The position numbers and the translations under genes were made by a program. From Anthoceros angustus (Eukaryota; Plantae; Anthocerotophyta): a DNA stretch of 64,000 nucleotides. This document shows, piece after piece, positions 1-64,000 of this stretch; within the stretch, counting starts at the first letter, position 1; every line of letters starts with the position of its first letter. The notes under the pieces are model-generated. The model did no database searches and was not told where the DNA came from. It was given only the letters and a program-made list of their open reading frames with translations. The stretch spans positions 124,001 through 188,000 of the forward strand of contig MU008195.1 of NCBI GenBank assembly GCA_010909165.1. Reading direction: 5' to 3'.

Positions 1-580
1 ACGAGAAAAACCTTAGCCCCGAGCGTGAAAACCAAGAAGCGACGCTGATCTCTCCCTACGGACGCGCATTCGCAGAACAAAGCAAAGCAAGAACTTGCTA
101 GCGCAACCTCGAGCTTGCCATGAGATCTACCACGCGCCGCGCTAAAGGGCAGAGGGCAGCGGGGCAGAAAAATAAATTTCCCTCTTTCCCTTGCTGCCAG
201 GTGAAATTTTCCTTGGCGATCTGGAGCAGCGGGGGCAGAATCACGGACATGCCGGGTCGTGGTCTCGAATTGGGCTGAGGTCCCGATGCCACGCCCGCGA
301 TCTACGAATAGGCCGGCAGGAACGCGCTCGCCCCCTCTCGCCGCTTGACCTAACGGGGCCCACGTAACAGCTGCTGCCGTGACAAGCTGTTAAGGCATCT
401 CCCCCCTAGCACATCGCGAGTACCATCCGACCATTCTTCTCTCCAGCGGGTCACTCCCAGGCACAGTGCGGTTTATATCGGGGTTTACGTGTGTAATCAG
501 ATCACGACATTGCTGGTCTCTGCTGGTGTAGGTGTATGACACTGTGGGCTTTCGCTCCCTGCAGTCTTGCAATTCCCACA

Positions 581-3500
581 TCACACCTGGAACCGGATTT
601 CAGAGTCTTGGGTGTTCCAACCTTGGATCCCAAGCACAAGCTCTGGACCCACGTCCTTTGGCAAGGCAAAAGAGATATGCACGGCACGTGACTCCCCGGG
701 AACTAACGAGAAGTAATTGTCGGTGTAGAAGGTGGGGAGGATACGCCGGTCGTGGTCTCCTTGAGACTTTTCTCCTGACAGTACTGACAGACGCAGCCAG
801 AAAGCAACTCCAGAGTTGGGCTCCTCAGCATCGCCAGAGGTAACATTGCAGGCCGCCATCTCTTCGGGCTCTGTATTTTGTGCCTGGACGGCTCCATTGA
901 TGACGTGCTTGGGCTTACTCCTCCTGGTGGCATTCGTGAGATGCACTGCAAGGTTGCAGACTCCGTGCTTCAGAGTTGCCACAGCTGAAGTTGCCACAGG
1001 GATTTTCTTGGATCTGAAAGCGCCTTCGAGCAGCCAGTAGTTTCCTCGAGGTAGATGGAGCCAGTAGAAATTTCTCGAGACTTCTTCGTTGGCATGGTTG
1101 AGAAGCTTCAGAAGCATGAAATAGACGGGTTTGGCATTTGGGAGCTTGTGGTAGGATATCTCATGCAGGTCGGTCGTCGTCCATGGCTGAGCACACACCT
1201 TCTCAAAGATGTACAGGTAGGCAAACTCCCCATTCAAGTCCCATATTTCACAGTGTACCGAACAGTCTGCCAGTGGTTCACGCGAAGTGTTCACAACCTG
1301 CATCAAGCAGGACAACCATGTCACGTATGTATTTGCAGCTTACAGATAGTACTCCACATTCCCAGCCACAACTTCAATTTGCTTATTTCCATCTCATACG
1401 GCTATTTAAAAAAGAAACTCAAAAAAGTTACCGAACCTGAACCAAGTGCGTAAGAAGATTTAGCTGAACATGAATAGCCTCCGCCGCAGACTGAACACCA
1501 AAGAAACCACCATTTTGATCTAGCAGATGATCATAAAGCTGCCCTCTTAGGCCTGGTCACCAAAACCAAATGCAGCGAGTCAGAAGTGGCCAACACGACT
1601 ATAACAAGAGCTCCGAAAAGCATGACAAAGTCTAACCTGGCCAGGGGTTTTGGCTTTTCCAGATAAGCACGCCAGTGTAGTTTGTCCACATGCGGGCATT
1701 CCAGCTTTCTATGAGTGCCCGGTACTGGACGTAGTTCGCTAGCTGTGCCTGTTGAAGGAAAATTAACCACTCGATCACCACAAAAGGCATGCAAAGTCCA
1801 ACAACTTCTTAGCTTATAAGAAACACACCTTGTCACAAAATCCTTCCATGGTCCTGGCATCTCCATATAGAGCAATCTGATCCTCCACTTTTTGGTCTGG
1901 GTCTGCATATGGAATAAACTTATGATAATCCCAGGTGAGATTTGGGACCTCCAGAATGTATCCATCTGCTCGTTTTTCTAGCCTGGGAGGGTCTAATGCC
2001 TCCACAGGCATTGTCCTTTTCATTGTTGCAGATAATGGGACACCCACTGAACCTATTTCAGGATTGAATGCATATGGATAGAATCCATCGCGGAAAAAAT
2101 CCTCAGGGTTCTGGATTCCATAGGGACCATCTGAGAAGGCACCATCTCCCTTTGCGAATCCTTCCCACAAAGAACCCTGAATATACAGACGGCTGCCATC
2201 TAGGCATTGACTAGGATCACTAGTCCAAGAGTCTCTGTGATCAGGAGCAAACAGTTCCCAGGTTACCCCAATGGCGTGAGTGCAAAAATGCTGCACCTGC
2301 AGTTCAACTTGGGAAGACAATTACCTCATCTTTGGAATATCACGCTTTGTGATATCAAATGCTGGATGCAGCGTCAGTTCATCCTTCAACGTCTCATTGA
2401 TGTCATCTGCAGGATACTGCTCATTACCACCAACCCACAACGCCAGGCTGGCATGATTTCGAAGTAGCTTGACAGTATCACGCGCGCATCTCAGAAAAAG
2501 ATTGTGATCCAGTGGCCAACTATGGTCAGATGGAGATACCCCTCGACCATTACAGTCTCCAGTTATCCAAAACTCCTGCCACACCTGTTGCCACCCCTAT
2601 CAGAAACGAAGGTAAAACAGTCAAAGAACATGTAACCTAGGGAGGAGATTTCGAGAACCAACCAGAAGACCATACTCATCACAAGCCTTGTAGAACTGGG
2701 GACGTTCGGCTAAAGCACCCCCCCATACACGGATCATGTTCAGATTCATGTCTCTGTGAAACCTGACATCCGTCCTGTATCGGTTCTCTGAAAGCCGAAG
2801 TAAACCATCAGATACAATCCAGTTCGCTCCTCGAACGAAAAGTGGTTCACCATTAACCTCAAACTTTCTGCACTCACATCAACGTTCCAGTTCAAAGAGT
2901 TAGATTGCATGATCTACACCAGGCCCTCACAATCACCCACTAGATCTCAAACGCCAGACAGTGTACAACATGAAATTTTAACCTGAAGAACCCCTAAATG
3001 TTGCTCCTTTAGTTCTGAGTGACAGCACCTTCCACCGTTGAGGGGGTCTATGTAGCTATGTATTTGTCGGAAGCCATGGCGACCACTCCAAGAGTCAGAC
3101 ACTCCAAAGTCCCGAACCTCCACCAGAATGTCAACTTGATATAGAGTTTGTGCACCAACCCCATTGGGCCACCACAGCTTGGGTTCCACGAAGACAAGCT
3201 GCAGAACATAATTCCCATCTCACAACAGTGACCCCATGACACACCAGCAACTCAACAATGCAAGGACTGCACATGAGATTGGTTCACGAGCAAAGTCAGC
3301 CCAATTCTCAAGACATCTTTGAAGACGCTCTGGCGTGTCAGCATATCATACAGGATTGATGGTGTGTCGCCGAGATTCTCCAGAGAATATGGAAACATCC
3401 TCTGACACTACGCTCAACCGAACAGAACCCATCGTCCATATCCAAAGTAACTTGCAGCGTCAGTGTGCACTCAACAGCTGCAGCGGACGTGTTTTCCAAG

Positions 3501-4651
3501 TTGACAGTCGCGTGCAAGTGAGCAGTTCGGAATCCATTGTCAAATGCAGACACAACATAGGGATCTGATAGTCTAACAGGCTGCACAGAACATCCAGGGA
3601 GAATGTTACATGTCGATGCACGAGGTGGGCCAAAGCCACAGGAAGCGACAGCCATACCCCAGTGAAAGAGATGGAAACTTCATCCCAGATCCCTGTATTC
3701 CTGTCTCTGCAGACACGCCATAAACACCTTGTTCAGACCCCCGTCTTTTCTTCTTTCCCCCCCTCCCTCCGTCTCCGCAACCGTACAAACGAGCAGAGAC
3801 GACAGCACTAACATACCGAATGGGAATGATCCAATCCCAACCCTCCACATATTGAGCCGTAACATCCTTCGCAATCTGCACAGCCCACCATATCCTTCAC
3901 TCTTGTCCCTCACAGCAGCCATAACCGCCCTACATTGCACCCGTCCCAAAGTATCCCCAGCTGCCACGTACATCGTGGTCTCCACCCTGCCCACCCTCCG
4001 GCGGAATTCTCCCTGGATGATCAGGAGGATGCACAAGAACAGCCAGCTTATTCTCTCCACCAGACACAAGCCAATCAGTGACATCCACGTTGTGCCGCAT
4101 AAACATGCCCCCAGGTAGAACATGTCCATGTCCATTGAGGAACACCTCCGCCGAGTAATTGATAGCCCTAAACTGAAGCCACCCTCGCATGCGTCCCAGC
4201 AGCTGCAACACGACAACCCACAGCTACATGTCACAAAATCTTCTCATGCCGAAATCAACCGATGCTCAATTCCAGGCCAGTCACACCTCCTTACCTGCGG
4301 CACTTCAAACTTGTCGAAGAACCAGAAGGTGTAGTACTCCCGTCCCGCCACGGATATGTCTACAATGTCCTCGTTGTTACGCCCGTAGAACGGATCCGGA
4401 ATCAAGTTGTTCTTCAGCAGAGTCGTCAGCACACTGCAGGGGCAAATACAGGGTGGGAAAAACTCAAAAATCGACTGACTCCAGGGAAACTGCTGTGGGA
4501 AGCCTTACGTGCCCGGAACCACCGCCTCCATCCATGGGGCACCATCTGTGGCAGCCGAATCGGACTTAGTAAGCTCATAGCCCGTGGCAGAGACAGTGCT
4601 GGCCCGAGCAGCCAGCCAGCCTGACTGCAGGGCTACTGTCGGCAAGACCAT
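581..4651 (-). CDS. EBM: Mannosylglycoprotein endo-beta-mannosidase (glycoside hydrolase family 2), multi-exon
   Basis: ATG at 4651 opens [16 protein letters not shown]...WMEAVVPGT. Later exons give [82 protein letters not shown] and [12 protein letters not shown], in the order expected for plant GH2 endo-beta-mannosidase. Stop at 581. Confidence 0.95.
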
Positions 4652-4892
4652 CTTTGTTCGACCACAAACAGGAATCTAGCTATGTACCGACTCGCCGCTC
4701 TTGTATCGAGGTGGATTTGGATTCCATGCAGCATTATCACACACAAACAACACAATGCCATTCCACATGCACCAAATTCATAATATCCACATTCCGGTGA
4801 ATATAAAGCACGTAATACAAACAGTGGGGGCGGTTGGTAGGTTCAGGGTAGACAATCACAGGCCTAGTCCCCGTGGCCTCGGCCACGATTAA

Positions 4893-5056
4893 GCATCCTG
4901 CGCTTGGATCGGTACTTAGATGGGGTGCCTAAAGGGAGTGGATGCCCTTGGTGCAAGTAACTTAGGCACACCATGGTACAAGTTGTTAAGTACCAAGTCC
5001 CATGACGGAAATCCGTCCTTAGTGGACTTAAATAAAATTCTTCTTCTTCTTCTTCT
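4893..5056 (+). repeat. Dispersed ~160-bp repeat ending in AATAAA+(TTC)6; probable SINE/LINE 3' end (copy 1)
   Basis: Aligns by eye with the reverse complement of 42505-42664 (shared blocks GTACTTAGATGGGGTGCCTAAAGGG, AAGTTG(T/C)TAAGTACCAAGTCCC, AGTGGACT). Both copies end in a (TTC)n tail. Confidence 0.65.
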
Positions 5057-5599
5057 CGGCTCTTTGAGGGTTTTTAAAGACACAAGTTATTATGGCACTA
5101 ACCATACATAGTATATCAGAACCACTAAACAAAGGTATAAACATCATTGTAGCATTCCTTAACCTATACTTTTATCATCTTAGTGAGTTGTGATAATTTC
5201 TTGTGATAATTCTTATATGATTTCTATGTTCTCTAGAGGACATAATGTACTTGCTACTGGGAGGCAAAATGTCCATGAGGGAATACATGCTCGACCTAGT
5301 CGAGCTGTCATGGTGACACCAATCACAAAGGGTGAGCTAGATCTTAGGCAAAAAACGAGAATGGTTGGCCTATAGTCAAGCTAATCCTAGCTTGTCCTAA
5401 AGTGATGTAGCCATATGGGCTACAGATAAAGTTTGAGTACTTGTGAATCGACGGTGTCTTGAATCCATTTGAAGAAGAATGTAGTGGCTTTCAATGGAAC
5501 TAGAGCATGAAAGCGAAAGAAGAAAGGTGCTTCTCCAGAAGTTGAGAATTATTATGCATTATTCTCAACCAATAATAATGCTCAACTTATTATACAATT

Positions 5600-5784
5600 C
5601 AACATTATTCTCATAAGAGTACAATTTCGCATACTAATCAACATTGTTGGCAGAAGAGTATAGTTTTGCATACTATTCAACATTGTTGGTGGAAGAAGAG
5701 TACAGTTGGGTATATTGGCAGACAAGCTATTGGGCATACTGGCAGACAAGCTATTGGGCATATTGGCAGACAAGCTATTGGACA
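5600..5784. repeat. Compound tandem array: three degenerate ~39-bp units followed by three 24-bp units (TATTGGCAGACAAGCTATTGGGCA)
   Basis: 24-bp units start at 5713, 5737 and 5761. The ~39-bp units begin CAACATT(A/G)TT from about 5600. The array lies in an AT-rich island (about 4900-6300). Confidence 0.85.
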
Positions 5785-6925
5785 AGGTGTGCCCGACAAG
5801 CACTAATGATGAAGAACATAAATGTATATTTGACTGAATGATTTGCATCTAAGTATGCACTTGATGTTGAGTTTGATGATGAGATAGATGGAGGCAGGGG
5901 GATTATGTAGATATGTTTGTAGATAGTATGTTAGAGGACGTACTTAATAGGCTAGATATATATTAGTGAGTGAAGCTGGTGTAATGCCTTCAATGAGTGC
6001 TGAAGGGTATGCAAGTTTGAAAGACTTTCATGCAGTGGAAATATCATGATCCTACTGTGGAAGAAATATGATAGATCACTAATCCGGAGTCGATTATATG
6101 TGAAGAACCAAGGGAAGAAGTGGATGATTTGATGAACTCGAGGCGCTCAAGATTAGATAAAGTTTGAGATTGTTATGATAAGTTTGAGACTTGTTATGAG
6201 TGGTTTTGCGAGTATTTTACAATGGCTAGAGGAACGGCCATACGACGCCACAGAGACCATCCTTTCCCTCCAAGACATGAAGAGACTGAGGGCCATACCA
6301 TATGAAGTCAGGCCCCGGGTTCGAATTTAGGAAGGTGACCCGTCACCTGCAGAGCCGATAGCGATAACAAAGTTTTAAAGCGCACATGAGCAACCGGCAC
6401 GCACACGCCCCAAGAGGCCGGGCCAGAGATGGCGACGGTTGCGCGACCTGTCACTCCCCGGCCTCGCCCCGCTGCCTGCGGCCCCGCCAGCGCTCGCGCT
6501 TTCCGTCTCGCATCCCGGCCTGCTTCTCCGCGGGCTGCGCCATAGCCAGCCAGCCAGCAATGCTCCTGCCTGCCAGCTGGGACGCCTCCTTGCACGTCCT
6601 GCTCCGCCTGCACAATTCGGCCTGCGCCTCGTATTTCACTGCGATTCCTGCCCGCGTGCTCCCCGTGCGCAATCCGTGCTCCCCAGGCCCGGATTGCTGC
6701 TAGCTTAGCATGGAGGACGAGAGCGCTGCGGAGGAGCCTCCTCGGGGACGGCGGCCCTGAGTTTAGTTGTGGGAGCGGGGTTTGTGAGAGTGTGTGGAAG
6801 TACAGGAGCGCTGGAAAGGGAGGCGTTGGTTCGAAGTTTGCAGCTTCGGGTTGGATCTGCGTCTTGGAGCTGGCCTGGCGGGAAGTGAGTTGCCGGGGAG
6901 GGAGTTTGCATACACGGGCTCGACT

Positions 6926-9900
6926 ATGAAGCTCCCACTGCGACATGGGGGAGGTTCAGCGGCCGATGTTGCCGAGGATGTATCTGCTTTCCTCCCTGCA
7001 GATTGGGTAGGTTTTCGGAGCATAGGCGTAGGGTGTGGTTTTTGTTCGCTACTGTGTGGAGTTTGGAAACTTGACTGACTTGACACCTGCTCGGGCAGAG
7101 ATATGCAATCTTATGTTTCCAGGTTGTACCTGTATTTGCCAGAAAAGAGCCTTCAGCTTGTTTTCATCGTTGATAATGGACCGTGGACTACCAAGCGGCG
7201 GAGGTCCATGCCTGCGGAACTCTGGCAGGCGATGGTCACCAAGGTGTGTGGTGCAGTTTTTAATGCCGTTTTTGCCTGCTGATTCTGAGTGGAGGTGCTG
7301 ATAGTGTGTGTGTGCTTATGTGATGTTGCGCAGTCGAGGGTGTCGCCGTTTGCGAACAGGAGGCTCAAGCTCGCTGAAGAACAGCGTTTGGTCAACAGTC
7401 CCAGAGCCCCGGAGCCTGAGAGTCCTATTGGGTCGAGTCCTGATGGAGGAGCGGGAGACTCTGGCTGGACCTCTTTGTTGCATGCCCTGCATCTGCGGTG
7501 TAAAGATATGATCAACGTGAAGAAACCCTCTCAACTGTATGGCTGTGTGTCGTTCGAAGTAGCTTGGGCCGATGTCCGAGGCATCAACTACTTGAATGAG
7601 CTGCAGGTGCTGTTCTCTCTTTGGTATGCTGACGTTGCTTTCGAATGGCTTGCGTCTAGTGTTGCCGTTCTTGATGGATGTTTCTTGTCAGCAGACGAAT
7701 ACGTGTGTGTCGTTGGAAGTGCGGTATATGCGGAAGAGGGAGTTCGACAGTCTGAAGCAGGCAGAGGCTTGGTATGCGTCTCCATTGGCCTGCACTCAAC
7801 AAGATTCGGTCGGGCAAGGAGGGCCGAGTGTTCTGCACGTTGGCAGTCTCCCTGTAGGTGTTCAGGACTTTGCAGGGAAGGAATTTTGGTGCCAAGGGTT
7901 GTTCTCTGAGCGCCCGGCGTCCTCTTCCAACTCCTATGCTTTAGCTGCGGCTGCTTCGTCTGAAAGGGATGCAGGTCATGCCTATGAGTCTGAGGTCCCT
8001 TTGGGTGGTGCAACCTCTGCACCGTCAGCAGTTTCTGGTGAAGGTGCTCAAGATGGACCTTCTGTGCCTTCTGCTGGTGGATCCTGGGAATGGTTTCGTA
8101 GACTGGAATTGGAGACGGAAGAAAGGGCAGGTCATACTGAGTTCGTTACTCCTCCATCTTCTCCCAGCAGTGTTGATATGCGCTATCCTGATCATTCAGG
8201 AAGTAGCTCTTCTTCTGAAAGCTCAGGCAGTGGGCTGACTCGGAGGAAGAGAAAGCCTACCTATGTTGGTGAGCGGTCAGCAAAGAGCAGGGACCGCATT
8301 GTGCCTGGCCAGCATCTGGGCCAATCTTCGTCAATGACCGACCGCATGAAACCTGATTTGTTCCGAGACTGTGAGATGTCTTCAGGGCTGGCTTGCCGTG
8401 CTCCAGGAGTTGAAAGATACTGTCCAAGGCGAGATATTCTTGGGGACAAAGTGTTCTCTAAGCAGTTTATGTGTGGGACCGTGGAGAGCAGGGAGCAGTA
8501 TCTTTACACTCATCTTGCCAGGTTCATATATCCAGCTGGCTCTTACAGGGACACTTTTGTTTCGTTTCGTTTTGCTGACCCCTTGCTACCCTTTGAGTTG
8601 GAGCAAATTATCACAGCGGACCAGCGCCTGCTGAAGATGCTTGAGTCAGGATTACCTTCCTGGGTTATTTTCCTTCAGTCCTATCCCATTGTTTGCCATT
8701 TCTATCGACCTTGGATGAGACCACTGGCTTCAACAGTGTATTTTCTAGTGTCGATTGTAACAGTACTTATTGGATTTTACGACTTGTACAAGAATGTTCC
8801 TGTTCTCAAAGCCACTGCTGCACATATTTTTGGGCCTCTTGCCGAGTGGATAGATTCGTGGGAGATGGTATCGAGATTAAAATATCTGGGTACCATGTTG
8901 TTCCTTCAGAATTTTGAGAAGGCATTGTCCTGGATTCTTCTAAGCTTCAAAGCTGTTCGGCAGCTTTCAGCCCTTGCATTGCGACCTGTGGCCGAACCTC
9001 TCATGGTCATTGCAGAGTTTTTCCTGCCTATGTGGACGGCTATCATGGACGTCTTCATTGCGACGGGAATGTTGATTTGGACTTTTCTGTCTACTATGCA
9101 CATGCTGTTCAGCAACGTGCTTGTCACACTCATGTGGCCCATTTTTGTGTTTCTCCAGACCATATGGAATTTAGGTACGTATGTCAGATTTTCCCTCTGT
9201 TGGTGTGAAGTTGGGCCTGCATCTCAGCCGTTCTCGTTTGGTTAGGTTGATGACTACTTTGCAGACGGTTTTGGAGTTGTAGTGCCAACCCAATGGTCGG
9301 TATGTGACTGGTTACTGCTTTGGTTGTTGTTGGCAGGTGTTACGCTTGTATATCCCATTTTTTCAGCGGTTTGGGGTCTATTGACCTTCCCAATTCAGTT
9401 GATTAAGAGTATTGTCAGCTTGATTGCTTTTCTCTCCACGGGGCTGGTTGAGGTGGTTCTCAATGCTTGGGTGGCCGTGAGCTCCACGGTGAAGCTTTTG
9501 GCTGCAAACAGTGCACCTGCTGTAACGTCGATTAGGGCTGCCAAGTCAATATCACCTGTACCGTCATTATGGCGCACTCTTTGGAATGATATATTCTCCA
9601 AGGTACGAGCTAGGTGTATGGTTGTCATGAAATGTCAGCTCGTTCCGGTAGGTCCTTGGGCATAACCGGCATTAGCGCCGAGGCGTCACTATTAATGCAG
9701 GGAAGGAAATTGGTTCTTGGTTTGCACACCTGATGTTTTTTAGTTGCCCGGGTTTCTTCTATCAGGTCTTTCGTGCAGTGAAGAGCATAGTCCAAGGATT
9801 AGCGGCATTTTCAGCCTCTCTCAACCGACACCGCCTGAGGTATGTGCGCAGCTTGGGTGAAGTTATTCTGTAGTTCTGTGGAGATGCTGAAAATTTTCTA

Positions 9901-10389
9901 AGTCCCGTCTACCTTGAACAGCATGTACAACAATGTCGTCGCTTTCCTCTTTCGGATGACGTGTGTGATCCAGTCTGGGCGTGGTGTTGCTCAGTCCGCC
10001 TGTCGACAAATCTTCTATCATGTTGTCGACACACAAGTGCCTGCTGACAATCTGGTACCCACTCCTATTTCACCCTCCACCATCATTTCAATGCCCCTGC
10101 TTGCTTCGGAATGACTGTTCTGACGACTCCCCTCCTATGAATCATCATTGCACTGCTCAAATAGCTGGCCTCAACGTTGTGTCTGCTGTTTGTGCAGCCG
10201 GAAAGAACCACTGGTCCAGCAGCAGAACTTGAGCTTGAGCTCGTGCACGAAAATGAGCTGGAACAGGAGTACATCCCTGATCCCTATCAAGCGCAGCAGG
10301 AGATAGTGGAGCTTGACCAAGATCACGAACAGTACCTTGAGGATGACGCAGAGCAAGACAATTCCGCAGAAGCGGCCCAAGATGAGTAG
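6926..10389 (+). CDS. Conserved land-plant multi-pass membrane protein of unknown function, multi-exon; exact start and last exon uncertain
   Basis: Exons encode FEVAWADVRGINYLNELQ, LLKMLESGLPSWVIFLQSYP, IGFYDLYKNVPVLKATA, WEMVSRLKYLGTMLFL, LWRTLWNDIFSKVFRAV and NRHRLS, which resemble an uncharacterised family I recall from angiosperms. GT-AG boundaries are visible. The CDS ends at 10114, or at 10389 if the acidic exon 10198-10389 is used. Confidence 0.8.
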
Positions 10390-10681
10390 ATCCAGAGCGT
10401 GAGGTGCGGGCAATTCTGCTCTCGCCATGTACATTACTTGTAGGGGGAATCAATTGATCCGGCCTGTTAGATCGCAGCATAGAGCTGGGCGGATGCCTAA
10501 CCATCATTCTTTTTGTCCTGGGCCTCGTGAGGCAAAGTTTTGTGCCCACGACAGCCTCAGCCATTTTAACAGTTTTGAGGTGCTCATGTGAAATCACTGC
10601 AGCAAGAAAAACGCTTTTATTGACGTCCCGACACGGGACAATGTATACATCTTTTGTAAAAAGGGGACACTCACATGAAAG

Positions 10682-11389
10682 TCACATGTAGCATCGCTCC
10701 TTTGCGAAGCAAATGGTGTACTTCTTGCATACCTTGCGAGCGCAGACAGCCCACGGGCTATGCTTCCGCTTTTTCTCCTTGACGTCTGGATTCAAGCAGA
10801 AACGGACTCCCTTGTAGCAGAAGCAGCATTTGCTGCCCCCGACCGAATAGTCGGGTGAGGGCGCCGGTGCATATCCTCCCGTATTCTTGGAGGGAGGATA
10901 CGGCCCGTTCCCGACGCAGCAGACGGTGGTGTTGCACACCCTCTGGCACTGCCCGACCGGGCGCTCCGGATTGATGCACACCTGCACCTTGTGGTGCTTG
11001 TAGCAGCAGCGCTTCCTGGCAGGCGGAGGCGGGAGGTTTACGTGAGGAGGCATCGCCGGCGCCGGCACCGGCACCGGCACCGGAGCCTTGTGCGGTGCCT
11101 GCACTGGAGCCTTGTGCGGGGCCGGCACTGGAGCCTTGTGCGGAGCCGGCGCCGGAGCCTTGTGCGGAGCCGGCACTGGAGCCTTAAGCGGAGCCGCCGG
11201 ATGCGGTGCTGAATTCGGTGCTGGATGTGGAGCCAGATGAGGTGCCGGATGCGGTGCTGGAAGCGGAGGATCCGGATCCGGATGCGGAGCCAGCCGCGGC
11301 GGCTTCGTCTCTGCCGGCTCGGCGAGTCCCGCCAGGAGCGAGAGTAGCAGCGTCACCAGCAGCAGAGCTTGGAGTCTCGAGCTTGCCAT
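10682..11389 (-). CDS. Secreted Pro/His/Ala-rich (AGP/PRP-like) protein with two C-terminal Cys-rich modules, intronless, 235 aa
   Basis: The first in-frame ATG is at 11389. A hydrophobic signal peptide (LQALLLVTLLLSLLAGLA) precedes APHP and KAPVPAPH repeats (24-bp DNA repeats at about 11090-11185) and 15 Cys in two similar modules. Confidence 0.85.
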   Translation of the reverse strand: MASSRLQALLLVTLLLSLLAGLAEPAETKPPRLAPHPDPDPPLPAPHPAPHLAPHPAPNSAPHPAAPLKAPVPAPHKAPAPAPHKAPVPAPHKAPVQAPHKAPVPVPVPAPAMPPHVNLPPPPARKRCCYKHHKVQVCINPERPVGQCQRVCNTTVCCVGNGPYPPSKNTGGYAPAPSPDYSVGGSKCCFCYKGVRFCLNPDVKEKKRKHSPWAVCARKVCKKYTICFAKERCYM

Positions 11390-12049
11390 GCCTGCAGCTG
11401 CAGTTATGGCCACTGCAGTGCAAGCGTCCTTGCCAAGATCTGCAAGCCAATTGCAACAGTGATGAGGGATTGCATCAAGGCCGGGTCATATGTACCTGCT
11501 GCTCGAGACTCCATGGCCAGAATCTCCAGATCTGCAGGTCAAATGCAACGACTGGGAGTCGGCGCCGATGCCCCTCCACTTGCATGCCCACATGCCTTGC
11601 TCCGTCGGCTGGCGCGGGCTTTCATGGATTCCCGCCTTTTTGCGGACCGCAGGCAGTATTCCATTGAAATGTAATTGTGCGAATTCGGGGCACGCGCGCG
11701 GCTGGCTCCAGGCTCCAGGCTCCAGGCTCTGGTGATCTGATCCTGATCTTGAGTCTGGCTCGTGGATCACTTTGTGCAAATTCGACCTTCCGAGCTCGTC
11801 GACCTTTTGGCCTCCAGTCCATAGCACCAGCATCTCGCCGTTATTCTGTCCTGCATTGGATGCCTCCCATATCCAGAATTGCGAATTCCATGTTACCTTG
11901 AGCTTATGGCAACCTTGTTTACAAGAGTACATACGCACCAGTTGTTCTGTCTTGCATTGAATGGCTCACATATCCAGGATTCCGATCCCATAACGTGGAG
12001 TTTATATGACAACCTGGAGTTTTCTCGCTTGCCGGGACGGATTTTTCTA

Positions 12050-14150
12050 TAGACGAGGAAATATCACAGATATGATTGACAGGTAAAAAACCGCCTAACC
12101 CCCATACAACCCAAAAGTCTCAATTTAGGCTTTCAATATTATCCAATAACATGTATAAAAATAATATATATCTGATTTTTACATCATTCTACTTCACTAA
12201 AATTTGGATTCAACAACATTTCCATCAAAAAATCTATTCGAAGATATGTTCGGAGGTCCATGCGGTCCCAGTCCGCATCTTGCGATAGTTCCAACCGGTG
12301 GGACAACTTCTCAACTAGTGATTCCATCCGTGACTCTTGATAAACGTACTTTGATGCTAACTTCAACAAACGTTTTAGCGTGTCGGTATCCGGTCTTAGA
12401 TTCAAAGTGGTTAAGCGCTTCCACTTCTCCCAATGACGGTCCATGCGGTCGATATCCGGCAGATATGGTTTACCCATCTATAGCGAACCAATACACAAAG
12501 AGAATTCAGCACATGCATAAAACATCAAAATAATAATATGAGCAAAACTAAACATACTTCCTAAGTCTGTCACAAAACTCCTTGATTTGCTAGTCACATC
12601 CAAACCAATTCCACACATGGACAAAATATATAAAATAAAAATAATAAACTGAGCAAAATTAAAACATACTACCTATATGGTCGCAAAACTCCTTGAGTTG
12701 CCAACCACATCCAAAGCAAGGTGGGGGTATGACCAAAAAGAAAGAAGAGTTGTTCTAAATTGTGATGCAGCCACACATATATACTCACCAAATCTGATCT
12801 ATTTCCGATAACGAAAGCTCATTCATCAATATATTACATTCATTACTCGCTCTCTTCACAAAAGCATAAATGTTTTAAAAACATTTTGTTTTTGCTTTTG
12901 CTTTTGTGAACAGAGCGATAAAAAACATTTTAATGGTTTTTGGTATCTCAGGATTTTTAAGTGTAGTTATTTTCAAGAAGATATTAAGTGTGCTTTACTT
13001 CAGTTTTTTTAATACTTCCAGTCAAAATATTTATGTTATAAATTTTATCATTGATAAATAATAACTTTTAATAACTTAAAGCAAACACTAACATAGAGCC
13101 AATGGTTGTGGCAACAGAGTGGAAGATGGAAAGAAACCATTGATGTGGGGGTCGGTCTCTCTCTCCTTCGTTTTATCTCTTGCCTAGCTTGGATAATGAG
13201 ATACCTTTGTCAAAGAATGCCTTTGGATAATGAGGATACCACTAATAAAAGAATGCTGAACCTAACCCCTCGATTGACAATACAGGGCGGTCTCGAAAAG
13301 CTACTACTAAGCACATGACCAATACATGGAAGTTGACCAAAAGACCTGATCATTGCATGGGAAGTTGACCCAAGCTCATTCAACGTCCTGAGAAAGTTGC
13401 CAAGGACATAATCATTATCTGGAAGCTAACCTAAGGACTTGTTCATTACATGGGAAGCAAATCTCACATGATTCAACATGTTGTCTCTAGACAAGAAATT
13501 ACCATGAAATCGAAGGCCTTACCATAGTTTAGTAGCTGGGTAACAAAAGGGAATTTGAACAAGCACCACACAATTACATTCTCTCTAAGATATCCTTCCT
13601 GGAAATTTAACTCAAACGAGAAGTTAAATGGCTCAAGTCAACTCCAACTTAAAACTCAGTAAATAAAAATATACGATCCATATCTTATGCAAGATATATT
13701 ACAAACCAAACCGTGACCAACTTGGAAAAGATGCAGGACGACAAAGACTAAAAATCAAAATATTATTTCAGATCACAAATAAAAAATTATAAAAAAAATA
13801 CAAAAGAAAACATAAAAACTCACCTCACTTAGTTGGTCTTTGCACGTTTGGGGCACACTTGTTTCCTACAACACGAAACCTTTTAGTCAGTAAGTAAATA
13901 AGTTCATGGAGTGAGACGGCAAGCTTTTGTTTTTGTTAACATGTCAAACTTTGTACCGAAGCCGAAGAAGAAGTGATAATATTAATATATATGCACAATA
14001 TGTATTATATGTACATTCTTGTGATAGTGTGATAAAAGATATAGAAATAATAAATTTTAAGAATGTAAGCCAGCATTTTGAAATATATTATGTACTTACC
14101 TATATAACTAGTATGAGGCGACACCGGATCACAGACAAGAGGGTGAGTTA
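12050..14150. other. AT-rich island with degenerate direct repeats; probable transposon remnant
   Basis: GC drops sharply relative to the flanking genes. There is an ~80-bp direct repeat (about 12529-12608 vs 12640-12719) and a degenerate ~32-bp tandem array at about 13325-13460. No transposase motif was recognised. Confidence 0.5.
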
Positions 14151-14907
14151 CGTGTAGGTATACGGTTGAGTGGGACGGTATGTGAAAGGGTTGCCCTATG
14201 TATCTCGTTTGCTCCATTTCAGTCCGAATCTTGCCGTGCTTTGTTTCATTCAGAATCCTGTCGTCCCTGTCTCGCTGAATCAATGTCTGAACTTGTGAGA
14301 ATTTGGCGGGTTACCTGTTTGGAAGCCATTGCATTGGATCCCGGCCCTCCAGAGGATTTCTGTGGCCGTGTGAGTGAAGACACGAGGAAGAGTTACAGCA
14401 CCTCCCCTGATGGCAGAGTGCTGCTTTGAGGACCACAAATGTTGTTGCGAGGCGAACGTGGATGGGACAGTGATGTAGGCGTTGGACGTTCTGGGTCTGC
14501 GTAGTATGGGGAAAAAATTCTGGATTCTGTAGCCGGATGTTAGGCCTGTGTTGCAGTTTTACCAGGAAAGCTGGCATGGCGGATACTCCGAAGGCTCTTG
14601 GTACTGTCTGCTCTGGAGGAAATCGGTGAACACCTCTCGAGGGAGTGCAATTGGGTAGAATCGTCAGGAGGTTGTGTGCTGGAGACATGGCAGAGTCCAA
14701 TGTCTATCCAGCTGACGAGATTTCGATGTGGGTGGCACTTGAGGAAGGTTGGAGGGTCTGTTCGGGAGCCAGCAATCCAGTTCTGCTAAGAGGGGTTTTC
14801 TGGCTGGGCTGGAGGCCATGGAATTTGGTGGAATATCGCACTCGAAGTGGTTGACGAGTAGAACTTTCTTGCTTCTTGTTGCGGCAGAATTCTGCAGTGC
14901 TGTTGTG

Positions 14908-17900
14908 ATGGGTCCACGGTCGAGGTCTGCTGGACAAGCTGCTACTAGAGTTCAGGGGGTATTCGAGGGGCTCGGTGAGCGAGGAGAGGTTGATGGTGAA
15001 AGGTTCAGAAGGCCAATGCAAGATGGACGAGGAAGCGGAAAGGTTGCAGCGGGAGCTCTGCGTTCTGGTGTAGGAAACCGTGCGCCGACTGACAGCGTGG
15101 AGAGGGAGAAACAGGGGGGGGATGAGACGGGGGTTGAAAGTGACACTCGTGTTTGCGGATCATTTGCAGCTGAGGCAACGGCAGCAGCTGTAGCAATGAT
15201 CGAGGAGAGCCTTATGAGGAAGACCTGCAGTGAGAGAGGGGTTCCTAGTTTGGATTCGGCTCCGAATGCAGGGGCTAAGCAGACAAGTGAAGTGCAAGAT
15301 CAGGAGGAGGAGGATATGGATGATGATGGAGATGCTGTTGACGATGAGACTGCTAAAGCTGCAGACTCTCCAGGGCTTAGACAGGTGAAGAATGCAGCTC
15401 TGCTCTCAAAGCTTGCGCCGCATAAGCTCAAGAAGAAAAGTCCTTGTCCAGATGTGCCTCTCTGTAGGCTGCGCAGTATGCAAATTGTAAGACCAATTTT
15501 GAAGCAGGAAGATGTCAATGAGGTGGCTTCAAGGTTCGCTTCTTCAGGCTACAATCGGCAAGCATGGCCCTTCTGGGTCTCTGTGATTGGGGAAGATTTG
15601 AGGGGAGCAGGGCCGTTGGAGCCAGATAAAGGAGATCAGTGGGATGATTGCTGGGAAGAGGTGGATGCCAAATTCCAAGAGGATCTGAGACAAGATGAAG
15701 AATGGAGTTTTTTGCAAGGAAAGATGCTCTGGGTCTGGGATGGAAATCACAGGCTGCAAGGCTGGCTTGAGGTGATCAGAACTCTGCACCCCAATGATCT
15801 GGATTGGCATGTTCGTGTGAAGGTGGAGGTGCTAGATGTAAATGAGAGTAATCGCATGCAAATTCTCCAAGCAGCTCATGGGCTGAATGAGTAAGCATCT
15901 TGCACGGCCATCGTTATCTGATTAGCAGTGGGTAGGTCCTGAGATGGAGAGGCAATCGTGAGAGCATGATCAGAACCTCTTTGTCGTAGGCACACCTAAA
16001 ACCCCTGTTCTGTTTCTATCATACACAGAAGAGTAATTCTGCAAATTTCCTTGCCATGGTTGTTGTGAGCAGGTTCATCGGATCTGGGCACGTGCAGACG
16101 AATGCATTGCATGAGATCTACTATGTTCAAAAGGTGGGTCTTGGACCTCTGGAACAATATGCATCTCGCCTCTCTGCCAAAGACCTGCAAGAATGCCAAA
16201 AGAAACTCCCACCTGACCAAGGAGGAACATGGTACTGTCTCACGTTGAATTCTCTGGTTGACATCCTAGCTGCAAATGACGTAATTGCTGAATCACACAA
16301 GGCTGCCTTGCGTTATGACAAATCGACTCCAGCAAACAATCAATCGGAGAAGAGTAGGGCTGAGGCTGTGGGAAAGGCTGTAGCAACTATCCGGAAGAAG
16401 ACAGGTAGTCGGCTTCTGAAATTGCTGCCTGTAGCAGATCCTCGGCTTGGTGAGGAGTGGCTGCAAGCCATCAAAGAGGGAGCGGGAAAGGGGATCTTGA
16501 AGGGGGGAGGTAAATGTAACTATAAGCTGGGCTCGGAAAAGCTTTATCACATTGCTGTGGCCAAGGTTCCGGCACATGCTAAGACTGAATGGGTCAGGCT
16601 TGGTACAGGGGATGAAGCTGAGAGATTGAGAAGAGGTTATCCAAAGCCGGTTCCCACTGAAATAGACTTCATAGAGTGGGTTGGGAGAGAGACATGGTGG
16701 TGGCAAGTGGAAGATCAGGCAGCCAGACTTGTGGCAGAGTTTGAAAACCAGGAGGTAGGGCCATTGGTAAAGCTGGCTGTGGGAACCACTGCAGCTCAGC
16801 CTCTTGGTCAGTGGTTGGAGGGCTGGAAGTGCAAGTACTACAAGCTCTTATTTGGGGAGCAGCTCAAGCGTGCAGATAAAAAGGCTTCTCTCAGCCAGCA
16901 GGAAGGTGGAGCTTTGGCAGCCAAGCGGATAGCATTCAGATATGTAAAGTATCTCTTAGATAAGGGATTTGCGGACAGGGAACCAGTTGGCCTTGCAGAG
17001 TTCAGGTCGGATGACTCAGAGCTAACCATGTATGATGATAATCAACGCCAAATCATGTCACTGTGGGAGGCAGAGAATTGCCCTTGGTGGTTGGATATGT
17101 CCAAGCCTCCTGAGGAAGAGAAGCACCTGTATGAAGACCACAAGGCGGGTCACCTGAGAGTCGCTTCCAGTGAAAGGACTCGAGAGGAAAAGGAAGTTGC
17201 AGTGCAAGCTGCGAAGGAGGCTGCTGCAAAAGCTGAGGCAAGAAGGATGCAGGAGTTGGGTCCTGTGAAGAACCTTAAGCGCAAGGCACAGAGACGGAAA
17301 CGAGAGCAATATGAAAAGGTGGAGGGTTCTCAAGGGGAGCAGTCAGATTGCAGCCAGATCCGCAAGAGGAGGAAGCCTGGCAGAACGATAAAGATACAGG
17401 CATACGTGGCCAGGGAAGCAGGAGAAGCAGCTCCAGAGGATGGAGGGGAGGGTTGGATGCAAAACAGTGATGGGCATAGGCCGTGGGGAAATTTGTTAAG
17501 ACAGGCCGACTACATGTGCCGGAACCTTCATTTACCTCAGAAACTTCCCGGGAAACATGTGGTTGCTGAAGTGGTTTGTGCTGCAGTGGATTATGTTGAG
17601 CTTGCTACGCAGCTGGAGCAGCACCAACGGGTGAAGGCTGCAAGAATTCAGGCAGAGAACAGAGGTGAAAAGGCTGCTGGGAGCAGCAATCAGTCGGGCA
17701 GGGAGCTGCCACTGCCTGCAGTATGGTTCGAGCTGGTCCACTTTCTCACCAGGAATGCAGGGGGCAGAGTTCCAAAGTGCGGGGGTATCCAGAGGAAGTG
17801 GGCAGCTGAGATGGTGCTCTGCGACGTCCCAACCGGACATCCTGTTCCTGGCTGCTCGGTCGACCTCGTCACGGTGCCCTCCTGGAACAAGTTCTCCCAT

Positions 17901-18769
17901 GAGCAGATTCCAAGGTGCATTCAGCTGGCAAGAGCAATACTGAGCGATAACGGCTGTTTGGTCATGGTAGCTCGGTCGACTGTGGACACCTGTGTTGAGA
18001 TACATCGGCATGTGCAATCAAACAAAATGAAAATTGCCAAGACATGGACAATAATACAGGAGCAACCTTTGGATCACGATCAGGGACAAGAGAAGAAGAC
18101 ATGCATGGTGCATTGCGTAGTTAGGAAGGACTGCAAGTTTGATTTCAGGCAACTTGTCCGCCCTATGGACCCTGATTTTGACCCCGTTACCACGGATATC
18201 TTGAGAAGTTTGGTGCCTCCGTGGGACTACACCAAGAGGAGAGAAACAGAAGGAGCACCACAATTCTTGTGGCGGGGAGGCAGAGAGAAGGCTCAATCTC
18301 TGTGGCAGCAACTGATCGAGTGTTGCACACTGGAGGGAGACCGAGTTGTTGACTTCACAGCAGGAACAGGCAAGCCGCAGTCAGACTGTGTATGTTGCAG
18401 CAGTTGATACAGAGCAGCTTTCTCACACACTCTTCTGGTGCAGGAGGGGCCATGATCGCTGCAGAGATCAGCGGTCGACACCTTTATGCCATGGAGCGTG
18501 ATGAGGAGTTAGTGCAGGAAGTCCTGTTTCACTTGCAGAGACGGCCGCAGGAGATGCTGCCTGGTCCCTCTTCCCCGTCTTCTGGTTCCGAGGTGTCCAG
18601 GCCGTATGTTTTGGACCCTTCTGTAAGAGTAATCCTAAACTGCAACCCAACTTCTCATCAGAATCCTCTCTTCCACGTTCCACCTCGTCTCTCATACTTG
18701 TCTTTCCCGTGCAGTATTTTTGAAGCTAGGAGAGTGAAGAATGCAAGCGACCATAGACACCAGTCTTGA
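14908..18769 (+). CDS. ParB/sulfiredoxin-like domain fused to a beta-class DNA amino-methyltransferase (N6-adenine/N4-cytosine family), ~1,160-1,200 aa, spliced
   Basis: Exons 14908-15890, 16073-18369 and 18444-18769 sum to 3606 nt in one frame; an optional in-frame intron lies at 18604-18714. ParB-like motifs: VPLCRLRSMQIVRPI and WVWDGNHRL (15739-15753). MTase motifs: VLCDVPTG (motif IV position, 17823-17834), then EKAQSLWQQLIECCTLEGDRVVDFTAGTGGAMIAAEISGRHLYAMERDEE (motifs X, I and II). An upstream ATG at 14818 is an alternative start. Confidence 0.82.
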
Positions 18770-19114
18770 CACTACGTGGCTCCTTGTGTATAGTACAAAG
18801 TCAAGCCCTCAATTCTTGCGCAGAGCCGAGAGGCGGTGAGAGCTCACAATAAAGTCCCAAGCCCATCAACGGCTCTTGGCGTCTGCACGGCTTCCGAAGC
18901 CAGAATTTCTTCACACATGACAAGACGGCCCTCTTTCACAGCATGTCTGATTAGAAGATCGACCGGAGCATAGTCACGTTGATAAAAGCTTCCCCAGCCT
19001 CCAAAGAGGCGGGAGACTGTGTTCTCGTCGTGTCCCGGTGCCGGCACTGTATGAAAGAAGCCGGTACAGCGCTGAAACAAAGTTGGTATGCAGAACGACA
19101 AACTTGAGGATGTA

Positions 19115-20095
19115 TCATCTTGGAGTGACCCTTCGCCGTGGTCTCAGTGTCTCCCGTCTCAAAAACTCCTTCTCCAGGTCATTCAGTGGCCGTTGCGTAC
19201 CATCCGGCAAGGCTATGAAGCGCCTTCCCCCCCCGTGCTTTCCTCTTTTCCCCTCTGAGCCAAGCTCCTCCACCACATAGCTCCACCCTTCAGCCGGCCT
19301 CCGGCGAGACAGCATACCGGTCTTAACAACTCCAGAAATCTAAAACCAAAGCCGGACATTCTCAGTCTACCATCCAAAACACCACCCACACACATTGCTC
19401 ATCACTCCACTCTGATCCCCTAACATCACAAACGAAAACACACTTACAATCTTCTTATTGAAGCTCATCCGCTGCTCGAACTCCTCCACCAGCATCTGCT
19501 CCTCCTTAGACAAAACCGCTCCTTGCTGCTGCTGCTCCACCCCCCCTCCTACAGCTGCAGCTGCCCCCCAGTCCTGCACAGCGCCATACCGCTCCCCGTC
19601 CCCGAAATCGTGCGAGCTGGCAGGCCATGGCAACACAAACACATCAGCTGCAGCTGCAACCTCAAACCCCCGGGACGCACATGCCCACATTCCCACGCAC
19701 ACTCACCCGTGGATCTCCGCAAATTCCTTCTCCAACGCATCGTCAAGGGGCGCGCCGCTGGCAGCCTCCGCCCGCTTCTCCCCTTCCTTGAGCCACAGTA
19801 TGGCGTGCACCCGCTGCCTGGACACCCGGAACTCCGCCGCCAGCCTCTCCACAGTGCTCGGCCCCGGATTGTCCGAATGCGTCCTCCAAATCGTCTCCTT
19901 GCTCTTGTCCGACAAGCAAGCCGCCTTCAAATCGGGCTCAATCCCGTTGAAGTTGTAGATCATCGGCCTCTCCACATCCGCATCAGCATTTCCCACGATC
20001 GATCGAGCTCCCGCTCCCGCTCCAGCTCCAGCTCCAGCTCCAATTGAAACCCTAGCTCGCAGCAGCGCGCCGGCCGCGCGCCCGAGACGCAGCAT
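19115..20095 (-). CDS. Mitochondrial small-subunit ribosomal protein mS45 (Bot1p-like), multi-exon
   Basis: Arg/Ala/Gly-rich presequence MLRLGRAAGALLRAR, then VERLAAEFRVSRQRVHAILWLKE, EEFEQRMSFNKK and a last exon SRRRPAEGWSYVVEELG...PDGTQRPLNDLEK, matching the plant mS45 pattern as I recall it. Confidence 0.8.
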
Positions 20096-20377
20096 GAGCG
20101 AGGCTCGCTCCTCTCCACCCCGTCCCTCCAAACTCGCGCGCGGAGTTGGAGTTGGAGGTGGCGATGGCGGATTCTAGGGCTCCGCGTCCGTGCGCCAGTC
20201 CGTTGGTCCGGACACCGGACTCCGTTCTTCCCTCGCTTTTCCAAGACACGGCTCACGCGTCTCGAGTCGCGTCGCATTCGTGTTCGCGTCTCATCTTGCC
20301 GTTCGCCTGCTGCTTGCTGTCGGTTTGTAGAGAAGGGAATCGAGGTTCAGGCGATGGCAGTGTGAAGGCGGCCGGGC

Positions 20378-23300
20378 ATGGCGAGAGACGCCTTCTCGTC
20401 CCCGAAGCGCAGGCTCCCCGTGAGCCCGGGGCTATGGCGGGCAGGTGGTTCCCAGCCGAAGCGTCTTGATTTTGTGAGCGGTAACGCAATCGCGGGCTCG
20501 AGCAGCTCCTTTGACGAGCTTGACGATCCGCTCAGGAACGCGCGCAAGAGCAGGCCTAGGCCGGGTCCGGGTCCGCAATCGGACGACTCGGACGACGACG
20601 TCGTGCTTGTCGCGAGGCCTCCCGCCCAGGTCACCAAGAAGGCCAGGGTCGGAGCCCGGGCTCTCCCGGCTGCGGATGCCGGGGGCCTGCATGCAAGCCA
20701 TGCCGACCCCGGGCTGCCGCCTCCTTCCAGAAAGCTTCCCGGCCATGGCGCTGCCAGGAAAATGCAGCAGGGTTCCAAGCTTAGCTTCGGGTCCAGCCAT
20801 AGCTGGGAGCGGCAATTGGGCGTTGGGGGAGGGCAGGGGCGGAGGTGGGAGGAGGGGTATGCAGGTGGGTCGGAGAGCGAGGAGGAGGAGGGGCCTCTTT
20901 CTCGGGAGCAGGGGGCGGGTTCCGGTGGTTTGGGAGGAAGGGATAGTGACTACGAGGACTATCTGTCGGAAAGAAAGGATGGTCAGGTGAAGGGGAGCCT
21001 GCTGGGCAGAAGCTCGGGGCATGCTGGGCAGCAGAGGAGTTCTTGGGGACGGGAACCTGCTGGGGAGGAGAGGATGGTGAGGGTGGAGCAGGGGAGGACC
21101 AGTAGTAGGGGGTCTGGGAGGATGGAGGGGAGAGGGGCGGGGTTGAGGGATATGAATGGGGAGAGCCGGCCTCCTCCCCCGAAGATGGTGGGGCTTGGGA
21201 GGCGGGATGTGGAGGGCGAGGAGGGGGCTGGGACTGTTGGAAGGCTGGTTGGGAGGCGGGAGATGGAGGATGAGAGCTTCGATGTCTTTTCTGAGCCGTG
21301 TGGGTCTGCCAGGAAGGGGCAAAAAGGGAGGAGAAGGAGGAGAGGCTGCAAGATATTGAACAGTGACAGCGATGATGACGATGTTCGTCCTCTTCCTCCC
21401 CCGAAGCTGCTGGCTACTGCGAACAGAGTGCTGCAGCAGAGGACAAGGCAGGACAGCGAGAGTAATGATGATGCCAAGCAGGGTTTTGTGGAGCAGCAGG
21501 GAAGGGCTCAAGTGGGCGTGAAGAGAGTAGGGAGGCCTCCCAGGAGGCGAGCTCTCAAGTCTTTGAAGGTGGGAGAATGGATTATTCGTCCTTTGCAGTA
21601 TGTGTACCTGCGGGCAGATCCGTCATCCAACTTCGAGTCGGATGAGGAGGTTGAGGACTGTCGCATTTGTGGGGAAGTGGATCTTGAGGCAAAGTTGGAG
21701 TGCGATGACTGCTTGGGTGGGTTTCACTTAGGGTGCTTGAATCCGCCTCTGAAGGAAGTGCCTGAGGGTGACTGGTTTTGCCCGCATTGCAAAAGACGTC
21801 GGAATGGGGAGGCAGTGGATGTGCCTGGCACAGCGGCCATGAACCGCCGTCGTACGGCCCGTGAACGGCTGCTTGCCAAGGAGTTGTCGGCTGTGCGCAT
21901 CTTGAAGTAAGCTTGAGTTTCATACGTTGCTGGTTTTGACTTTGATGTGCATCTAGGCTAGCTTGATCTCAATCACTTTCTGGAAATGTGCAGGATTTGG
22001 AAGGAACCGAATGGGAGTTCATGGTTTTCTGGGCAACGCTATCTTATACCCGAAGATACTCGGCATGGCAGACAGCCTGGGCATGGAAGGCGTGAACTTT
22101 TTCGCACGAATCGTATCAAAGAGTATGAGGTGCTGCTGCTGTGATTTGTAGCTTTGAAGAACTGCACGTAGGACTGCAATTCCTGTTTGTTCTCTTCTCT
22201 GGTGGGACTATTGAATGCAAGAATGATCTTGACAGCTACCTGTGACCTTTCTCTTGCAGACTAAAAACATTCTTCGGGAGTGTTTCATTACATCTTTTGC
22301 GGAGTTCATGTCACAAACAGATGGTGGTGACGACTGTTTCTTTTGTGCACAACAGTATGATGAGGAGTCCCATACCTTCAAGCCAGTGGAAGATATGGAC
22401 GACTTAGAGGATGGTGTGGCAAGTCCTGTGGAATTCGAGTTTTTGGAAGAGGAGGATGACTCAGACGATGTCCCTCGGAAACGTGGCTGTAGGCCAAAGA
22501 GAAAACCAGTAATAGACAAGGACGACTCAGATAATGGCCCTCCCAGGCGTGGTAGACCGAAGAAGAAACAAGGGGTGGCTGGAAGGAAACCAGGAAGCAG
22601 AACTCAAGGGAAAGCTAGGGAACCGAAGAATGGAAGCAAAACTTTGTCTACACCTGGAAAATCCGTCACACAGAAAGTCCAAGTCAGTGTTAAATCTGTG
22701 GTGAGCATCAGATCTTTTGTTGTACTTCACCTCCTGTCCGTTTGCATCTTTTTTCTTGTTGGTGAGTATTGAGGTTTCTGCTCCTGTACAAAACAAGCAG
22801 ATGAGCGCATATGAATGTGGGATGGGTGGGGCTCCAAAACAAATTCCACAAAGAGACGTTGAGGTCAATTTCAAAAAGGCAATTGATGCCCTCGATCTTG
22901 CTCCAGCTTCCCTGTCATGCAGAGAAAAGTACTACTTCACCCTTACGTTTTCATGAAATGGTCTAGACGTTAAACCAGATGGCGTTGCGCATCTTATTCT
23001 CTTCTGATTGAGGTCATCTACAGGGAAAGGGATGAAATTGAAAAATTTCTGAAGGATGCATTTGCTAAGGACAAGTGTCTGGGACGTTCTCTTTACATTA
23101 GTGGTATCCCTGGGACTGGCAAGGTGAGTCTTGAAGCTTCATTCCCTTCAATTTCTATACTTTGACAAGTAGGCTCTGCTGGTTTTCATGGGATTCCAGT
23201 TGCTGATGCCTCAAATTATGTTTCACATCCCAGACAGCGTTAGTCATGGAGGTCATCAGGGAGATGAAGAAGAGTACTGATCTTGCCTTTGTAAATATCA

Positions 23301-25212
23301 ATGCTACAGAGCTGCAGACTCCGGAACATCTATATACTGTAAGTGTGTTGCACAACAAGGAATAGATGGCGACTCTTTTCATGCCACAAATTTGTCACAA
23401 GGTGAGGAGCGCGTCTCACACAATACTGTGCTGCACAGAAACTTCATCTTGCACTGACAGGAGAGAGAGAAGGGAACAAGAGAGCGTGTGATATTCTCAA
23501 TGAGCGTTTTGCTCAGGCCAAGTCTGTGAAGGATTGCAGGCCCTGCGTTGTACTTCTTGATGAATTGGACACAATTGTCAATCGAAATCAAAATGTAAGC
23601 TATGCAAAACTCTGCTTGTTCATGTGATGTGACTAAGGACTTTTCATGTTTTTTTTTTCTGTGAATTCTCTGACAGGCGCTGAATGTCTCAATGCCAGGT
23701 GTTGTACCACTTGTTCCATTGGCCAACATTGCCGAACTCTCAACTGGTTGTCATTGGTAACAACCAACATCATTTTTGTTCTTTCATGCGGACTCAGCTT
23801 GTGTTGTGGAAGCATTTTGTCTCCCCATGTCTGGCGTTTGATGACCTGCTTGTTGCTGCCTGCTTTGCCGACTGCAGGCATAGCAAACACTATGGACCTT
23901 CCAGAGAAAATGCTCCCAAAGATAGCCAGTCGAATGGGTCAGAGAATGTGTTTCGCTCCATACACGCACATACAGCTGCAAGAGATTGTAACCGCACGTC
24001 TTGCTGGTCTCCAAGTCTTCGACAACCAGGCACTAGAATTTGCGTCCAGAAAGGTATGTATTATAGGTTGGTATATCATAACTGTGGATATTGCAGGTGG
24101 CCTGGGCCGTTTTCTGTACTAGTGTGTGTGAATTTGGCACATTTTGATAGATTTGGGCATGCGTTTTATGGAACAGATTTCTGCAAACACGGGAGATGCT
24201 CGGAGGGTCTTGCAACTGTGCAGGAGAGCAGTTCAGCTTGCTGAACAGCGAGTGAAAAGAGCTGTTCAAAACTCAGCAGACTCCCCAGGTGATAACTTCA
24301 TCCCAGACAAAACATCTGGTTAAGCAGCAATAACCTCGTAGTCTGCTTGCAGTTTCTGACTCTCTTTGCAGAGACAGGGCCTCAATCACCGGCCCATCAA
24401 GTCGGGATGAAAGATATCGACGATGCTGTAGAGGACATGTTCAAAGTTCCTGCAATTCAGGTTGGCCGACCATCTCCTGACGACTTCGCCTACAATTATT
24501 CGGCAGATCTTGTTTTGCGTCTTTGTCACCTCAAATCTCTGTTTGCAGATAATGAAAAGATGTTCAAAGGACGCAAAAATTCTCCTGGTGGCCATGGCCT
24601 GTGTGCAAAAGAGAACCAGTGTGCCAGAAACGACTTTCGAGAAGGTAGCAATCTGAAGCAGTGATTAGAAATAGTTGAGGTACCTTCTTATTTTGCTGCG
24701 GAGTTTGTTCGACAGATTCATGTCGGCAAAAACTAACCGTTTGCGTGTTCCATTCAGGTTTCGGAGGCCGTGAAGTTTCTTTGCAGTCAGAACAACGAGA
24801 CGTACCCGGACACGGATTCGCTGCTTCGTATAGGGTGGGAGTCGTTGTAGTTACACATAGATCTACGCATTGTAGGTTCTTTGATGAACTTTTGGACTCA
24901 GCCTCGGCCTCGGCCTCGGCCGCGCCGAGTTGTCTTCTCACTCTCGATCTTGAATTGCATGCAGCACACGACTAGGTGGATGCCGTTTGCTTATAACTGA
25001 GGCCAGTTCCAAGCACCGGCTGCAGAAGCTTCAACTCAACTGCGCAAGGTGAAACCGCTGCTTCCATATTCCGTTGGAGGATTTACAGATTTTAGTCCCA
25101 GGCTCTTGTGCTTGTGCTGATTTAGACATGGTTTTCTCTCAGAGACGATGTCGCCTTTGCACTGAAAGGAGATAAAGAAGTACCCTGGTTGCAGAGGTAT
25201 CTACAGGATTGA
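20378..25212 (+). CDS. ORC1: Origin recognition complex subunit 1 (PHD-BAH-AAA+-winged helix), multi-exon
   Basis: PHD finger CRICG...[30 protein letters not shown]; BAH exons; Walker A LYISGIPGTGK; Walker B LLDELD; IANTMDLPEKMLPKIASRMG; C-terminal DDVAFALK. Stop TGA at 25210-25212. Confidence 0.96.
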
Positions 25213-25300
25213 GGCGATTACAGGACCGAGGCGCTTCTTAGGTAGATAGTTTGATCTCCAGAAGGATATTTGTCCGATCCTGCCGTCCGGTCAGAAGGCC

Positions 25301-25510
25301 GAAAGGGGCCTCGCCCCCGGACACTGGAAGGGGCCTCGCCCCGGGATACTGAAAGCGGCCTCGCCCCTGGATACTGACAGGGGCCTCGCCCCTGGATACT
25401 GAAAGGGGCCTCGCCCCTGAATACTGAAAGGGGCCTCGCCCCTGAATACTGAAAGGGGCCTCGCTCCTGAATGCTGAAAGAGGCCTCGCCCCTGGATTCT
25501 GAAAGGGGCC
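25301..25510. repeat. 25-bp minisatellite, 8 full units plus a partial unit (consensus GAAAGGGGCCTCGCCCCTGGATACT)
   Basis: Units start every 25 bp from 25301 to 25501. Most contain the inverted repeat AGGGGC-CTC-GCCCCT. Confidence 0.95.
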
Positions 25511-25664
25511 GGCCTCGTTTCCCAAAGCTTCGTTGTTGGGAAACCGGGGCTGCTTAAGGAAACGGAGTAACAGCGTTGCGGAGAAAAACATCGCCGCCGT
25601 TTTAGGAAAGAGCAGGCATATTTCCTGTAGATAGTCTGGCCGAGTTCGAGGGAATGTGGTTCGA

Positions 25665-27440
25665 ATGGTAGACATGATTTCTACTTGCTCCTCCCGACCG
25701 CATGTTCTGTCCAAGGCAAGAGCAATTCCGTCATCGCAGCCGAATGCAGGGCCCAAGGTGGCGTATCTGCTATTCTCGCCCCACTCGGCTGAGTCTTGCA
25801 CAGCGCAGCACATCGATGGCAGGTTTCAGAAAGGTTGGGGGAAAAGAGATGCAAGACGTTTTCCGTTGGATGTCACTGGGGCCGGCAAGCAGAAATGCAG
25901 GTCACCCGTGTGCAGGGCATCCGTGTCGGATGATTCGGGCTCTGGAGATGTGGTGGAGGAGAAGCCATGGGTGCAATTTGTGACAGTGGCAACCAGCCTG
26001 TATCCGTTGTATGTGGCATTGGGGTCGACTTTGGCCATTCTGAGGCCATCGTCCTTTGCATGGTTTGTGGAGAGGAGTCCCCAGTCCTACAGCGCCGCTC
26101 TAGGCAGCATTATGCTGGCTATGGGTCTGACCTTGCGCTTACAGGACCTTGTGTATGTGCTGGTGAACCGTCCTCTCGCAGTAACTGCTTGAACCCAGAC
26201 CTTGTGAACTGTTGTGGGTTTTGGAAAATGCAGAATCTGTTTGGAGGCTAATTTGTTTTTCCATCTGCAGGTTCTCTTTGGATGTGCTGCTCAGTATGGT
26301 ATCATGCCCCTGACGGGAGCTGCGGTGGCTCGTCTGCTGGGACTGTCGCCAGAATTGTCTGCAGGTCTCATATTACTGGCGTGCTGTCCGGGTGGGACTG
26401 CGTCTAATGTGGTACATTTCACTTTCTGCCAGAAGTCATGAGTGCAGTAGCATGCTTGGAGCATCCCACCTGAACAGGCAGCTGTTTCCCAGGTCACCTT
26501 GATCGCTGAGGGGGATGTGCCGCTGTCCATATTGATGACCATCTGCACCACATTTGGTGCTGTCATCGCCACACCCTTGCTAACCCAGCTTTTTGCTGGA
26601 GCGTACGTCCCTGTGGATGTCGTTGGCCTTGCTATCAGTACATTACAGGTGTGTCACATTTCAGAATAGGAGCTTCTGCAGGGTTGTTCAGTGTTTGGTG
26701 GGATTCGTGTCTGACCAGTTGATGGGGAGGGGAGCAGGTCGTGTTGGTGCCAGTTCTACTAGGTGCTTGGCTTCAGGGTACTTGGCCAAAGCTAGTGGCT
26801 TACGTGAAACTGTTCTCGCCTCTGGTGGCAGTCCTCATCTCTTCCTTACTGTCAACCAGGTAGGGTAGTCATCGCTCAACAAGTACCTTGCATCTTGGAT
26901 CTGCTTGCAGGAAGTGCTTCACTTACTCCCTGCCTGTCACAGTGTGTTTTCAGCGAATGTGTATAAGATTAGAAGCCTCCCATCTGGGGCAGGACCTGCA
27001 TCCTTCATTGAAAGTGTGGCAGCAATCGCAGCTGCTGTTGCTTTAGTTCACGCTGTTGGTTTCCTGCTTGGGTAAGCACGCTGCCGATGCTATCTCCTGC
27101 CTTTGGGTCACTTCGCTTTTCGTAACATTTCGCGTGTGCTGACAGGTATGTTACGTCCAGAGCAGCAGGCTTGGGTGAAGCACAGCGGAGAGCAATTTCA
27201 ATCGAGGTACACAGGACGTGACTGCATCGTTCGAAATCCATTTTGTTTTCTTTACTGTAACCATCCTGTGATGGTGTCCCTCAGGTCGGGATGCAAAATT
27301 CGTCGCTGGGCGTCGTCTTGGCAAGCACGCATTTCAACTCACCACTTGCTTCAGTCCCTGCTGCTATCTCAGGCGTGGTTATGAACATTATGGCCAGCGC
27401 GTTAGCCGTCGCCTGGAGACAATACCGCATTAAGGGTTAA
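25665..27440 (+). CDS. Plastid bile acid:sodium symporter family (BASS) sodium/metabolite cotransporter, multi-exon
   Basis: Ser/Arg-rich transit peptide, then IMLAMGLTL, LFGCAAQYGIMP, GLILLACCPGGTASNVV and EGDVPLSILMT, ending VMNIMASALAVAWRQYRIKG*. The start ATG is 25665 or 25674. Confidence 0.92.
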
Positions 27441-27717
27441 CGAAGCTGCCCATAGTCAGGTGCAATTGTGAATTTCCTGTGTTTCTCTGGAGTATTTCAC
27501 TGGAGGAACCGCGAACAAATCTATGACACAGTCTACAAGACTGATGAGTTTCGGACAGCATATCCTTCACACTACAATTACTAAAGAACCAGCATTTACC
27601 CAGGACTTCCGGAGCAGCTCCCGGTTGAAATCGCAGTTCAATTCCAATACTCAAGATCATCTTGAAGATGAACGCACGTGCAAAAATTGGGGTCCATAGA
27701 GCGGAAAGAAGATTTCA

Positions 27718-30700
27718 TCAACTTTGGGGAGCCTGGGCGGGAGTTGAAGACTGAGCTACTGTTGACGTCTGAGACTGAGGAGTTGGAGCATAGTCATAGC
27801 CTGTTGGGCCAGCAGCTGCCACAGCACCTGTGGTGCTGTCAGTGCCCTGGGCATAACCTTGCTGCTGCTGACCATAGCCCTGCTGCTGTGAGTAGCCCTG
27901 ACTCTGCTGCTGGTATCCTCCAGCTGGTGAAGGTGTGCTTTGGTCTTGTGGAGGTTGTGCATACCCATAGCCTCCATTATATTGCTGCCCATAACCTTGC
28001 TGAGAAAACCCCTGCTGTGAATAGGCAGCCTGCTGCCCATAGCCTCCTTGCTGCTGCGGATACCCAGAGTAATAACCTTGCTGCTGATAACCATAACTGG
28101 TAGCATCGGTTGTAGTGGACGCAGCCTGGGGAGGAGCTTGAGCCTGACCTTGCTGTGTGTAGTAGTCATATCCCCCTTGTTGCTGTTGCTGTGGCTGTTG
28201 CTGCTGGGCTGGCGCAGGTGCTCGCTGATCCCAACCAGACGTATATGCAGCAGCAGGCTGCTGAGGATAACCCGCATACTGCTGAGGTGGGGGTCCAGGA
28301 TACTGCTGGGGAGGGCCATAAGGGGCCTGCTGTTGATAATATCCAGGTTGCTGCATTGGGGGTGCAGCAGGAGGGCCCCACTGCTGAGGACCCGGAGGCC
28401 GATAACCCTGTGGAGTGTTGTAGCCTCCATGCTGCATGGGCCCTCGGGCACGGTTCTGCAAGGACAACTACCACATATCAGACGCAGATAACCCTGTAAG
28501 TCAATGTTGGTTGCAAAGTCAACAAACCTGCACAGATGCCATCACAAATTCTTCCACAAGGAAGATGTATCTTCTTTTAACGAGGGAATCAAACGAGTGG
28601 CTGTTTTAACTCCATATTAGACGAGCCTCACATTGACTTCTAAAAGAACAAGTCCTCAGAACAGCTTGGACTAAGAACATAACACCACACTGAAAGACTC
28701 GCCATTGACATCATTACAACAATGATGATAAAGGCAGTCACGATGATTCTTGGATCCTCCGAACTTATAACCACATTCAACACTTGGCAACGCATTATTG
28801 TAGTCAACTTTCAGGGCTAGAAGAGTTACCCTCACCTCGTCTGAAGAAACTGTGAGCTTTCTTTCTGACAAACAGCGTGTCAGCGGTGGTGCCCCATCCT
28901 TTCTTCAGTAGTAAGTACATGATTGGTTCAAAAAGGTCACAAGAAAAGTGCATCCCTGACTATTGGACGTGATTCGATCAAGCATCACAAGATTTAAAAG
29001 ATGGAAAACTACATGCAAATCTGGAAGACAAAACGTGATACGACTAGCATCACAAGATATAGAGATCGGCAAGCTAGATGCAATACCAACAGTCAAACGT
29101 GATACGATCTGGCATCACAAGATTTCAAGATAGTGCAAGCTAGATGCAAAACCAAGAGACACACGTGATACAATACAGCATCACAAGATTCAGTGAGGGC
29201 AACTTTCTATGTCTTCTCGTAACAGAAGCACTATCTAGAACACAAGCAAAGGTACAAGAGACCCACAAAGAAGCGTTCTACATCATGCAACCTATCAAGA
29301 CCACATTACCTGGAGACTGCAATAATCATCCAAAGTCCATATCTGAGCGAAGGAGTAGCCTAAACTCAGTGCATGAGCCTGATGTCCACAGCCTTTCTCA
29401 ACAGCCAAAAGATGAAAATAAGAACAATACAACATTTACAACTTCCTAGGTAGAGCACATCTAGAGGGCAAAGCATCATGTACATGCTTATACATGCCAA
29501 CATTTCAACGAGCATTGGGGTTCTGCTAGGCAGGAGAAATGACGGCCGTAGGAAAAGACTGATTACAAAGCTAGAAACAGGTTCCAAATCAGAGGTTCTC
29601 GGCGAAATACTTTGTGCTTTACAATTGTTACTGTCAGAGAACTGTATCCGACACCCACATGTACAAAATCTGCTGAATGGAGGTAATAACTGAGGACGCC
29701 TTAAATCAGAAAACGAAAGAAAGGTCACGTGCACTGCACCCTTTGGAGTTACCTCATCGATGACCTCTTTGATCAGCTCATTGGCCATGTCCGTCTGCTT
29801 CTTATTTCCTATCAAAGTCACAACCCTTTCAGAGGCACCCTGCTCTGCTTCCCGATCACTCTGTACCTGCAGTGGGACAAGCTAGACAACATTAGGGAAT
29901 ATTAGTCAGGCAGATAAAATCCCACTCAATACACACCAAAGCAATAAAGAGAACAGGTACCAACAACTGCAATATAAAGGAATCACAACCACGAAAGAGG
30001 AACACAACACAAGGCAACTTTAGAAACTTGCTGTTATGAGATTCTGTTGTGAAAGAAACTTCACCCAGTCAATCCAGACATTAAAAAAGAAAACCCAAAT
30101 TGAATCTTGTAACACACCTGAATTCGGGCCCCCGATCGATTCTGCAAATTCTTGATTGTCTCACCTCCCCTACCAATAATCAGCCCTACCTGGAATTTTC
30201 TCATCACACTCAGTATGAGCTGAGCTCCTGAGACGGACAAGGCCATGCCCCAACTCTGGAGAATCAAAGCTAACCTTGTTGTTCGGAACCTTGATCTGCA
30301 CTTGCTCCCCAGGAGGGGTTGCGGCTCCAAACCCACGAGCCACGAGAGCACCTGAACCTCCAGCTGCGGCCTGCTGTGAAGCTCCCGACACCCAGCATGA
30401 ACATTAGAGGCTTCACGGGCATATCCACGAAAGTAAGTGTTCTGATCCAAGCTACCCCATGCGAATGAAAAGTTTTATAACAAACCTCAGCAATAACATC
30501 TTTGATGAGCTGCTCTGCACGGTTGATTTGTTCTGGGGTACCCATAAGCTCGACTTGCCGCGTAGGAGCTCGGGGATCTGAATCAGCATCCCGTGTAACC
30601 TGAATTCTTGCCCCTGACTGGTGCTGCAGGTACTTGATCGTTTCTCCACCTTTTCCAATGACCAGCCCAACCTGCCCGCAGATTGTTCGAATTGTCACAC

Positions 30701-31692
30701 CCAACATCCATGATCTGAAAACCTCACACAAACATGGCAAAAAAAAAAAAAAGAGGAGGAGGCTTGCAACCAGCATCCAAACAGGTACTGACCTTAGAAT
30801 TGGGAACATCCACTTTCCGTGACTGCGTGGAAGCTCCCTGGTGGTTATAGTACTGCGACTGATGGTAATCTTGTCCCCCCATGTGCTGTCCGTGGTCATC
30901 ACCCTGCTGATGATGATCTTGCAGCTGCTGATGATGGTGGTCATGATCTGTCACATTCCAGCTTTCCCAGTCACTTAATGCACCGGGAAGATGGCAAGGG
31001 AGGAGGACACACTCCTCTTGGCAACTTCCCACCACTCCAAATAACTGCACCATCACGACTAAAAAATCCATGAAGAAGCACCCTCCCAAACTACCCGCCA
31101 CAGAATCGTCAAGACCTGGCCCCAGATAACTTACCCAGCATCCGCCTTGAACCAGACCCTACGCCAGCCAACCAAAGAAAATGATCAAATACAGCAGAAC
31201 AGAGACACCAACAGAGCGCGTGGCGCAGCAAGACGCCACCAGTTGCCAGGCGAGGGCAGCAACATCCACCCGACTCGAGCCCCACGCCCAGCCTACGACA
31301 GCAATGGCATACGTACCGCCATAGCCAGGGAGGCCGTGATCCAGGTCGGGGCCATTGACAACGTGGCCGTGCCCGTGGTCATGATCATCGCCGCCGTCAT
31401 CCATCCGCGGCCGCTTCATGAGTTCCTTACCCACCAAGCGGGCAGCAATTTGCTCCGCCTTCTGCTTGGCCAACTCGAACTCAGTCTTGGGAGGAGGCAC
31501 GTTGTTGTAGCTCACATGGTCCACTCCAGGCCCGTCCGAGAAGCCTGTAACGCGGCCCGACGGCTGGTGCTGCTGGTGCTGCACCTGCTCTTCCGGCGGG
31601 CCAGCATCCTCGAACTTGCGCTTGTTCTCGCTCACTCGCGGCGGAGGCACGTCGTACTCGTCCGGGTGCGGCATCCTGCCGTCGTCCGCCAT
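27718..31692 (-). CDS. KH-domain RNA/ssDNA-binding protein (far upstream element-binding protein-like), multi-exon
   Basis: N-terminal ENKRKFED and FELAKQKAEQIAARL; KH repeats VGLVIGKGGETIKYLQ and VGLIIGRGGETIKNLQ; Gln/Gly/Tyr/Pro-rich C-terminal exon at 27718-28490. Confidence 0.92.
28967..29200. repeat. Degenerate ~65-bp tandem repeat (4 copies) inside the longest intron of the KH gene
   Basis: The core ACGTGAT(A/T)C...GCATCACAAGAT recurs at 28967, 29033, 29097 and 29163. Confidence 0.8.
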
Positions 31693-32567
31693 GCCGGCCG
31701 GACTTCTCCTGCCCTGCGTGCAAGAACTTCCTCCCCTCCCGAGTCCTGCAGCAGCGACGAGGGCGCCACTGCCACCCAGGGTTTGTTATGGCCCGGGAAG
31801 AGCCAAGGCTAGGCAAGGCGGTGGATGTGATACAGTATTCTCCTAACCCTTAGTTACTTCCACAAACACACCCTTTGCACTTGCTGCTCAATTAACTATC
31901 CACACACTTATACCTAGCCATCACCTACTGTTATGGGTGAGACATCGAACCCTAACAAAGAAAGGCTTTAGCATGCAAAAATTCCAGGAAGCGAGAGTCT
32001 GCAGAGGAAGGACTTGAAATTGAATCACATTTGCAAAAGGGCGCACCCTCTGGAAAACAATATCTTGCTCAGGAACTGGTTGTCAAGTCCTGCTTCACAA
32101 CAAGAAGGTCCAACGGTGCCAAGCCTGCTGCTGCCTGTTCTGCTGTAAACAAAGTTTCACTTATGATAACCAGGTTCAGAGGCTTGTGGCCTAGGAAGCA
32201 ACACTGGAGCCTGATCGAATGGGGAAATAATTTCTACACAAAATGTGGACTGATGAGCTAATTAAAGTGGAGGTAACGTCCTGGCTAGGTGTCTACGAAG
32301 CAACACGACTGACAAAAGTTCATACACAGGTTCCCTCACTGCAGTTGAAGACTTCACACTGGACAAGCCTGGCCGGTGGGAACTCTGCTCTCACCTGGAC
32401 ATGGTCTGGTGGACAGCGAGAACACCTGGATAGGAAGCAGTGAAGACGTGACGGCGCAGCCAGAGCCCTAGCCACAGGCATGGCCATGGCTATGGCCATG
32501 GAGCCATAGCTGGAAAACAAAAAAAGGGCGGATGGGCCCAACCAAACCAACCCCTTCGTGTCCTGTA

Positions 32568-33623
32568 TCAGATGGGAGGCATGTGCTTCAAATCCTCAGG
32601 GCCGTATTCTTCTCGCTCGGACTCCGAGCTGTTGCCGAGAGTGGCGGGATCTCCATTAGCCAGGGCCTGGTCTGACGGAGATTTGGCGCCATCACCCGGG
32701 AGTCCATTAAAGTGGTCGAAAAACGCAGGACCGCCCCAAGGCCAGTTGTAGTTCCACTGGCCCCTGGAGGCGGTGGCCCTCCACTCCTGGTCGGCGATCA
32801 TCTCGGGGGAAAGCCCCCACTGCCGGAGCTCCTCCTTGCTGTGGTGCACCGCCAGGCTGTACTCCCCACCAGACCCGAGCTGCATAACTCTCAACTCGCA
32901 GTTCTTGGGGTTCCAGAGCTGCTCGAATTGCGCTGTAGTCCACTTGAACCAGCGCATGAGGAAAACTCTCATCGTCACCCCGTGCGACACGATGACCAGG
33001 TTCAGGTCAGTGGATCTGGAGTTCACCTCCCTACTCAGCCGGTTCATTTCAATGTCCCGCCACAGGCTCTCCAGAAAACCTACACACACAATACATGAAA
33101 AACCCTCATCCGTCACCGAAAATGCTTCCTCTCTTCCACCACACCAGCTCAAACTTCCGATCTCCATACCTGTGACCCGATCAAACACATCCGACGCCGA
33201 CTCCCCCTCGGGAAAGCGGTAGAAGAATCTCCCAAAGCGATCCCTAATATCCTTCACGATCTTCATCGTTTCCTCCTCCTGAAAATTGCCGAAATCCTGC
33301 TCCCGGATGCGCGGTTCTTCCCGCACGCCGAGGATCCGCCGGCGTTCGAACGCTCTCCCGATCCCCCTGAGCGTGCAGAGAGCCCGGGTGTAAGGAGACA
33401 CGTAGAAGTACACCTTCCAGTCATCATCTTTCGCAGTTTCTTCGATCATCTGCCGGATCCTCCTCCCGCAGTCCTCCGCCTGCGCAAAGCCTTCTTCGGT
33501 GAGGCAGATCTTGGAGTCGGCTGTGGAGGTGTACTTGGACTGATCCACATTTCCTTCGCTCTGACCGTGCCGCACAAGAATTATGCGTGTCGGCCGCCGC
33601 CGGGGAAGGCAATCCTCCGCCAT
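32568..33623 (-). CDS. Phosphoglycerate mutase-like histidine phosphatase; one 90-nt in-frame intron (33080-33169)
   Basis: IILVRHGQSEGN catalytic motif, EEPRIREQDFGNFQ, FFYRFPEGES and LVIVSHG. First ATG at 33623. Confidence 0.93.
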   Translation of the reverse strand: MAEDCLPRRRPTRIILVRHGQSEGNVDQSKYTSTADSKICLTEEGFAQAEDCGRRIRQMIEETAKDDDWKVYFYVSPYTRALCTLRGIGRAFERRRILGVREEPRIREQDFGNFQEEETMKIVKDIRDRFGRFFYRFPEGESASDVFDRVTGMEIGSLSWCGGREEAFSVTDEGFSCIVCVGFLESLWRDIEMNRLSREVNSRSTDLNLVIVSHGVTMRVFLMRWFKWTTAQFEQLWNPKNCELRVMQLGSGGEYSLAVHHSKEELRQWGLSPEMIADQEWRATASRGQWNYNWPWGGPAFFDHFNGLPGDGAKSPSDQALANGDPATLGNSSESEREEYGPEDLKHMPPI

Positions 33624-33952
33624 TCCATTCACCGAAGCCGCCAATTCTCCGTCCTCGAAATTTCCGAATCCGCCCCAATGTTCTCTACCTCGCTCCCACT
33701 CTCGTCACCGCGCTGAAGCTTTCGCTGATCCAGCGTATCTGCGGCATGCCAGGCGCTCCCTTCCACTTCACAGCTCCGGCAGCTCCGTTCCCGCTCCTGC
33801 ACGCTTCTAAATTGCGGCGCGTTGGTCGCGCGGCCTCCGAGGAAGATGACGATGGCCCCGCGTGAGGGCGTGCGTCCGCGTGGTGTGAAAGCGGACACCA
33901 AAAGGCTCCTCCAATCACACGAGGGCACCTCGTGCTTATTCGTTACTGTCCG

Positions 33953-35802
33953 TCAGCCGGAATCTACATGGGTGGCGTCCAGGGCCTCGCAGGCACAGAC
34001 GGGGGACCGGGAGATGGGCAGCTCTTGCCTCCCGCGCCGGTGCTGCTGCTTCTCGAGGACCCGGGTTACCCAGGAGGCGAGGTAGGTTGCGTTCAGACCT
34101 ACAGTGGCGTCTTTATGGAACAGGAAGCATCTGAGTTCCTCGGATGGAGGGTATGGGCAATCTGGGCCTTGGGGGTCTCGCCACACGCCTTCGTGGTGAA
34201 GGCGGGACCAGTCTGCCAGCCACTTGTAGATGTACTGCCCGATGCCTGCGAACTCCAGCCATCCTTTGGGGAGCATCTCCATGACAGCACCGCCGGGGGA
34301 CATGAAGAGCATGTTGGTGAGCTGGGCTCCGTGGGATGTGATGAAGACATCCGTCCTGCTCATCACCTGGACCTGCAGGTGACGGGGACAGAGTCGTCAG
34401 AGTTCAGCAGGAATGGAGCTGAGATGGGGGAGCAGGAGGAGGATGATGGAGGTGACGTAACCTGTTCGCAGAAGCTTAAGTTGGAGACGGGCACCACTTG
34501 CAGACGGCACCCAGCAAACTTCCGGCACTGCTCGTCTATCACAGAGGCCACCCCTGATTCGTTGATGAAAGCCCTGGCTCCCGATCTGGTGAGTAGGGTG
34601 ACTGAAATCCCCTCCCCTGCAAGGCTCGAAGCTTCTAACTTACAGAACTTCCTGGCCCTGCACCTGACTATGTCAATGAGGGTGTTGAGGTTCTCCAGGG
34701 ACATGCCTCCCAGTCCTCGCCTGTTAACAACAGCCCTCTCGAAACAGACAGGTCGGTCACCGTAAGGAGCTGTGGCATCTGTTCGGAGAGAGGCTCCCAA
34801 GGCTGAAAGCATGATGCTTTCGATCCACGGTCCCATGTCCGTCAGAAGCTCTCCCCAGTGGTAGAGAACTACCCTCTTTGGAACTGCACATGAATTCCTA
34901 GACCTCCAAGATATGAAGTACACCAGAGCTGACATGCTGTGCCAAGGGTTGTGGTAGTCCCAGTAATTGTCAGCAACGAGGGTCAGTCCTGGCATAAACA
35001 CGGCATTCGGTGGTAGGAACTCCTTCCACGCAAAGCCATAAAAGTTCAGAGTGCCGTCAAAGGAGTGGTTGCCCTTCAGGCATAACAGCCTCTTGTACGG
35101 ATCATCCGCTGGAAAATCGAATGACTCCGGAAACCCGTTCTTTGCCTCACCGTCAACAGAACTCATGAACCAATTGTGGCCAGTTTCAGTCAGCCCAGAT
35201 TCCCGACTGTCTTTCAATCTCCGAAACTCTGTGGACGCAACCAGCTTACTTCTCATGTCAGCAACCACTCTCCTGTGCTTCTCAGCCACCTCCATCCTGT
35301 CACTCTCGTCCCTCTCCTCCACCCCCCTCCGGTCGGACTCTGCTACTGCCCTTCCTTCAGACACGCCTTTCGTCAGCTCTGCAATTCTCTCCTTCAGAGC
35401 CACTGCCTCCCTCCTTAGGCTCTCCAGAACACTGATCGCCGAATCCATATCTGCGCTGTTCGGACTTCCCAGGAACAGAACCTCCTTCAGACAGGACACT
35501 TCCTCAACCATGGCTTCCAACGAGTGGTTGCTGCTAGCACATAGCAGAGATGCCCTAATCCGGCTCCGCATGTCACGCAGCTGTGATGCCACACTAACCT
35601 CCGCTGCACTGGCATTCGGGCCGAAAATGGCATCGCTCTCAGAAAAGATCTCCACGAAGGGTTCGCTGGCCTTGGAGTAGGAAAAGTACCACTTCGTTTC
35701 AAAAGCCCAGAACTGCAGGAAAATAAGAAACCCGATGCAGACAGCCAGGTAGCTCAGAAACCTCTCGTCTCTGCAAAAACTCTGCGGCTTCAGGATGGCC
35801 AT
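33953..35802 (-). CDS. Glycosyltransferase family 61 (DUF563-like) type II membrane protein; one intron near 34370-34430
   Basis: N-terminal TM helix and coiled stem, then YHNPWHSMSAL, FERAVVNR, FITSHGAQLTNMLFM and VMEMLPKGW. Confidence 0.88.
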
Positions 35803-36616
35803 CCCCTCCAGCTATGCCTCTCCCAAGATCAGACTCACATCCCAAGGGCAATATCTTCCATCACAGCAGTCAGTAACCTGCACCATACGTCATCGACTTT
35901 TTCCTTCCCACCGTCTGCACTCCAGTCCCAGAGGCCAGCATCCGCAGCTCCTCTGTCTCTGTCCTTAAACTGAGCCATATAAAACCGTGCTTGCAGCTCC
36001 AGCAAAGACACAATGTAAGCATCAGCAAAAGCAGTCATCGCTGCAAGAACCTCATGATCTGTTCCTCAAGAAAGCGTGCAAGCCCGGACGCGGATCTTCT
36101 TGCAACCGTTCACGGTCCTCCGTCTCGGGACGCGAACCCTACACTCAAATCCCTACGGTCCAGTCCAGTCCGGTCGGGGAGGAGACGCTTCTCTCCAAGA
36201 AGCCGGTTTGAAACGGCACATGACCACCTGGCTTCGCTGCACACTAGCATGCCTCCCCTGGCCTTACATGTGTCACCGGCTTTGCGCGCAGGATGGAAGC
36301 TTGTGTGAATTCGACCGTGGTGCCACCGCCACACGACACCTCTGCAACCGTTTCACCAGCCTGCGTCCTACAGCGAGTATGTGCAATCCGATTCCCATTT
36401 CTCAATGAACGAAATGTTGTGCAACAGCAGCTTGTGCTTGTCGTGAGTGACTTCCGGTTTGTCACCGATTCTTGCAACGTCGCCGTCCGTTCTGTTGCAT
36501 TTCCGGTGTGTTTTTCTGTTTTGAGCACTCGCCAACCGCAACTCTGATGTGTTGCAAACTTTGCAGGTGCTGAGAGAAAGCCTGAGGCCTAGACAATGCT
36601 TGCTGCTTTGTGATCA

Positions 36617-37498
36617 ATGGACGTGGAAGAGACGCTGTTGTGGCTCGTGTTCAGGCGGCTGGACAGCAAGAGCCTGGCCGCTGCATGTGTGGTCTCAAGG
36701 GAGTGGCTGAAGGCAGCGAGGGATGAGGACCTGTGGAAGCATCTGTCGTGCGAGAAATGGCCTTCTCTTGCCACAGACGGTGGGAGGCGCGTGATGGAGT
36801 CGTTCGGAGGAAGCTACAGGGAGTTCTACGCGCAGAGGAGCAGGGCAGCGCGGTTTCGATCGCATCCGCCTCCCAATCTACAAGTGTATGATCTCAATGT
36901 TCTTCTGGACATTCAGTTTAACGGGGACACGGTTGCTTCTGTCATTCGGCGAGGGGATGAGATGACTCCGATCCATAGCTGGGAAGGGAGTATGTTTCGG
37001 TTCTCCTTGGATATAACAAACGCAGATCTGGCAAGGACACCGGCGTTGGTGAAGGTCAGTTCTTTGGATCCCCGAACCGGAACTTCCCAGGGCCCGCCTG
37101 GAGAGGCAGTGGATTGCCATGGCCACGCCCTGAGGAAGCTTAGAAGATCCGAGATCAAGAATTTTGATGTGAGTTGGGCCATCATGGTGCAAGGAAGCTC
37201 CAAGATTGTGCAGGTCCTTCAGACAAGGGGCGGTACTTTTGTGGACAATGTGTGCTCTTTCTCTAGCCGGCTGCCTCGCATTGTTGGATATCCGGTGACT
37301 GCAAGCAATCTCATGGCGGAAGTGGATCTGGTGTTTGAATCCACTCGAGATCCACGAGCAAGCAACAGTCGGACATTCCTTCGCTACTCTACCTTCAAGG
37401 AGATCCGCGTGAGCGTGATCAATGCAGACTCCTGGCGATACGTATCTCACGAAGAGGCTCTGGGATATTTGCAACATCTGCTCCAACATCACGACTGA
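36617..37498 (+). CDS. Intronless F-box protein with plant-specific C-terminal domain
   Basis: LLWLVFRRLDSKSLAAACVVSREWLKAARDEDLWKHLS is an F-box signature; the ORF is 293 aa. Confidence 0.85.
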   Translation: MDVEETLLWLVFRRLDSKSLAAACVVSREWLKAARDEDLWKHLSCEKWPSLATDGGRRVMESFGGSYREFYAQRSRAARFRSHPPPNLQVYDLNVLLDIQFNGDTVASVIRRGDEMTPIHSWEGSMFRFSLDITNADLARTPALVKVSSLDPRTGTSQGPPGEAVDCHGHALRKLRRSEIKNFDVSWAIMVQGSSKIVQVLQTRGGTFVDNVCSFSSRLPRIVGYPVTASNLMAEVDLVFESTRDPRASNSRTFLRYSTFKEIRVSVINADSWRYVSHEEALGYLQHLLQHHD

Positions 37499-37864
37499 GG
37501 AGCGCAAGTGAAGCTGGCCTTTTGCCAGTTTATTTTAGTTCTTTTTCTGCGTTGAAGTAGAATCCGCGTAGAAATATTGGCAGCTCCTCTAAGAACCGTT
37601 TTAAAATCAGCTTTTGACATAATAACACGGATCACCATATCTATCATCATAACTCTTAAACATACATCCTGCCTCGTCGACTTTTTGTAAGAGTCCGGGC
37701 GGCTGATGACAATACTCCCTCTATACGTCACTGATTCCTGGAGGTGGCGAAGGGAAACAAGCAGCAGAATCCTAACCTGAAGAAACCCGAAGGATCAGAC
37801 TGCCTTGCCTGCCTTCTTCAGACGGCCCAAGCACCGACTGAGCCACAAATTATGTTAATCCGAC

Positions 37865-40800
37865 TTAACTGAAATCTGATCTACCATGGAATCCAAAGTC
37901 AAGCGCAACTACAGATGTATTGTCTCTTGTGCGCATGATACGAGCCTTGGTTACAAGCAGCTCTGCTATGCTTTCTGCGATTCCGTGCCTCCCCTTGATC
38001 GTGTTCCCATTCTGAGCCTACACATGACATGGTGGGACGAATCAGTCCAAAACGTCTTAAAAACATGTAATGAAGGGGAACAAAAGGGTACAGAAGTTGA
38101 CGTACCTCTACAGCCAGCTGCAAGGCACGCTTTGGGCTTAGTACATCCCACAGGCCATCACTGCATTGCCAGCAACAGAATCAGAGAAGGGTAAAATGAC
38201 ACCCTGCATCACAGGCTAAGTTGAGAAAACAAAAGGGTAACTGACCTGGCGATGATGGCCACAGCTCTGCTGTCAAGTGCGATCCGCAGGACTTCGCTGA
38301 CGTAGGGCTCTGAGGAAAAACTCTCTTCTTGCTCCTTCAAATATTTGTCCCCAAGCGCCCGTGCAATGTTCATTCCTGGAAAGAACTTGGACTATGTGAC
38401 AAAGCCACAGTCGAACAAACTGGATGCACCTAGGATACAGAGAATATAATCCAACTGGAAGAAGACAAGGAACAAAAGTGCTTGCACACAAACCACAGAT
38501 ACGGGTCTCCCCTTCTTTGAGCTGCTTTCCCATTTCTAGAAGGCGTGAACGCTCTGAGAGACTAGTGACTCTGTGGTCCTCTGTCATGCTGATCTGCTTA
38601 TCAGCAACACTGCATGACGGAAGATTCAAACAAGTCATTCAAACTTTGTCTTTTGCAGAGTCTTGATTCGAAAACTCCCATGAGAGAACACAAAGAGAGT
38701 TGCACAAGACAACGTTCACCTGAAGACACAAGCTGAGTCACCGACATTTGCACATTGTGCATAGAATCCCTGGTGTTCATCAAGCCAAACTAGAAGCACT
38801 GTAGCCGTGCAACCCTGAAAAGAAATGTCAACATCTCTTAAAGATGCTCAACATTAACCCGGACTCTGGTGGAGGGCCACAAGAGAACTGAATCCAGACA
38901 CACCAAGCCAGCACCAGAAAGGGCAGCATCACATCTAAGTTGCTCTACCTCGTAATCATTGTCAAGAGCAGCCTCTGTTTCTCTGAAAGCATCTCTTAGC
39001 ACGCTTGCAGCATCATGGTTTGTGAGGACCCAGCATCTCCTATCCTCATCCGATAGCAAGTCAGACAACCTTTGTGGCATTAGTCTGCACCACAAAAAGA
39101 ATCATCAGGCTAAGCTACCAAGCTTGGCGAACGTGTAGTCCTAATCTGTCATGTTCACAACAAATGAACATGGAATGGAAGTGATAACTTCTTCCACACT
39201 TCTCACATGATGCAGTAGGACTGCTAACGGTAATACCTCTCTCAACCAACTGTTTTCCTCATGTCTATGCGTGATTCGTCTTGTCTCTACCCCACTTCTT
39301 GCCAACAGGAAGACATACAGACCATAGGCCACATGAGCAAGCCCAAGGAGGTAAGGGGAAGCAAAGACTGGCTGCAATGTTGCATTTTGAGCATGTCTGC
39401 TGTTAACTCCCACTCAGCATTTCAGGACAGCTAGAAACGAGAAGGACTAAAATAACATCCACTGCCCGATCAAGTTTAAGGAATTCCCATACACATACCT
39501 GCTAACAGCTTCTGCAGCTGCTGCACCACCATGTCCGTCAAAGACACAGAATATACCAAACTGCAACACATTGCAAACATGATTAGATCACAAGGAGTAG
39601 CAAGACCAACAACAGAACGTCGAGCAAGGGGTCACACTCCACACACCTCTGGAACACCTCGAAGTGGCCATTCACAATGGCATACATCCTCCATAGGTAG
39701 TTTCTTTCCTCCCTTGCGCATACTCATTGGATCAGCCGCAACACCAACTCCAAAGGGCACAGAAGAGATGAATGAGCTGAAGTCTTCAAATCCGTTCAGG
39801 ATACGCACCTATGAAACAAATAGGTGTCTCTGCACACCTTTAGGACGTGCAGAGCATTTCTTTCTCACCCTGGCACTGCTTCAAACAGTCATCCTTGTAA
39901 CCCCATTCTTGCAAAGACAAATTTAACTATGAGCTTTTACCAGCACTTCAGAGCTTGATCCAAGAGTGACAATGTCCCCATTTGAAAGTCCAATAGGTGT
40001 TCCCTGTTGCCTGGCTTGACTGTTTGAATTCTGAGTTGCAGCAATGGACTGATGGTTCAAGAGGGTGCCATTCAAACTCCCTAGGTCCACAATCTCCCAT
40101 TTCGAGACCTGCTAACGTGCAGGGCAGATTATTGGTGTTGAATTCATGTGAGATAGTCTGACATGAAACACAAGGTTTTACATGGCAGACTAGGATGACG
40201 GACTTAAACGCACTGGAAAACTACGCTGGCGATCCAAGTCACCTTCGAATTCCAAGAAATGAGCCCATGCTTGCCCGAAACCTCAGGATCATTGAGGACC
40301 AGATCATTTTGCGGGACTCGTCCCAATGTCAGAGACAGTCTTGACCCAGTTTTGGACTCCCGTACAACGCACACTCCAGAAGAGGGTCCCGAGATCACCT
40401 CAAGGGATAACCTACAATCTGCACACGTGATCTCTTAAGCTAAGTTTCCACCCAAACGCCCAAACCAACAGCACCTACAAGAAAAGAACTCGAACCAGCT
40501 CCCCAACACAAAACCAAAACAGGGCAGGGGAACGGAGCCATACTGTGACTAGGTTTGCAAGGAAGGACAAATTTCGGGGGAGGAGCAGTAGTAGCAGCAG
40601 CACTCTTATCTTTATCACCATGCTCAACACCTGGCGCTTGTTTGGTGTCTTCAGCACTAGCTGGTCTAGAGCGCTTATTCCGCAAAGTTTCACCAAGGTA
40701 CAAATCTTCCTGAATCAAAGGTTCGGAGGCCTCCGACACCTGCAAGTCCAGCAGCAGACAACACACAAAAACAACACCATCACCCACAACTCACTTGCCG

Positions 40801-40961
40801 AGCTGCTGCCCCAGCCACATCCTCACCACCGCCAAACCTAAATGACCCACCTCCTTGGCCTTAGACTGCTGACACCAACGGCGCATTGATCTGTACAATC
40901 CATATCCCACCAACACAATCGCTCCGACAACCAACACCTCTCCAAAAATCTTCTCTGACAT
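37865..40961 (-). CDS. KAPP: Kinase-associated protein phosphatase (TM anchor + FHA + PP2C), multi-exon
   Basis: First exon MSEKIFGEVLVVGAIVLVGYGLY (signal anchor). FHA motifs LTLGRVPQNDLVLNDPEVSGKH and VDLGSLNGT. PP2C motifs MTEDHR, DGLWDVLS and RTRDNTSVVALDF. Stop at 37865. Confidence 0.9.
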
Positions 40962-42504
40962 TCTCATGCATCGGCCCCACGGAGAGAGCTCGCACCACTA
41001 ATCCAGGAGCGCCAATTCCAAACTCCCGATCCTGCAGATCCAAGGACCCACTAATCAAATTTCAAACCCAACCCAACGGACCACGCAGCGCACTCCCAGC
41101 CAATGCCACCACCGAACCCACCACACACCTCCTCCTCACCGCATCCAAGTGCAATTCAAAACGCCAAGCAACGTCATTCAAATCCGAAACCCGTCACGTG
41201 CAGCAGCGGCACAGGCACGGAATTGCAAACCTAAGGCTTGCGTGGGAGCTGAGATTGGGTGGAGACGGAACTAAAAGCAGGGCAGCCGGGGCGGTGTGAG
41301 AAGCCTGAGGCCGGAGGCGGAGCAGGAACCGGTGCCGGAGACGATGCAGATCAACGTTGCTGCTGTTGGCTGTGCCCGTCCGTCAGCGGGCCTCACAGCC
41401 GACAGGCTGGGCAGGACAAGGACGCTGCAGAGCCGTGGGCCACCATGGCCATGCCGAACCATGGGCCTGGCTGGGCCCTCCCACTCTGTGTGCTCACTGT
41501 GAACGGCAACCACATGGAAGTCCTGCCCATTTCCCCCCAATTTGCAGCCCCCCTTATACATGCCTCTCGTTCTCCATCCCTACTTTTTATCCCTTCCAAC
41601 ATTACCTGCACAGACGATTCTACACCGTTTTTCTTTTACTCTGTCACCACCACACGGTTCTAACTCTCAACTCACGACTGCACCGTCTTGTCACGAACCC
41701 AGCAAGAAAATAAAAGATATACGTAGATAAACTTTACTATGGGAGTACCTACGATTCTTGTGAAGGTGGGTAGGGCATACATTTGAAGGTCGAGGTCACA
41801 CTTGGTAGGAACTGCTTTTCGGCATAGGAGAACCATACACCTATCAATGTAGGTATTGCTCGACTTCTACTGGATTTATGTTGTTCTATGCTGGAATTGT
41901 GAAGGATCTTTTACACTTGATAAGTAGTTTCAGCGCAAATTCGAAAGGCAAGTTGAACTCAAATCCAGCACAAATTGGTCTCTTACAGCGATTTAAAATT
42001 TGAAATTTTTTCCCCCAAAAATTATTACGTTCGATTTACAATGGTCATTATATTTATACCAGTTTGAATTATATAAGCTCATCACTAGCTATAGTCCTAA
42101 GAGAATGTGGAGGGAGGCTTAGGGACTACCGTATCCCGAGGGGTGGTTCAACATGGCAATGCCGGAATAATTATTATTTGAAAAAGATAAAGTTCAACAT
42201 AAATATTTATATTTTAAAATTTCAAAATTTATGAAAAATAATTTTATCAAATTTCAACATTCATTAGAATACATAGGTATTTGTATAGAATTAATAGATA
42301 TGTATAGACCTCCCCTAAACATGTCCTAATTTCCCACACAAATCCTAGTTTCCTTGTTTCCGGCATCTTAAACTTGTAAACTTTTACACATTGGGCGTTT
42401 TGAGTATAGTAATTTTTGGATTTTTAAATTTTACTAATTTTAATTAATTAACACCGAATCACCCTTCAGGATACGATAGTCTAAATTATGTAAGAGAAAT
42501 ATGT

Positions 42505-42664
42505 AGAAGAAGAAGAAAAAGTCTATTATAGTCCACTTGGATGGTGTTTTCCAATCACGGGACTTGGTACTTAGCAACTTCAACCATGATGTCCTTAAAG
42601 CTAACATCAAGAGCATCCACCCCTTTAGGCACCCCATCTAAGTACGGATTGAAGCACAAGATGC
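42505..42664 (-). repeat. Dispersed ~160-bp repeat with (TTC)n tail; probable SINE/LINE 3' end (copy 2)
   Basis: The reverse complement aligns with 4893-5056. Confidence 0.65.
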
Positions 42665-42669
42665 AACAG

Positions 42670-43160
42670 GCATGTTCTTATAAATGTGTTTATTTGATCC
42701 ATAGATGAGGGACCATTTTTGCACCACATTGGACACGACGAACAAACAAATTCTGACTTGCCACCAGGATGTTTAATAACCATGTTCTTATAAACATGTG
42801 TTCGTGTGTCCATTTGGCCTATAGATGATGGACCATTTTTGCACCATATCGGACCCGACGAACAAATTCTTTAACTTGCCACGTTCTTATAAATGTGTTT
42901 CTATTTGGCCTATAGATGAGGGCGCAAATTTTGACTTGTCACGTTCTTATAAATGTGTGTCCATTTGGCCTATAGATGAGGGACCATTCCTACACCACAT
43001 CAGACTCGACGTACGAACAAATTCTAACTTGTTAAACTTGAACCAAGGACTTAAGGATTGCTTCTTGGCTCGAACCAAGGACTTAAGGATTGCTTGCTGG
43101 ATTGGAACCAAGCACTCAAGGATTGCTTGCTAGATTCAAACCAAGGACTTAACCCAAGGA
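42670..43160. repeat. Two adjacent tandem arrays: four irregular 60-110-bp modules, then four 32-33-bp units
   Basis: TATAGATGAGGG-type cores at about 42701, 42821, 42911 and 42971. AACCAAGGACTTAAGGATTGC-type units at 43041, 43073, 43106 and 43139 (the last partial). Confidence 0.85.
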
Positions 43161-43873
43161 TGACGAATCTATTCAAAACAAGTCTTTCATGATATATATC
43201 ACTCTATACAATTAATTCACCCATATTTTGAACTTGCCAACCTTGAGCACATATTCCGGTGGCCTGGTCCTTTAAAAAAAATGGGAAAAATACCTCAAAA
43301 TCCGACCTCTACTTCGAAGATTCCAGTAGATGTTTTTAACCCAAGCCAATTTATCCGCGATTACCTATAACGGGGCGTTCCCCTACCTCACGGCACATCG
43401 CTCGGCCATCGCGGCATGCAATCTGCGATTTGGTGTGCGTTATCATAGTGCATATGTGGAACGCAGTTTTCATGTATATAGGGGTTCATGCAAGGTATTT
43501 GGCCTTAGTGAAAATTCTTTGGTAATCAAATGTGACTTTTTGACTCCGTTCTTTTGCACATACCTAGAGGATAGTGTTGGGTTCCTTGAGAATGTTTGCT
43601 CAAGGAAGTGTGGACTGTAGCATCCTAAATAAAAAAAAAATTCCACCCGAAAACCAAAAGGCTCCGGACAAATTACATCGATTTTGGTGCAAGAAAATGC
43701 ACGCATAATAATCATGAGTGACATTCATCATTTCAAAGAGAATGAAACGTTCGTAATTATGGTGTAGACCGAAAAATGAAAAACATTAACATGCCATTCG
43801 AAAAAATACAATGAATATTTGAGCATAAAAATAGCACAAAAGCCCCTCATTATTCCAGGTTTAAGTATAAGTA

Positions 43874-44005
43874 TTGCTTTCCCGCTACAAGTCCCCTACT
43901 CTATCAATAAATTTTAACTTGTCAGATTCGAATTGCTTTCCCGCCACAATTCCCTTACTCTATCAACAAATTCTAACTTGCGATTGCTCTCTGGCTACAA
44001 GTCCT
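43874..44005 (+). repeat. ~59-bp tandem repeat (about 2.5 copies) carrying two TTTCCCGC E2F-consensus octamers
   Basis: TTTCCCGC at 43878-43885 and 43937-43944, with shared downstream ACTCTATCAA..AAATT.TAACTTG. Confidence 0.7.
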
Positions 44006-44921
44006 CCGAGCTTAAGTCAAATGATGTTCGTTTTCATACCATTGAAGCACTTTCTATGTTATTTGATATATTCTTGGAAGGTGGACTATAATGGCCATAT
44101 ATTCCTAAAATAGTTAACAAATTGTATGATAAAAAATAAATTATGAACAGATCAAATATTAAATACTAGACCTAATAAATCGATTGTGGATAAGAGTGTG
44201 GAAAAGCTAGAGCTCCAAGCTCTCTTTTTTCTACATGAAATAAAATTTATTTGATACATAATATTTTTACTAAAGTAGATAAATAATATCAATATTCAAC
44301 ATAGTAAGATATAATATTTAGCATAATCTATTAAATCGCAAATTTCCTTTTAGGAAAGGATGAATGACTGTTTCCACGGACTTGTTTCAAGGTTTGTCAA
44401 AGAAAAAACAGGCAATCACACCAAATGCAACCTGTCGTGGTTTACCAACATCTCAGATCACGTCCAGCTCACGGTCCCCTCATCCAGCCACCAGGGTTAG
44501 TGTTTAGTCGAGCGGCAGCGAAGGAGGCCTGAGATTCAACCAGTTCCGCCGAAACCCAGTCTCCGGATGTGAATCGTGCGGAGATTACATACAGAACAAG
44601 CAGCATGTTCCAAGCCATAAATCCAGTCGGGCCTGCCTGACGAAGGGTAAACGTAACGACAACACGGGATGTCCTGAACGTCAATTCTGGCTTTCGCAGG
44701 GGGGAACGCTTTGACGAGCAGGAGACTAGCAATTGCCGCAAGGGGAAATGGAATGCCAGAGGAAATCCTGTCGGCAGACGACAGTCCGGGGAAGGAAGAC
44801 GTAGCGCGGGCGGGCGTCGGGGGGGAGGTAGATGATGCGAACAAAAATTTGTTACCAAGCACCTACGTGATGGACAGGGCAGGGATGGAAGGGAACTGCT
44901 CTACACAAGACTACAGATTTC

Positions 44922-46502
<1,581 letters not shown>

Positions 46503-47071
46503 TCAGTCTTGTCCTCATCAACTATTGTGCATCACACAATGACAAAGGTCGGACACCAATTTTTAATCAGGCAACACAGGGCATTAAAGTGACTGCCACG
46601 TACCAGAATTTGGTGCCGCTCCTGCCAAATCCTTCGACCCGCACTCACAACGTCATCAAGCCATCCTGGGAAACGGAGCTAATTGGCTGCATATTTGTAA
46701 CCGGACCGGACAAATCAATCCAGGTAGGGATATGCTGTTCCCCAAACCGGCATATGCCAGCTAAGCTTGTACTTGGTGTCAGGAACTCTGGCAGATGGCC
46801 CGAAAAGACAGACAGACGCTCACTACACACACGCAAACTAAGACTCTCGCTCTTTTTCTTTCTCCTCCACGAGGTTCGGCAGCAACAAGAGGACGAGCTC
46901 AGTTCTTGCCAGCGGTGATACAACAGACTTGTTGTACGAATAGTACAAACATCGACGAGAAGAAACAGGTAGAAATGGAGCTCCTCCATGTAGGTGGTCA
47001 GGTCAGACCTCAGACGGGGTGGTCAGGTCAGACCTCAAACTGGATGACGATTTCACGTGTTCATTGAACTT

Positions 47072-47200
47072 CATCATTCCATCCACGGTCATCTTCACTT
47101 GGGTACCAAAACATCACAAGTAGAGAAGAGCAGAGTCCATCATTCCATGGCCATCTTCACTTGGGTACCAGAACATCACAGGTAGAGAAGAGCATAGAGC
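47072..47200. repeat. ~60-bp tandem duplication between SQD1 and RanBPM
   Basis: CATCTTCACTTGGGTACCA(A/G)AACATCACA(A/G)GTAGAGAAGAGCA occurs twice in tandem. Confidence 0.85.
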
Positions 47201-47387
47201 GGGGTATCTGCGTGCTCACAGCGAAAGAGAGTCGGAAGAAAACATCCTGTTCTGCTCGCTGAATTCAGGGTCGGAGGTTGCGCGTCGTGATTGCTTATTC
47301 CAAATTCCTGTGAGTGTGGCCCATGGCCCAAGTCATGCTGGCTAACAAGCTTCAGAAAAAATGGAACTACCAGTGAAGTGACAGACC

Positions 47388-48803
47388 CTACCAGCCCCCA
47401 TCCTTCCCACGTTGCAAAATCCGCTGCAGGGAAAACACCTCCCCCTGACCCCCATTCAGAGAGCACCTTTCCACGTCACATGCTGTGAGTTGCCGAAGGA
47501 GCTTCTCCAGAGCCGACTGTGGGAGCTTATCTGGCTGCTGAAGGGAAGGGTTCTGTGCTAGCACCACGGCGTTGACAGCATCTGCGATGGTCTCTCGTTG
47601 CCCCAGCCCCAGCAGGTAACCGACTGGGGAGTCTGCCGGTTTCTCGTACGCCAAGAGTGCAAGGCAGTCCTGAAGGTGCAGGTCCTGTGTCGGGGACTTG
47701 TGGAAGAAATGTGCCAGCTCCTTCCGAGCGTAAGCCACCGCAATCTCCAATGCACCGCCCTTGATGAGCTCCACAAACTTCTGGCAGTGCAACAGAAAGG
47801 TTAAGGTGGACTTGTCATCCTCCAGCAGCTCCGGGTACCACTCCTGCAGCTTGGCAAACACGCCGTCCACATCCCCCATCCTACACAGCCTGCGCAGAAC
47901 CTTCCGGTGCTCCAGAGCAAAGCTCTCGCTGTCCTGAACACTCTTGTTGTCCACAACCGGGGGGAAGGCACCACCACTGGCAGCATCGAAGGCAGCAAGC
48001 GTGTCCTGGTAACCATAGTGAAGCAGATACCCACGCACCACACTGTGACTTACACTGAAGGACAAGGGCAAATTCTCCACCTGCTTGTTCCGCTTCTCCC
48101 GCTCCTCGTGCACGAAAGCCTCCACATCAAACACAAAGGGACGCTGCCCAAAGTTCAACTCCACCTTCTCGTTAGGGCTGTGCAACCCTACGGTGGGAAA
48201 AAGGGGGGTCTTCAGCTCCTTGAACAAGGTCCCCACCAGCTTCCCATTCTTGGTAAAGAAGAGCTCTCTGGCAGCGTAGTTGATGCCCGCACCGACGGTA
48301 TCCCCGGTGGTGAACGTGGGACCGAAATGCATGTCAGTCCTCCCCGTCCCCTGATACAACTTGCCATCATCCCCATGGTATCCATAGCTCCCGGGCTCCC
48401 ACCCTACCTGCCGGGTCTTCTTAAAGTTCTCCTCGGCAAACCCCACGGATATGCACCCCCGCCCTCCCCGCTCCTTGATGTGCACTTCGAAGTAGTACAG
48501 CAGCCTCCGCACAGGAGCGTGCCGGTTGGCCTGCACGGCTCCCACATCGTTGCCATGCGTGCCCTCCCCGGTATACGACGCCGTCAGCTTGTCGGTGGAG
48601 ATCACCAAAAAGCATCCGCAATTGGCCGTGTTGAGATAAGAGGGGGCCTCCTCTTCCACCTCATCCTCATCCTCTCCACCTCTCAAGCCTGATCGGCGGG
48701 CAGTAAGAGAGGCCAGCGCTCCTGCCAAGGCTGCCAGCGTGGCCAACGAACAGGGGTGAGACTCTAGATTACCCACCTTGACCGATTCCGTCACCCCCCG
48801 CAC
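47388..48803 (-). CDS. RanBPM: Ran-binding protein M homolog (SPRY-LisH-CTLH-CRA; CTLH/GID E3 ligase subunit); body intronless, true start in an unresolved upstream exon
   Basis: DVGAVQANR, YYFEV, GYHGDDG, FFTKNG, YLLHYGYQDTL, LHCQKFVELI and LQDCLALLAY. The ORF lacks an early in-frame ATG; a phase-compatible GTGAGT donor near 49010 and AG acceptors near 48730 exist. Confidence 0.92.
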   Translation of the reverse strand: MRGVTESVKVGNLESHPCSLATLAALAGALASLTARRSGLRGGEDEDEVEEEAPSYLNTANCGCFLVISTDKLTASYTGEGTHGNDVGAVQANRHAPVRRLLYYFEVHIKERGGRGCISVGFAEENFKKTRQVGWEPGSYGYHGDDGKLYQGTGRTDMHFGPTFTTGDTVGAGINYAARELFFTKNGKLVGTLFKELKTPLFPTVGLHSPNEKVELNFGQRPFVFDVEAFVHEEREKRNKQVENLPLSFSVSHSVVRGYLLHYGYQDTLAAFDAASGGAFPPVVDNKSVQDSESFALEHRKVLRRLCRMGDVDGVFAKLQEWYPELLEDDKSTLTFLLHCQKFVELIKGGALEIAVAYARKELAHFFHKSPTQDLHLQDCLALLAYEKPADSPVGYLLGLGQRETIADAVNAVVLAQNPSLQQPDKLPQSALEKLLRQLTACDVERCSLNGGQGEVFSLQRILQRGKDGGW

Positions 48804-51732
48804 AAGCTACTGCTGCTTGATGCTGCTGATGCCTTCCTCTTCACACCAACGCCTTTCTCTTCACACCAACGCCTTCCTCTGCATCTGCACCGGCATGCCA
48901 GGCCTGCCTCAAGCCCTAACCCTCCCGCATCGCCCCGGCCAGTCTCCCGGATCTGCACCAGCTCCACCGCTCCGCACCAGCCTCAGGCCCCAGCAGCCAC
49001 CGACTCACCACATCCTGCCACCATCCCCAGCGCGCACCAGGGTTTCCAGATGCCGGCATGCATCAAATCCGCCACCATGCCACTGCTCGCAGCCCGCGAC
49101 CCCCGCCCTGCCGCCTTGCTGTCTCCGGGACGTGAGAAATATGAGTCCCTGAACCTGGACCGCCTCGCATCCGAGCTCTCAGCTTGCCCAAGCCTTCCTT
49201 CTTTGTGCTTCTCCTGCAACGAATGGACACAGTGGCTGCGGCATCTCACGGTAGGTGTTCGCTGCGCTTACAGTGAAAGTGCATTATTTCTGTTTAAAAA
49301 TATTAGATCCCGACTGCACACCGCATGTATGAGAGATGTGGAGACTTCATAAAAAGGAAGAGATTGGGATACCCCATCTACCCCGGGCCGATGGGAACAA
49401 CCCATTAAAGGGCCATGGGCTAGCCCCCGAATCTCGAACCCAAAATTGTCAACTCCTTTAAGAATGTGGTGGTCTAAGAAAAGGCTTACATATGACAGAA
49501 GAAAAGGCTTAATAACATAAGTATGATGTGGCCTCTCCCGCGTTCATTGCTCATTTACTCCTGCCCTAGATGGCCCATACTGAAAGAGGCTAAAGAGAGA
49601 ACCGTAAAAGGAAACTTAAAGTCCTTGTGCTTGTGCCCGATGTGATATTTCACACCCTTTACCCCAGAGCAAAGTTGAGCGCACAGTTTGACTATCCCAG
49701 AAGGGGGGAACTGCACTATTGGGGAGATCCTAGAAACAAACAATAGTAAGAAGATGCAAAACTACTTGGAACAAGCGACACAAGAGAATGCAAGGAACAA
49801 CCTGCGCACGACAGTCCGAGAGTATCAGGGTCAGAGAGGCACCGAGGGCTGGGGATAAAAATGTCCTCGACCTTTACCAGACATACAAAGTGTGCACTCC
49901 GTATGACGAACCCCAATAGGTTGGCCAAAGGCCCCCGCCACAATCCACCAGAGCCAATAACAATTATGCATTATATGTATGCACAATTGGTATCATAACC
50001 ACAAACCCATAAATCCACATAAATCCATAGATCATGCCCATGTGAACTGCTCATCATGTGGCTTACCTTAGGCTGCCCTCATTATATAGATGTACCCACA
50101 AACATATATATCCATGGCTTATCCTAGGGTTTAGTGGATCTCATCTCTCCGCCAACCTCTAGCAACGATGGCTGAACCTGATCAATTGCTCCCATGGCGC
50201 GCACACATCTACCGTGCTCTTGATAATAATCACATCGGAATTTCACTCCTTGAGTGTGGCAAGGAGCATCGTCATTTAAATAGCCTGTCAATAATTGGAG
50301 TTGGCCTTTGAAGGCAAACCTTGTATTTTCTTTCCTGAGGTTCTGCTACGTACGAGCTGGAAATTGAACTTGTTTGACCAGTTGACATATTTATAAGACT
50401 AATTAACACATGTGCCACATTATCGCACCACTACAATTCAATGTCTTGTTTCGACCTCCCATCTACCAGGCCTCTCTACCAGGTGCGGATGCCGACCAAT
50501 TGCAAGGCAGGCCTGATTGTCGTTGTTTTCGAAGTATCCTACAACGTTTTGATATGTGCTGCCTGAATTGCATAAACCTCATCCTCAAATTCCTAAGGCC
50601 TCAGCTTGAAGGCCAGGTCACAACAACGTTGAATTCTAAGATGATGTAGCTTAGCTATCCATGTTGGAGCATGTCTCCTATTTTAGATTGCATATACTTA
50701 ATTAGGCAGCAGTACCTGCGATGCAACAGGTATAACAGCGTTTGTGTAGAAAGAGGTTTCTCCTATCAAAAGGGGTTTTGGTAAAAATCCCAACCCTATT
50801 TCGCCAAAAAATCAAGATGGTTTGGTTTTTGTTGTTTTTTGTAGGTATTCATCCATCGGTTTCTGGCATTCTCAGCTCCGGTGCCACTTCCAGTCAAGTC
50901 ATTTACACCGAGCTGACGCCTTCTAATCAGATTCATGGCGATTTAGTCAGCGTGATGAAGGGTCAGTGCTCTCATTGTTCCAGAATTTCGTCATATCCGT
51001 AGTTTCTGCATTTTGTGTGGTTCTCTATGTTTTTGTATTCCAGGGAGGCCTAGGCGCGCACAAATGTGCACCTGGTACAATGCTATGCGCAAACTTGTGC
51101 GCGCACTGTGTAAAAAGAACGCGAAAAATGATCTTCTAATGGGGAAACATGTCCTTTTGGAGGTCTAAGGATGTGCCGGAACTCCCGACAAAATAACAAG
51201 TAGTAGACTTCGGTGAAGGTTCACCTAGACTGCTCTCATATATCTATCCTATGCCCTAATGCGACGAAGAACACCCTATCCCCTTGTTATCCTTTACGAT
51301 GTTTCCGTCTCTTTCGGCGGTGACCTAGTATCGGGTTATCATCAAACATGCCAGGGGGGCCCAGCTGGGTGAACAAGTGCGTGCACCAGCAGGGGCCCAG
51401 TGCGCACTGTGGGCAGGGGCCCAGTGCGCGCACTGGGGCAAGGGCCCAAGTGCGCGCCAAGCGCGCACCCAAGGTCAAGAAGGACCTAGGAGCATGAACC
51501 CATATGGTTCATGCCTGCTAGTGCATTCCCAGACGGTTCATCCAAAGAAAAAAAGAGCAAAAATTCTAAAAAACCACAAAAATATTCCTAAAAAGTCCAA
51601 TTTTTTGAGCCAAGTGCGCGCACTTGCCCTAAAATTTTGATATTTTTTGAATTTTTTGGTATTTTTTTGATATTTTTGTTGTTTTAAAGGGTTCCTTTCG
51701 ATGTTTTCAACCTTTTTTGTGCATCTCCCTAC

Positions 51733-52843
51733 TGTAAGAGGGGGTGAGGAGGAGCACTTGGTGGTCATCGCGTTGTCGCCGCCGCCGCCGAGCGCACTGC
51801 TGCAGTCTCGGAAGAGGGAGAGCCCCGCATTGCGCATCATCCGATTGCGCGCCCGGTGCGAATTGCCGTGAGTCGCCAGGGAGGAATTCGGGCAACCATC
51901 CCCAATCGGCCGTGGACGAAGATAGGAAAGCTAGGGGAGATAGAGGGCTAGCTGGGGGGCCCGATGGACATCACCGGAATAGGAGTGTAATAAAGACGCC
52001 CTCTCAAGGCGTAGTATAAGAGGGCAGACGCCGCTCTAGTAAAGTATCTTTCTTTTGGGGTTGATACCGCGTTATCCTTGGAGACCCTTGTGTGTCCTTC
52101 GCTAGCGTTCTCATCTTTACTTAGCCCTCATCTTTTTTCTAGTGGTTAAAACTTTGAACTAGTGAGAACCTTTTGCATCTTTTGAATCTTGAGACGTTTG
52201 GCGTGGGCCCAGCTCCAAGTGCAGACCATGCCACTCTCATTCTCGCACTGCACGCGGATCAAGAGCATTAGGTCAACAAAGATATTATTGTCCCAATGTC
52301 TAAGAAACAAAGTCTTGTAAAATTCCTAGAGCGAGAGTATAGTCTTAGGATTGACTGGTATGAATGGAAGGTTGGTGCGCAAACAGGTTTGCGCACCAGA
52401 AAGCAAGCCCTAAAAACTCTACACGTTTGTATACGACCAACACCTGGCAATGATTGCCAGGTGTTGGAGACGGTTTACATGTAAGTGCGCTCAGAAGTTT
52501 GCGCACAAATTTTGTGTCTAGTTTGAAAGAAAAAGCCGAACGAGAATGGGAGGGTCCCTGCCCTATGGGTCCACTAAGAACCCACTCTGCCTGGGTGGGC
52601 TGAGAGTGATCCTCACTCACCCCTCCCCCCTCCTGCGTCCGGTCTTCGGGGTCCGGTCTCACCTCCGGAGTCCAGACCTCAGGGTTCGGTCTCGCCTCCG
52701 GAGTCCGGACCTCGGTCCGGACCTCGGTCCGGACCTCGGTCCGGACCTCAGTCCGACTCTCGGCTGATTCACCAGGCCTTCACAGGTTTCTCAGGGGTCC
52801 GGGTTCTGCTGGACCCCTTCACATCCTATCTCCCGTTTTGCCA
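51733..52843. mobile_element. Possible solo LTR (~1.1 kb)
   Basis: TG at 51733 and CA at 52842-52843 are both flanked by CCTAC (51728-51732 and 52844-52848). There is an internal TATAAGAGGG and a 12-bp tandem CCGGACCTCGGT near 52700-52750. A 7-mer match of this kind could occur by chance. Confidence 0.35.
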
Positions 52844-53107
52844 CCTACTTGCAATCTACAATCTCAAATAACGTGTATCAAAACAATTATTCAAAAGGTT
52901 GCGGGTGGCATGTCTCGAAATACCAAAAGGCTGATTCTCTGCGGATTTTTTCAAGCCCAAAGGAATCGTACGTCCGTGTGCAAAAAGAGATTTCAGGAGA
53001 AACCCCTTTCTACACAGACGCTCTTGTATTTGAAAGTACAAACTTTGACGATGGAGCAGCAGGATATAACAGGGAGATGGAACTTAGTAACTGGGGCATG
53101 ACTAGCT

Positions 53108-53354
53108 TGTAAGGGTATTAAAGCCCAATGTACTTAGACTAATACACTTAGTCTAAGTTAGGTGTCAGTTAAGTATCATTAGTTTAGCTTAAGCTAATTA
53201 CCAGGAGGCTTCTTGCTCGCCACACCCAGGAGCTTCTTGTGGAGCTTCCTAGGAGCCTATTGGAGGTATAAATACCTCCAAGCCTCATCTCAATGAGAGA
53301 GTTACACTTGCCTCCTCCTCTCCTCTTTCCACCATGTTGCCACACGATCCTTCA
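53108..53354 (+). repeat. Copia 5' LTR (~247 bp); a near-complete second copy lies at 54201 to ~54433
   Basis: TG...CA ends; TATAAATA at about 53266; PBS-like sequence immediately 3'. Confidence 0.75.
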
Positions 53355-55190
53355 GTATCGAGCCATGGTTTGGTTGTGTTGTGATGCTAGAATTTTCATT
53401 TGTATGCAAAATTTGGCGGCCTCGTGGAATTGCAGTGATCGGATCATGGCGGCTGACGCGGCGGTGGCCGCGATGACCCGTGGCGAGGCAAGGGCACACC
53501 TCAGCGCGGTAGCTAACACCTGACCGGGCCTGGCCGTGGAGGCGTGCAGGGGCGCGAGGCCTTGGCCGTGGAGGCTTGGCAGGCGGGCCGTGCGGCACGG
53601 GCGCGGAGGCCCTCTTGACCACGGAGCACTTGGCGCAGGCCTGGCCGGCCATGGGCATCACGTGAGCGCGGCCCGTGGCTAACGCGGCCAGCGGTTGCAA
53701 GGCGCGGCCAGCGGGCGCGGGCGTCTGAGCCGCGAGCCGCGCTGCCAGCAGCGCCGCGGATCCGCAGGCGCCGCGGCAGCAGCCGCGAGGCCTTGGCCTT
53801 GGCCTTGGCCGCCGCCATGAAACCCTAGCAGCCTTAGCGTCGGCCATGAAGCGCGCCCGCAGCCGCTTGGCATCGCGCTAAGACCCCGTGGAGTGTGAAT
53901 TTGTGTCTAGGGACACCGTGAGGTCCACATTCACCCTCAATGTCGTTGTAGGCTTAGGATTCGCTCCCAAGGGAATGGTTTGTGCCAAGGCGCTAACTTC
54001 TATCGCTCGACCTTCACCTAAGTCGGGACTTACACTGCTTACTCCTCTTACCTATCTACTCAACTACTACTACCTCCCGACTTGTCTAACTACCACGGAT
54101 CTTATTCCACAACCACGAATCTTATTCCACGACCACAAATCTTATTCCACGACCGCAAATCTTATTCCGGCCGCGGTGGCTCTCACCACCTGGGTGGTTG
54201 CTTAGACTAATACACTTAGTCTAAGTTAGGTGTCGATTAAGTATCAGTTTAGCTTAAGCTAATTACCAGAGGCTTCTTGTGCTCCTTCCTAGGAGCTTCT
54301 TGTGGAGCTTCCTAGGAGTTCTATTGGAGGTATAAATACCTCCAAGCCTCATCTCAATGAGAGAGAGTTACACTTGCCTCTCCTCTCCTCTCCTCTTTCC
54401 ACCAAAGATGTTGCCACACGATCCTTCCGGCATCGCGAGCCATGGTTTGGTTGTGTTGTGATGCTAGAATTTGTCAGGCGGCGGCTGTGGAATCACGGTG
54501 ATCCAGAACGGCCATGCGAATGCCGAGGGCAGAAGGCCGTGGCGAGGCAAGGGCAGGACCTGCGCGAGCCGTGTGCGGAGGCCCCAGCGGTGGGCCGTCT
54601 GCGAGGCCTTGGCCGTGGAGGCCGTGCGGCACGGGCGCGGAGGCCATGCGGACACGGGCACCGAGCGCGGCCAGCAGCCGCGAGGCATCAGCCGCGAGCA
54701 TCGCGGCGCTGGCCTTCGCGGGCGTGCGAGGCCGCGCTGGCCACGGCGTGCCAGAAGCCGCGGGCGCTGCAGCGCGCCACAGCTGCCGGGCTGACGCCGG
54801 CCATGGCCGCCTTGGCCAACGCCGAAGGCGGCTGCCACTGTCGCAGCATGGCCTGAAGCAGAACCCCAGGGCCTGCAGACTGGTATGGAGTGTGAATTTG
54901 TGTCTAGGGACACCGTGAGGTCCACATTCACCCTCAATGTCGTTGTAGGCTTAGGATTCGCTCCCAAGGGAATGGTTTGTGCCAAGAGACGCTAACTTCG
55001 CTCGACCTTCACCTAAGTCGGGACTTACACTATTACTCCTCTTACCTATCTACTCAACTACTACCTCCCGACTTGTCTAACTACCACGATCTTATTCCAC
55101 AACCACGAATCTTATTCCACGACCACAAATCTTATTCCACGACCGCAAATCTTATTCCACTGGCTCTCACCACTCTGGGTAGTTGCTTGA
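53133..55190. repeat. ~1.07-kb tandem duplication covering the Copia LTR, leader and the first ~310 bp of the Gypsy LTR
   Basis: 53133-54200 is repeated from 54201. The junction GGTTG|CTTAGACTA sits on microhomology with GTTGCTTGACTA in the Gypsy LTR. Confidence 0.85.
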
Positions 55191-58100
55191 CTACCGAGGT
55201 GGGTCCCACGCCAAACCCTAGCGACTTATTTCTTGCAGGCGCCGCGCGGATCGCGTCAGTGCTGGTCGGACTTTATTACTCCACACTTCATGCACACACA
55301 CACCGATTCCTAGGGACCAAAGTTCCACAAATCCCTCACCGCTTCACACACACACAAAGGCGCCACACTCACACAATTTTACAAGGGCAGCTGTTTCCTC
55401 TTGTGCACTTCCACCATGACACGGTTTGGATTCTTTTGGATCACACAAATCTCCTTGTTAGTCTCTCAATTAGTTCCCTTCTCAACTCCTCTTACACCTC
55501 GCCATCTGATGTTCAATCACTCCTTCACCCAATCTTCTCTCTCTCTCTCTCCCTCAATTCGCCCAGCTTCCAACCATCCACTCAACACTTCTCTCTCAAT
55601 TTGAACACAACTACGAGAACAAGGGTGAAGGAAAGAAGAACCCCAAGCGGCGACGAGCAAGCTCGGACCGCGCCAATCCCTTGGTTTCCTCCTCCTTTGT
55701 CGCAAGATTGCTCTATCACCCCTCCTCCCCGGTTGCGCAAGCTCTCGACCACCCCTAGGAGCGTCTCGCGCACCACCTCTGTCAATCGGACGTCTCCAAC
55801 CAGCCACAGGCGTGGGGATCTCAACCAGAGTTATCGATGTGAGGGCACAACCAAGCCCCTTTATACAATTCTTTTGGGCGTCATAGCCACCGGACTTTCG
55901 AGTCCTAAAAGCGGTGAGCAGCGCCCTACAATTTGGGACCTTAGGTCCAAGATGGCATCCTATCCAAAGTTCTATTCCTAGGATGCCACTACTCCCCCAT
56001 GTTATCTCCGCACTCCCCTCCGATTTGGTCGCTTTGGCCCTTCGTCCTTTCTTGCTGAATTTATGGGTCCTCCTTCCTCGTTCGATCTGGAAAATCCTCC
56101 CATAAACTCTCCTTTGTTTTCCATGATCCCAAGTCCCAGCTCCCTCACCAATCCTCCACCTCGGACCCTCCAATGGTCCATATTTGGCCATTAGGCGTGA
56201 AATTTCAGCAACCTTGGGCGCCATGCTCCCTGCAAAACCCTCACCTTCAGCGCCTCAAATTGCTGATAACTCGCCTCGAATCTCCAATCAATCCCCGGGG
56301 TTTCTTCCTTCCAGAATCGCGAGCTCCCGCCACGGGGCTGCCCTTCTGACCTCGTGCGAGCTCGTGCCCTCGAGATCGTCTGGAGCTACCAGCTGCGCCT
56401 TGCCTTCAGGGTTCCCTTAGGGTTATATTTCCCGGAAACTCTATGCCCTTCCGCTACCACTTCTTCTTCCGACCGCTCCTTCCTTCCACCCGACCAGTTC
56501 GTAGCCGTCTTGAAACATAGTCCCTTTGATCGGCGACCACACAGTTCAACTCTGCGGTTGGTTCGACCTCTAGCCTACGGACCTCGCCAAATATGGGGAC
56601 CCCCCCCATATATAGGCCTTTTATTAAATATTCCAAGACCAAAGGCCAAGGAGTATCGAGTTCATAGTCAAGGACCGATTATTATTAACCACGAAACAAC
56701 CCAAAACTCATAGGCCAAGGACACTTTCTACTATAAATATCCCTTCCTACTCATAACCTAGCTCTTCTTGACACCAAACTTAACAAAAAAACAAAAATCA
56801 CTCAAAGACACAATCCAACAGGAGTTTCCAATACGGATCGTTTACATACTCCCTTCTCATTTGTTGGCGCCCTCGCCAACTCATGTAATATTTCTTGACT
56901 CTCCAACCGTTGACCACAGTTGGTAGTCGCCGTCTAGCTATTGGATGGAGCCATTTGCGAAAACTTCAAGGACTTTATATGGCCCCATCCATCGAAGGTG
57001 AAGCTTGCAGAAAGTGCATATATCTGTTGTCATATGGTAGGTCCAAGTCACGAGGTACCACCCACAACCTTTCTCTTCCGTCCGGTCCCTCCTTATATAA
57101 GCTGTCTCTGTGGCGGACAAATGGACTCGAATAATGCACTGAGGCATGCTGTTGTTGCCTTGAAAGGTCCGAGGGGATGCTGCCCGATTCCAGGAACTCA
57201 AATATTTCTGAATAAGTAGGCCTGGTGTATCCGGATCTCCCCTTCTCATTTACTGCCGTACCACCATCACTTGCCGTCTTCCGATTACGCGGGCTTCCCC
57301 TCCATCTCGCCATGAACAACGCTTCGCCGACAGCAACTTCCACATCATCCCACCACCTTCCACAAAGCCGTTCCACCTTCCACTCTGATGTACCTTCCAC
57401 ACAGTCACGATCAAGCTGTCACTCCATAACAACCCACCAGTGATGGAGTGGGAATGTCTCTTGATAGTCCGCTCTTCATCCGACCAAGAAATGTGGGCAA
57501 GCGGGAACTTCTCTTTCTCATCCTCCTCCCCAAATGTGTCTTCTACAGAGGTATAGCCATCTGTTTCCGTGGGCGTCTCTCCTGCGTACGTATCTCGACT
57601 CCAAGATAAACATATCCTCCCTTCCTTAACCTTGGGGTCCCAGTCGGAGGTTTGAAGCCCACTTCCTTCCTTGCCCACTTGAAGGTGCAGTGCCCCATAC
57701 ATCCACGTCCGGCCAATCAAAGCGTCATATCCGGAGCTTTACGTTTGATGACCACATAGTCCATAAGGTGCGGAATGGTACCAATATGGGTTAGAACTCG
57801 ATCGGCTCCCCACGGTGTCATCTGGACATGTCCATGAGGCAGCACCTTGGATGTGTGTTCTATCTCCAGCCCCAACTTCCGAGCTGTGTCCTCCGTCATG
57901 ATGTTGACCCCAGACCCAGAATCGGTACTTTCTTGATAACGCATCCCGAGATTTCTATCTCTGCGCTCCGCGGGACCTTGGTCGACCATGGCCACCATGT
58001 TCACGGCAAGGGCCTCGGCCTTGTTTTGGGAAGGTCGCCTCTTCTTGGGTTGTCTGCCTTCAATGCCCACCGGATCTGTGGCGGTACCTCGGATTGTCCA

Positions 58101-58580
58101 CGAGCTGTCCAAATGTTATCATGAATTTTTGGTCCATGATGGCCTCCGATTGAAAGGGCCATTGGTGTGTTCTCCCCTTCGGTGCTCCTCCCGTTTCAGC
58201 AACGCGGTAGCTCCACAGTGTCGCGGTCGTGAGCGGATAAGATGGAGTTGTGGGTGTGGCCGGTGGTCGTGTCGCTCCAGTTCCTCTCGGATCATCTCCA
58301 TGACTTCCTTCGACATCGGAAACCCTAACTCATCCTTTTTCCTTGTGGGTTTTCGCGGATCTCGCGATTCGGTTCTACATCGGCTCCTCCTTCGCACGTC
58401 ATCCCTCGTCCCGGGTTGGTGTTGAAAATAGTGTGCAAAACTTCGGTGTGGCGCCCTGCCTGCGCCCATGTCGTCATGCTCCCCTCGGCTGGCCTAGCCC
58501 CTCGGCCTCATGGTCTTGTGGTTCGGCCTCCTTCCTTCCGCCCATGAAGACGACTTCCTCCTCACCTCCGGATGTTGGAG

Positions 58581-60250
58581 GCTCCAATCTTCCTTCTTTC
58601 TTTTCTTCCCCGTTCTCCCTTCTTATGCCTTCCTCGCTCCGTGTTGAGCGCCATGGCGGGTCTCCTCATAGTACCCAGCTATCCATGTCCTCCAATCCTC
58701 AAACTTCTCGCATGTTGGCCTCGGAATCCTCCCGCCATGAGCGCGTCTTGACTTGCATCACTTTTCGTTTTGCTCCATGGGTGGGTGGGTTGCGTGCAGG
58801 GGTTGAGCAATCCTCACATGTTTTTCGGCATCGGCGGAGGACCGCCGCGTGACTTGCTTGCAATCCACACACCTCTCAAAATCACCATTCCTGGCGAGAT
58901 GAGGGGCATGCTGCAAGATGCGAATCACGGCAATTGTAACGAATGGCACTCATTTGCGGGGTTCCTTGCCATCGATTGCGAATGCCCATGTTTGGAGTTT
59001 CGTAAACTTGAGGGGTATAAAGTCTTGGTACCAGATCGGTGTCGCCTCTTGAATTTGGTATGTATCTTCCAAGCACATCTCCTCCTCCTCTTCCTCGTAG
59101 CCAGTGCACCTTCGTTTGTGGGCATTCGACCTCGAGTGCCCCTCGCTGTCACAAGTTGAGCAGAGATTCGCGCCTCCAGTAGCCCTTCTCCTCTCGTGGT
59201 CTTTTATGGCATTGAGATGAAGTTTCTCGGTTTGGCCATCATTTCCTCCATCTTGTTCCCTTGTTGCTCCACCTTTTTGGCTGATTCACCTCTCTTCTCA
59301 CACTCCGTCCTTCTTTGCATATCGCTCCTTTCCTCAGCGCGTCTTAGTTCCCACTCATTTTCGTTTCCTTCTTTCTCTCCCTTGCGCTCATCTCCAATCT
59401 TCCTTCTTTCTTTTCTTCCCCGTTCTCCCCTTAGGGTGTCGCCTTCCGCATCCGCTCCGTGTTCAACAAATGGCGGCGGTGGGTCTCCTCATAGTACCTA
59501 TCCATGTCCTCCAATCCAAACTTCTCAACATGGCCTCGGAATCCTCCCACACGCCATGAGCGCGTCTTGACGTGCATCACCGTAACGGATTTTGCTCCAT
59601 GGGTGGGTGCCAAGGGGTTGAGCAATCCTCACATGTTTTTTCGGCAACTGACAGAGGACACTGCCAGCCATGTGCCCCGATTGCTTGCAATCCACACACA
59701 GCCTCTCAAAATCACCATTTCCCTGGCGAGTTGCCGAGGGGCAGCTGCTTGCGAGATGCCCGAATCCACGGCAATTGTAGCACTGAATGGCACTCATTTG
59801 CCCGGGGTTCCTTGCCATCTGATTGCGAATACCCATGTTTGGGGAGTTTCGTAAACTTGAGGGGTATAAAGTCTTCGGGTACCCAGAAATTGGTGTCGCC
59901 TCTTGAATTTGGTATGTATCTTCCAAGCACATCTCCTCCTCCTCTTCCTCGTAGCCAGCTTGCACCTTCGTTTGTGGGCATTCGACCTCGAGTGCCCTCT
60001 GTCCACAAGTTGAGGAAGAGAGATCGTGCTCCCGAGTGCCCTTCTCCTCGTGGTCTTTTATGGCATTGAGATGAAGTTTCTCGGTTTGGCCATCATTTCC
60101 TCCATCTTGTTCCTTGTTGCTCCACCTTTTTGGCTGATTCCACCTCTCTTCTCACCGCTCCGCGTCCTTCTTTGCATATCCGCCCTTTCTGGCCTTTTGT
60201 TCCCACTCTTTTTCGTTTCCCTCTTTCTCTCCCTTCGGCCACGCTCATCC
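58581..60250. repeat. ~0.81-0.86-kb tandem duplication within the Gypsy gag (zinc-knuckle region)
   Basis: 58581-59391 is repeated at 59392-60250 (both start CTCCAATCTTCCTTCTTTCTTTTC). The copies differ by many small indels. Confidence 0.85.
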
Positions 60251-61260
60251 CCTGACGAATCTTCCTCTGAGCTGTCGCTGGTCCCTTCCTCCGTGGAACT
60301 ATCCGAGGAGTCTGCTGAGGAGCTATCTTCCTCCGTGGATCTGTCACCGGAGGATGAGGAGTACTTCTTCTTCTTGGATTTCTTCTTGTCTCTCCGGGTC
60401 CCCTTCTTCGATTTCTTTTTCCCTTCTGCGTTGGACTCCTCGTAATTTAGGGCGGCCTTGATCGCCCAATCCAAGTCTTTTCGGCCAGGCGCGTGCTTTC
60501 CCATCTCGTGACCTCTTGAACCGGCGATGCCATTGCTCCAGTGAGTCCACGATCCGTGTGGAACCTTTCCACATAAGCTGCGGTCTCCTTCTTCCCCTCC
60601 GCATCCCTCGAGTTTGGACAAGACATATCCTTCCACATCGACCCCTCAACCTTTCACAAAAGCTCTTCAAGGCCCCAAAGGTGGGCAGGGGTGTGGAAGA
60701 AGCTATGTACTCCGCTTGTACCACTTGGCCGCTCGTAGACTCCATAAAGCAGTGGGCACGTTGCGCATCCTCACGGTTGGCAAGCGTCGGCTCAAAGCGC
60801 TCGACAAACTCGTCGGGATCCTCATGGCCCTTCTTTCTCCATACAAGGTAAGATTGCTTGGTAACTGTAGCAGTGGCCATAACTACCGTGGTAGTACTTT
60901 CCAGCTAGGTAGTTGGCCACCACTATGCAGGTGGCCTCCACATTCAGTGGTTATGGCGGATCTGGCAATGGGAGATCAAAGGCGGGTGGATCGAGTACGG
61001 CCCTTACGCTTCCGTCGAGAGTTGGGAGTTGAATCGGTCGATAAGATCCATCGGAGTCGACTCCACCCTCTTGTCCGGTGATCTCCCTGTGCCTCCTCGT
61101 AACTCTCTGCAATCTTCTGCTTGGCGTTGCGCTTGCGAGCGTTTCCCCGCGTCGGATCGAATCGCTTGTCTCCGAGGCATCCATCTATCAATCTATTAAT
61201 ATCTAGACTCTTTACTTAGGCTATGGTTAGTTCTACCTACGTCCTTGACAACGATTTCAT

Positions 61261-61278
61261 TCCCCGGCAACGGCGCCA
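61261..61278 (-). promoter_or_regulatory. Primer-binding site (tRNA-Asp type) of the Athila-like element
   Basis: The reverse complement reads TGGCGCCGTTGCCGGGGA, 3 nt from the LTR end. Confidence 0.88.
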
Positions 61279-63653
61279 AAATGTGGAGTGTGAATTTGTG
61301 TCTAGGGACACCGTGAGGTCCACATTCACCCTCAATGTCGTTGTGGGCTTAGGATTCGCTCCCAAGGGAATGGTTTGTGCCAAGACTTCTATCGCTCGAC
61401 CTTCACCTAAGTCGGGACTTACACTATTACTCCTCTTACCTATCTACTCAACTACTACTACCTCCACTTCTAACTACCACGGATCTTATTCCACAACCAC
61501 GAATCTTATTCCACGACCACAAATCTTATTCCGACCAAATCTTATTCCACGCGGTGGCTCACCTCTGGGTAGTTGCCCGACTACCGAGGTGGGTCCCACG
61601 CCAAACCCTAGCGACTTATTTCGGCCTGGCGCCCGGATCCCGCGTCTACCATCGTGATCGGACTTTATTACGCCTCCACACTTCATGCACACACACACCG
61701 ATTCCTAGGGACCAAAGTTCCACAAATCCCTCACCGCTTCACACACACACAAGGCGCCACACTCACACAATTTTACAAGGAACTGTTTCCTCTTGTGCAC
61801 ACTTCCACTGCTTGACCGGTTTGGATTCTTTTGGATCCACAAATCTCTCCATTAGTCTCTCAATTAGTTCCTTCTCAACTCCTCTTACACCTCGCATGTC
61901 GTTTTGATCACTCCTTCACCCAATCTTCTCTCTCTCTCTCTCTCCCTCAATTCGCCCGCTTCCAACCATCCACTCAACACTTCTCTCTCAATTTGAACAC
62001 AACTTGGGGAACAAGGGTGAAGGAAAGAAGAACCCCAGGCGTCCTGACGAGCAAGCTCCAGACCCGCCCCGCCAATCCCTTGGTTTCCTCCTCCTTTGTC
62101 GCAAGATTGCTCTATCACCCCTCCTCCCGGTTGCGGGAGCTCTCGACCACCCCTAGGGCGTCTCGCACCACCTCTGTCATCGGACGTCTCCAACCAGCCC
62201 AGCGTGGGGATCTCAAGGAGTTATCGATGTGAGGGGCACAACCAAGCCCCTTTATACAATTCTTTTGGGCGTCATAGCCACCGGACTTTCGAGTCCTAAA
62301 AGCTTTGAGCCCCACAATTTCGGACGGCCTTAGGTCCAAGATGGCATCCTATCCAAAGTTCTATTCCTAGGATGCCACTCGCCCATGTTATCTCTCCCCT
62401 CCGATTTGGTCGCTTTGGCCCTTAGTCCTTCTTTGCTGAATTTATGGGTCCTCCTTCCTCGTTCTTGATGGAAAATCCTCCCATAAACTCTCCTTTGTTT
62501 TCCATGATCCCAATCCCTCACCAATCCTCCACCTCGGACCCTCCAATGGTCCATATTTGGCCATTGGGCGTATTTCCTGCAACCTTGGGCGCCATGCTCC
62601 TGCAAAACCCTCACGCCCCACTGCCTCGAATTGCTGATAGCTCGCCTCAGAATCTCCAACTTGGTCAGTCCCCCAGGGTTTCTTCCTTCCGATCGCGAGC
62701 TCCCGCCACGGGCCCCCCTTTTCGTGCGAGCTCGTGCCACCCTGTGGGGTCGTCTGAGCTACCTGCCGCGCCCTTGCCTTTCAGTTCCCTTAGGGTTATA
62801 TTTCCCGGAAACTCTCGATTGGCCCACTACCACTTCTTCTTCGCGACCGCTCCTTCCTTCCACGACCGCCCGAGTTCGCCAACCGTCTTGAAACATAGTC
62901 CCGATCGGCGACCACACACGGTTCAACTACCGCCGGTTGGTTCGACCTCTAGCCTTGGACCTACGCCAAATATGGGGACCCCCCCATATATAGGCCTTTT
63001 ATTAAATATTCCAAGACCAAAGGCCAAGGAGTATCGAGTTCATAGTCCAAGGACCGATTATTATTTAACCCAGAAACAACCCCAAAACTCATAGGCCAAG
63101 GACACTTTCTACTATAAATATCCCTTCCTCATAACCTAGCTCTTCTTGACACCACTTAACAAAAAACAAAAATCACTCAAAGACCAATCCAACGAGGAGT
63201 TCATACCGGATCGTTTGCAGACCCGCGCGGGGCCTTGCCCGGCGCAGCGCGCGAACCCGCGGGGCAGCGCGGCGCCCGGTGCGCGAACCGCCCGCGGCGC
63301 CAGCGAGCGGGCTCCCAGCGCGCGCGGCGGCTGAGCCGGGCGCGCGGCGCTTCGCCCAGCATAGCCCGTGGAAAGGCGCCGGCGCGGCGCGAGCGCGAGC
63401 CTTGGCGCCCGGCCGTGCGGGGTCGCGTAGTGCCGGGCGGTGGCGTGCGGTAGCGTGTATGTAATAGCGCGGCGGGTAGCACAAAGTCGTGGGGGCCGAA
63501 GGCGGTGCCGGGCGGTGGCGAAGTCGTGAACGATTCGGCGGATTACTCGGGTGGACGATCAGCGGCAAAATACCGCGGGCCGTGGTGTTGCTTTCTTCTT
63601 TGACTTTTCTAACAAAGGCAAGTCGGTGGTTTATACGTATCGATTTTTGAGTC

Positions 63654-64000
63654 ATGATGTCTTCATCATCGAGCGTCATGTTCAATATCGAGAAGTTAGA
63701 TGGTACTAACTTCCGTTGGAAAGAACAAGTGTATAATGTTCTAGTGCGAGCGGATCAAGCCCATAAAGTTGTTAGGCGTCAAACCGGATAGTATGACAGA
63801 TGAGTGGCGGGACTGGATGAGCTTGCTAGATCTACTATCATGCTAACATTGTCAAAAGCAGTGTACTTCAATGTGAAAGATAAGACCACGAGTTACGGTG
63901 GCGGTATGTGACACATGAGGAAAAGCGGCTTCTCGGTGTATTGGTTGAAAGCTGGTGGACTTGAAGATGAAGGAAGGGACGAGGATGTCCGATCATCGAA
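63654..64000 (+). pseudogene. Frameshifted Copia gag N-terminus (Tnt1-like)
   Basis: Fragments across frames: MFNIEKLDGTNF-RWKEQVYNVLV, VKPDSMTDEW, LDELARSTIMLTLSKAVYFNV and LVDLKMKEGTRMSDH, colinear with Tnt1-type gag. Confidence 0.85.

Follow-up and report, generated by a model that had tools for sequence, protein, structure and literature searches.

The window analysed here, a 64,000-nucleotide stretch of Anthoceros angustus contig MU008195.1, contains a ParB-methyltransferase gene whose three exons (14908-15890, 16073-18369 and 18444-18769; + strand, as are all gene features below) join in frame to encode 1201 amino acids with no internal stop. A gene of three exons in one frame and about 1,200 residues, with an intact ORF and spliceosomal introns, had been proposed in an earlier sequence-only reading of the window, and both the translation and the RNA contigs bear this out. 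Intron 1 (15891-16072, 182 nt) has GT-AG boundaries and intron 2 (18370-18443, 74 nt) has GC-AG boundaries. Run X1, an RNA data set from this organism, gave contigs that carry the junction 15890|16073 without mismatches, and the second junction was seen in that run as a 74-nt skip at 18366|18441, with an ambiguity of 4 nt, which is compatible with 18369|18444. The first junction was also present in the RNA of two related taxa; in all, spliced transcripts of the gene were found in the RNA contigs of three taxa (organisms A, B and C).

A transcribed 5′ leader (14231-14907) precedes the first exon, an X1 RNA contig being continuous over 14231-15773, and an in-frame ATG at 14818, upstream in an ORF that is open from 14749, provides an alternative start. 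Coding exon 1 (residues 1-327 plus 2 nt) comprises a low-complexity N-terminal third and then a ParB/Srx domain, while exon 2 encodes a family-specific middle region (residues 328 to approximately 880) and most of a methyltransferase domain. Coding exon 3 (18444-18622) supplies the remainder of methyltransferase motif I, motif II (AMERDEE) and a C-terminal helix, and is followed by an optional GT-AG intron 3 (18623-18714). One RNA contig is unspliced through this segment, and with the intron retained the ORF continues to a stop at 18767-18769. In another RNA contig the intron has been removed, joining 18622|18715, and the CDS of this fully spliced form ends at 18715-18723 (..SYF, stop), giving a 1155-residue product with the C-terminal end ...YVLDPSYF. 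An alternative donor at 15771 leads to a frameshifted product of 301 residues. The motifs VPLCRLRSMQIVRP, WVWDGNHRLQGW, VLCDVPTG and DFTAGTG|GAMIAAE were confirmed in the translation, as was the previously suggested basic NLS-like stretch, a Lys/Arg-rich segment at residues 727-765 (KNLKRKAQRRKREQYEK...IRKRRKPGR; 17268-17384).

The N-terminal region had been described as ParB/sulfiredoxin-like. Residues 175-327 (15430-15888) carry variant forms of the expected motifs (IPLCRL..VRP, WDGNHR and AAHGLN), and searches of the three exon pieces against Pfam and NCBIfam identified neither a ParB nor a methyltransferase domain, with no match to the ParB_N profile. As a PDB profile search with a four-sequence ParB alignment was also empty, the ParB fold was assigned via structure prediction. 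The AlphaFold model of 15430-15888 had a pLDDT of 86.4 and a pTM of 0.82, and its 50 best Foldseek matches were, with few exceptions, ParB, Noc, KorB, Srx, SbnI or serine-kinase chains, with probabilities of 0.99-1.00 and E values of about 1e-2 for ParB, Noc and Srx. The VIA Z scores against the N-domains of ParB, Noc and KorB were 8-9.3, the best of which was obtained with Myxococcus xanthus ParB (9.3; rmsd 2.1 Å over 90 residues), and sulfiredoxin was also among the structural matches. A ParB/Srx fold is therefore supported, at the level of a predicted model, for the window's own N-terminal sequence, in agreement with the earlier description. The motifs IPLCRL, WDGNHR and H.LN are well kept throughout the family. 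WDGNHR is near-invariant (≥90% of alignment rows for N and H) and is the putative counterpart of the G-x-x-R phosphate-binding motif. Phosphate-binding motifs of this type read GERR in ParB, GCHR in Srx and DGQHR in DndB-like proteins.

The C-terminal part of the protein was expected to be a beta-class amino-methyltransferase of permuted order, with motif IV before motif I, and this expectation was upheld by family comparisons. The domain (residues about 890-1125; 17757-18538) is split by intron 2. A profile of 13 family sequences, including that of the window, aligned with CcrM (6pbd) across the whole domain (CcrM residues 31-252; E=1.2e-11), and this alignment places motif I, motif IV and the HPTQKP-like motif opposite their CcrM counterparts. 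Motif I, the SAM-binding loop D-F-T-A-G-T-G|G (18351-18448), is interrupted by intron 2 and aligns to CcrM DPFFGVG, and AMERD of motif II aligns with CcrM GIERE; the SAM-binding motif I is thus retained in the predicted protein, as is the motif II acidic residue. The structural model of this domain is that of a Ceratodon (moss) homologue (P0005:420-665), the window sequence being one row of its alignment. Foldseek matched this model to CcrM and M.BceJIV (E=5e-13, TM 0.64), and M1.HpyAVI, rotifer N4CMT, RsrI and PvuII were also among its structural matches. Modelling of the relative thereby supports a class I methyltransferase fold of permuted order in the C-terminal domain. The Pfam N6_N4_Mtase profile (PF01555) had no match in the exon pieces of the window, in which motif I is divided by an intron, and its matches to relatives were weak, two of them exceeding the cut-off of 26.7 bits by a small margin (P0031, 31.7 bits; P0034, 27.6 bits) over the C-terminal 50 residues only. 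With individual exon pieces as queries, phmmer found no match in the PDB.

Motif IV, aligned by the family profile to CcrM DPPY, lies at 17823-17837 and reads D-V-P-T-G. The window's D-V-P-T departs from the standard motif, (D/N/S)-P-P-(Y/F/W/H), and all 13 aligned members of the family read [DNQ]-hydrophobic-P-x-[GSN], lacking the first proline and the aromatic residue. Motif IV nevertheless keeps its D and its second P across mosses, liverworts, ferns and conifers, and a WN motif, a PWRG..EK motif and the SAM loop are kept over the same range. As the aromatic residue is missing from motif IV in every family member examined, standard catalysis is disfavoured, and given DVPT at this position the writing of 4mC or 6mA is an unproven candidate activity. 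The earlier suggestion of a DN4MT1- or N4CMT-like writer of 4mC/6mA is accordingly unsupported, the motif IV of MpDN4MT1 being reported as TSPPY.

The 3′ end of the gene overlaps the 3′ end of a convergent Bot1p-like gene. Its neighbours are host genes, no transposon domains were found in adjacent ORFs, and the window contains no paralogue of the gene. Within the 64-kb window, then, the proposed setting among host genes, free of a transposase or convincing TIR, was supported. The sole inverted pair bracketing the gene (14511-14535 and 18888-18912; 25 nt, 84% complementary) was considered as a TIR candidate and rejected, as it did not exceed the other, chance pairs. Both arms of this pair are inside transcribed sequence.

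The locus is syntenic in four related taxa (organisms B, C, D and E). A single 10.9-kb DNA contig of organism B extends across 14159-19500, including the gene and its Bot1p-like neighbour; DNA contigs of organisms C and D tile the same stretch, and those of organism E cover the gene and, separately, portions of the neighbour. The contig sequence of B and C upstream of 14159 has no counterpart in the window, so the observed synteny runs from 14159 onward. Contig depth in the related taxa is uniform across the gene and its flanks, which points to a single copy. Over 1963 nt of exon 2, organism D differs by 62 substitutions without a single gap letter, whereas the flanking pieces contain 38-49 gap letters. 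Exon 2 diverged from organism D by 3.2% and the 5′ flank by about 4%, and amino-acid constraint may therefore be weak. Of the three exon-2 differences visible, two are synonymous and one is V>I. Under a neutral model with 1.6-5% substitution per lineage, a 3.6-kb ORF would remain stop-free with a probability of 0.09 down to 0.0003.

Homologue searches recovered relatives at 22-40% identity in liverwort, moss, fern and conifers, and these were confined to land plants and to unidentified metagenome or read-assembly contigs. Intron 1 has the same position in Riccia family members and metagenome contigs, the position of intron 2 is common to the family, and the ORF fragments of many relatives stop exactly behind '..TG', matching intron 2; these common intron positions argue for long residence in eukaryotes. 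The family is present as at least 20 fragments in Riccia and at least five near-identical copies in Ceratodon. At L001 of Riccia, and likewise at L002 of Ceratodon, a further ORF lies head-to-head with, and upstream of, the ParB-methyltransferase gene. The two partner ORFs are homologous (28% identity, E=1e-34), and their protein-language-model features are nearest to those of MULE-type transposases (score 0.95). Pfam found nothing in the partner ORF, and its description as transposase-like comes from the feature search. When these transposase-like ORFs of Riccia and Ceratodon were compared with the 64-kb window by tblastn, the output was noise only (every E ≥0.78). The prospect that the sequence-only reading named as counting against it, of one among many copies in a transposon family, is thus half borne out: in other land plants the family has multiple copies and an associated transposase-like ORF, whereas the Anthoceros locus has no transposase.

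Prokaryotic relatives were sought in several ways. An exhaustive search found no prokaryotic protein at E≤0.001 among the identities checked, and a word-indexed search with the methyltransferase profile returned six proteins, all from plants or metagenomes and none prokaryotic. The word-indexed search with exon 2 gave no matches, its own protein included, in a collection that is without this genome's proteins. In phage genomes, the methylase matches obtained by tblastn were no more than marginal (E 2e-3 or weaker), and the feature search placed the protein near phage ParB_N+N6_N4_Mtase clusters with a score of about 0.80. Given the copy number of the family elsewhere in land plants and its association there with a transposase-like ORF, its origin is best described as a eukaryotic transposon accessory gene, ultimately of prokaryotic type, and not as a direct transfer giving rise to a host system.

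The explanation preferred for these observations, and considered somewhat probable, is that a transposon-derived gene has lost its transposon and is now a single-copy, domesticated host gene. As the transposase is absent and the position of the gene is shared by at least four related taxa, retention by the host is probable. The earlier reading of a 'horizontally acquired, domesticated' gene was partly right: synteny, the indel-free exon 2 and expression support 'domesticated' for the Anthoceros copy, whereas a private bacterium-to-plant transfer was not sustained. An alternative is that the gene is inert cargo, i.e., the fossil of a non-autonomous or decayed transposon that was fixed in an ancestor, with an ORF left open by chance or by weak non-host selection and with no host function. 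The transposon linkage and copy number of the family in other plants would agree with this, as would a frameshifting splice form, an exon 2 that diverges from organism D nearly as fast as the 5′ flank, and the weak 25-nt inverted pair flanking the gene. However, synteny in four other taxa, an exon of about 2 kb with 0 gap letters between indel-rich flanks, a neutral probability of 0.09 or lower for the stop-free ORF and correctly spliced transcripts in three taxa all make inert cargo unlikely, and the inverted pair, with its arms in transcribed sequence, is no better than chance pairs. Direct transfer from a bacterium or phage into the plant lineage, followed by domestication as a dedicated 4mC/6mA writer like DN4MT1 or N4CMT, appears highly improbable. 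Such a transfer would account for the phage-typical architecture and the feature score, the intact SAM-binding motifs and the presence of rotifer N4CMT among the fold matches, but the nearest relatives are all plant genes that have the same intron positions and long middle region and are transposon-linked. The exhaustive search without a prokaryotic protein at its threshold, the marginal phage matches and a motif IV of DVPT rather than TSPPY also argue against it.

A further alternative concerns function only and is compatible with domestication. The methyltransferase domain could be a pseudo-enzyme, acting as a SAM sensor or DNA-binding scaffold, with activity residing in the ParB domain (NTP-dependent DNA clamping or nuclease); this is regarded as a serious possibility, a little short of even. 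It would be consistent with the loss of the aromatic residue and first proline from motif IV in 13 of 13 members, with the good conservation of the ParB motifs across the family, and with METTL14, which has EPPL at the equivalent motif and is described as inactive (PMC4738411). The conserved D and second P, WN and PWRG..EK motifs and SAM loop form, on the other hand, the pattern expected of a constrained, working active site. True catalysis by the methyltransferase domain is possible, if rather doubtful.

Under the preferred reading of a domesticated accessory gene, the ancestral protein would have worked on behalf of a DNA transposon, whose DNA it bound and marked; one copy would have become fixed before the related taxa split and would afterwards have been retained by host-level selection. 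The present product would be a protein of roughly 1150-1200 residues, probably nuclear, with a disordered N-terminus, the ParB/Srx fold, a middle region of about 550 residues with the KR-rich stretch and the C-terminal methyltransferase fold. The ParB/Srx domain may be a nucleotide-binding, DNA-associated module that, together with the middle region, loads the protein on DNA. SAM binding would fall to the methyltransferase domain, which might then either methylate an exocyclic amino group through an atypical active site or be a non-catalytic SAM- or DNA-binding module, as METTL14 is for METTL3. The most specific version, in which the domesticated cargo gene is a chromatin factor that combines an NTP-dependent ParB-type clamp with the writing or reading of 6mA/4mC via the D-x-P-x-G site, is judged quite improbable.

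Apart from the 4mC of Marchantia sperm, plants are not known to methylate DNA other than at C5 of cytosine. A host gene that is conserved and expressed and carries both domains is a concrete candidate for a further DNA-marking or DNA-mark-related activity, and the domestication of a transposon accessory gene would be a rare case. The D-x-P-x-G motif poses the question of whether a beta-class methyltransferase can function without the aromatic residue or is a conserved pseudo-enzyme. If the protein were a chromatin factor with a D-x-P-x-G site, it would represent both a new beta-class catalytic variant and a new plant DNA-modification pathway.

The domain order, both folds and the SAM-binding motifs are shared with phage and bacterial ParB_N+N6_N4_Mtase fusions and with CcrM, M.RsrI and M.PvuII. 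The plant protein differs from these in being about three times longer, in having an insert of 550 residues between the domains, in its spliceosomal introns, in its motif IV (DVPT, rather than DPPY or SPPY) and in that its exon pieces match neither Pfam ParB_N nor N6_N4_Mtase. Among domesticated transposon genes of plants, FHY3/FAR1 and MUSTANG are derived from transposases. The Anthoceros gene resembles them as a probable transposon-derived CDS that is fixed at a syntenic locus, no longer has transposon ends, and is both expressed and conserved; unlike them, it would stem from an accessory (cargo) gene whose product has DNA-modification folds.

MpDN4MT1a and MpDN4MT1b have the canonical TSPPY, form a tandem pair and are expressed late in spermiogenesis (bioRxiv 10.1101/2021.02.12.428880). 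MpDN4MT1 and rotifer N4CMT (PDB 8s9m), like the Anthoceros gene, belong to eukaryotes and encode a beta-class amino-methyltransferase fold of prokaryotic type, but the Anthoceros protein has DVPT and a ParB domain and belongs to a transposon-linked family. Orthology with either is not indicated, N4CMT being one among many beta-class fold matches. In the Plavaka transposons of red algae, PAG3 combines ParB with a 2OG oxygenase and is proposed by its authors to bind and modify its own element (bioRxiv 10.1101/2025.02.11.637652); it differs in having an oxygenase instead of a methyltransferase and in being still transposon-borne. The combination of ParB and methyltransferase in an accessory gene is already known from Ectocarpus, in which the giant transposon Sola1-1_Ec32 carries such a gene, transcribed opposite to the transposase (PMC12477816). 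Compared by description only, the Ectocarpus and Anthoceros proteins are both eukaryotic, about 1100-1200 residues long, and composed of a ParB-like N-terminus and a prokaryote-type N4C/N6A methyltransferase, and the opposite-strand arrangement recurs, with a transposase-like ORF, in the Riccia and Ceratodon relatives. The Anthoceros copy differs in having a land-plant host and no transposase, and in being single-copy and syntenic across related taxa. The land-plant family suggests that transposon accessory genes joining ParB to a modification enzyme, reported to date from brown, red and green algae, are also widespread in bryophytes, ferns and gymnosperms.

The three ORF segments that the sequence-only reading had assigned to the ParB-methyltransferase gene (14908-18769, plus strand) were present and, joined in frame, encode 1201 aa with no internal stop. 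The intron at 15891-16072 is of GT-AG type and that at 18370-18443 of GC-AG type. The junction between 15890 and 16073 was carried, with no mismatches, by RNA contigs of X1, a run from the same organism, and recurred in RNA contigs from organisms B and C, two related taxa. A 74-nt skip in the X1 RNA contigs, with 4 nt of positional ambiguity, is compatible with the junction between 18369 and 18444. The RNA extends the transcript upstream to at least 14231. An extra GT-AG intron (18623-18714) was spliced out in one RNA contig, giving a 1155-aa product, and kept in another. One RNA contig joined the acceptor at 16073 to an alternative donor at 15771, which precedes the main one by 120 nt; the resulting isoform is frameshifted, with a stop within the ParB domain after 301 aa, and may be non-productive. 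None of these three details of the RNA-derived model affects either domain of the gene. One further X1 RNA contig matched a 635-nt piece of exon 2 (16719-17353) flanked by 255 nt of unrelated sequence on each side, and could stem from a partial duplicate at another site, from a chimeric transcript or from faulty assembly; nearby, at 17357, a DNA contig of organism C breaks off.

Searches of the exon pieces against Pfam, NCBIfam and PDB (phmmer) gave no match, and a word-indexed protein search gave none for the gene, its own protein also being absent from the results. The ParB-like domain proposed from the sequence was nevertheless recovered by structure prediction. Residues 175-327 were modelled with a pLDDT of 86 and a pTM of 0.82, and the structural matches were almost all chains of the ParB/Srx fold (VIA Z 9.3 against Myxococcus xanthus ParB, rmsd 2.1 Å over 90 residues). 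A feature search pointed likewise to fungal DUF3723-like clusters, models of which resemble ParB and DndB. The domain carries variant motifs (IPLCRL..VRP, WDGNHR and H.LN).

A profile of 13 C-terminal domains, the window's included, matched the beta-class adenine methyltransferase CcrM (6pbd) over the whole domain (E=1.2e-11), and DpnA-type, N4C, MboIIA, PvuII and RsrI enzymes at their motif I regions. The family's 'DLVvlDvPeG' aligned with 'VDLIFADPPYN' of CcrM, 'PWRGgrEK' with 'AHPTQKP' and 'GDiVvDltagtG' with 'GDVILDPFFGVG'. For the Ceratodon homologue, an AlphaFold model based on the family alignment (pLDDT 83) matched CcrM, M.BceJIV, M1.HpyAVI, rotifer N4CMT, RsrI, PvuII and MboIIA (E down to 5e-13, TM 0.64). 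The profile match and this model together bear out the beta-class domain of the sequence-only reading. At the motif IV position the window has DVPT where (D/N/S)PP(Y/F/W) is expected; all 13 aligned family members have [DNQ]-hydrophobic-P-x-[GSN] here, and none has the aromatic residue. Other motifs are kept: the SAM loop (DFTAGTGG), an acidic residue in motif II (AMERD), the lysine of the HPTQKP-like motif and the WN motif. On this evidence the fold and cofactor site look functional, but catalysis by standard base stacking is not expected. The comparison with Marchantia DN4MT1 offered earlier holds for the fold and fails at motif IV; DN4MT1 has a canonical TSPPY, so the likeness is limited to the fold.

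An exhaustive search against cluster representatives returned 36 weak relatives (22-33% identity), several of which give weak scores against the final 50 positions of Pfam N6_N4_Mtase. Those whose source was checked came from Riccia sorocarpa, Ceratodon purpureus, Adiantum, Taxus, Cryptomeria or read assemblies. A search with the ParB domain added 30 further family proteins. Riccia holds at least 20 separate family fragments across several chromosomes and Ceratodon several near-identical copies, of which one lies on a record with the label VG; the family tree shows species-specific bursts with short branches. In the DNA around one family gene from each of these species, the ParB-methyltransferase gene is preceded, head-to-head on the other strand, by a partner ORF of about 560 aa (Riccia, L001:5873-7588; Ceratodon, L002:3-1667; both minus strand). 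The two partner ORFs are homologous (28% identity, E=1e-34). A Pfam search with them gave no match, and their language-model features were nearest to MULE-type transposases (score 0.95, 178 shared features), which is a lead to their identity, not proof. The head-to-head arrangement agrees with that of Ectocarpus Sola1-1_Ec32, in which a 1104-aa ParB and methyltransferase gene is transcribed opposite to the transposase (PMC12477816).

The setting of the window copy was also examined. No partner-ORF-like sequence was found across the 64 kb and no paralogue of the gene within the window; a search for terminal inverted repeats around it found none that was convincing. The neighbours are ordinary host genes (Bot1p-like, PHD-finger, KH, histidine-phosphatase, F-box, epimerase, SPRY-CTLH and mannosidase-like). 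The Bot1p-like gene (mitochondrial regulator/ribosomal; 18715-20131, minus strand, introns 19340-19447 and 19617-19706) is convergent, and its transcript contig starts at 18715, overlapping the final 55 nt of the ParB-methyltransferase ORF in its unspliced form. The first gene beyond it is a 510-aa ORF (20378-21910, plus strand) whose long N-terminus is of low complexity and whose C-terminus holds a PHD finger (E=4.6e-9). Two minus-strand ORFs with no Pfam match contain tandem repeats: about ten 25-nt units (GAAAGGGGCCTCGCCCCTGGATACT-like) at 25276-25525 within 25238-25813, and GCC/GGA-rich 24-nt and 12-nt repeats at 11042-11266 within 10682-11413, which look like a low-complexity coding repeat.

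The locus was found in DNA contigs of four other taxa. In organism B a single 10.9-kb contig spans 14159-19500, comprising the gene and its downstream neighbour; in organisms C and D that stretch is covered by tiling contigs, and contigs of the more distant organism E cover 14425-18628 and parts of the downstream neighbour. The uniform depth and unbroken contigs in these taxa fit a single copy. Immediately upstream of the gene lies a 2.1-kb AT-rich block (12060-14158, GC about 0.36). Homology to the DNA contigs ends at 14158/14159 in organisms B, C and E and at 14018 in organism D, and beyond the 14158/14159 break organisms B and C share one sequence unrelated to the window; the block probably arose by an insertion or replacement specific to the lineage of the window organism. 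Over 1963 nt of exon 2, organism D differs from the window by 62 substitutions and no gap letters, and two flanking pieces contain 38 and 49 gap letters. In the 5' flank of organism B, 40 of 423 positions (9.5%) are different, compared with 4.8% over the whole 5.3 kb. Of the three visible exon 2 differences in organism C, two are synonymous and the third is V>I.

We lean towards the window gene being a transposon accessory gene that has been domesticated. Transposition cannot maintain a copy that does not move, so its persistence at one fixed locus points to selection at the host level. The gene could instead be a fossil copy of a transposon, without any role in the host: conservation of exon 2 relative to organism D is only slightly above that of the 5' flank. 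Set beside this, a simple simulation, in which indels were not counted, gave the 3.6-kb ORF a probability of 0.09 to 0.0003 of escaping stop codons at a neutral divergence of 1.6-5% per lineage, and we consider a fossil rather unlikely. The sequence-only reading, starting from the same two domains, had envisaged direct prokaryote-to-plant transfer creating a writer system. The positions of intron 1 and of the motif-I intron are common to Riccia, Ceratodon and metagenome relatives, and so the family has long been eukaryotic; direct transfer appears improbable.

As a domesticated accessory protein, the gene product would be brought to DNA by its ParB/Srx domain and family-specific middle region, and a KR-rich stretch (aa 727-765) may direct it into the nucleus. 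SAM would be bound by the C-terminal domain, which may either methylate adenine N6 or cytosine N4 via an unusual loop or act as a non-catalytic partner like METTL14. True catalysis by this domain would be a real if minority prospect.

The combination of ParB with a DNA-modifying enzyme in a transposon accessory protein is of a kind already known; red-algal Plavaka elements carry a ParB and oxygenase gene (bioRxiv 10.1101/2025.02.11.637652). Within the library searched, no paper was found that describes the ParB-methyltransferase family in land plants. Relative to the known systems, three things are new: the family in land plants, the change of motif IV throughout it, and the solo, syntenic and expressed copy in the window.
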